IMG/VR virus record: IMGVR_UViG_3300033067_001742
Location: 1 to 38,687 of that record
DNA: 38,687 nt
Reading direction: 5' to 3' (one strand)
DNA from: a virus
Lineage: Duplodnaviria; Caudoviricetes
Shown here: in pieces, positions 1 through 38,687 of the stretch
Numbering within the stretch: the stretch's first letter is position 1
Layout of the letters: every line of letters starts with the position of its first letter
Notes under the pieces: generated by a model
What the model saw: the letters and a program-made list of their open reading frames with translations, nothing else
What the model was told of the DNA's origin: nothing
Database searches by the model: none
Position numbers and translations under genes: made by a program

Positions 1-64
1 GCCGTCTTCACACGAAAGGCGATCGGGGCAATAGGGGGGGGTCAAATTCGAGGGGGGTCTACGC
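1..64. other. Probable cos/packaging region, left part (continues from the right end of the window)
   Basis: Non-coding gap between the packaging HNH gene (window end) and terS. Joining the ends gives GAAGAC-GCC-GTCTTC (6-bp inverted repeat) flanked by G-tracts, where HK97-like phages carry cos. Confidence 0.6.
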
Positions 65-571
65 GTGAGCGGGGCCCCTCCGAACGTCGTGGTCGGCGCG
101 TTCGGCGGCCAGCCGGCGACGGCGCCGTCCGCGATCGCGGCCGAGGCCCCGAAGGCGCTGGCCAAGCTGACGCCGCGCGAGCGCCGCGTCTGGCGCTACC
201 TGGTCAGCGCTCTCTCCGACTACGGCCTGGTGCACCGGACCGACGCGCCGCTGCTCATGGTGGTGGTGCGCGTCTTCGTGCAGTGGCTCGACGCCGAGGA
301 GAAGCTCGCGCAGCTCGCGGCCGAGCACGGCAGCTACATCGTGCGCACGCCCAACGGCTACGAGCAGCCGCACCAGCTGTATTACGTCGCGCGTGACCTG
401 AAGAAGCAGCTGCTGCAGTGGCTGCCCGAGGCCGCGCTCACCATCCCGTCCTTCTCCAAGCTCACCAGCGAGGACGACCTCCCGACGACCGGCGAGCTGT
501 TTGAAGATCCGGTCACCGCGTTCCGCAGTCGCAAGCAGGCGATCAATGGGCCAAGCCATCAGCAAGGCTGA
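65..571 (+). CDS. terS: Terminase small subunit, P27 family
   Basis: 168 aa directly upstream of terL. The pattern 'APKAL..L...ERRVW', 'GLVHRTDAPLL', 'YIVRTPNGYEQPHQ' fits the P27-type TerS. Confidence 0.85.
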   Translation: MSGAPPNVVVGAFGGQPATAPSAIAAEAPKALAKLTPRERRVWRYLVSALSDYGLVHRTDAPLLMVVVRVFVQWLDAEEKLAQLAAEHGSYIVRTPNGYEQPHQLYYVARDLKKQLLQWLPEAALTIPSFSKLTSEDDLPTTGELFEDPVTAFRSRKQAINGPSHQQG

Positions 572-2222
572 GACCCTCTTCGACTGGGAGGCCTACGGCC
601 GCGACGTGCTGGCCGGGCGCATCCCCGCCTGCCGCTGGATCAAGCTCGCGGTCGAGCGGCACTACCGCGACCTCGAGACGGGCGCCGCGCGCGGCTTGTG
701 GTTCAGCGAGGAGCACGCCCAGCACGCGCTGGAGTTCTACCTCTACCTGCGGCACTCGAAGGGCGAGTGGGCCGGCAAGCAGTTCGTGCTCTCGCCCTGG
801 CAGCAGTTCTGGACCGCGGTGCAGTTCGGGTGGATGCGGGACGACGGCACGCGCCGCTTCCGCGAGGCGGACTACTACGTGCCGCGCAAGAACGGCAAGA
901 GCACCATGATTGCCGGCCAGGCGCTCTACCTCTTCGCCGGCGACAACGAGGGCGGCGCCGAGGTCTACACCGCGGCGACCAAGCGCGACCAGGCCAAGAT
1001 CACCTTCGACGAAGCGGTGCGCATGGTGAAGGCCTCGCCAGCGCTGCTTCGCCACATTCGGCCGCTGCGCGACCGTCTGCAGATGCGCGGCCAGGCCGAC
1101 AAGCTGGAGCCGCTGGGGCGCGACTCGGACTCGATGGACGGCCTGAACCCGCACGCCGCCATCATCGACGAGTTCCACGCGCACCCGAACCGCGACGTGA
1201 TCGACGTGCTGAAGTCGGGCATGGGCGCGCGCCGGCAGCCGATGCTGTCGGTGATCACCACCGCCGGCAAGAACCTGTCGAGCCCGGCGTACGAGCAGAT
1301 GCTCTACGGCCAGAAGGTGCTCGAGGGCCTGATCGACGACGACGCGCTGCTGGTCGTGATCTACACGCTGGACGACGAAGCCGAGTTCGCCAACCCGGCC
1401 GCGTGGATCAAGGCCAACCCGAACCTCGGGATCTCGGTCTATCCGACCTACATCGCCGAGCAGGTCGAGATCGCGCAGAAAAAGCCGATCGAGCGCAACA
1501 ACGTCCTCACCAAGCTGTTCAACATCTGGGTCAGCGGCGAGGTGACCTTCATCTCGCCCGAGGCGTGGCGCGCGTGCGCGAACCCCGCGCTCAAGATCGA
1601 GGACTTCGCCGGCTGCAGGAATGCCCAGGGCCTCGACCTCGCGAGCAAGGTCGACATCGCCGCGAAGTCGACCGTCTTCGAGCGCCTCGAGGCGGACGGC
1701 CAGCTGCACTACTACGTGTTCAACAAGCACTGGCTGCCGGAGGCCCGGATCGAAGGCCGCGACAACGCGAGCTACCGGGCCTGGGCGCACACGGGGCACC
1801 TGATCCCGACGCCGGGCGACGTGATCGACTTCGACTTGATCGAGGACGACGTGCAGACGTCTGCACTGGCCGGCGGCGCCGAGGCGGTGGCCTTCGACCC
1901 GTGGCAGGCCCAGCAGATGGCGAACCACCTGGTGGCGGCCAACGTCCCGATGGTCGAGATCCACCGCACCGTGAAGAACCTGTCGGCGCCGATGAAGGAG
2001 CTGCAGGCGCTGGTGCTGTCCGGTCGCCTGCATCACGACGGCGACCCGGCGCTCGCGTGGATGATCAGCAACGTCGTGGTCGAGGAAGACCGCAACCAGA
2101 ACATCTTCCCGCGCAAGCAGGCCAACCACCTGAAGATCGATGGCGCCGTCTCGCTGATCATGGCGCTCAGCCGTCTGATCGTCGGGGCCGACGAACCCGA
2201 ACCCGGAGTGATCGTCCTGTGA
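546..2222 (+). CDS. terL: Terminase large subunit
   Basis: Walker A 'VPRKNGKST', Walker B 'AIIDEFHAH', coupling motif 'ITTAG', nuclease motifs 'GLDLASKVD' and 'KIDGAVSLIMA'. ATG at 546 chosen as start. Confidence 0.97.
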   Translation: MGQAISKAETLFDWEAYGRDVLAGRIPACRWIKLAVERHYRDLETGAARGLWFSEEHAQHALEFYLYLRHSKGEWAGKQFVLSPWQQFWTAVQFGWMRDDGTRRFREADYYVPRKNGKSTMIAGQALYLFAGDNEGGAEVYTAATKRDQAKITFDEAVRMVKASPALLRHIRPLRDRLQMRGQADKLEPLGRDSDSMDGLNPHAAIIDEFHAHPNRDVIDVLKSGMGARRQPMLSVITTAGKNLSSPAYEQMLYGQKVLEGLIDDDALLVVIYTLDDEAEFANPAAWIKANPNLGISVYPTYIAEQVEIAQKKPIERNNVLTKLFNIWVSGEVTFISPEAWRACANPALKIEDFAGCRNAQGLDLASKVDIAAKSTVFERLEADGQLHYYVFNKHWLPEARIEGRDNASYRAWAHTGHLIPTPGDVIDFDLIEDDVQTSALAGGAEAVAFDPWQAQQMANHLVAANVPMVEIHRTVKNLSAPMKELQALVLSGRLHHDGDPALAWMISNVVVEEDRNQNIFPRKQANHLKIDGAVSLIMALSRLIVGADEPEPGVIVL

Positions 2223-3568
2223 CCGCGGCCGCGACCTGGTACGACGCCGAGCGTGTGGCCCAGCCGGGCAGCGTGATTCTCAACCGCTGGCGCGCCGAGC
2301 GCCAGGCTGCGCGCGGGCAGGGCGTGGGCGTGCGCAACGAGGTCACCTCGAGCATGTCGATGGCGGAGTTCGCCGACTGGGTGCGCGGGAACACCGAGCA
2401 GCGCAGCGGCGTGGTGACCGAGCGGTCGGCGATGCAGATCTCGACCGTCTACGCGTGCGTCAACCTCATCGGCGGCGCGATCGCCAGCATGCCGCTGCAG
2501 TTCTACCGCCGCGACGGCGCGAACGAGCGCGAGGCCTACAAGCCGGACGAGTGGTGGATGCTCAACGAGTCGCCGTGCCCGGCCTGGTCCGCGGCCACGG
2601 CGTGGGAGTACGGCGCCCAGTCACTGCTCCTGCGCGGCGACATGTTCTGGCAGATCCAGCGCGCCTCGCGGCTGTCCTCGAAGATCGTCGGCTTCGCGCC
2701 GAAGCACCCGGCGACGGTGCGCGTGCGCGCGGTCCAGGTGCCCGGCGCCGGCGACCGGCTGGCGTACGACATCGACCCGCAGCTGGGTGACCCCATCGGC
2801 GCGAAGCGGATCACGCTCGACCAGGACGACGTGCTGCACGTGCCCGGACCGAACTTCGACGGCCTGCGCGGCATGCCGCAGCTGACCAGCGTGCTGCGCC
2901 TGGCCGGTGGCATCGCGCTGTCGGCCGACGAGTACATGCTGTCCTTCTTCCGCAACTCCGCGCGCCCCGACTACGCGATGGAGACGGACGCGGCCCTGAA
3001 CAAGGACCAGATCAAGAACATCAAGGACCAGCTCGAGGATGCGCACCGCGGCGTCGACCGCGCGTGGAAGCCGATCATTCTGCAGGGCGGCCTGAAGATC
3101 AAGCCGATCACCATCACGCCGGAAGAGGCGCAGATGATGGAGATCCGCCGGCTGCAGGTCGAGGACATCTGCCGCGCGATGGGCGTGCCGCCGTTCATGG
3201 TCGGGCACACCGACAAGACGACCAGCTGGGGCTCCGGCGTCGAGCAGATGGGCATCGGCTTCGTCAAGTACACGCTGCAGCGCCACCTGGTGAAGATCGA
3301 GCAGGAGGTCAACCGCAAGATCTTCCGCACCTCGCGCAACTTCTGCGAGTTCGTGACCGCAGGCCTCGAGCGCGGCGACCTCAAGACCCGTTTCGACGCC
3401 TACCGGGTCGCGCTCGGCCGTGCCGGAGAGGCCCCGTGGATGGCGGTGGACGAGATCCGCCGCCTGGAGAACCTGCCGCCGCGTGCCGACCTCACGCCGC
3501 CCGCGGCCGCCGCCAGCGATGGCGTGCCGCCGAACTCGAACGACCCCGGACAAGGAGCCCAACCATGA
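2219..3568 (+). CDS. Portal protein, HK97 family
   Basis: 'TVYACVNLIGGAIASMPL', 'LLLRGDMF', 'EDICRAMGVPPFMVG', 'DEIRRLENLPP'. GTG start overlaps the terL stop (GTGA) with GGAG upstream. Confidence 0.95.
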   Translation: MTAAATWYDAERVAQPGSVILNRWRAERQAARGQGVGVRNEVTSSMSMAEFADWVRGNTEQRSGVVTERSAMQISTVYACVNLIGGAIASMPLQFYRRDGANEREAYKPDEWWMLNESPCPAWSAATAWEYGAQSLLLRGDMFWQIQRASRLSSKIVGFAPKHPATVRVRAVQVPGAGDRLAYDIDPQLGDPIGAKRITLDQDDVLHVPGPNFDGLRGMPQLTSVLRLAGGIALSADEYMLSFFRNSARPDYAMETDAALNKDQIKNIKDQLEDAHRGVDRAWKPIILQGGLKIKPITITPEEAQMMEIRRLQVEDICRAMGVPPFMVGHTDKTTSWGSGVEQMGIGFVKYTLQRHLVKIEQEVNRKIFRTSRNFCEFVTAGLERGDLKTRFDAYRVALGRAGEAPWMAVDEIRRLENLPPRADLTPPAAAASDGVPPNSNDPGQGAQP

Positions 3569-4446
3569 ACCGACTGATGCGGCTGCTCATCGACAACCGC
3601 GCAGTGCAGAGCGCCGCCAGGCGCTTCGAGATCCAGAACGCCGACGCGGCCGAGGCCACCGTCTACCTCTACGACTTCATCGTCTCCAGCGCGCTCGATG
3701 CGGAGTGGATGGGCGGCGTCGCGGCCGAGGCCTTCGTCAAGGAGTTCGCGGCGATCACCGCGCCGGTGATCCACCTGCGCGTGAACTCCCCGGGCGGCGA
3801 CGTGTTCGCTGCGCGGGCGATGGAGCAGGCGATCCGCCAGCACCAGTCGAAGGTGATCGTGCACGTCGACGGCTATGCGGCCAGCGCAGCCACGTACATC
3901 GCGCTCGCCGGCGACGAGATCGAGATCGCGGACGGCGGCTTCTTCATGGTCCACCAGTCGTGGACCTGGGCCATGGGCAACGCCACGGACCTCGACAAGA
4001 CCGCGCAGCTGCTGCGCCAGATCGACGACACGATCGTGCGCACCTACGCCAAGCGCACCAGCCTCGACGAGGCGCAGCTGCGCGACATGCTGGCCGCCGA
4101 GACGTGGATCGGCGCCGAGGACGCGGTGCGGATGGGCTTCGCCGACCGCATCGCCTCCGACGCGCCGAAAGATCAGGTGGGCTGGAACGTGGCCGCACTC
4201 CGGGAGGCAGCGACGCCGGCGAACGTGGCGCGGCCGCGCGACCTCAACGTCGAGTCGGACACCGAGGCCGAGGTCGTGTGCCCGGCCTGCTCGACCCCGC
4301 TGTCGCTCTCGACCAAGGTCACCGTCGAGCTCCTCACGGTGACGGCGGACGCCACGGAGGACCCGACGGAAGAGGCGATGGGCGGCCCTGCCGATCGCGC
4401 CGCTGCCCTCCGTCGCCTGAACCACTACGAAAGGATCGCAGCCTAG
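3565..4446 (+). CDS. ClpP-related head maturation protease
   Basis: 'LRVNSPGGDVF', catalytic Ser in 'AASAATYI', 'FMVHQ', 'ETWIGAEDAVRMGFADRI'. AAGGAG RBS and ATGA overlap with portal. Confidence 0.93.
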   Translation: MNRLMRLLIDNRAVQSAARRFEIQNADAAEATVYLYDFIVSSALDAEWMGGVAAEAFVKEFAAITAPVIHLRVNSPGGDVFAARAMEQAIRQHQSKVIVHVDGYAASAATYIALAGDEIEIADGGFFMVHQSWTWAMGNATDLDKTAQLLRQIDDTIVRTYAKRTSLDEAQLRDMLAAETWIGAEDAVRMGFADRIASDAPKDQVGWNVAALREAATPANVARPRDLNVESDTEAEVVCPACSTPLSLSTKVTVELLTVTADATEDPTEEAMGGPADRAAALRRLNHYERIAA

Positions 4447-4520
4447 ACCGGCGCTCCTCGCCATCTACGGCACCGATGCGGCCTTCGGCCGCTAACTCAA
4501 CCCCGAGAAAGGGACGAACC

Positions 4521-5780
4521 ATGCAACAAGGCATTCAGCAACTGAGGGAGCGCCGGTCGGCCAAGGCGCAGGAAGCCCGCAAGATCCTCGACGAGAACAC
4601 CGGCGAGAAGTGGAACGGCGAGGTCTCGAACCGCGTCGACGTCCTCTACAACGAGATCGACGCGCTCGACGACCAGATCGCGAAGCACGAGCGGGCGATC
4701 GCCGCCGACGCGCACGAGGGCATCCAGCTGCAGGCGATCAAGGACGCCTACGACGACAAGGACCCGGCGAACCTGGGCCGCGTCCTCTTCAACAAGTGGA
4801 TCCGCCAGGGCGACAAGGGCTTCTCCGCCGCCGACTGGGCGCAGTACCGGAACACGATGTCCACCACGACCGGCAGCGAAGGCGGCTACACCGTCCCGTC
4901 GCTGATCTCATCGCAGCTGTTCGACCTCATGAAGGCGTACGGTGCGATGCGCGCGGTGGCGGACATCATCCCGACCACCGACGGCAAGCCGCTCAGCTTC
5001 CCCACCTCCGACGGCACGTCGGAGACCGGCGAGTGGATCGCCCAGAACACGACCGCGACCGCGGCCGACCCGACGTTCGGCACCAAGTCGCTGAACGTGT
5101 TCAAGGCGAGCTCGAAGATCGTCGCCGTGCCGTTCGAGCTGCTGCAGGACACGCTGCTCGACATGGAAGGCTTCGTCCGCCGCCGCCTCGCGCAGCGGCT
5201 CGGCCGCCTGGGCAACACGGCGTTCACGACCGGCACGGGCACCACGCAGCCGGACGGCGTCGTGCCGCAGGCCTCCTCGGGCAAGGTCGGCACCACCGGC
5301 CAGACGCTCACGATCATCTACGACGACATCGTGGACCTGATCCATGCGGTCGACCCGGCGTACCGCTCGGGCCGCTGCGCGTTCATGGCCTCCGACTCGC
5401 TGATCAAGGTGATCCGCAAGCTGAAGGACAGCCAGAACATGCCGATCTGGCAGCCCAACCGCAACAACGGCGTGATCGCCGGCCTGGGCGCCAACGGCGG
5501 CTATTCGGCGCAGGACACGGCGGTGCCGTTCGACTCGCTGCTCGGCTATCCGGTCTATGTCAACAACGACATGGCCGTGCCGGCGGCGAACGCCAAGACG
5601 CTGCTGTTCGGCGACTTCAGCTACTACAAGATCCGCGACGCGATGGAGATGCAGCTCTTCCGCTTCGACGACAGCGCGTACGCCAAGCTCGGCCAGGTCG
5701 GCTTCCTCGCCTGGGCGCGCATGGGCGGCAACCTGATCGACACGGGCGCGGTGAAGTACTACGCCCACAGCGCGACTTAA
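4521..5780 (+). CDS. Major capsid protein, HK97 fold, with N-terminal coiled-coil delta domain
   Basis: 'GSEGGYTVP', 'VPFELLQD', 'GTGTTQPDG', 'IRKLKDSQ', 'LLGYPVYVN', 'LFGDFSYY', 'GQVGFLAWARMGG'. Confidence 0.96.
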   Translation: MQQGIQQLRERRSAKAQEARKILDENTGEKWNGEVSNRVDVLYNEIDALDDQIAKHERAIAADAHEGIQLQAIKDAYDDKDPANLGRVLFNKWIRQGDKGFSAADWAQYRNTMSTTTGSEGGYTVPSLISSQLFDLMKAYGAMRAVADIIPTTDGKPLSFPTSDGTSETGEWIAQNTTATAADPTFGTKSLNVFKASSKIVAVPFELLQDTLLDMEGFVRRRLAQRLGRLGNTAFTTGTGTTQPDGVVPQASSGKVGTTGQTLTIIYDDIVDLIHAVDPAYRSGRCAFMASDSLIKVIRKLKDSQNMPIWQPNRNNGVIAGLGANGGYSAQDTAVPFDSLLGYPVYVNNDMAVPAANAKTLLFGDFSYYKIRDAMEMQLFRFDDSAYAKLGQVGFLAWARMGGNLIDTGAVKYYAHSAT

Positions 5781-5799
5781 GCGCGAGCGCGCAATGGAT

Positions 5800-5835
5800 G
5801 GCAGCGGCGCTGCAGGTCAGCGCCGCGCCGCTGCC
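5800..5835. other. GC-rich hairpin after the capsid gene
   Basis: GGCAGCGGCGC (5800-5810) pairs with GCGCCGCTGCC (5825-5835). An alternative stem is 5804-5812/5818-5826. There is no U-tract. Confidence 0.45.
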
Positions 5836-5862
5836 GAGACCACGAAACAAGGAAGCGAAGCC

Positions 5863-6072
5863 ATGCCGAAGGAAAAGATCAACCCGGATGCGCCGCCTCT
5901 GACCGAGGCCTCGGCGTTCGTCCAGGTCCGCGTGCTGTGCGACTGCCAGTACGGCAGCTGCGACGGCGTGGCGATGGTGGACCGCGCGCAGCTGGCCCAG
6001 GCGAAGATGCTCGGCCTGGTCGACGATCATCCGGACGCGGTGGCCTACGCCGCGTCCCTCATCAACGCCTAG
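5863..6072 (+). CDS. Small hypothetical head-associated protein (69 aa)
   Basis: ATG after AAGGAAG, in the usual small-gene slot after the capsid gene. Confidence 0.6.
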   Translation: MPKEKINPDAPPLTEASAFVQVRVLCDCQYGSCDGVAMVDRAQLAQAKMLGLVDDHPDAVAYAASLINA

Positions 6073-6084
6073 CGCGAGGACGCC

Positions 6085-6669
6085 ATGCTGGCCGACGCCA
6101 CCGTCAACTCCATGCTGGACAACCAGTTCCCGAGCGGCGCTGGCAACGTGTACCTCTCGCTGCACACCGACTACTCGGCGACCGGCGCGAATCTGCACGG
6201 CTCGAAGACCAGTGCGAACTTCAGCGCTGCCTCGTCGCGCTCGAAGGCGCTGTCAGCGGCGGTCGACATCTCCGTCTCCGCGGGCACGACGATCAAGTGG
6301 ATCGGCGCGTGGGACTCCACGCAGGCGGTCTTCCGGGGCATGTGGCCGAATGGCGGCACCGACTGGTCGTTCCAGCTGGACGTGGCCAACAATCGCGTCT
6401 ACGTCGAAGGCTCCGGCCTCGCCAACGGCGACAAGGTCGTCTTCCACGGCGATACCGCGCCGACCGGCCTCACCGCCGGCACGTCGTACTGGGTGGTGGG
6501 CGTCACCGCCGCGGACCCGGACTACTTCCAGGTGTCGCTGACCAACGGCGGCGCCGCTATCGACATCACCGGCCAGGCCGGGGCGCTGTGCACGGTCTCG
6601 AAGATCGTCGAGGAGGTCTACTCCGGCGCCGGCACGCATCGGATCTCGACGCTCACGATCACGCTCTGA
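6085..6669 (+). CDS. Putative virion structural or fibre-like protein
   Basis: N-terminal 'VYLSLHTD' and C-terminal 'LANGDKVVF..APTGLTAGTSYWVV..FQVSLTNGGAAIDIT' beta-rich modules resemble phage structural proteins. GAGG RBS. Confidence 0.6.
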   Translation: MLADATVNSMLDNQFPSGAGNVYLSLHTDYSATGANLHGSKTSANFSAASSRSKALSAAVDISVSAGTTIKWIGAWDSTQAVFRGMWPNGGTDWSFQLDVANNRVYVEGSGLANGDKVVFHGDTAPTGLTAGTSYWVVGVTAADPDYFQVSLTNGGAAIDITGQAGALCTVSKIVEEVYSGAGTHRISTLTITL

Positions 6670-6670
6670 C

Positions 6671-8053
6671 ATGCTGAACCTCAAGAGCACCGACAGCGTC
6701 TACGTCGTCACCTCGGCGGCCGGCGACCTCGAGGTCCACGCGTCTTTTGTGGACCTCGTCACTGCCACCGGCGCGGTGACGCCGGACCGCGCGAACACGG
6801 CGTCGATTACGACCGCCACGACCACCACGGTGGTCTCGGCGCCGGCGGCGGGCTCGGTGCGCAACATCAAGCTGCTGTCGATCTACAACCACCACGCAAG
6901 CGTGGTCAACACCGTAGAGGTGTACCACACCGACGGGACGAATCCGGCGGAGCTTGTGGTGGCAACGCTCAACCCGTTGGAGGGGTTGGCATTCATCGAC
7001 GGGGTGGGATGGGCCAAGCGCAACTCGTCGGGCGTGCTGGTGACGGGCGATTCCTCGCCGCAGCCTGACATCCAGGTGTTCAACGGCACGGGCGGGACGT
7101 GGACGAAACCCACAACCTTTACACCGAAAGTGGTGATCGTCGAACTGCTCGGCGGCGGCGGTGGTGGTGGCGCGGGCGCGTCACTCGCGACGGCCGTTGT
7201 GGCGAAGGGCGGCGGCGGTGGCGGTGGTGGCGCGTACAACTGCGGCCGGTTCGCCGCCTCCGATCTCGGCTCGACCGAGACGGTTACGATCGGCACGGGT
7301 GGCACAGCGGGCGCGCGCGGCGCTGCTGGTGCGGCCGGCGGCGCGGGCGGCGCGGGCGGCACGACGTCGTTCGGTAGCTGGTTGTCGGCGTTCGGCGGCG
7401 GCGGGGGTGCGGGCGGCGCAATCTCGGCCGCGGTGACTGGTGGCGGTGGCGGCGGCGGTACGGGTGGCGCGGGCGGTACCGGGACAACGTCTGGCGGTGC
7501 TGGCGGCACGCCTTGGTATTCCGCTGCCCCTACCTCGGGCGGATCTGCGGGCGGCGCGGGCGCCATCGGCGGCGTCGCGCAGGTTGCCGCGGGCACCTCG
7601 GCGACCAACTGCGCCGAGTGGGGCGGCGGCGGGGGCGCGGGGTCGGCGAACCCGCCCACGGCTACGGCCCCGGCTGGCGGGTCATCGATCAAAGGCGCGG
7701 GCGGCGGTGGATCGGGCGGCGGCCACACCGCGACCCCGGCGACGACGCCTGCGGGTGCGGGCGGCAAGAGCGGCGCCTATACAACGGGCGGCGGGGGCGC
7801 GGCGGGCACCGACGGCGGCTCCAGCGCGGCCGGCGGCGCTGGCTCTGCTGGCGGTGCGGCGAACTCTGGACGCGGCGGCTACGGTGGCGGCGGTGGCGGC
7901 GCGACGACGCAAGCCTCGGCTGCCGGGGGTGACGGCGGCGCGGGTGGCATCGGCGGTGGTGGCGGCGGCGGGGGCGGTGTCGGCCAGAACCCGGGTCTCG
8001 GCGGCAACGGCGGCCACGGCGGCGCCGGGTACTGCATCGTCTACACCTGGTAG
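6671..8053 (+). CDS. Glycine-rich virion protein
   Basis: Beta-rich N-terminus, then 'QVF..TGGTWTKP..VIVELLGGGGGGG' and about 300 aa of G-G-X repeats ending 'GGAGYCIVYTW'. Confidence 0.75.
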   Translation: MLNLKSTDSVYVVTSAAGDLEVHASFVDLVTATGAVTPDRANTASITTATTTTVVSAPAAGSVRNIKLLSIYNHHASVVNTVEVYHTDGTNPAELVVATLNPLEGLAFIDGVGWAKRNSSGVLVTGDSSPQPDIQVFNGTGGTWTKPTTFTPKVVIVELLGGGGGGGAGASLATAVVAKGGGGGGGGAYNCGRFAASDLGSTETVTIGTGGTAGARGAAGAAGGAGGAGGTTSFGSWLSAFGGGGGAGGAISAAVTGGGGGGGTGGAGGTGTTSGGAGGTPWYSAAPTSGGSAGGAGAIGGVAQVAAGTSATNCAEWGGGGGAGSANPPTATAPAGGSSIKGAGGGGSGGGHTATPATTPAGAGGKSGAYTTGGGGAAGTDGGSSAAGGAGSAGGAANSGRGGYGGGGGGATTQASAAGGDGGAGGIGGGGGGGGGVGQNPGLGGNGGHGGAGYCIVYTW

Positions 8054-8059
8054 CGACCG

Positions 8060-8929
8060 ATGGCGGCCAAGACCCTCTTCGATCCAACGGCGCTGCAGGC
8101 GCTGTGGTTCGACGAGCTCGCGATCGCGGCGGGCTGGTTCGACGCCGACTTTGCCGATCCGCCCTCAACGGCGGGCGTGGTCACGACGACCGTCACCTCA
8201 CGTTCGAAGTCGCGCTCCGCGGAAGCCTATGCCAAGACGGCTACGACGACCGCGACGGCGCGCGCCAAGGAGCGCGCCATCGATGGCGTGGCCAAGACCG
8301 TCGTGGTCGCGGTGGCGGCGCGGCCGCACGAGAAGGCGACGCGCACCACCACCTCGATCCGGCTGGCGGCGATGACGGCGCGCGGGCGCGGCCGCGGCGC
8401 CGACGCGGTGTCGCCGTTCAAGCTCGGCCTGGTCGTCAACCGGTCGCGCCAGCGCGGCACGCGCGCGGCGGCGCCGGTGGGCGGCGGCGTCGTCACCACC
8501 ACGGTGGCCGCGCGGCCGCGCACGCGCGAGGTCCTGGCCACGGTCGCCATCCGGATCGCGGCCATCGCCAGCCGTGGGCGTCAGCGCGCCACGCGCACGT
8601 ACGCCGCCACTCGCCTTGGCCTCGCTGCCGCGCGGGCACGATCCAAGGCCGTCGAGGCCTCGACCTCGACCCGGGCGACCAGCGCCGCCGCGCGCGAGCG
8701 GCTGCAGGCCGCGGTCGTGGCGCCGAAGCAAGGCCGCGGCGGTGAGGCGGGCCGGTCGCGCACGAGCGCGGCCGCGGCAGGCGCCGCCGCGCCGACAACG
8801 ATTGCCGGCCCCGGCGGGCTGGGCTTCCCGGCGCGCCGTACGACGGGCACGCGTTCCACCCAACCGGACACGGTGCGGGCCGCGGCGGTCGCCGCCAGCC
8901 GCGCCAAAAGCTCGAACACGAGGCGCTGA
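8060..8929 (+). CDS. Ala/Arg/Thr-rich hypothetical structural protein
   Basis: Fills the gap between neighbours and its stop overlaps the next ATG (TGATG). Acidic/aromatic N-terminus, then quasi-repeats ('GVVTTTV' twice). Confidence 0.6.
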   Translation: MAAKTLFDPTALQALWFDELAIAAGWFDADFADPPSTAGVVTTTVTSRSKSRSAEAYAKTATTTATARAKERAIDGVAKTVVVAVAARPHEKATRTTTSIRLAAMTARGRGRGADAVSPFKLGLVVNRSRQRGTRAAAPVGGGVVTTTVAARPRTREVLATVAIRIAAIASRGRQRATRTYAATRLGLAAARARSKAVEASTSTRATSAAARERLQAAVVAPKQGRGGEAGRSRTSAAAAGAAAPTTIAGPGGLGFPARRTTGTRSTQPDTVRAAAVAASRAKSSNTRR

Positions 8930-9504
8930 TGGCCCTGCGGAAACTCACCGACGCGACCGTCGAGCCGATCACGCTGGCCGAGGCGAAAGCGCACCTCAAC
9001 CTCGCGACCGCCGACCATGACGCGTACATCACGACGCTGATCACCGTCGCGCGCACCGCGGCGGAGGGCAAGCTCAACCGCTCGCTGATCGAGACGCAGT
9101 GGGAGCTGACACTGGACGCCTTCCCCTCGGCGATCCCGCTGCGCATGCCGCGCGTGCAGTCGGTGCAGTCGGTGAAGTACGTCGACGGCAGCGGCGTGCT
9201 GCAGACGCTGTCCGCGCCGTCCTATCAGGTCGACGACCGCAGCGAGCCGGGCTGGATCGTGCCGGCCTACGGCTACCAGTGGCCGACGACGCGTGACCAG
9301 GTCAACGCGGTCACGGTGGCCTACACCACCGGCTACGGGGCCGACGCGAGCACCGTGCCCGAGCCGATCAAGCAGTGGATCCGGCTGCAGGTAGGCGCCA
9401 TGTTCGCCGCGCGCGAGGCCGTGGTCGTCGACCGGGGCATCGTGGCCGTCGAGCTGGGCTTCGTCGACCACCTGCTCGACCCGTACCGCGTGGTGGAGAT
9501 CTGA
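8929..9504 (+). CDS. Head-tail connector (gp6 / phiE125 gp8-like)
   Basis: 'EPITLAEAKAHL', 'DAYITTLITVARTAAE', 'VTVAYTTGYG', 'VPEPIKQWI', 'LLDPYRV'. Confidence 0.9.
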   Translation: MALRKLTDATVEPITLAEAKAHLNLATADHDAYITTLITVARTAAEGKLNRSLIETQWELTLDAFPSAIPLRMPRVQSVQSVKYVDGSGVLQTLSAPSYQVDDRSEPGWIVPAYGYQWPTTRDQVNAVTVAYTTGYGADASTVPEPIKQWIRLQVGAMFAAREAVVVDRGIVAVELGFVDHLLDPYRVVEI

Positions 9505-9505
9505 C

Positions 9506-9856
9506 ATGGCCCGCGCGGGCAGGTACCAGTTTCGCGTGGCGGTGAAAAAGCCCTCCGCCGTGCGCTCGAAGGATGCCGCCGGCCGCGAGGTCGCGACCTT
9601 CGACCAGGTGCACGCCAGCTGGCCGGCCGACATCCAGCCGCTGTCCGGCCGCTCCGCGTTCATCGCGGCGCAGCGCAACAGCGAGGCCACGCACGAGGTG
9701 ACCCTGCCCTATGGCTCCGAGCTCGCCGCGATCGACAGCTCGTGGGTCGTCGTGTTCGGCACCCGGGTGTTCGTGCAGGACGCGCCTCCGCGGAACGTGG
9801 ACGAGCGCGGCGTCGAGCTGGTGCTCACCTGCCTGGAAGGGATGCGGACGCAATGA
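9506..9856 (+). CDS. Head closure / head-tail adaptor (SPP1 gp16-like)
   Basis: 'RAGRYQFRV', 'DAAGREV', 'WPADIQPLSGR', 'ELVLTCLEG'; position after the connector. Confidence 0.85.
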   Translation: MARAGRYQFRVAVKKPSAVRSKDAAGREVATFDQVHASWPADIQPLSGRSAFIAAQRNSEATHEVTLPYGSELAAIDSSWVVVFGTRVFVQDAPPRNVDERGVELVLTCLEGMRTQ

Positions 9857-10197
9857 TCACCGGCGACGTGGTGAGCGAGCTGGTGGCCGCCGGGCTGGTC
9901 GCCAATGCGGACTACGAGCCGGAGGGCGTGGTCAGCGACTTCGTGGTCGTCGTTCGCATCGGCTACGAGCCGACGATGACGCTGCAGGGGCCGATCGACC
10001 CGACCAAGAGCACGTTCTCGTTGCTGTGCAAGTCGGCGTCGAAGGCAGGCGCCAGCACGCTGGCCACGGCCGTGCGCAACGCGATCCAGGCCTCGACGGT
10101 CATCACCAGCAAGTTCTTCGAGCCCGTCACCGGCGACGAGTTCGAGCCGGAAACGATGGACAACGCCGAGGTCGTCAACTTCTCGACCTGGCAATAG
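9853..10197 (+). CDS. Tail terminator/completion protein
   Basis: 114 aa immediately before the tail tube gene, ATGA overlap, 'ASTLATAVRNAI' helix. Confidence 0.65.
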   Translation: MITGDVVSELVAAGLVANADYEPEGVVSDFVVVVRIGYEPTMTLQGPIDPTKSTFSLLCKSASKAGASTLATAVRNAIQASTVITSKFFEPVTGDEFEPETMDNAEVVNFSTWQ

Positions 10198-10222
10198 CAG
10201 CCCCACCGCAAAGGAGATCGAC

Positions 10223-10873
10223 ATGGGTGCACGTGTAGCAACGAATGTGAAAGTGGAAGTGCAGTCGACGCTCGGTACGGCGTCGGCTGCGGCGACGGCG
10301 ATCACGCTGGCCAACCCCGGCGTCGCGTCGGTGGCCGCGCACGGCTTCGCCAACGGCGACTACCTGATCGCCACGGTGACCGACGGCATGGTCGAGCTCG
10401 ACGGCCAGATGGTGCGCGTCGCGAACAGCACGGCCGGTACCTTCGAGCTCGAGGGGATCGACACGACCAACTACACCGCGCTCGTGGCCGGCACCACCAC
10501 CTTCAAGAAGATCACCGCGTTCTCGACCCTGTCGAACGCCACCAACCTCACGATGCCGGACGGCCAGCCGACCAAGCTCGAGGCGACGCGCCTGATCTCG
10601 AAGCGCCGCGAGTACCTGTTCGGCCTGCCGGATGCGCCGGACGGCTCGATCGACTCCGTGTACGACCCGCAGGTCAGCGCTGTCGGCAAGATCAAGGCGG
10701 CCACCAAGGCGAACACGCCCCTCGGCTTTAAGATCACCTGGTCGAACGGCTACAAGACCATTTTCAACGCCTACGTCTCGGGCGGCTCCGGCTTCGATGC
10801 CCAGCAGAACGCGGTGGTGAAGGCGAACATCTCCTTCACGCCGATCGGCGACCTGATCGAGTACACGACGTAG
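10223..10873 (+). CDS. Major tail tube protein
   Basis: AAGGAG RBS; 'ITLANPGVASVAAHGFANGD' insertion module; 'LFGLPD', 'FKITWSNG..IFNAYVS'. Confidence 0.85.
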   Translation: MGARVATNVKVEVQSTLGTASAAATAITLANPGVASVAAHGFANGDYLIATVTDGMVELDGQMVRVANSTAGTFELEGIDTTNYTALVAGTTTFKKITAFSTLSNATNLTMPDGQPTKLEATRLISKRREYLFGLPDAPDGSIDSVYDPQVSAVGKIKAATKANTPLGFKITWSNGYKTIFNAYVSGGSGFDAQQNAVVKANISFTPIGDLIEYTT

Positions 10874-10886
10874 TCGGAGCCAGCGC

Positions 10887-11252
10887 ATGTCGTCACAGCT
10901 GACCGCCAGGATCCGCAAGTCGCGCGAGTTGCGGATCGAACTCGACAAGCCGCGCGGCGACGGGAAGTTCACCGTCGTCGCGCTGCGCCCCAACGACCTC
11001 GAGATGTCCGAGCTCGTCGCGCTCTCCGGGCACCAGCACATCCGGCGGATGCTCGAGTGCGTGGTCGGGTGGGAGGGCGTCACCGAGGACGACCTGGTGG
11101 GAGGCGGGGGCACCGACAGCGTGCCCTTCGACGCGCGGCTGTGGGTGGACTGGGCGGCCGACAACGGCACCTGGTGGAACCCGATCGCTGAGCGGCTCAA
11201 GGCCGCATACGCGACCCACATCGAGTCGCTGGAGGTCGCCGCAAAAAACTGA
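10887..11252 (+). CDS. Tail assembly chaperone (gpG-like)
   Basis: Follows the tube gene; 'VVGWEGVTE..L..G....VPFD'; ends GCA AAA AAC TGA. Confidence 0.85.
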   Translation: MSSQLTARIRKSRELRIELDKPRGDGKFTVVALRPNDLEMSELVALSGHQHIRRMLECVVGWEGVTEDDLVGGGGTDSVPFDARLWVDWAADNGTWWNPIAERLKAAYATHIESLEVAAKN

Positions 11253-11476
11253 CAGCCCGGCTCGAGACGCCGGGCTTTCAGCACGAACGAACGGTCGAGA
11301 GAAAGCGCGAGGACCTCGCGCTGGAGGTGTGGGACCTGATGGGGTGCGAGTTGAACTGGAGCGCGCTGCCGACAATCGTGGAGCTGCTGGGTATCGACGA
11401 CGTTCCACTGCTCGTCGCGCACCTGCGCGCCATCCGCGGCCACGCGGATCGTCTGCGCGAGGCCGCCCATGGCTGA
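11243..11476 (+). CDS. -1 frameshift extension of the tail chaperone (gpGT-like)
   Basis: Slippery heptamer A AAA AAC at 11243-11249. The -1 frame reads KLTARLETPGFQHERTVERKREDLALEVWDLMGCELNWSALPTIVELLGIDDVPLLVAHLRAIRGHADRLREAAHG* to TGA at 11474-11476. Confidence 0.85.
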   Translation, partial: KKLTARLETPGFQHERTVERKREDLALEVWDLMGCELNWSALPTIVELLGIDDVPLLVAHLRAIRGHADRLREAAHG

Positions 11477-12026
11477 CGGCGTGACGGTGCGCGGCCTCGA
11501 GGAGACCAAGCGCACGCTGGACGGCCTGGCCGCCGACCTGCGCCGCAAGGTGGTCCGTCAGGCCGAGCGCGATGCGATGCGGCCGCTGGTGGCCGCCGCG
11601 CGCGAGGCCGCGCCGATCTTGAAGCGGCCGCACCCGCGCCGCCGTCCCAGCGTGATGCGCAAGGCGATCCGGATCTTCAACTCGAAGAAGGCCAACGGGC
11701 GCGGCGGCGTGCTGGGCGTGTACGTGACCGTGAAGGCCACGCGCGCCACGCGGCGCAAGGCGCCGGTCACGGGCGATCCCTACTACTTCCGGTGGGTCGA
11801 GGGCGGCCACCGAATCGTGCCGCGCTACAAGGGCAAGTACACCGACTACAAGCAGCGCGGCCGCGGCCGGCTGACGGGCCTGCGCGCGCGCCGTCGTGCG
11901 GCGACCGGCTGGGTGCGGCCGTACGAGTTCCTGCTGCCGGCGTACCGCAGCAAGGCGAGCCACGCCATCAACATCTTCACCGACCGCATCCACGCGCGGA
12001 TCGCCAAGGCGAACGGAGTTAAATGA
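11469..12026 (+). CDS. HK97 gp10-family tail component
   Basis: 'VTVRGLEE..L..L', 'AAREAAP', 'PYYFRWVEGGH', 'RPYEFLLPAY'. Confidence 0.8.
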   Translation: MADGVTVRGLEETKRTLDGLAADLRRKVVRQAERDAMRPLVAAAREAAPILKRPHPRRRPSVMRKAIRIFNSKKANGRGGVLGVYVTVKATRATRRKAPVTGDPYYFRWVEGGHRIVPRYKGKYTDYKQRGRGRLTGLRARRRAATGWVRPYEFLLPAYRSKASHAINIFTDRIHARIAKANGVK

Positions 12027-12027
12027 C

Positions 12028-14295
12028 ATGCCTGCCGGCCTGATCACCGTCGACTTCGAGGCCCGCCTCACCAAGCTCGAGGAGGGCATCCGCCGCTCGA
12101 ACCAGCAGCTGAACTCGTTCGGCAAGACCGCCGACGTGGTCAGTGCCGGGATCAAGGGGTCGTTCGCTGGGATCATTGCCGCGTTCACAGCGGAAGGCGT
12201 GATTGGATGGGCGAAGGGAGTGATCGACGCCGCGGAGGCGCTGCAGGACTTGTCCGAAGCGACCGGATCCAGCGTGGAGGCCCTGTCGCGCCTCAACAAC
12301 ATCGTCAAGGTGGGCGGCGGCAACTTCGAGGAGATCAAGGGGGCCCTCGAACGCCTGGCGCCGGCTCTCAACGGCGTGGACGAGGAGGGCGGCAATGCGG
12401 CCCGCGCGCTGAAGTTCCTGAACATCGAGGCCAAGGACCCGGCGGCCGCGCTCGAGGAGATCGCGCAGAAGCTCAACAAGTTCGCCGACGGCGCTGGCAA
12501 GGCGGCGATCGCCAAGGACATCTTCGGGAAGGCCGGTGTCGGCTTCCTCGCGACGCTGAAGGACATCGCGGAAAAGGGCGACATCGCTGCCACGGTCACG
12601 ACGAAGCAGGCGGAGGAAGCCACCAAGTTCGCCGAGGCGCTGCGGCGGCTGCAGGTCGAGGGCCAGACGCTTTCCCGCATTCTTCTCACCGATGTCGTGC
12701 CTGCGCTCACCGACACGTTGGAGGAGCTGATCGAAGGCACCAAGGCCGCCGGCGGCTTCTTCAACGCGATCCTGGCCTTCGGGACGATGTCCCCGTTCGA
12801 CACCACCGCGGTGGCGATCAGCAAGACGCGCGAGGAGCTCGACAAGCTCAACAAGGCCAGCGTGGGCGGCGGCTTCATCAAGGATGTCGACGGGATGGTG
12901 GTCGACGCGACCGCGAGCTTCCAGCGCCTGAATGCCCAGCTGGCGGTGCTCGATGCCCGGCAGAAGCGCGAGACCCGCGGCCTCTACGGTCCGCAGTTCC
13001 TCGACGCCCGCGACCTGCGCCTGCGGGGGCCGTCGTCGCTTCCGACGCTCAACTACAGCGGCGCCAGCAGCAAAGGGACCGCTGCCAAGGAAAAGGTCGA
13101 CGACTTCACCAAGGCGATCGAGCGCCTGAACCGGATGGCCGCCGAGGCGCAGCTCGAGCTCGACGGCATGTTCAGCACCGAGCCGATCACCTCTGCGCAG
13201 AAGGCGCTGACCGCGATGATGGCCAGCGACGACTGGGACAAGTTCACCCAGGCGCAGAAGGACGCGCTGACGGCCCGCTTCCAAATGGTGATCGGGATCG
13301 AGCGCGAGACGCAGGCCTGGAAGGCGCGGCGCGAGGAGATCGAGAAGCAATCGCAGGCGGAGCAGAGAGCTGCGGAAGCCGAGCAGCGGGCGAAGGAGGC
13401 ATTTACCGCGCGCCTTGGAGACTACGCCGAGGAGAACTCGATCATGCAGCGCTCGATCGCGCTCATCGGTGCGGACGACGCGGCCCGCCAGAAGTTCGCC
13501 GCCACCATCGAGTTCGAGCGCCTCGCCAACCAGGCGAAGATGGCCAATGATGTCGAGGGCCTGAAGATCCTCGAAGAGCAGTACGAGGTCCGGCTCAAGC
13601 TGATCGATGTGATCGCCGAGCAGACGAAGCGGATGCAGGACATCCAGCAGTGGACGGAGCTCGGCCGCTCGTCCATGTCGCAGTTCCTGCAGGACCTCAC
13701 CACCATGAAGCCCGGCGACGCGCTGCGCCGGCTTGGCGACAACCTCGGCGGCAAGATCACCAGCATGGTGGCCGACAAGCTGTCGACCTCCGCCTTCGAC
13801 AAGGGTGGCATCTTCGGCGGCTTCGGCGAGCTGATGTCCGGCCTGTTCGGCGGCCAGGACACCGGCGCGGTGGCGCTCACGGGCTCCGCGACCGCGCTGA
13901 GCGGGTCGGCGGCGGCGCTGACCTCGGCGGCGGCGGCCCTCACCAGCGCAGCCGCGATGCAGGGCACCTCCTCGGCCGCCAGCGGCATGGGCGGCTTCCT
14001 GGGCGACCTGTTCGGCGGCGGGGGTGGCGGCGGGGGCGACATCCTGACCGGCATCCAAGACCTGCTGCCCGCCTTCGCCACCGGCACGTCCTACGTGCCG
14101 CGGGACATGGTGGCGCGCATCCACAAGGGCGAGCGGATCGTGCCAGCCGCCCAGAACCGCTCCGCGCGGTCCGAGCGGGCCGCGGGGTCTCCGGTGGTGA
14201 TCAACATGAACGTCTACGGCGGCAGCACGCAGACCGCGCGCCAGGCCGCGCGCACGGCCGCCGACCGGGCGACGGCAGCGCGGCGGAGGGGGTAA
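12028..14295 (+). CDS. Tail tape measure protein
   Basis: 755 aa, Ala-rich and helical, with C-terminal 'FATGTSYVPRDMVARIHKGERIVPA'. Confidence 0.9.
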   Translation: MPAGLITVDFEARLTKLEEGIRRSNQQLNSFGKTADVVSAGIKGSFAGIIAAFTAEGVIGWAKGVIDAAEALQDLSEATGSSVEALSRLNNIVKVGGGNFEEIKGALERLAPALNGVDEEGGNAARALKFLNIEAKDPAAALEEIAQKLNKFADGAGKAAIAKDIFGKAGVGFLATLKDIAEKGDIAATVTTKQAEEATKFAEALRRLQVEGQTLSRILLTDVVPALTDTLEELIEGTKAAGGFFNAILAFGTMSPFDTTAVAISKTREELDKLNKASVGGGFIKDVDGMVVDATASFQRLNAQLAVLDARQKRETRGLYGPQFLDARDLRLRGPSSLPTLNYSGASSKGTAAKEKVDDFTKAIERLNRMAAEAQLELDGMFSTEPITSAQKALTAMMASDDWDKFTQAQKDALTARFQMVIGIERETQAWKARREEIEKQSQAEQRAAEAEQRAKEAFTARLGDYAEENSIMQRSIALIGADDAARQKFAATIEFERLANQAKMANDVEGLKILEEQYEVRLKLIDVIAEQTKRMQDIQQWTELGRSSMSQFLQDLTTMKPGDALRRLGDNLGGKITSMVADKLSTSAFDKGGIFGGFGELMSGLFGGQDTGAVALTGSATALSGSAAALTSAAAALTSAAAMQGTSSAASGMGGFLGDLFGGGGGGGGDILTGIQDLLPAFATGTSYVPRDMVARIHKGERIVPAAQNRSARSERAAGSPVVINMNVYGGSTQTARQAARTAADRATAARRRG

Positions 14296-14298
14296 GGG

Positions 14299-14859
14299 AT
14301 GGCGTACAAAGACATGCTGCTCCCGGTCGGCATCGCGCTCGACTGGGCCAGCGCTCCGGGCTACTCGACCGACGTGCTGGTGATGGACAACGGCCGCGAG
14401 TCGCGCAACCAGAACCTGTCCGGCAACGCCGCCCGGCTGACCATTCGCTACAACGCGATGAACGCCGCGTACTGGCAGCAGCTGGACGCCATGTTCCAGA
14501 TCGCCGCCGGACGCGCGCACACCTTCCGCGTGCGCGATCCGCGCTACAACGTGGCGACGGCAGCGACCGGCAAGATCGTCGGGTCCCAGATGGTCTATCG
14601 GGTCACCGTCGGCGCGTACACCTTCGAGAAGGCGATCACGAAGCCGGATGCGTCGGTCACCCTCACCGGCGGCGGCACCTTCAGCACGACCACCGGCCTC
14701 ATCACCTCCGGGACGCCCACCGCGTGGGAGGGCCCGTTTTACCTGTGCATGCGCTTCGATGTCGACGCGCTTGAGGTGACCGGGCTCGACCGCGCCGGAG
14801 ACGGCTCCTACATCGCGCGCTTCAACGACATCCCGCTGGTCGAGGTGCTGGGCGAATGA
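14299..14859 (+). CDS. Distal tail protein, DUF2460-like (GTA-type)
   Basis: 'PGYSTDV..MDNGRESRNQ', 'F..AAGRAHTFRVRDP', 'ITKP', 'F...MRFD.D.L', 'IPLVEV'. Confidence 0.85.
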   Translation: MAYKDMLLPVGIALDWASAPGYSTDVLVMDNGRESRNQNLSGNAARLTIRYNAMNAAYWQQLDAMFQIAAGRAHTFRVRDPRYNVATAATGKIVGSQMVYRVTVGAYTFEKAITKPDASVTLTGGGTFSTTTGLITSGTPTAWEGPFYLCMRFDVDALEVTGLDRAGDGSYIARFNDIPLVEVLGE

Positions 14860-15722
14860 AGACGCTCGATCCTGCCATGGAGACGCACCTGGCGCTGCCG
14901 ACGACGACGCTCACTACAATCGTGCGCGTCGAGCGGGTGGACGGCGTGGTGCTGCGCGTCACCGCCTTCGACGCGCCGCTGGTGGTCGGAGGCGAGACCT
15001 ACGAACCGTTCGGCTTCCTGCGCAGCGACGTGGACGTTTCCGACGCCATGGATGTCGGCACCACGGAGATCACCAGCATCCTGCGCAGCGACTCGCTGAC
15101 CGAAGACGATCTGCGCATCGGCCGCTGGGACTTCGCCGCGTACAGCATGCAGCGGGTGAACTGGGCCGACCTGGCCATCGCGCCGGAGATCCTCAGCGAG
15201 GGGAACCTGGGCGTCGTGCGCACGGGCCGCCTGAAGTTCGTGGCCGAGCTGCTCGGGATCATGCAGGCCGTCCAGAACAGCATCGGCGTCCTGAACTCGC
15301 CGCAGTGCATCCACAACTTCGGGATGAGCGAGGGCGGGCCTGGCCGCGGCAATGGCTGCACGTTCAATCTCGCCACCGTGACGCAGACCGGAACCGTCGC
15401 CTCCGTCGACTCCGATCTCTACGGCGTGCACGATGCCGCGCGGACCGAGGCCGACGGCTACTACAGCAACGGCACGTTCCAGATCACCTCGGGCCCGTAC
15501 AACGGGCTGAAGTTCGAGATCCGGGCCTACATCGTCGGCTTCTGGGTCCTCTTCACGGCCCTGCCGGCCGACATCACCGGGGCCACCTATTCGATCGTGC
15601 GCGGGTGCAACAAGAGCCTGCGCCAGTGCGTGGACGACTTCAACAACGTCCTCGACCGGCTGGCCTCCGACTACACCCAGGGCGGCGACGCGGCGGTCCA
15701 GGTGGGGCGGCACAACGGATGA
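14856..15722 (+). CDS. Baseplate hub protein, DUF2163/BR0599-like
   Basis: 'RVDGVVL', 'LTEDDLRIGRWDFA', 'VNWADL', and Cys motifs 'C.HNFG...C' and 'GCNKSLRQC...FNN'. Confidence 0.85.
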   Translation: MKTLDPAMETHLALPTTTLTTIVRVERVDGVVLRVTAFDAPLVVGGETYEPFGFLRSDVDVSDAMDVGTTEITSILRSDSLTEDDLRIGRWDFAAYSMQRVNWADLAIAPEILSEGNLGVVRTGRLKFVAELLGIMQAVQNSIGVLNSPQCIHNFGMSEGGPGRGNGCTFNLATVTQTGTVASVDSDLYGVHDAARTEADGYYSNGTFQITSGPYNGLKFEIRAYIVGFWVLFTALPADITGATYSIVRGCNKSLRQCVDDFNNVLDRLASDYTQGGDAAVQVGRHNG

Positions 15723-16150
15723 CGCGCGACGAAGTCATCGCCGAGGCCCGGACCTGGCTCGGCACACCGTGGGTGCACCAGGCGTGCTGCAAGGGCGTCG
15801 GGGTGGACTGCCTGCACTACATCGCCGGCGTCGTGCGCACGTTCGGGCGGCCGGAGGCCGAGCGCTTCTTTGCCAATCAGGAGTGGCAGTCCTACGGCCG
15901 GCACCCGGACCCCGTGATGATGTTCGCCGGCTGCGACGAGCTGCTCGAGCGCATCGCGCCGGAGGAGGCCCTGCCGGCGGACGTGCTGGTGCTCCGCTGC
16001 GGCCGGCACCCGATGCACTTCGCGTTCCTGTCGCGGCCGGACTACATGCTGCACGCCTGGCTCGGTGCCGGCCGCGTGATCGAGCAACGTATCGACGAGA
16101 AGTGGGCGGCGCGCGTCGTCCGCGTCTACCGCCTCCGGGGGATCGAATAG
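15719..16150 (+). CDS. Tail-associated NlpC/P60 cell-wall peptidase
   Basis: 'EARTWLGTPWVHQA..KGVGVDC' (catalytic Cys), 'HFAF' and 'MLHA'. Confidence 0.9.
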   Translation: MTRDEVIAEARTWLGTPWVHQACCKGVGVDCLHYIAGVVRTFGRPEAERFFANQEWQSYGRHPDPVMMFAGCDELLERIAPEEALPADVLVLRCGRHPMHFAFLSRPDYMLHAWLGAGRVIEQRIDEKWAARVVRVYRLRGIE

Positions 16151-19100
16151 ATGGGACAGCTTGCACTCGGCCTCGCTGGAGCCGCGGCCGGCTTTGCGTT
16201 TGGGGGACCCACCGGCGCGCAGATCGGCTGGATGCTCGGCTCCTTCGCGTGGAACCTGCTCGACCCGCCGAAGGTTCAGGGACCGCGGCTGCAGGACACC
16301 AAGGTGCGCGGCGCCGACTACGGTTCGATGCGTCCGATCATCTACGGGATGGTGCGGGTCGGCGGCCTGGGCATGGGGCAGGGCAGCACGTCGGAGGGCC
16401 CGAACAAGTTCACCGAGCACAAGGAGAAAAGCGGCGGCAAGGGCGGCCCGGAGGTGACCAGCTACAGGTACACGCTCTCGTTCTTCAACGAGATCTGCGA
16501 AGGCCCGATCATCGGCGTGCAGCGCCGCTGGGCCAATGGCCGGCTGATCACGGAGGGCGGCCAGGAGGCGAGCGCGGAGTGGCCCTACGTGCTGTACCTC
16601 GGCGACGAGGCGCAAATGCCCGACCCGACGATGGAGACGATCTATGGAGTCGGCAACGTCAACCCGATGCGCGGCGTCGCGTACGAGGCGATCGAGGAAC
16701 TGGACGTTACCGACTATGGCAACGCGCGGCCGAACGTCGAGTACGAGGCGTACACCAACTTCGGCGACATCCCGTGGCGGGTCAGCTCGTTCGCCCCGTG
16801 GTCGGCGACTCCGCTGCTGGGCAACTTCTACCATAGCGCGGCGACGTACAAGAACCACGTGATCACGACCGTGGAGATGGGCAACGGCGCGGTCGACACG
16901 TTCAAGATCCGGCAGTTCGACCGGGATGGCACGCAGATCGGCACGACGATCACCCAGTCGTGTCCCACGCCCGGCACTCAGGCGATCTTCCCGGTCACCA
17001 ACGCCAACCTGTTCCTGCGCACGTTCAACACCGGCGTCGGCCTCGACTGGTACTGGTTCTACTACAACGAGAGCACGCAATCCATCGAGGAGGGCCACCG
17101 GCAGGCCGACGGTGGTGGCGCCGAGCCTTACATCGACGCTCCGATGATCGCGGTGGGCAGCTCGATCTACTCGGTCGGCCACTTCGGTTTCGGCTGGTCC
17201 GTGTCGCGCTTTCAAAACTCCGGCGGCGTCGGCGGCCCGTTTGTCGCCAGCGCTCCGGTCTATACCGGCACGGCCAGCTTCAACGCGGCGCCGACGATGG
17301 GCACCAGCAGCGAAGACGACGTGTTCTACCTACTGTGGGAGGAGGCCGACGGGCAGCACCTGCGCAAGATCAACGCGCTCGACCTCACCACGTTGCAGGA
17401 CTGGGGACCGTCGGCCACCGGCGGCACGTACCTCGAGCGCTCCGGCATCACCTTCCACGTCGAGAACGGGCTGATCTGCAACGGGCGGCAGGTGTCGTCT
17501 GGGGTGTACGAGATCCGGCTGGTCCAGATCAACGGCACGACCCTGACCAATTTCGGGAACTCGATCTCGACCACGGCCACCAACCCGACGCAGTCGATCT
17601 GGATCGGCAACGGGCTCCTGGTCGACCCGGTCGGGGTCTACTCGATCATCCCGCCCCCGGCCAATGTGCTGCTGTCCAGCGTCGTCGCTGATCTGCTCGA
17701 GCGCGCGGGGCTCAACTCGGGACAATACGACACCAGCGACCTGACGCAGGAGGTGAGGGGCTTCGTGGTCGCGTCGCAGATGACCGTACGCAACGCGATC
17801 GACATCCTGCGCCGCGCGTACTTCTTCGACGTGACTGAATACGACGGCAAGGTGGTGTGCGTGAACCGCGGCCACGATGCCATCGCCACCATCCCGGACG
17901 AGGACCTGGCCGCGCACGAGCCGGGGTCGGAGCCGGGCGAGCCGCTGGAGATGACGCGCGCACCCGAGGCCGAGCTGCCGCGCACCGTCTTCATCAACTA
18001 CTACGATCTGAACGCCGACTACCAGCAGGGGTCGCAATACTGGCGCCGCACCGTCACCCGCAGCCAGTCGGACGTGACGCTCGACCTCCCGCTGGTGTTC
18101 ACCGCCAGCGAGGCGCTGGACCGCGCCCAATGGCACATGCACTTCGCGTGGCTGGAGCGCGACCGCTTCGCCTGGACTACGACCCGCAAGTGGAGCGCGC
18201 TGACGCCGACCGACGTGGTGGTGGTGCGCGGCGTGAATATCCGCATCACCAGCAAGACCGAATCGCCGAACGGCCTCGTGCGGTTCGAGGGCGTGCGCGC
18301 GTTCGCGGGAGCGTTCACCGGCGGCAACCCAGCCACCGACCCGATCTCCGGCGGCACGCCGGGCACGGGCGGCGGTGGGCAGCCGCCACCGACCACGCCG
18401 GCCGACCTCGCCGCCACGCAGCTCGTGCTGCTCGACATCCCGGCCGTGTCGCAGGGCGACAAGCCGTACGGCTTTTACGCCGCGATGGGGCCCGCGGCCC
18501 CGGGCCGGTGGCCGGGGGCCGCGCTGTACAAGTCGATCGACGGCGGCGTCACGTACCAGAACGTCGCGTCGACCACCACGGCCGCGACCATCGGCCGGGT
18601 CACGGCCGGGTCACTCGGGGCCTATGCCCTCGGCGACGTGATCGACGAGTCGACGTGCACGGTCGCGCTGTCGATGCCCGATGCCACGCTGGAGACGATC
18701 AGCGGCACGGCCCTCGCCAACGGCGGCAACTTGTGTGCAATCGCCACCGGCTCGACGTGGGAACTGTGCCAGTTCCGGGATGCGGTCCTGGTATCGCCGG
18801 CGACGTATGAGCTCACCGGGTTCAAGCGGGGCCGCAAGGGCACGCCGACCGCCGGCCACGGGACGAACGACCGCTTCGTGCTGCTGCCCGTCGTCAACGT
18901 GGACGGCGCGCTGGCCGAGCTCAACGTCGCGCTACTGTACAAGGCGGTTACGTTCGGCGCCGCGATCGCCGACGTGACGGAGGTCAGTTTTACGAATACC
19001 GGCGAGGCGGCCGGGGGATCGAACGGCGACAACGAGAACGGCGTGTTCGACGAGATCGCCGCCCAGTTCCCGGTCGCGACGACCTACATCACCTCCACCG

Positions 19101-20113
19101 GGTACACGCTGCTGGCGTCGGATCGCGCGCACCTCGTGAGCGTATCCAATGCCTCCCCGGTCACGCTGACACTGGTCGACACGCTGCCGAAGAAGTGGTG
19201 GTGCTTCATCGAGAACCTCGGCGCCGGCGTGGTGACCCTCACGCCGTCCGGTGGGCCGCAGATCGACAACAACGGCGGCAGCGGCGTCAACCTGACCCCG
19301 AACCAGGGCGTGCTGCTGGTCTACGACGGCACCGACTTCTGGACGATGCGCGGCATGGGGTCTACCGCAGCCGCCACGCTGTCGGTCGCCGACGAGGGCG
19401 TTACGCTGGACAGCGCGGTGACCTCGCTGAACTTCGTGGGGGCCGGGGTCACGGCAACGAACGCCGGGCACGCCGTGACGGTCACGGTGAATACCTCAAA
19501 CGATGCGCCCCCGTACGGCGCGCCGTTCACCTTCACGGCGCCGCTGGCCTCGGCGTTCCCGACCACCATCGGCACGATCGCGTCGGTCACCGATAAGACC
19601 GGCCGACTGCAGGTGGTGATCTCGAGCATCTCGGGCAATCTGCGGGTGCTGCTGCAGAACGCCCCGACCCCGCCGTACACGCTCGACGTGGTGCTGACGG
19701 CGTCCGGTGCGCAGACGGTGAGCCAGTCGGTGGTCGCCGGCATCGCGGCGTCCGACGGCACCAAGCTGATCTCCTTCTTGGGCGGGGTGTCGGCAAACGC
19801 GCCGTATGTCGGCGTTCAGCGGTGGACGAACAACACGACGGTATCGGCGAACACCTACACGCCGGCCGCCGCGTCCATCGACCTCGGCCGCATCTTCCTG
19901 CGCATGACGCACGACGGCAGCACGCACCGCACCTTTGCGTTCTCGTCCAACGGGCTGGACTGGACGACGGTGGTCGATGAGTCGCCGACGGCGTTCCTCA
20001 CCGAAACCAAGGTCGGGCTGATCTTCTACGCCAGCACGCTGTCGGCCATCAATACGAAGTTCTCCATTTTCCACTACGGCGTCACGAGCTCCGTGCTCGG
20101 GGACGCTGCCTAG
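16151..20113 (+). CDS. Tail tip / host-specificity protein (GTA g15-like) with a fused C-terminal fibre and lectin-like region
   Basis: 'QGPRL.D..V..ADYG..RPIIYGMVRVGG', 'ICEGPI', 'YGNARPNVEYE', 'L..AYFFD..E.DG', 'ELPR.V...Y.D...DYQ', 'L.GFKRGRKGT'; C-terminal extension of about 350 aa. Confidence 0.88.
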   Translation: MGQLALGLAGAAAGFAFGGPTGAQIGWMLGSFAWNLLDPPKVQGPRLQDTKVRGADYGSMRPIIYGMVRVGGLGMGQGSTSEGPNKFTEHKEKSGGKGGPEVTSYRYTLSFFNEICEGPIIGVQRRWANGRLITEGGQEASAEWPYVLYLGDEAQMPDPTMETIYGVGNVNPMRGVAYEAIEELDVTDYGNARPNVEYEAYTNFGDIPWRVSSFAPWSATPLLGNFYHSAATYKNHVITTVEMGNGAVDTFKIRQFDRDGTQIGTTITQSCPTPGTQAIFPVTNANLFLRTFNTGVGLDWYWFYYNESTQSIEEGHRQADGGGAEPYIDAPMIAVGSSIYSVGHFGFGWSVSRFQNSGGVGGPFVASAPVYTGTASFNAAPTMGTSSEDDVFYLLWEEADGQHLRKINALDLTTLQDWGPSATGGTYLERSGITFHVENGLICNGRQVSSGVYEIRLVQINGTTLTNFGNSISTTATNPTQSIWIGNGLLVDPVGVYSIIPPPANVLLSSVVADLLERAGLNSGQYDTSDLTQEVRGFVVASQMTVRNAIDILRRAYFFDVTEYDGKVVCVNRGHDAIATIPDEDLAAHEPGSEPGEPLEMTRAPEAELPRTVFINYYDLNADYQQGSQYWRRTVTRSQSDVTLDLPLVFTASEALDRAQWHMHFAWLERDRFAWTTTRKWSALTPTDVVVVRGVNIRITSKTESPNGLVRFEGVRAFAGAFTGGNPATDPISGGTPGTGGGGQPPPTTPADLAATQLVLLDIPAVSQGDKPYGFYAAMGPAAPGRWPGAALYKSIDGGVTYQNVASTTTAATIGRVTAGSLGAYALGDVIDESTCTVALSMPDATLETISGTALANGGNLCAIATGSTWELCQFRDAVLVSPATYELTGFKRGRKGTPTAGHGTNDRFVLLPVVNVDGALAELNVALLYKAVTFGAAIADVTEVSFTNTGEAAGGSNGDNENGVFDEIAAQFPVATTYITSTGYTLLASDRAHLVSVSNASPVTLTLVDTLPKKWWCFIENLGAGVVTLTPSGGPQIDNNGGSGVNLTPNQGVLLVYDGTDFWTMRGMGSTAAATLSVADEGVTLDSAVTSLNFVGAGVTATNAGHAVTVTVNTSNDAPPYGAPFTFTAPLASAFPTTIGTIASVTDKTGRLQVVISSISGNLRVLLQNAPTPPYTLDVVLTASGAQTVSQSVVAGIAASDGTKLISFLGGVSANAPYVGVQRWTNNTTVSANTYTPAAASIDLGRIFLRMTHDGSTHRTFAFSSNGLDWTTVVDESPTAFLTETKVGLIFYASTLSAINTKFSIFHYGVTSSVLGDAA

Positions 20114-20125
20114 AGCGGGGGAAAC

Positions 20126-20392
20126 GTGAACGACCCACTCGGCGGCCACGATGGAGAACACGGCGGGCACTACGTCGCGCCACCGACGCTGGCCGAGCGC
20201 ATCGCGGTGCTCGAAAACCGGCACGACACGCTCGACGGCCGATTCGATGCGTTCGAGACGAAGCTCGACACGTTGATCTCCGAGAGCACGAAACAACGGG
20301 GGATGATCGGGGGCGCCGTGATGGTCGCCACCGGGATCGTCACGGCGTTGTCCTTGTTCAAGGATTGGATCATCGCGCACCTGCGGCCATGA
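20126..20392 (+). CDS. Putative holin / XhlA-like small membrane protein
   Basis: Coiled coil 'LAERIAVLENRHDTLDGRFDAFETKLDTL' plus one C-terminal transmembrane segment, directly before the endolysin. Confidence 0.6.
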   Translation: MNDPLGGHDGEHGGHYVAPPTLAERIAVLENRHDTLDGRFDAFETKLDTLISESTKQRGMIGGAVMVATGIVTALSLFKDWIIAHLRP

Positions 20393-21525
20393 CCTCCCTC
20401 GAGCACATCGTCGATGCACTAGGGCGCCCGAATGTCGTGGCTTTCCTGCGCGTCATCCGCGCCCGCGAATCGTCGCAGGACGATTCGGCGTATAGGGTCA
20501 TCAACGGCGGCAGCCACTTCGACGCGCCACCGTGGCGGCATCCGTGGCACGGCATCACCACCGGCAACGGCGCGCGCGCCAGTGGTGCGTATCAGTTCCT
20601 GGGCACGACGTGGTCGCGGCTGTGCGAGATGTACGGCTTCCCGGACTTCTCGCCGCCGAATCAGGACCGCGGCGCGGTCGTGCTGATCGCCGGCCGGGGC
20701 GCGCTCGACGACGTGCTCGCGGGCCGCTTCGACGCCGCGGTGCGCAAGTGCCGCCCGGAGTGGACCTCGCTCCCGGGCGCGGCCGAGAGCACGTCGAGCT
20801 GGACGATGGACCGAGCGCGCGACGTTTTCCTGCAGTACGGCGGCACGCTGGAGGCCGCCCCGGCGACGCCACCGGCGCCCGCCACCACGAACGGAGGCCC
20901 TATGGGCGGTTTGGGATTGAGCCTGGTGCAGGCACTGATCGCGGGGTTTGCGCCCCTGGCGCAGGAGAAGATTAACGGCGCGCTCGCCAAGCATGGCGTC
21001 GACAGCGCCGTCGGCCAGCAGCTCGTGACCGGCGTGCTCAACGCCGTGCAGCCGGGCCTCGCCGCCGCGCCGCCGGCGCAGCAGATCGCCGCCGTGGCCG
21101 AGGCCCAGAAGTCGCCAGAGGTGGTGAAGAAGGCCGAGCAGACGGCGCTCGACCTCCTGTCGACGCTCGCCCCGCTGCTGGACAAATCCGTGGCGTACGA
21201 CCAGGCGAAGTGGACGGCCGAGACGACCGGCCGCGACGCCGCAGCCGCGCGCGCGAAGGGCGAGCCGTGGGACATGACGAAGGCCCTCGTGTACTTCGCC
21301 GGCATCACGTCCACGCTGGTCGTGCTCGCCCTCACTGCGGCCGTGATCTGGCAAGCGCTGCAGGGCAAGGACATCAACACCGCGCTGATCGGCCTCGCCG
21401 GCCCGCTGCTCATGGCGGCCCTGCAGTCGTGGCGCGAGATCTTCGCTTATCGATTCGACGGCACCAAAAACTCCAGCGAGCAGACCCGCGCGCTGCTGGC
21501 CGTCGCCACCCAACCGAAGGAGTAA
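20389..21525 (+). CDS. Lambda-R-like endolysin fused in frame to a holin-like membrane domain
   Basis: N-terminal 'AFLRVIRARES..YRVINGG..F..HP..ASGAYQFLGTTW..DFSPPNQD..EWTSLPG'. Pro/Ala linker, then a region with hydrophobic helices ending 'FAYRFDGTKNSSEQT'. Confidence 0.85.
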   Translation: MTSLEHIVDALGRPNVVAFLRVIRARESSQDDSAYRVINGGSHFDAPPWRHPWHGITTGNGARASGAYQFLGTTWSRLCEMYGFPDFSPPNQDRGAVVLIAGRGALDDVLAGRFDAAVRKCRPEWTSLPGAAESTSSWTMDRARDVFLQYGGTLEAAPATPPAPATTNGGPMGGLGLSLVQALIAGFAPLAQEKINGALAKHGVDSAVGQQLVTGVLNAVQPGLAAAPPAQQIAAVAEAQKSPEVVKKAEQTALDLLSTLAPLLDKSVAYDQAKWTAETTGRDAAAARAKGEPWDMTKALVYFAGITSTLVVLALTAAVIWQALQGKDINTALIGLAGPLLMAALQSWREIFAYRFDGTKNSSEQTRALLAVATQPKE

Positions 21526-21529
21526 TGAC

Positions 21530-22033
21530 ATGCAGATCACCCTGACCCTGCCAGACACGCTGCCGAAACTGGCGCCCCTGCAGCAACTCGATGCGATCGT
21601 CAACGCCGCGATGACGGTGCTGCTGACCATCGCCAGCGACCCGCAGGCCCAGCACGCCGCCACGGCCGCCGCTGCCATCGCTGTCGTCGCCCCGTGGGGC
21701 GTGGATAGCTACGGGCTCCCGTTCGCGACCGAGAAGGAGGCGCTGACGTACGCCGCCGCGGTGGCGAAGCGCGACGAGAATCTCGGCAACTCCGCGGCCG
21801 AGGAGGCGGCGAACTATCACGGCAGCATCGACCCCGACACGCTGGGCTTGTACGACTGGGCCTTCTACGTGAAAACGGCCCACCTGGTCAACGGTTCGCA
21901 GAACTACGTCATCTTCACGAAGCGCCCGATCGTCCGGGACAAGGACACCGGCCGGGTTCTGCAGAATCCGCACGCCGAGCTGGCCGCGGTCGATGTCAGC
22001 GGCTACGGTGGTCCGCTCGCAGCGTTCGCCTGA
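21530..22033 (+). CDS. Hypothetical protein
   Basis: AAGGAG RBS, continues the late operon; no motif recognised. Confidence 0.6.
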   Translation: MQITLTLPDTLPKLAPLQQLDAIVNAAMTVLLTIASDPQAQHAATAAAAIAVVAPWGVDSYGLPFATEKEALTYAAAVAKRDENLGNSAAEEAANYHGSIDPDTLGLYDWAFYVKTAHLVNGSQNYVIFTKRPIVRDKDTGRVLQNPHAELAAVDVSGYGGPLAAFA

Positions 22034-22035
22034 TC

Positions 22036-22242
22036 ATGGGCGTCCGGTTCGACGAGGTCCGCATCGAGGTCGACTACAGCGCGGACTTCGTCGGCCATCG
22101 CACGCTGCGGCTGGTCGTCCCGCTGTCGATCGACACGCAGGACGACCCGCTGCTGCTGGCGATCCTCGCCCGTAAGCGCGCGCTCGACGCGACCATCCTG
22201 GCGAACGCGACCACCTCCGGCGATCCTCTGCCGCTCGGGTGA
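22036..22242 (+). CDS. Hypothetical protein (68 aa)
   Basis: Tightly packed between neighbours. Confidence 0.55.
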   Translation: MGVRFDEVRIEVDYSADFVGHRTLRLVVPLSIDTQDDPLLLAILARKRALDATILANATTSGDPLPLG

Positions 22243-22514
22243 TGGACGCCGCGGATCTCACGGTCGACGAAGCGGGGCTGCTCCTCGCGCAGGCCGTGCA
22301 GATCATGGGCACGCTGGAGGCGGTCGGCGCGCACGTGCGGCCCGACTCTGAACCACTTCCCCGCGGGATGCTCACCTGCGGGGAGGCGTGCCGGCTGGTG
22401 CCGGCCGTGATCGCCCTGACGCTGCAACTGTACCCGCAGCTCGCCGACGACGGCGTGCTCGAGGCCATCCTTCGCAACGCCGAGACGACCGGGCTGACCG
22501 GGGCCGTCCAATAA
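22239..22514 (+). CDS. Hypothetical protein (91 aa)
   Basis: GTGA overlap with the previous gene; stop 1 nt before the next ATG. Confidence 0.55.
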   Translation: MMDAADLTVDEAGLLLAQAVQIMGTLEAVGAHVRPDSEPLPRGMLTCGEACRLVPAVIALTLQLYPQLADDGVLEAILRNAETTGLTGAVQ

Positions 22515-22515
22515 C

Positions 22516-23763
22516 ATGGCAGCACGGAAAACGCCGCGGAAGACTTTGATCGAAGCCGAGCGCGCGATGGAACGGTACGGCACGGAGTCGGCCGCGGCCC
22601 GCGCGCTCGGCATCCCGCGCCCGACGCTGCACAACCGCCTGGAGGCGGCCCGGCTCGACGGCGTGAAGCCGACCGAGAAGGCCGAAGAGGGCCCGCAGCG
22701 CACCGAGCTGGACCTCGCGCGCGACCGCATCCTCGAACTGGACGCGCAACTGAAGGGCGTGAAGTCGGAGACGCTGACGGACGCCTACGTGAAGCGGAAG
22801 ATCATCGGCCTGCGCGAGGACGCCGACCAGGTCAAGCCGCCGGGCTGGTCGCTCACCATCCCCCGCGGGAAGGGCCTCCCGGGCGTGCCGGTCACGCTCT
22901 GGTCCGACTGGCATTGGGGCGAGGTCGTCGACCCGGAGCAGATCAACGGGGTGAACGAGTACAGCCTCGCCATCGCGCACCGCCGCGCGCGGACGCTGGT
23001 GTCGCGGATCGTCGAGCTGCTGTTCTCCTACGCGCCCGGCGGGAAGGCTTCTTACCCCGGGATCGTGGTGTGCCTCGGCGGCGATATGGTGTCGGGAGAC
23101 ATCCACGAGGAGCTGTCGGAGACGAACGAAGTGCCGGCGATGCCGTGCATCCTCGACCTGTACGCGGTCCTGATCTGGGGCCTGCAGACGCTGGCCGATA
23201 GGTTCGGGAAGGTGTTCGTGCCGTGCGTGACCGGGAACCACGGCCGGATGACGAAGAAGCCGCGCGCAAAGGGGCGGGCGTTCACCAACTTCGATTGGCT
23301 GCTGTACAGGTTGCTCCAGAAGCACTTCGAGGGCGACAAGCGGATCCAGTTTTTCATCCCGGACGGCCCGGACGCGCTGTTCACCGTGGTCGGCCACAGG
23401 TATCTGTTGACGCATGGCGACCAGTTCCGCGGGGGTGACGGGATGATCGGCCCGATCGGCCCGCTGACCCGTGGCCGGCAAAAGAAGCTCTCGAGGAACG
23501 CCGCGGTCGGGCGCGAGTTCGACACGATGATCCACGGCCATTACCACACGTACTCGCCGACCCCGCGCCTCATCGGCAACGGCAGCCTGAAGGGGTACGA
23601 CGAGTACGCGAACGCGAACAACTTCGGCTTCGAGCTTCCGATTCAGGCGCTGTGGCTGACGCACCCCGAGCACGGGATCACGATCCACATGCCGACGTTC
23701 CTCGAGAAGGCGACCACCGCGAACGCCGGCGCCGACTGGATCGGGTGGAAGGATGCAGCCTGA
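22516..23763 (+). CDS. Calcineurin-like metallophosphoesterase with N-terminal HTH and coiled coil
   Basis: All five motifs present: 'SDWHWG', 'GGDMVSG', 'GNHG', 'THGD', 'GHYH'. N-terminal 'ESAAARALGIPRPTLHNRL' is a Fis-type HTH. Confidence 0.85.
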   Translation: MAARKTPRKTLIEAERAMERYGTESAAARALGIPRPTLHNRLEAARLDGVKPTEKAEEGPQRTELDLARDRILELDAQLKGVKSETLTDAYVKRKIIGLREDADQVKPPGWSLTIPRGKGLPGVPVTLWSDWHWGEVVDPEQINGVNEYSLAIAHRRARTLVSRIVELLFSYAPGGKASYPGIVVCLGGDMVSGDIHEELSETNEVPAMPCILDLYAVLIWGLQTLADRFGKVFVPCVTGNHGRMTKKPRAKGRAFTNFDWLLYRLLQKHFEGDKRIQFFIPDGPDALFTVVGHRYLLTHGDQFRGGDGMIGPIGPLTRGRQKKLSRNAAVGREFDTMIHGHYHTYSPTPRLIGNGSLKGYDEYANANNFGFELPIQALWLTHPEHGITIHMPTFLEKATTANAGADWIGWKDAA

Positions 23764-23851
23764 GTGTGTCTAAAATTGGGCTTTCCGGAATAACTTGTGG
23801 AACGGGTCGTGATGGTGCATAGTCTAATCTCGGATAAACGTGTGGAACCGA

Positions 23852-25003
23852 ATGGGCGCGAAAGTCATCACCGGGGACTGTCTCGACGTGTTGCCAACGC
23901 TTGCGGAATGCAGCGTGGACGCGGTTGTGACCGATCCGCCTTATCACCTGACCACCGGCAAGCGCGGCGGGACGGGCGTTGCTTCGGACAATCCGAACAG
24001 CCCCGCCGGGCGGTCTCGCATCGGAACCGGCTTCATGGGGAAGGCATGGGACGGTGGGGATGTAGCGTTCCGTCCCGAGACGTGGGCGCAGATCATGCGC
24101 GTTGCCAAGCCGGGCGCGCACCTCGTCGCGTTTGGAGGCACCCGCACGCATCACCGCCTGATGGTTGCCATCGAGGATGCGGGATGGGAGATCCGCGATG
24201 CGCTTGGATGGTTGTTCGGGTCCGGCTTTCCCAAGAGCCACAACGGCCCGTGGGGAGGAACGGCGCTCAAACCGGCATGGGAGCCCATCATCCTCGCGCG
24301 GAAGCCTCTGGCGGGCACCGTAGAGGCCACGGTCGCCAAGTTCGGTACGGGAGCCCTGAACATCGACGACTCCCGGATCGGCGTTGGGGCCGACGTTGGG
24401 CGCTGGCCGGCGAACATCCTGCACGACGGGAGCGACGAGGTGCTGTCGGTATTCCCGGAGTCCGACGGCCAACTGTGCGACATCAGCACGGACCCCACGT
24501 CGCGGCGCAACCAAAACGTCTACGGCAACCTGCGGCGCGGCCGCGACGGCGAGCCGAGCGCGGAGAGGCGCTATACAGAGGAGGGTGGGACCAACTTCGC
24601 GGCACTTCCCGGCGCTCGACGCGGCGACAGCGGGAGCGCCGCGCGCTTCTTCTACTGCGCGAAGGCCGACCGGACCGACCGCAACGCCGGTACGGAGCAG
24701 ATGCCCAAGCGCCCGCTCAACTGGTCGAGCGGCGCCCAGTCTCCGGGAACCTTCCAGTCGGAGAACACAGACCGGAGCGCGAGCAACCATCACCCGACCG
24801 TCAAACCCACCGAGCTGATGCGGTACTTGTGCCGCCTCATCGCCCCGGCCGGCGGGCTAATCCTCGATCCGTTTGCGGGCAGCGGATCGACTGGCAAGGC
24901 GGCGCTGTTGGAGGGATTCGACTTCCTCGGGATCGAGCTGGACCCGGAGTACGCGGCCATCGCACAGGCACGGATTTACGCTACCGCGCCGCTGTTCGCG
25001 TAG
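23852..25003 (+). CDS. DNA amino-methyltransferase (N6-A/N4-C, beta class)
   Basis: Catalytic 'VTDPPY' near the N-terminus; 'HPTVKP' and SAM-binding 'LDPFAGSGSTG' near the C-terminus. Alternative GTG start at 23840. Confidence 0.93.
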   Translation: MGAKVITGDCLDVLPTLAECSVDAVVTDPPYHLTTGKRGGTGVASDNPNSPAGRSRIGTGFMGKAWDGGDVAFRPETWAQIMRVAKPGAHLVAFGGTRTHHRLMVAIEDAGWEIRDALGWLFGSGFPKSHNGPWGGTALKPAWEPIILARKPLAGTVEATVAKFGTGALNIDDSRIGVGADVGRWPANILHDGSDEVLSVFPESDGQLCDISTDPTSRRNQNVYGNLRRGRDGEPSAERRYTEEGGTNFAALPGARRGDSGSAARFFYCAKADRTDRNAGTEQMPKRPLNWSSGAQSPGTFQSENTDRSASNHHPTVKPTELMRYLCRLIAPAGGLILDPFAGSGSTGKAALLEGFDFLGIELDPEYAAIAQARIYATAPLFA

Positions 25004-26359
25004 ATGACCGACATCCTCGACCTTCCGGACTGGACGCTGATCGACAAGCGTTCCGACGGGGACGAGTACGAGCTGGAGGCCGAATACCGGCTCCTGCCCG
25101 GTGCCTGCGTCAAGTGCGGCTCGGTCGGGCGGCTGTACAAGCACGGCACCAAGGACACGACCTTCCGCGACAGCCCTATCCGGGGCCATCCGGTGCGGCT
25201 CCTGGCGCGCGTACAGCGCTTCCGGTGCCGGGACTGCGGGGAGACGTTCTTGCAGCCTCTGGGAGCCATCCAAGAGGCCATGCGCATGACTGAGCGCTGC
25301 GCCGAGTACGTCAAGGACCAGTGCCTGCGCGACACCTTCGCCCGGATCGCGGAGCACGTCGGCTGCGACGAGAAAACCATCCGGACGCTGGCGTCGGAGC
25401 ACATCCTCGCCGTGGAGGCGAATTACCGGCCCGAACTGCCAAGGCAGCTTGGCATGGATGAGACGAAGATCGACGGGCGGCAGCGCTGCGTCATCACGGA
25501 CATCGGCAGGAAGCGCCCCATCGAACTGCTGGCCGACCGGGACAAGGTGACGGTCGCCGGCTGGCTGGCGCGCTTCCCGGACCGCAGCGGGGTCGAGGTG
25601 GTCGCCATCGACATGTGGCGTCCGTACCTCGACGTTGCCCACGTCCTGTTCCCCGGCGTGCCGGTGGTCGTGGACAAGTTCCACGTCGTCCGGATGGCGA
25701 ACGAGGCTCTGGACCGGGTGCGCATCCGGATGGGCAAGAAGCAGGCGAAGCTCGTCCGCCGGGGCTGGATGCAGTCCAAGTCCCTGCTGGTGCAGCGCAA
25801 CGCCAACCTGAGCGAGAAGCGCCGCTTCAACCTCGACATGTGGCTGGCGAACGAGCCGGACATCGCGGCGGCCTACTGGTGCAAGGAAGCGTTCTTCGGG
25901 CTGTACGACCTGCCGAAGGCCGATGCCGTGGCGGCGTTCGATGCGTGGCCGGCGACCGTGCCGCAGCACCTGAAGGCGGACTTCCGGAAGCTGCTGACGG
26001 CGGCGCGCAACTGGCGCACCGAGATCCTCGCGTACTTCGATCACCCCGTCACCAACGCCTACACCGAGGCGCTGAACGGAGTGGCGAAGGTCATCAACCG
26101 GCAGGGGCGCGGCTACACCTTCGAGGTGCTGCGCGCCCGTGTCCTGTTCGGAAAGGGGGTGGCAACCGTGAAACCGATACCCGAGTTGCGGTGCGAGTCG
26201 TGCGGTGGACTGTTCCCCAAGCCGACGATGCAGGTGGACCACATCAGGCCGCTGTTCAAAGGCGAGCGCGGCGGCGGAACCATCATGGTCTGCCGGACCT
26301 GCAATGCACGTTTCCACACGAAGCCTCATGGTCCCTCGTCAGCAGCTTCTACACGTTAA
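25004..26359 (+). CDS. ISL3-family transposase with C-terminal HNH-like domain
   Basis: Zinc finger 'CVKCG..RFRCRDCG'; DDE motifs 'LGMDET', 'VAIDMWRPY', 'VDKFHVV', 'TNAYTEALN'; then 'CESC..VDHIRP..GG..CRTCNARFH'. Confidence 0.92.
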   Translation: MTDILDLPDWTLIDKRSDGDEYELEAEYRLLPGACVKCGSVGRLYKHGTKDTTFRDSPIRGHPVRLLARVQRFRCRDCGETFLQPLGAIQEAMRMTERCAEYVKDQCLRDTFARIAEHVGCDEKTIRTLASEHILAVEANYRPELPRQLGMDETKIDGRQRCVITDIGRKRPIELLADRDKVTVAGWLARFPDRSGVEVVAIDMWRPYLDVAHVLFPGVPVVVDKFHVVRMANEALDRVRIRMGKKQAKLVRRGWMQSKSLLVQRNANLSEKRRFNLDMWLANEPDIAAAYWCKEAFFGLYDLPKADAVAAFDAWPATVPQHLKADFRKLLTAARNWRTEILAYFDHPVTNAYTEALNGVAKVINRQGRGYTFEVLRARVLFGKGVATVKPIPELRCESCGGLFPKPTMQVDHIRPLFKGERGGGTIMVCRTCNARFHTKPHGPSSAASTR

Positions 26360-26469
26360 TCCGGAGTGCCTAAAATTGTGCCCAACCGGGCCGGATTCCG
26401 GCTGTTTTAGGCTGTTTTGGGCGGGGTTCGCCTCTGCGGCGTCATAGTGCGGCGCCCGCGTCCCGGGCT

Positions 26470-26507
26470 TTAGGAGGGGGCTGCTCTATCCACTGAGCTA
26501 CCGGGGC
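26470..26507 (-). other. attP: attP core: 5' half of tRNA-Arg(CCT)
   Basis: Minus strand reads GCCCCGG-TA-GCTC-AGTGGATA-GAGC-A-GCCCC-CTCCTAA (acceptor strand, D arm, anticodon loop with CCT). tRNA similarity stops after the loop. Overlaps the integrase stop codon. Confidence 0.85.
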
Positions 26508-27490
26508 GAAGGGCGCTTTTTGCGGGGTTGTGTGTCTAAAATTGTGCCCACGTTCCCCGCGTACTGGGCCACGTGCGACGGGGCCAGGTGCGCGTAGCGC
26601 GAGAGCATAGCAGGGGAGGCCCACGCCCCGAGCCGCTGCAGCACCTCCATCGGGGTGCCGGCCATCGCGTGCCAGCTCGCCCACGAGTGCCGGGTGGCGC
26701 GGTGCCAGGTAATGTGGGGCAGACCCGCCCGCTTCTTGGCGGCGTTGAACGCCGTTTTCGGGCTGCCGATCGGGCCGCCCTTGTACGTGAAGACAAAGAC
26801 GGCGTCCTCGCCGGCGACCTGGTCGAGCACGGCCATCGCGGCGTCATTCAGCGGGATCGGGACGGCCTTCCGACCTTTCAGCAGGCGCGCCGGCAGCATG
26901 ACCTGCCGCCGGGCGAGGTCGACGTGTGACCACTCCAGGAGGGCCACATTGTCCCAGCGCAGGCCGGTGGCACCGGCGAACCGGAACATCGCTTGCTGGT
27001 GCGGCGGCAGCTCATTGTGCAGCGACCACCAGTCGTCGGGGGTCAGGTAGGTATCGTCGGGCTCGGGCTCGGCCCGGCGCTCAAACTTCGGGGCCGCCTC
27101 AATCCACCCCTTGCGCGCCGCGATGTTCAAGGCCGCCCGGATGATGACCATGTGCCGATTGTAGGCGCCTGGCCCGCGATCCTTGCCGAGCTCGGCCTCG
27201 ACCGATGCCGGCGTCACGTCTATCAGGGGCCGGTCGGGGTATTCCCTGCGGATCAAGGCCACGGCGTTCAGGTCCTTGCGCGAGCGTGGCCGCTCGTCGA
27301 GCCAGGCCAGCAGAGCATCGGCTAGGACGTACCCGCTGACCTTCTCCGTCCAGAGGCGGGCTTTGAGCTCGTCGTGCTGCCGCTGCGCCGTGGCCCGGTC
27401 GCTTGTTTCAGTCGAGCGTCTAAGGCGTCGGCCGCGGTGCCGTAGAGAGATCCACCAGAACGGGCTGCCGGGGCGCTTGTAGAGCGGCAT
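26498..27490 (-). CDS. int: Tyrosine integrase
   Basis: 'ATGLRWDN' (R), 'WHRATRHSWASW' (HxxxR), 'LGAW', 'RYAHL' (Y); N-terminal arm-binding 'LYKRPGSPFWWI..RRST.T'. Confidence 0.95.
   Translation of the reverse strand: MPLYKRPGSPFWWISLRHRGRRLRRSTETSDRATAQRQHDELKARLWTEKVSGYVLADALLAWLDERPRSRKDLNAVALIRREYPDRPLIDVTPASVEAELGKDRGPGAYNRHMVIIRAALNIAARKGWIEAAPKFERRAEPEPDDTYLTPDDWWSLHNELPPHQQAMFRFAGATGLRWDNVALLEWSHVDLARRQVMLPARLLKGRKAVPIPLNDAAMAVLDQVAGEDAVFVFTYKGGPIGSPKTAFNAAKKRAGLPHITWHRATRHSWASWHAMAGTPMEVLQRLGAWASPAMLSRYAHLAPSHVAQYAGNVGTILDTQPRKKRPSPR
26530..26550 (+). repeat. Putative integrase arm-type binding repeat GTGTGTCTAAAATTGTGCCCA
   Basis: An identical 21-mer is rebuilt on the other side of the core when the IS and one target-duplication copy are removed (23764-23778 + 26379-26384). 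It consists of two TGTGYCYA units. Confidence 0.7.
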
Positions 27491-27645
27491 TGGGCTCGGA
27501 AGTAGGCGGTGAGGTCGTCCGGGAGGAAGCGCCAGGCCCGGCCGATCCGGGCGCCGGGAATGATACCCCCGGCGGCACGCTCGCGCAGCGTCTCGGGGTG
27601 GATGCCAAGGAAGGCCGCGGCAGCGGCAAGGTCAAGCGTGGTCAC
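27322..27645 (-). CDS. xis: Excisionase-like HTH protein
   Basis: GTG after GGAGG; 'LDLAAAAAFLGIHPETLRERAAGGIIPGARIGRAWRFLPDDL'. Its 3' part overlaps the start of int. Confidence 0.8.
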   Translation of the reverse strand: MTTLDLAAAAAFLGIHPETLRERAAGGIIPGARIGRAWRFLPDDLTAYFRAQCRSTSAPAARSGGSLYGTAADALDARLKQATGPRRSGSTTSSKPASGRRRSAGTS

Positions 27646-27860
27646 GCCGCCACCTCCTGCTCGCTGACGGTACTCGCAATCCGTTCCCCGATCCAGCGCA
27701 TCACGGGCACGGCCATCGAATTGCCGATGGCCTTGTACCGGGGACCGTCGGCGGCGGGGAAGCTTTCCCACTCGGCCGTGCCCACGCACTGCCACCCGAG
27801 TGGCTGCCACGCGACGTGGACGGCACCGATGCCGTCGAACAGGGATAGATAGCGGATCAT
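27642..27860 (-). pseudogene. Internally deleted C5-cytosine DNA methyltransferase (72 aa)
   Basis: Motif I 'YLSLFDGIG' and 'AEWESFP' join directly to motif X 'RYKAIGNSMAVPVMRWIGERI'. The catalytic PC, ENV and target-recognition regions are absent. Confidence 0.85.
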
Positions 27861-27920
27861 CCCTCGCCCCCGCCATCATCAGGGGCGACGCCCAAGGATT
27901 GTTTGCCGCCCCCGTCCATG

Positions 27921-28145
27921 TCAGAAGAACGTCGGCTGGGCAACGCCGCGCGTGAGCGCCATCAAACCCTCTTGCATATGCGTCGCGCCGATGCTTACCC
28001 ATCGCTGATCTAGGCCATCGGTCGCGCGCAGTTTGGCGACTAGTTCTCCGATCTCTGCGCCTTTCGTCTTGATTTCATTCATCGCGTCAATTTCCGTTTG
28101 CGAGAGTTCCCGGTAGCCTTTGATTTGGCGGTGTTGGTTGTCCAT
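27921..28145 (-). CDS. acb2: Acb2-like anti-CBASS cyclic-nucleotide sponge (74 aa)
   Basis: MDNQHRQIKGYRELSQTEIDAMNEIK...RWVSIGATHMQEGLMALTRGVAQPTFF matches the remembered Acb2 signature 'MDNQH..IKGYR.LSQ.EID.MN..K' and 'RW..I..T..Q.G.MA..R..AQP'. Confidence 0.88.
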   Translation of the reverse strand: MDNQHRQIKGYRELSQTEIDAMNEIKTKGAEIGELVAKLRATDGLDQRWVSIGATHMQEGLMALTRGVAQPTFF

Positions 28146-28149
28146 CTTG

Positions 28150-28347
28150 TCAGCCTTTCTTAGTTGCCTTTTCCAAAATGTTGTCCAGCGCGTCGATCTG
28201 TTTCGCGCTTGGACGCCTACCCGCTTCGATCTGCGAACGAAGCGAATCAACGAACGATGCTTCCCATTCTGTGAGCCGAGATTCGCGGGCCTCGCAGTCG
28301 TCAAGCAGCGTCAAATATTCGTCGGCCCATCCGTCGCTCAGGCTCAT
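28150..28347 (-). CDS. Small hypothetical phage protein (65 aa)
   Basis: 'LTEWEASFVDSL..PSAKQIDAL'; GAGGG RBS and ATGA overlap. Confidence 0.7.
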   Translation of the reverse strand: MSLSDGWADEYLTLLDDCEARESRLTEWEASFVDSLRSQIEAGRRPSAKQIDALDNILEKATKKG

Positions 28348-29237
28348 CCCTCGCCCCCGCGCGCGGCGTCGATGCAGTCGTCGGGCGTGTCTCCGGTCAG
28401 GGTGGCGAATACCTCGCTATCGACTGCCTCCGTCTGCGCGATTGACCATCGTCCATCCTCATCCATTGTCAACGTTAGGACGGTGCTCAACATCCACAAG
28501 TTGCAGAGTGCTTGCCGCCGCCCCGCATCCTCCCGGCACCGCGCAAGCTCGGCCTCGGCGCGCTCGGCGCGGGCATAAATCGCGTCCCGTTCCTTGGCGT
28601 CATCCCGGCAGATGTCCTGCCATCGCGTAACCTGCTCCCGCAGCGCGGCAATCTCCGCATCGCGGGCGGCGAGCGCGTCGGCGGAGTCACTTTTGATCGC
28701 AGCCATGTCTCGTTGCAAACCGGCACATACAAAATCAAGTCGTTCTGCGCGCTTGAATTCAATATCAGCCTGCCATTCTTCGTGCTGTAACTTTGCTCGC
28801 AATACAGCAATGGCATTGGCGGCTTGATCGTGCAGTCCTTCGTTGCTGCAATGAGTAGCCCGCAATTCCGCAACCAGCGCATCGTCATCGATCGCGGGCT
28901 GCGCGGGCGCGGCGGCGTTCAGTAGCAGCCCCGGCCTGGGCGTCGTCGTCACTGACTCGCGGGGATCACCCACAATGCGCCGGATGCGCTCATGTTCTGT
29001 CTCCTGCGCGGGCGCGGCGGCGAGGGCTATCGGCTTCCAGTACGCGCAATCGTTGCGCCCCTTGCCCTCACGTTGCAAGTGCATGGCGTAGGTGCAATCC
29101 TCTACGTCCCCGCTGTCGAACACGCACCCATCCGGCACGAAGTCATCGGGCATCGTTTCGACGTCGCAGTGGCACCCGTAGCGCGCGGTGGACGGCGGCG
29201 TCGCGTGCTCGCGTGGCGTTTCGTCCGGGTGGATCAT
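28344..29237 (-). CDS. Mosaic coiled-coil early protein (Ead/Ea22-like architecture)
   Basis: Cys-rich N-terminal module, two AAAPAQ linkers, a long coiled coil and 'CIDAARG' at the end; ATGA overlaps at both ends. Confidence 0.65.
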   Translation of the reverse strand: MIHPDETPREHATPPSTARYGCHCDVETMPDDFVPDGCVFDSGDVEDCTYAMHLQREGKGRNDCAYWKPIALAAAPAQETEHERIRRIVGDPRESVTTTPRPGLLLNAAAPAQPAIDDDALVAELRATHCSNEGLHDQAANAIAVLRAKLQHEEWQADIEFKRAERLDFVCAGLQRDMAAIKSDSADALAARDAEIAALREQVTRWQDICRDDAKERDAIYARAERAEAELARCREDAGRRQALCNLWMLSTVLTLTMDEDGRWSIAQTEAVDSEVFATLTGDTPDDCIDAARGGEG

Positions 29238-29575
29238 GCCGACCTCCCGAACGTCCGCATCACGGCGTCGAGGTCCGCAACGGCCGACTTCGACTCCTGC
29301 TTCCGGGTCAGCATCAGAGCGGCGAACTTCTTCCCGTTCGCGACGTTCGCTTCCTGCCGCAGGCAGCCGCACGACCGGGTGCCGCCGCGCTCGCCCATCC
29401 GCAGAAGCTGCGTGGAGACGACGGTTTCGTTCCCGCAGTCGCACCTGCAGCGCCACTGCTTGTAGCGCAGCGTCTCGGCCTGGCCGATGACTACCAAGCG
29501 CCCGAAGCGCTCGCCGACTAGGTTCAACGCCGCCGCGCGCGCGTTCGGCCGCGCGACGTGCTGGGGTAGGCTCAT
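29234..29575 (-). CDS. Zinc-binding domain of the type at the N-terminus of AP2/HNH homing endonucleases; no nuclease domain
   Basis: 'NLVGERFGRLVV..WRCRCDCGNE..L..G..RSCGCL'; AGGAGG RBS. Confidence 0.75.
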   Translation of the reverse strand: MSLPQHVARPNARAAALNLVGERFGRLVVIGQAETLRYKQWRCRCDCGNETVVSTQLLRMGERGGTRSCGCLRQEANVANGKKFAALMLTRKQESKSAVADLDAVMRTFGRSA

Positions 29576-29838
29576 TGGTGCAACCTCCTGATCTTGTCGA
29601 TGTCGTGCCGCTTCACCCACTGGGCGAACATGTTCGCGAAGGGGCCGGCAACGATCCACGCGATCATCTCGGTCGGCGTGGCGTCGGGGAGCAACTTGAA
29701 CGTAAGGACCTGCGCGATCCCGATGCCGAGGCTCGTCCAGGTCGCCATCCAGAACCGGCCGTGCGTGTTGTTCTGGGACTGGATGACCAAGAGGGCCACG
29801 ACGACGAACTGGGAAGCGAAGAGGAGGAGGGCGTTCAC
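29572..29838 (-). CDS. Small membrane protein (about 3 TM segments)
   Basis: Three hydrophobic segments; GTGA/ATGA overlaps. Confidence 0.7.
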   Translation of the reverse strand: MNALLLFASQFVVVALLVIQSQNNTHGRFWMATWTSLGIGIAQVLTFKLLPDATPTEMIAWIVAGPFANMFAQWVKRHDIDKIRRLHQ

Positions 29839-29987
29839 AGCCACCACCCCGGGCGCCAGCGGATGCTGTGGCGGCCCGTGCTGCCGGTCAGCAGCATGCG
29901 CAGCGCGAGCCACAGCGACTTGACCACCGAGCACTCGAAGGCGCGCGCGTAGGCGTACGTGCGTTGCGCAGAGACGAAGCGGCTCAT
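29835..29987 (-). CDS. Hypothetical protein (50 aa)
   Basis: GAGGA RBS; overlaps both neighbours by 4 nt. Confidence 0.55.
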   Translation of the reverse strand: MSRFVSAQRTYAYARAFECSVVKSLWLALRMLLTGSTGRHSIRWRPGWWL

Positions 29988-30754
29988 GGCGTCCGGTCCT
30001 CGATCGTGTAGTGCTTCGGGGCGCGCCCCGCATGCAGGTCCTTCAGGCGCTTCACGTGCGGCGTCAGCCCGAACACCACGGCGCGGTAGAAGGCGCCCCT
30101 GTACATGCGGTCGTCGGTGAGCCGGTTCGCGGCCCGCGCGTCGACGAGGATCGCGAGGCACGCGAGCGCGTGCGCCAGGTGCGGCAGCCCGCTGTCCGGG
30201 TCTTCGTCCTCGCCCTCGAACCAGGCGTCGAGGTGGCGGCGCGCGGCGTCGTAGTAGATCGAGGCGCGGACGCCGGCCTCGCGCCAGTTCGTGCGGCCGT
30301 ACTTCAGCATGCCGTCGAGGAGGCCCAGCGAGCCGAGGATCGTGGCGGTGGTCGGCCACAGGTGCAGGGGCAGCTTGTCGCTGCCGATCGCGTCCTTGGG
30401 GTTCGTCGGCTTCGTTGCTGCGTCCTTCCCGCCCCACGTCACCGGCCGGCACATGTGCGGGCCGCCGGTGTTCGTGATCAGCGATTCACCGCACTGCGCG
30501 CATTGCGTGGCGTCGAGCATGAACTGCTCCCGCGGCGGCGTCGGTGGCGGGTTTGCGATGCGGCCGGCGGCCTCGGTCGCGACCTCGAGGAAGTGCTTCT
30601 GCAGCGCTACCGCCTTCGCCGGGCCGAGGTGCATGGCCTGACCGGTTTCCCGGTCAAAGATGGCAAGCGCGCCGTCTCCGAACGTGCGGAAGTGCATACC
30701 TTCTGCGCTCGTCCGGATGCTTTTCGGCGCTGCGTCTTCGTTGAGCAGGCTCAT
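29984..30754 (-). CDS. Protein with a dATP/dGTP diphosphohydrolase (DUF5664-like) domain
   Basis: 'TNPKDAIGSDKLPLHL.P', 'GMLKYGRTNWR', 'YYDAARRHL.AW..GED.DPDSGLPHLAHA'. Confidence 0.85.
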   Translation of the reverse strand: MSLLNEDAAPKSIRTSAEGMHFRTFGDGALAIFDRETGQAMHLGPAKAVALQKHFLEVATEAAGRIANPPPTPPREQFMLDATQCAQCGESLITNTGGPHMCRPVTWGGKDAATKPTNPKDAIGSDKLPLHLWPTTATILGSLGLLDGMLKYGRTNWREAGVRASIYYDAARRHLDAWFEGEDEDPDSGLPHLAHALACLAILVDARAANRLTDDRMYRGAFYRAVVFGLTPHVKRLKDLHAGRAPKHYTIEDRTP

Positions 30755-31299
30755 GCCGCCACCTTCAGCACCGGCGCCATGATTTGGAAGAAAGCCGCCA
30801 GCCGGGCCGTATCCGCTGCCGACCAGCGGTCGACCTTGTCACCGTCGATTGCGAGCAGTTCGCCGTAGGCGTTGAGGGCGAAGGTCACGTTCGAGGCCGG
30901 TGCTCCGGAGGTCGCGACCACGCGCTCGACCTTGGGCTGCAGAGCGGCGACGGTGGCGAGCTTCGGCTTCCGGCCGCGCTTCGCCTTCGCCCGCCTCGCC
31001 ACGATCTTGCGGGTGCCGTCGGGCACCGGCTCGTGGGTGGCGAGCTGCCCGAGCGAGGGCACGCCGGGCGCTTTGAGGAAGCCGGCGGGGTGGTGCTGCT
31101 GCACCGGGACCTCCCCGGTCTGAACGCCCGCGGTGGAGCGCCAGCCGCCGCGCCGGCAGCGCGCGAGGCCGTCCTTCGCGAGCGACTGCAAGAGCTGCGC
31201 CGCCTCGACCTTGCTGATGCCCACGGCCTCGGCCACCGTGCCGGTCGGCTGGCCCTCGTCGGTGAGCGTGTCGAGCACTCGGTTGCGATCGTCGCTCAT
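30751..31299 (-). CDS. Winged-HTH protein
   Basis: 'PTGTVAEAVGISKVEAAQLLQSLAKDGLA..RRGGW'; GGAGGA RBS. Confidence 0.65.
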   Translation of the reverse strand: MSDDRNRVLDTLTDEGQPTGTVAEAVGISKVEAAQLLQSLAKDGLARCRRGGWRSTAGVQTGEVPVQQHHPAGFLKAPGVPSLGQLATHEPVPDGTRKIVARRAKAKRGRKPKLATVAALQPKVERVVATSGAPASNVTFALNAYGELLAIDGDKVDRWSAADTARLAAFFQIMAPVLKVAA

Positions 31300-31457
31300 G
31301 CGATCCTCCGCAACTGGATGACCGGGTGGGACTGCGGAGCCGGAGTGGCTCGCTCCTGGCGCAACTGGCGGCGCGCCCGCGCGAACGTCTTGCGGATGTC
31401 GGTGCTCGCGCTGTTCGTGTAGCGGAACGTCGGGTCGAGGATGCTCTTCGACTTCAT
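31296..31457 (-). CDS. Small basic phage protein (53 aa)
   Basis: MKSKSILDPTFRYTNSASTDIRKTFARARRQ...; AGGAG RBS and ATGA overlaps. Not in the supplied ORF track. Confidence 0.7.
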   Translation of the reverse strand: MKSKSILDPTFRYTNSASTDIRKTFARARRQLRQERATPAPQSHPVIQLRRIA

Positions 31458-31672
31458 GCGTGGGACTCCTGAAGGTCGCGCTCGAGCAGCCGCAGCGTGA
31501 TCCGGCTGTCGAAGCGCACGGTGTAGAGGGGCGACTCCATCGCGTTCGTGTGGGCCACGAACTCGACGGTGCCGGTGTGGCCTTGCGAGCGCACGCGCTG
31601 CCCGATGCGGAACCGGGCGGGCACGCTGCGGTAGTCGTGGTCGGCGGCGCGGGCTTCACTGCGGGCGGTCAC
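31454..31672 (-). CDS. Small SH3/KOW-like protein
   Basis: 'FRIGQRV..HTGTV..YTVRFD..ERDL'. Confidence 0.6.
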   Translation of the reverse strand: MTARSEARAADHDYRSVPARFRIGQRVRSQGHTGTVEFVAHTNAMESPLYTVRFDSRITLRLLERDLQESHA

Positions 31673-31812
31673 GGTTCGTTCCTCGCCAGCAGCACGGCAC
31701 CGATGCAGGCCAGCGCCGACAGCGCGGCCATCGTGAGCACGTGCGCGTATCCGGCCCACACCACGGAGTTCGCGGCCCATGCGAAGGCGTTGACCAGGTG
31801 CAGGGCCTTCAT
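31669..31812 (-). CDS. Small membrane protein (47 aa)
   Basis: MKALHLVNAFAWAANSVVWAGYAHVLTMAALSALACIGAVLLARNEP; 4-nt overlaps on both sides. Confidence 0.55.
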   Translation of the reverse strand: MKALHLVNAFAWAANSVVWAGYAHVLTMAALSALACIGAVLLARNEP

Positions 31813-32096
31813 GGCGCCGCCTGCGCGAGCGACTTGCGGACCAGCTCGGCGAACGTGGCGTGGCCGAACTTCCGGGCGATCCGGTTGTTCTTCCGGGTCA
31901 TCCGACGCCCCGGGCGCTTGCCGCCGACGCTGGACATCGAGCGGACGGTGATCTCGGCGGTGCGAACCCAGACAAGCTCGCCCATGCGTTGCCGGCCGAT
32001 GCAGTGCCAGCGGTCAGAACCCTTCCATCCGGTCTTCGGTGCGCTCGGTCCCACAACGGCGCCGGGCGGGGTGGTGTCGAGAATCCAGCCCATCAC
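31809..32096 (-). CDS. Hypothetical protein (95 aa)
   Basis: GGAGG RBS; 4-nt overlaps. Confidence 0.55.
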   Translation of the reverse strand: MMGWILDTTPPGAVVGPSAPKTGWKGSDRWHCIGRQRMGELVWVRTAEITVRSMSSVGGKRPGRRMTRKNNRIARKFGHATFAELVRKSLAQAAP

Positions 32097-32491
32097 GCCG
32101 CCTCCATCGGATACATCGCACCCGTGGGCATCCGCACGATCACGACCAGCCGCGCGCCCGTTTCGGCGTGCTGCAGCCGCACCACGTCATACGCGCCGCG
32201 GAAGCGCGACAGGCGCTCGCGGTCGGGCTGCCACCCCATGTCGTCGAGCACGGCGTACACGCGCTCGTGGTCGGTCTGCGCCGTCGCGAGGCGGCACTCG
32301 ACCCAGAGCGAGCGCTCGTCGTGCAGCTGCGGGGCGAAGTGGGGGTGCGTCTTCAGGCCGGCGGCGCGCAGGGCGTCGTCGAGGGCTTCGAAAGCACGGT
32401 GGTGGAACAGGTTGACGAGCTCGGTGTGCCGCTCGCGCTCACGGTCGGCGGCGTGCCGGCCGGCGACGGTGGTGCAGGGAAGGTGTGGCAT
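32093..32491 (-). CDS. Hypothetical protein, first gene of the PL operon
   Basis: ATG after GGAGG, just downstream of PL. Confidence 0.6.
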   Translation of the reverse strand: MPHLPCTTVAGRHAADRERERHTELVNLFHHRAFEALDDALRAAGLKTHPHFAPQLHDERSLWVECRLATAQTDHERVYAVLDDMGWQPDRERLSRFRGAYDVVRLQHAETGARLVVIVRMPTGAMYPMEAA

Positions 32492-32529
32492 CTCGCCTCC
32501 GTGGCCCGCCAATTGGCGGGGACGGCGGC

Positions 32530-32572
32530 ATTATTAGGCCACGCTAAATCCTCTGTCAATAGTTCCACCTAA
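32530..32572 (-). promoter_or_regulatory. PL promoter with two operators
   Basis: Minus strand TTGACA-N17-TAATAAT. Operators TTAG-GCCACG-CTAA (32534-32547) and ATAG-TTCCAC-CTAA (32559-32572). Confidence 0.8.
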
Positions 32573-32633
32573 CATAGTGGACTGGTTCATCCGCGGGTGG
32601 TCAGGCTCCTAACAGTGGTCTGGGGGGGGGCGT

Positions 32634-33029
32634 CTATCGCGGCGGATAGACGACGATGTTCCCGGGCGCTATCGCACGGAAGGCGATCGCGTAGGGGTTC
32701 ATGAAAACCGCTTGGAAGCGCCAGCGCTGCTGACTTTTCAGCCCTGTCGTAGAGGCGACGGCGCTCGAAACCTTTGCGCCGCTTTCGTCGAGAACGTCAA
32801 AAGACATGATGATGGAGACAAGGTCTCCACCAGACACGTTTGTGACCGTCCCGCTGACGCCCTGATAGGCGCCGTACCCGTTCGTGAACAGCCCGTCGAC
32901 GACCACATCAAGGCCCTTCTCTCTGAACGGACCGGGAATGGCGACAATTGGCCTTCGGGAGGGGGCTGCGCAGCCAACCATCAACAGGGCGGCAGTGCAA
33001 AGGGCGCCCGCCGCGTCCCGTCGATTCAT
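32634..33029 (-). CDS. Lipoprotein with FxLYD-like domain (possible superinfection exclusion)
   Basis: Lipobox 'LLMVGC'; 'VSGTVTN..G..L..I.MSFDVLDESGAKV..A....L....WRF'; immediately downstream of cI. Confidence 0.7.
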   Translation of the reverse strand: MNRRDAAGALCTAALLMVGCAAPSRRPIVAIPGPFREKGLDVVVDGLFTNGYGAYQGVSGTVTNVSGGDLVSIIMSFDVLDESGAKVSSAVASTTGLKSQQRWRFQAVFMNPYAIAFRAIAPGNIVVYPPR

Positions 33030-33440
33030 CTAGTGGGCACCTCCAGAGTTGCCCGGCGGATCCGACTTAAACGGATCGTTCGGGCTACTTCCTTTTTTTC
33101 GTCGGATGATCCCCTTAATCAGATCTTCAACGAGTCCGACCTCGTTGTCGTCCAGTTCCTGGATGCTGCTCAAGAGCGTGTCGTTCCGCAGCTGCCGCTC
33201 GATCTCCTTCTCTTCCATTGGGCTCCCGATCCCATCCGTGAGGTACTTGAGGCTCGCTCCGATCTTAAGTAAGCCTTCAAGAGCTTTGCCTAGCCGCACC
33301 GTTCATCCGCTTTCGAGGTTGTGAAGCGAGGCCGGGCGGATTCCGATAAGGCGGGCGAATTCGGCCGCCTTGCGACCTTCGCCGTAGCCCTTTAATCGGC
33401 GGATGGTGCGAATGCGCTCGGCGAGAGTGGGCGTAGGCAT
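33030..33440 (-). pseudogene. cI: cI-like XRE-family repressor interrupted by an in-frame TGA
   Basis: MPTPTLAERIRTIRRLKGYGEGRKAAEFARLIGIRPASLHNLESG*TVRLGKALEGLLKIGASLKYLTDGIG...; stop at 33303-33305; divergent from cro. Confidence 0.85.
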
Positions 33441-33507
33441 AACTAAAATCATGCGCTTCAATAGGTTAGCTGCGGCTGTTGACTTATTGTTAGGCCGTGC
33501 TAATAAT
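33433..33507 (+). promoter_or_regulatory. PR promoter and OR operators
   Basis: TTGACT (33479-33484)-N17-AATAAT (33502-33507). Operators TTAG-GCCGTG-CTAA (33490-33503), TTAG-CTGCGG-CTGT (33466-33479) and GTAG-GCATAA-CTAA (33433-33446). Confidence 0.8.
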
Positions 33508-33514
33508 TTCGGGC

Positions 33515-33724
33515 ATGTCGCCTGATGACCTCATCGCCTTTTTCGGTGGTGTTACCGAAACAGCCCGTGCCTTGGGCGTAAAGCCGCCGAGCGTAAGCGA
33601 GTGGAAGGCGACCGGCGTCGTCCCGGAGACCCGCCAGTATCAGGCGGAGATAGCTACGGGTGGGCGCCTGCGCGCGGACAAGCCAGCCCTGCGCATTCCC
33701 GCTGATGACCGCGAGGCTGCCTGA
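33515..33724 (+). CDS. cro: Cro-like repressor (YdaS/Cro type)
   Basis: 'DLIAFFGGVTETARALGVKPPSVSEW..VVPETRQYQAEIATGGRLRAD'. Confidence 0.88.
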   Translation: MSPDDLIAFFGGVTETARALGVKPPSVSEWKATGVVPETRQYQAEIATGGRLRADKPALRIPADDREAA

Positions 33725-33763
33725 CGTGCTCATGTCGCCTAAATCACTTGAGGAGCTGAGGGT

Positions 33764-33970
33764 ATGAGACCTGTGATCGTGTATGGCCCGCAGGCCTGCG
33801 GGAAGACGACCAACGCCCAGGCGTTGGCTCAAGCGTACGGCTGCACCTCGGTGGTCGACGACTGGACTCCGGGCGAGCCGATCCCGGCCGGAGCGCTGGC
33901 CCTGACGAACGTTCCCGGGGTTCCGGCCGCGATCCCGTTCGCCGAAGCCATGGAACGGGTGCGGGCCTAG
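33764..33970 (+). CDS. Miniature P-loop protein (68 aa)
   Basis: 'VIVYGPQACGKTT' Walker A; GAGG RBS. Confidence 0.7.
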   Translation: MRPVIVYGPQACGKTTNAQALAQAYGCTSVVDDWTPGEPIPAGALALTNVPGVPAAIPFAEAMERVRA

Positions 33971-34041
33971 GTTCGCCGTGAAAGGCGCTTCCACGTCGAT
34001 CCACCTGCCGGTCGTAATCGGTGACGGTGGTGGCGGCAGTG

Positions 34042-34263
34042 CTACTGGGTTGTCATCCCTGACGTGGCCGCTGCCGAGTGTTGCTTCAGCAGTTCCGCGA
34101 GGCGGAGGCATTCCGCCGCCGGGATCTGAAAGTGAATCCAGCCGAACTGGGGATCGCGAAGACTCATGATCGCGCCATCCGCCAAGGGGTACGGCTGCAC
34201 CCAGAACCGGGGGTCGTTGACGACGCGCCATTCGCCCGGCGCCGGCTGGTCTTCTTCTTCCAT
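34042..34263 (-). CDS. Counter-oriented hypothetical protein (73 aa)
   Basis: ATG after GGGAGGG; globular-looking sequence 'DPRFWV..LRDPQFGWIHFQIP..ECLRLAELL'. Confidence 0.55.
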   Translation of the reverse strand: MEEEDQPAPGEWRVVNDPRFWVQPYPLADGAIMSLRDPQFGWIHFQIPAAECLRLAELLKQHSAAATSGMTTQ

Positions 34264-34363
34264 GGTGATCCCTCCCGTGTTGGGTGTGTGCAGGCGCACG
34301 CATTCTGGCACGGGAGGGAATGCCTGATGTGCCATCTGCCCGCTCTCCTTCGGGCTTGCCGTG

Positions 34364-34404
34364 GGCCCGGCCGGTCCTCCTCCCTGCCGGCCGGGTCTCT
34401 TTTT
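34364..34404 (+). terminator. tR1-like intrinsic terminator
   Basis: GGCCCGGCCGG / CCGGCCGGGTC stem followed by TCTTTTT. Confidence 0.6.
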
Positions 34405-34429
34405 CACTCCTCAACAAGAACCCACAACG

Positions 34430-34669
34430 ATGAGTGTCGAGATGAAGCCCGTGCAGGTCCGCCTGCCCGAGGACGCAATGGAAGCCCTCAAGCTCCTGGC
34501 CGAGCTGGAGGACAAGGACCTCGGCGAGAAAGCCCGGGAAATCCTGACGCGCGCGCTGCTGGGTGATGTCCATGCGGCCAGACTACAGGCGGCCCGGTTC
34601 GCGCGCATTCACGCTGGCGACAATTTGCGTCAGGTTGCGGTAGGCCGCGCAAACGGAGGCGGATCGTGA
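34430..34669 (+). CDS. Ribbon-helix-helix regulator in the cII position
   Basis: 'KPVQVRLPEDAMEALKLLAE..DKDLGEKAREIL..AL'. Confidence 0.7.
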   Translation: MSVEMKPVQVRLPEDAMEALKLLAELEDKDLGEKAREILTRALLGDVHAARLQAARFARIHAGDNLRQVAVGRANGGGS

Positions 34670-34803
34670 CCCAGCAACCGCGCCCCGAGACGCCGCTGGA
34701 ACGTGCGCAGCGTGAGTTCCTCATGGCGCGTACTCCCTACGCGCGCCGGAAGGCGCTGAAGCGCCTGGAGGAGCTCAAGGCACAGGAGCGCCGGACATGC
34801 TGA
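34666..34803 (+). CDS. Hypothetical protein (45 aa)
   Basis: GGAGG RBS and GTGA overlap. Confidence 0.5.
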   Translation: MTQQPRPETPLERAQREFLMARTPYARRKALKRLEELKAQERRTC

Positions 34804-34931
34804 ACCGCATGCTCTGGCAGTTCCTGATCATCACGCTGTCCGCCACGCTGCTGCTCGCCCCATGGGCGATTGCGCTGGCTATCTGCGTCGTCCTCTTCCG
34901 CTGGCTCGTCCAGTCGTCCTGCGGGTCCTGA
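34797..34931 (+). CDS. Small membrane peptide (44 aa)
   Basis: AGGAG RBS; MLNRMLWQFLIITLSATLLLAPWAIALAICVVLFRWLVQSSCGS. Confidence 0.5.
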   Translation: MLNRMLWQFLIITLSATLLLAPWAIALAICVVLFRWLVQSSCGS

Positions 34932-34933
34932 CC

Positions 34934-35347
34934 ATGCGTCTCATCACGACCGTCTACAACGCGCTGGTCGAGTTCCGCGACGGGTGCACCCGCAGGCAGC
35001 TCGAGGAAGTCACCGGGCTGTGCAAGGACGAGGTGCACAAAGGCCTCAACGGCCTGCGCCGGCGGCACATGCTGCTGATCCTGGGCGGCGAGCGCGAGCG
35101 TGCGCATTACCGCCTGAAGCCGGGATCGGCGCCACCGGTGGAGATGCGCGGCGGCCGCCGCGACGACGAGCGCCCGCAGCCGGCCCTGATCGTCCTGGAG
35201 GCCTTCTTCGACAACGGCTACCGGGCCGCGAAGCCGCCGTCCAGTCGTGCCGCGCCTGGTGCGCTGCGCACGGCGCGGCGCAGCTCGCCCGCGGCCGCTC
35301 CCGTCAACTCGACCTGCCTGCTCGCCGCTCTTTGGCGTAAGCGCTGA
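34934..35347 (+). CDS. Winged-HTH protein
   Basis: 'CTRRQLEEVTGLCKDEVHKGLNGLRRR..L..G...HYRL'. Confidence 0.6.
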   Translation: MRLITTVYNALVEFRDGCTRRQLEEVTGLCKDEVHKGLNGLRRRHMLLILGGERERAHYRLKPGSAPPVEMRGGRRDDERPQPALIVLEAFFDNGYRAAKPPSSRAAPGALRTARRSSPAAAPVNSTCLLAALWRKR

Positions 35348-35365
35348 CCTTCCGAGGCGTCGCAC

Positions 35366-37732
35366 ATGGCCGCGAGCGGCAATAGGGACCCGTTTCCCCT
35401 GAATCCGGAGGATTGCCGTGCTGCGGCCGTGCGCCTGCGCGAGAGCGCGCCGGCACGCCTCCGCGACCTGCGGCAGTGGCTCGTCTGGCGCTTCGAGCCG
35501 GGCGAGAAGAAGCCGCGCAAGGTGCCGTACTACCTGAGCGGCCACCGGCGCACGGGCACGCAGGGCAGCGAGGAGGACCGCGCCGCGCTCGGCACCTTCG
35601 AGCAGGTCGCGGCCGCGCTGGAGTCGGGCCGAGCGCACGGCGTGGGCTTCGCGTTCCTGCCAGGTGACGGCCTCATCGGGATCGATCTCGACGCCGCGAT
35701 CGCGGAGGACACCGGCGAGATCCAGGCGCGCGCGCAGAGCATCATCGAGTCGTGCGCGAGCTACACCGAATACTCGCCGTCGCGCCGCGGCATGCACATC
35801 ATCGTGGCCGGCGAGAGCGAGACGTTCAAGTCGAACGACATCGGCCTCGAGGTGTTCTGCGGCCGGCAGTTCTTCACATTCACCGGCGAGCGCTATCCGG
35901 GCACGCCGGCCGAGGTGAATCCGATCGAGCTGGCTGTGCTGAACCGCCTGCGCGCCACCGTGCGCGAGGCCAAGGGCAAGCGCTCCAGCGCGCCGTCTGC
36001 ACCCGCTGCAGGAGACGCCACCGACAAGCGGGCCGAGATCGAGTCCGCGCTCGCGTTCGTCTCGTCGGACCTCGACTACAACGCGTGGATCGACATCGGC
36101 GCGACGCTCTTCCACGAGCTGGGCGACGCCGCCGGCTTTGCGCTGTGGGACTGGTGGAGCTCGCGCGGCAGCAAGTACCAGGGCAGCGACGACCTGCGCA
36201 GCCACTGGCGGTCGTTCGGCAACCTGCAGCCCAGCAAGGGCATCTTCAAGCTCGCCCGCGACGCTGGATGGCGGGCGCCGCGCCGCGCAAAACCCTCCCG
36301 ACCCCAAGACCCGCTACCGCCGGCCAAGGATGACGGCGAGGCTTCGCCACCCGCCGATGCGGGCAATGCGAGCGCGGAGCGCGCAGGCGAGTTGGCGGAG
36401 CTCGACGCGCGGCAGGCCGAGAAGTCGGCCGTGCGCAAGGGGCTGCGCAAGAACGAAGACGGCCTGGTCAAGAGCACCACGGCCAACGTCGACCACGTCC
36501 TGCGGCACGACCCGCTATGGAGGGGCGTGCTGGCCTATGACGAGTTCGGCTATCAGATCGTCAAGCTGCGGCCGCCGCCGTTCGCCGAAGGCGCGCGCGC
36601 GGGACCGTGGGAAGAGGTGGATGCCATCCGCGCGGCCGTGTGGCTGGAGCGCGAGTGGGGCATCAGCACCAAGAGCAAGCTGATCGACGAGGTCGCGCGC
36701 TCGATCGCGTGGGACTGCCGCTTCAACAGCGTGCGCAAGTGGCTCGAAGCGATCGATGGCAAGTGGGACGGCACGCCCAGGCTGCCGACGCTGTTGCAGG
36801 ATGCGTTCGGCGCCGACCAGAACGAGTACACGGAACACGTAGGCACCGGCCTGCTGGTGACCGCGGTGGCGCGGATCTTCAACCCGGGGGCCAAGGTCGA
36901 CACCATGGTGGTCCTCGAGGGCCCGCAGGGGATCGGCAAGAGCACGGCCACCATCGAGCTGTTCACGCCCGAGTGGTACGTCGACATCATCGAGCCGCCC
37001 AGTCACAAGGACTTCTACATCACCCTGCAGGGTTGCTGGTGCGTCGAGATCGGCGAGATGCAGTCGTTCACGCGCACCGAGGTCAACCAGGTGAAGCAGG
37101 CGATCAGCCGCCGCGACGACAAGTTCCGGGCGCCCTACGACAAGGCGGCGACCAGTCACCCGCGGCAGTGCATCTTCATCGGCACCACCAACGTCGACGC
37201 TTACCTGATGGACCCGACGGGCGGCCGGCGTTTCTATCCCGTCCGCTGTGCGCACGCCAACGTGCAATACGTGCGCGACATGCGCGAGCAGCTGTTCGCC
37301 GAGGCCATCGTGCGCTACCGGGATGGCTTCCGGTGGTGGGAGGTGCCGGGCGACTTGGCGCAGCACGAGCAGGACCAGCGCTACGTCGAGGACTCGTGGT
37401 GCGAGCCTGTATCCCGATGGCTAGAGGGACACGGCAGCGACAGCAAGTACCCGGACCACATCAAGCGCGGCGACTGGGACAAGGAGACCGGGAAGCGCCC
37501 GGTGTGCGCGGCCACGACGACCGACGTGATGTGCTTCGCCCTGGCGATCGAGCTCGGCAAGCACACGCGTCAGGACCAGATGCGGGTCGGCCAGGTGATG
37601 CGCCGGCTGGGCTGGGACAAGGCGCCCCTGCAGCGTGCCGGCGGGTCGCGCATCCGCCCGTGGGTGAGGCCGGACATGCCGCCTGACGCGCCGCCTGCGG
37701 TCGTGCACGAGGAGCGCGGCGAGCCGTTCTAG
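35366..37732 (+). CDS. Primase-polymerase + PriCT-2 + VapE/VirE-type helicase replication protein
   Basis: AEP motifs 'GIDLD' and 'EYSPSRRGMHI'; PriCT-2 'DYNAWIDIG..L..GFALWDWWS..SKY'; Walker A 'GPQGIGKS', 'VEIGEM', 'FIGTTN', 'DPTGGRRF'. Confidence 0.92.
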   Translation: MAASGNRDPFPLNPEDCRAAAVRLRESAPARLRDLRQWLVWRFEPGEKKPRKVPYYLSGHRRTGTQGSEEDRAALGTFEQVAAALESGRAHGVGFAFLPGDGLIGIDLDAAIAEDTGEIQARAQSIIESCASYTEYSPSRRGMHIIVAGESETFKSNDIGLEVFCGRQFFTFTGERYPGTPAEVNPIELAVLNRLRATVREAKGKRSSAPSAPAAGDATDKRAEIESALAFVSSDLDYNAWIDIGATLFHELGDAAGFALWDWWSSRGSKYQGSDDLRSHWRSFGNLQPSKGIFKLARDAGWRAPRRAKPSRPQDPLPPAKDDGEASPPADAGNASAERAGELAELDARQAEKSAVRKGLRKNEDGLVKSTTANVDHVLRHDPLWRGVLAYDEFGYQIVKLRPPPFAEGARAGPWEEVDAIRAAVWLEREWGISTKSKLIDEVARSIAWDCRFNSVRKWLEAIDGKWDGTPRLPTLLQDAFGADQNEYTEHVGTGLLVTAVARIFNPGAKVDTMVVLEGPQGIGKSTATIELFTPEWYVDIIEPPSHKDFYITLQGCWCVEIGEMQSFTRTEVNQVKQAISRRDDKFRAPYDKAATSHPRQCIFIGTTNVDAYLMDPTGGRRFYPVRCAHANVQYVRDMREQLFAEAIVRYRDGFRWWEVPGDLAQHEQDQRYVEDSWCEPVSRWLEGHGSDSKYPDHIKRGDWDKETGKRPVCAATTTDVMCFALAIELGKHTRQDQMRVGQVMRRLGWDKAPLQRAGGSRIRPWVRPDMPPDAPPAVVHEERGEPF

Positions 37733-37742
37733 GCGCGATCGC

Positions 37743-38010
37743 GTCACAGCCTAGCGCGTGTCACAACCTCGTCCGCTGAGGTTGTGACAGGAAAACGCCA
37801 GCGGAATCAACGATGTCACAACCGTCACAACCGTCACAACCTATTCTCGCGCGCGTACGCGCGCGCGTGATCGCCGCCTGAGAGTTCTTCGTACCGCTGC
37901 GGTAGCGGTTCTATAAGGACCATTTTTAGGTTGTGACGGTTGTGACGGTTGTGACATCGCTGAATCGAAAGGGAAAACGGTGTCACAACCTGTCACAACC
38001 TGTCACAACC
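37743..38010. repeat. Iteron array, probable replication origin
   Basis: Eleven perfect GTCACAACC copies in both orientations directly after the replicase gene; 33-bp perfect inverted repeat 37811-37843 / 37927-37959. Confidence 0.85.
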
Positions 38011-38210
38011 TCAGCGTCGAGGAGCGTCGCAAGCGTAACCGCGAGCGCATGCCCGAGACTGCGCGCGTGATCGACGAGCTGCAGCGCGTGTTCGGCAAGG
38101 TCACCGTGCTCCACGCCAAGGAAGGCGGGCACGAGATCGGCGCGCCTGGCCCGCGCGGCGTGATCGCGTCCGGCAGTGGTCGCCAGTTCGTGAGGCGGCA
38201 GGTTCGATGA
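37980..38210 (+). CDS. Hypothetical protein (76 aa)
   Basis: GTG after AAAGGGA; the first codons overlap the last three iterons. Confidence 0.6.
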   Translation: MSQPVTTCHNLSVEERRKRNRERMPETARVIDELQRVFGKVTVLHAKEGGHEIGAPGPRGVIASGSGRQFVRRQVR

Positions 38211-38265
38211 GGGCCAAGCAAATGGCCGCAGATTTTCCCCGTGTTTTCCGTACCCTCGGGCGTGG

Positions 38266-38281
38266 AGTTACACGTGGAACA
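38266..38281. promoter_or_regulatory. parS-like site AGTTACACGTGGAACA
   Basis: 15/16 match to the chromosomal parS pattern TGTTNCACGTGRAACA; intergenic. Confidence 0.55.
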
Positions 38282-38286
38282 TTCCG

Positions 38287-38634
38287 TTGCCAACCGCTGC
38301 CCGCACGCCATGCCGGCACCCTGGATGCAGGGAGCTGGCCACGTCGCATGGCTTCTGCTCTGCGCATGTGCGCGAGCGTTCGCGGGAGACGGACCGTCAT
38401 CGTGGCAGCGCCGCGGAGCGTGGCTACTCGACCAAGTGGCGCGCGGCTCGGCTCGTGTTCTTGCGCGGCTATCCGCTGTGCAAGGCACACCTCGAGCGCG
38501 GCGAGATCGTGGTCGCGACGGAAGTGGACCACGTCGTGCCGCACCGCGGCGATCCGCGGCTGTTCTGGGATCGCACCAACTGGCAGAGCCTGTGCAAGTC
38601 ATGCCACTCCGCCAAGACGGGCCGTGGTCAGTGA
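38287..38634 (+). CDS. Packaging-associated HNH endonuclease (HK97 gp74-like)
   Basis: 'RGSAAERGY..KWRAAR..FL...PLC', 'ATEVDHVVPHRGD..LFWD..NWQSLCKSCHSAKT'; lies before cos/terS. Confidence 0.92.
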   Translation: MPTAARTPCRHPGCRELATSHGFCSAHVRERSRETDRHRGSAAERGYSTKWRAARLVFLRGYPLCKAHLERGEIVVATEVDHVVPHRGDPRLFWDRTNWQSLCKSCHSAKTGRGQ

Positions 38635-38687
38635 GCCAGGCGACCTGGCAGGGGGCCATCGAAAGTCTGGCCGAGGTGGACGAAGAC

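Follow-up and report, generated by a model that had tools for sequence, protein, structure and literature searches.

An ISRso21-like ISL3 transposon of a temperate phage with an HNH-derived zinc finger on its transposase and a probably exchangeable methyltransferase passenger

The window, the whole stretch of 38,687 nucleotides analysed here (IMG/VR record IMGVR_UViG_3300033067_001742; Duplodnaviria, Caudoviricetes), holds an intact ISL3 element of 2592 bp at positions 23779–26370, inside a temperate phage. The reading that we favour, and consider reasonably probable, is that of an ISRso21-like ISL3 transposon in which an HNH-derived finger is predicted to serve as an accessory DNA-binding or folding module rather than as a needed nuclease, and in which the methyltransferase would be exchangeable cargo that shields phage DNA from host restriction. 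In relatives, many different phage genes take the place of the methylase, and most of the residues for cutting are gone; the transposase tail is therefore likely to help in DNA binding as a fold held by zinc, and the methylase is probably interchangeable cargo and not an antidote.

The element contains two ORFs, a methyltransferase gene followed by an abutting transposase gene (Table 1), and showed the ISL3 hallmarks of inverted repeats of approximately 24 bp starting with GG and an AT-rich 8-bp duplication with an empty allele. The empty allele was present in contigs of two runs from one study (X4 and X5), in which position 23769 is joined to 26370 between identical flanks; run X5 holds this joint and run X4 has the same two pieces in one contig. 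The original prediction of a clean insertion sequence was right about the 8-bp duplication, the ends, and the restriction to two genes; the 24-bp inverted repeats, in turn, are imperfect (19/24). The second left-end repeat is likely a transposase-binding site, and the TATAnT box likely represents the −10 element of a promoter for passenger and transposase, as judged from the left-end consensus; a promoter scan called no site at 23818..23823. No tRNA or RNA family was detected with ARAGORN and Rfam, megablast against plasmids gave no match, and two extra viral scans for the near lineage returned nothing new.

Table 1. Features of the element and its flanks in the window
Feature	Position	Strand	Remarks
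Target duplication, left copy, 8 bp, TAAAATTG	23771..23778	.	Copies match 8/8
Left terminal inverted repeat	23779..23802	+	19/24 match to the right one; contains first 17-bp end-repeat copy
Conserved TATAnT box position, between the two left-end repeats	23818..23823	+	Consensus of 77 left ends; weak match in window copy
Second left-end repeat	23831..23847	+	Found in 53/62 delimited elements; passenger slot begins just behind
Beta-class N6-adenine/N4-cytosine DNA methyltransferase, 383 aa, phage orphan type, passenger	23852..25003	+	Pfam PF01555, phrog_67
ISL3 transposase, 451 aa, ISRso21-like	25004..26359	+	Zinc ribbon, HTH, DDE core with invariant D152, D224, E355
HNH-derived zinc finger	26192..26317	+	C397, C400, D412, H413, G425 (Asn position), C430, C433, N434
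Inner right-end repeat of terminal motif	26309..26320	-	Encodes R-F-H-T of tail
Right terminal inverted repeat	26347..26370	-	Overlaps final transposase codons
Target duplication, right copy, 8 bp, TAAAATTG	26371..26378	.	Copies match 8/8

The transposase is of the ISL3 DDE type with an N-terminal zinc ribbon and HTH, and matched DDE_Tnp_ISL3 (PF01610, E 3e-55), PF14690 (E 2e-10) and, below the cut-off, PF13542, as well as NCBIfam NF033550 (293.9 bits; cut-off 180). A fold search with the full-length protein returned ISCth4 (IS256 family) and integrases and matched nothing to the tail. A close named relative is ISRso21 from a Ralstonia solanacearum megaplasmid (name from the CP052119.1 annotation), with a transposase 56% identical over all 451 residues. 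It shares the end repeats, a methyltransferase abutting the transposase, and a tail with H-H, H, and four cysteines; it differs in its 165-aa phrog_954 methylase (phrog_67 in the window), its length of 2032 bp, and its location on a megaplasmid. A putative IS of Burkholderia phage Bcep22 (AY349011.3, gp32–gp34) likewise has a phage host, a zinc tail, annotated 24-bp ends, and a transposase 54% identical to that of the window, but it carries two hypothetical passengers instead of a methylase and a tail without the catalytic D/H-H. ISPst2 and other passenger-carrying ISL3 elements have 24-bp repeats starting with GG, an 8-bp AT-rich duplication, and passengers inside the ends; in contrast to the window, the passengers of the ISPst2 group are an ArsR gene and a permease gene, and the available text makes no mention of an HNH tail (PMC6305408). 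The tail is not mentioned in the annotation of ISRso21, and no paper on this element was found in the literature search. Likewise, a search of openly accessible articles turned up no description of ISL3 transposases with an HNH tail; IS tables in ISfinder/TnPedia, subscription journals, or supplements could list these elements. The word 'transposase' is absent from PMC5714182, and Rso21, HNH, or methyltransferase are not mentioned in PMC7371123.

The HNH ancestry of the tail is supported by several lines of homology. The whole transposase scored below the cut-off against Pfam HNH_5 (23.6 vs. 27.5 bits), whereas the isolated tail exceeded the cut-offs of both HNH_5 (28.2 bits) and Pfam HNH (23.9 bits; cut-off 21.4). 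The HNH endonuclease Gmet_0936 (PDB 4H9D) was the best PDB match of the tail both by profile, with a profile built from 52 tails (E 1.5e-9), and by Foldseek with the tail model, in which it ranked first, weakly (E 0.06). The model has a strand-strand-helix order (mean pLDDT 81.9); VIA-align gave a Z of 3.7, under that of FYVE fingers (5.0). The linker carrying the finger is probably flexible, since it was modelled with low confidence. By its profile matches and paired CxxC motifs, the tail is a zinc-binding HNH domain at the sequence level. The original prediction was right that the tail is HNH-derived and that typical ISL3 transposases are without it. The general-base H413, the preceding D412, and N434 after the last cysteine are kept in the window copy, also in line with the prediction. 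Its spacers of x10 and x5 had to be corrected to x11 and x6, and the replacement of the structural Asn of the H-N-H motif is not Thr but Gly425, placed by alignment to near relatives that keep the Asn and to 4H9D. The helix before the first CxxC, present in most relatives, is missing from the window tail. According to the available text of the sources, Gmet_0936 (PMC3765158) and phage HNH endonucleases (PMC3592412) share the CxxC pair and the D-H...C-N layout with the tail; these zinc-ribbon HNH nickases are, however, stand-alone proteins with the structural Asn, whereas the tail is fused to a DDE transposase, has Gly in place of Asn, and has lost the catalytic residues in approximately 90% of relatives.

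No close donor of the tail was found in searches for short relatives. A word-indexed search for stand-alone ones gave no candidate; an exhaustive search gave 18 matches, of which nine were inspected, seven being fragments or deletion products of the same transposase group and two stand-alone HNH proteins (E 3e-4 and 8e-4). Elsewhere in the window phage, no HNH-like gene was found. Among longer proteins, 29 of the 30 matches to the tail profile carry ISL3 Pfam domains, so that no fusion of the tail to other proteins was seen, albeit as a weak indication.

Part of the tail's apparent conservation lies in the DNA. The conserved F-H-T coincides with a DNA repeat of the element end, and the F-H codons were TTC-CAC in 38 of 38 cases, compared with 23.2 expected from each gene's own usage; the control, DKFH, gave 53/63 and 50/63. 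Of 13 cassettes without a transposase, eight carry this DNA motif at an identical offset, and two others have one-base variants of it. H438 had been considered as a conserved third metal ligand and was rejected as evidence because the inner right-end repeat fixes its codon, a caution that a seemingly conserved tail histidine can be dictated by element-end DNA.

The four tail cysteines were present in all 109 complete loci at ≥45% core identity (not deduplicated), and the tail marks the whole ISRso21-like subgroup. The original prediction relied on the DH residues being conserved in homologs; this largely failed, as the full catalytic set was found in only 16 of 163 family clusters. H413 was present in 53 clusters, with position 412 being D in 10 and H in 43. 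Catalytically dead tails are nevertheless under purifying selection: in 19 disjoint pairs without the catalytic set, dN/dS was 0.22 for the zinc box and 0.08 for the core. Intact tails are scattered over the tree (11 changes among 78 rows). Among the 62 delimited elements, whose duplications are perfect, at most 11 carry the full set and the other 51 do not, so that catalysis is not needed for transposition.

The window's own lineage leaves more room for a live enzyme. Its full-length cores are 93–98% identical to that of the window, and its 13 distinct tails have a mean identity of 64%; H413 and N/H434 were nonetheless retained in 13/13, D412 in 10, and N425 in 7. This retention despite divergent tails is the pattern expected under selection for catalysis. 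It is possible, though in our judgment rather unlikely, that in some lineages, including that of the window, the tail has remained an active nickase joined to the transposase and would nick near the element ends or in target DNA, with the methylase as unrelated cargo. Such a nickase could help to cut the non-transferred strand, or stimulate the recombination by which passengers and tails are swapped and the element passes from one co-infecting phage to another; tails appeared swapped in 5 of 26 close pairs. In the alignment with 4H9D, D412, H413, and N434 correspond to Asp53, His54, and Asn77 of Gmet_0936, a weak nickase (PMC3765158), and the same source describes Hpy99I as active in the absence of the structural Asn. 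The small HNH domains of phages act as nickases of 3–7-bp sites, for which a 76-aa domain is enough (PMC3592412). Set against this are the 147 of 163 clusters that lack the full set, the perfectly duplicated elements without it, and, in the window copy, the Gly at the Asn site and the missing helix. A more elaborate version, which we hold to be improbable, would be a phage-associated ISL3 subgroup with a tethered HNH nickase active in lineages like that of the window, whose recognition residues diversify fast and are swapped as a module, and which nicks unmethylated DNA, thereby favouring methylase-carrying elements and driving cargo exchange. If true, this would amount to a naturally occurring fusion of a DDE transposase with a nickase, in loose connection with the DNA modification of phages.

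For the passenger, assignment to the beta class was borne out by the match to Pfam N6_N4_Mtase (PF01555, E 4.5e-27) and by the motif order: the catalytic DPPY and the SAM-binding FxGxG are both intact, and DPPY precedes FxGxG, which gives the beta order. The protein also matched phrog_67 (E 2.8e-66), with relatives in 710 phage records. None of its 80 closest viral relatives adjoins an ISL3 transposase, and in run X9 a methylase 95% identical to it was found with the left end and without a transposase. A near-identical methylase (P0176) and a homologue with a different tail that carries D412G (P0141) each have a longest contig of 13,534 nt. A tally of passenger stop codons that overlap the beginning of the transposase gene was set aside, since the ATGA start makes it an artefact.

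Passengers were diverse. The 89 slots held 20 methyltransferases from at least six families, eight PAPS-reductase-like genes, four DpdA/TGT genes, and one DUF5131 gene, the remainder being other phage-type or unknown genes; DNA-modification genes were the commonest identified cargo (33/89). Transposases 98–99% identical (L117, L119, L195) carry DpdA, PAPS reductase, or an N6/N4 methylase. The two closest relatives of the window element (L172 and L009) carry C5 methylases unrelated to the window methylase. In runs X2 and X3, a transposase that differs at no more than 16 positions in 1366 nt, 14 of which lie close to the start, stands behind another passenger; the end of this passenger is similar to the C5 methylase of L172.

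This diversity largely speaks against the original proposal that the tail nuclease and a methylase protecting against it make up a minimal restriction-modification or addiction pair, which we regard as very unlikely. The genes abut and likely form one operon, ISRso21 also combines an intact tail with a methylase, and the identified near-lineage passengers are all methylases (window, L172, L009, and probably run X3). A methylase was found beside 5 of 11 full tails vs. 12 of 69 otherwise (Fisher p = 0.050). In view of this weak excess beside intact tails, a looser link may exist; independent pairs on the tree pointed in the same direction 3.5 times and in the opposite direction 0.2 times (median p 0.25, underpowered), and enrichment was null for any DNA-modification cargo against tail state (p = 0.50). 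A stable cognate nuclease-methylase pairing was, however, not found. Six of the 11 full-tail elements are without a recognisable methylase, 12 of the 17 that combine a methylase with a complete tail are without the full catalytic set, and a near-identical transposase and tail are found together with an unrelated methylase. Swaps between m5C and amino methylases would demand overlapping sites every time, and PADLOC gave no match for transposase or tail. Full restriction-modification cargo was found in sister ISL3 groups without the tail. The transposon-like restriction-modification units described in the available text of PMC2853133 similarly have methylase genes, including orphans, within inverted repeats and an 8-bp duplication, but their cargo is a true restriction enzyme gene, whereas in the window any nuclease would be the transposase tail.

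Methylation-gated transposition, by which the passenger would methylate a site in CG-containing words of the end repeats and so tune transposase binding, is highly improbable. The end repeats do contain CG dinucleotides, and the prevalence of DNA-modification cargo would fit; the ends are conserved, yet the passengers vary, with methylases of at least six families and many genes of other kinds.

Free-standing HNH homing nucleases occur in phages, which lends some appeal to the idea of a protein-guided homing or retention device in which the tail would cleave the empty allele and the break would be repaired by copying the filled one. This part of the original prediction was not supported: there was no fixed insertion site of the kind that defines a homing element, all 62 target duplications differed, which argues against homing, and they shared only an AT bias (72%), a flanking consensus being absent. 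With approximately 45 residues and no recognition module to be seen, the domain cannot recognise empty sites of such variety, and we judge homing to be extremely improbable. A precedent for pairing a DDD/E transposase with a His-Me finger nuclease is found in the eukaryotic KolobokP transposons; unlike in the window, however, the available text describes that nuclease as a separate opposite-strand gene of the His-Cys box type with conserved catalytic residues, in elements with long terminal direct repeats and animal hosts (PMC9587614).

Under the favoured reading of an accessory finger and exchangeable cargo, we infer that, in an ancestral element of the subgroup, the 3' end of the transposase gene acquired an HNH gene by in-frame capture. 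The DDE core would mobilize the element by binding two repeats per end, of which the inner right one would fix the F-H-T codons. A promoter between the left repeats may drive passenger and transposase jointly and would be repressed by bound transposase. Recombination between elements and phage DNA would replace passengers, and DNA-modification genes may often be kept because they help the carrier phage.

The element belongs to a large ISL3 subgroup that is defined by a captured HNH domain, a domain left unnamed in the annotations examined. Within the subgroup the domain is seen in several states, catalytic-looking at one extreme and purely zinc-binding at the other. Natural pairs of near-identical transposases, with tails that do or do not have His413, allow testing of the role of an accessory nuclease fold for a DDE transposase. 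Should the tail prove to be an active tethered nickase, nature would have combined transposase and nickase in one compact protein, which would be of interest for mechanism and engineering alike. The elements and the transposase-less cassettes move DNA-modification genes among phages and are a plausible route for anti-restriction traits.

Structural, lysis, integrase and primase genes identify the window, a single contig of 38,687 bp, as a temperate phage (genes for terminase, portal, capsid, tail, endolysin, integrase and primase). The inserted element showed the features of the ISL3 family, and its terminal repeats matched at 19/24 positions. The original prediction of an intact insertion sequence with an 8-bp duplication and two genes inside proved real: the ends, the duplication and an empty allele were all found. 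A contig of sequencing run X5 joined 23769 to 26370 with identical flanks, and a contig of run X4, from the same study, contained the same two pieces, also with identical flanks; the same phage thus occurs without the element. Run X1 contained the entire stretch and is possibly where the window comes from. The insertion lies in a likely phage attachment region (26366–26384, 26470–26506, 26532–26550), where a tRNA-Arg(CCT)-like 5′ half on the minus strand (26470–26506) sits between two 19-bp direct repeats and adjoins the integrase. The element was inserted into one of these repeats, which its right end rebuilds at 18/19, and other contigs ran on into tRNA-like 3′ halves at 26470–26506. A 5′ half is less usual as tRNA core than a 3′ half.

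Features of the ISL3 element and its surroundings in the window
Feature	Position	Strand	Remark
phrog_284 gene	22516–23763		flanks element on one side
Target duplication	23771–23778 and 26371–26378		
ISL3 element	23779–26370		
Methyltransferase	23852–25003		abuts transposase
Transposase	25004–26359		
Integrase	26498–27490	minus	flanks element on other side

Profile matches identify the C-terminal tail of the transposase as HNH-derived, which bears out the pattern first recognised there. The isolated tail (60 residues) scored above the cut-off of both Pfam HNH_5 and Pfam HNH, the latter being matched by 18/52 tails at E up to 0.05. A profile of 52 tails retrieved first the HNH endonuclease 4H9D (E 1.5e-9) and second the HNH domain of a group II intron maturase (E 1.8e-6), followed at lower ranks by the HNH domains of Cas9, TagI and McrA, with zinc fingers interspersed. 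The AlphaFold model proposed as a check gave a strand-strand-helix fold behind a low-confidence linker (386–389); structure searches with it were weak taken alone. Residues D412, H413 and N434 aligned with Asp53, His54 and Asn77 in 4H9D, whose nickase activity is weak and Mn-dependent (PMC3765158). The predicted DH and N were thus kept, while the structural Asn position holds Gly425 and not Thr.

Among the candidates scored, 1112 were transposase homologues, with ISRso21 (56% identity), which already has the gene layout of the window element, and the Bcep22 element (54%) as named relatives. By comparison across these, the tail is a trait of a subgroup, most members of which have lost catalysis. 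The CxxC…CxxC zinc site was present in 118 of the best 120 protein matches, and in 109/109 complete transposases with at least 45% core identity vs. 7/108 below that value (fetched loci, not deduplicated); the tail is absent from typical ISL3 transposases. Clustering of 236 tailed proteins at 90% gave 163 clusters, in which the Cys are present by construction; H413 occurred in 53 and the full catalytic set ([DH]H, N/H and final H) in 16, so that the anticipated conservation of DH and N among homologues did not hold. In 19 disjoint close pairs without the catalytic set, dN/dS was 0.22 for the zinc box vs. 0.08 for the core (simple counting method, GC-rich genes), and the fold is therefore kept once catalysis has gone; 5/26 pairs, with strongly diverged tails on close cores, were put aside as swapped. 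The subgroup looks associated with phages (≥43% identity in 68/77 viral loci vs. ≥49% in 18 of the 80 top-scoring genome loci), which is only a hint because the search patterns of the two locus sets differed. In three related loci (L268, L288, L009) and one protein match (P0123), internal deletion had joined the N-terminal part of the transposase in frame to the tail, yielding mini-proteins of 72–129 aa; two of these four junctions lay at similar RC..C words of both zinc fingers.

Each element end carried two repeat copies, at offsets 17–18 and 62–63 (left) and 17–18 and 52–53 (right), the second being present in 53/62 and 60/62 delimited elements, respectively. The inner right copy encodes R-F-H-T of the tail. 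Codons for F-H were TTC-CAC in 38/38 loci (23.2 expected) and that for Thr was ACG or ACA in 37/38; codon use in the control DKFH was mixed. The motif lay at offset 53 in 8/13 cassettes that had lost the transposase, with other frames or unrelated genes reading across it. Conserved F-H-T is, on these counts, a DNA signal of the element end. H438 was ruled out as a sign of nuclease function, because the F-H-T codons follow the inner right repeat. The putative role of the end repeats is to bind the transposase, and a TATAnT box separating the two left copies is a predicted autorepressed promoter. Homing, or retention at a defined site, appears the least probable of all explanations; the target duplications all differed (62/62), a poor fit to site specificity. 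Viral contigs (L252–L309) also held 17 distinct short non-autonomous cassettes of 361–1134 bp with duplications of 7–8/8, 13 of them with no transposase remnant; their cargo comprised phage genes: L289, for example, carries an N6/N4 methylase, and L287 carries a Gp37/Gp68-like gene. Sister ISL3 elements (L043, L046, L049, L050, L054, L243 and others), often with HEPN/nucleotidyltransferase toxin-antitoxin, Fic, Abi or PIN genes as cargo, had transposases ending in G.DISTL, the IST of which seems to come from this end repeat in another frame.

Comparison of passengers, the genes between left end and transposase, indicates that the methylase is cargo. Methyltransferases occupied 20/89 distinct passenger regions (N6/N4, C5, Dam, D12, phrog_954, phrog_757; that of L010 classed by record annotation and motifs), a lower bound because many other passengers match no family; PAPS-reductase-like genes (8), DpdA/TGT (4) and DUF5131 (1) also occurred. 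Different passengers stood beside near-identical transposases. The nearest loci, L172 (transposase DNA identity 95%) and the internally deleted L009, carried two different C5 methylases, which speaks against a dedicated nuclease-methylase pair, and runs X2 and X3 showed, behind a passenger ending like the L172 enzyme (only 30 bases seen), a transposase that is almost the same as that of the window, also in its tail. The window methylase belongs to a family widespread in phages (710 records), and no ISL3 transposase was found near its relatives in the best 80 viral of an estimated ~790 stretches (67/80 with at least 1400 nt downstream). In a contig of run X9 (window 23819–25001) the methylase, with 54 differences in 1183 nt, was directly followed by 7 bases equal to the right tip of the element; a deletion likely took out the transposase and left the cargo stranded. 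Plasmid locus L010 (CP093307.1) held two inverted methylase and ISL3 gene pairs around a short central segment, composite-transposon-like, with a third transposase nearby. Sister elements without the zinc tail (L039, L085, L225, L232) enclosed methylase and restriction enzyme pairs (D12 + SacI, C5 + NotI, Eco57I-type + XamI, Eco57I-type + BsuBI/PstI), with a perfect duplication only in L085.

An active nickase is a real possibility within the window lineage, where H413 and N/H434 occurred in 13/13 distinct equal-length tails averaging 64% identity (one 39-residue tail left out) and every identified passenger was a methylase. This retention is suggestive only, because 11 further positions, four of them Cys, were likewise invariant, and a live nickase tethered to the transposase is a tenable but doubtful explanation. 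A loose tie of the tail to methylation is possible. In the 80 elements whose tail is complete (nine incomplete ones left out), a methylase stood beside 5/11 full catalytic sets vs. 12/69 others (Fisher p = 0.050), and independent pairs in a FastTree tree of 78 rows, two with broken or short transposases having been dropped, leaned towards methylase plus full tail, unable to reach significance. This association would suit a restriction-modification-like pair of tail and methylase, which passenger exchange beside near-identical transposases makes improbable; the suggested addiction module is mostly explained away by the varying passengers and the rarity of the catalytic set. Gating of transposition by methylation seems very improbable.

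On balance, we favor an HNH tail kept as an accessory zinc module, its site mostly decayed, in an element whose left-end slot gains phage cargo. An HNH gene would have fused to the end of an ancestral transposase, its zinc fold being retained as an accessory module, with decay of the active site in most lines. Phage genes would enter the slot that follows the left-end promoter, and among them DNA-modification cargo would be favored because it shields the carrier phage. The cited sources describe passenger-carrying ISL3 elements (ISPst2; PMC6305408), restriction-modification genes enclosed by inverted repeats and accompanied by 8-bp duplications (PMC2853133), an animal transposon with a separate His-Me nuclease (PMC9587614) and phage HNH nickases (PMC3592412). 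Literature searches outside ISfinder and subscription journals turned up no ISL3 transposase described with an HNH tail. The lasting interest of the element lies in its captured, partly decayed HNH domain.
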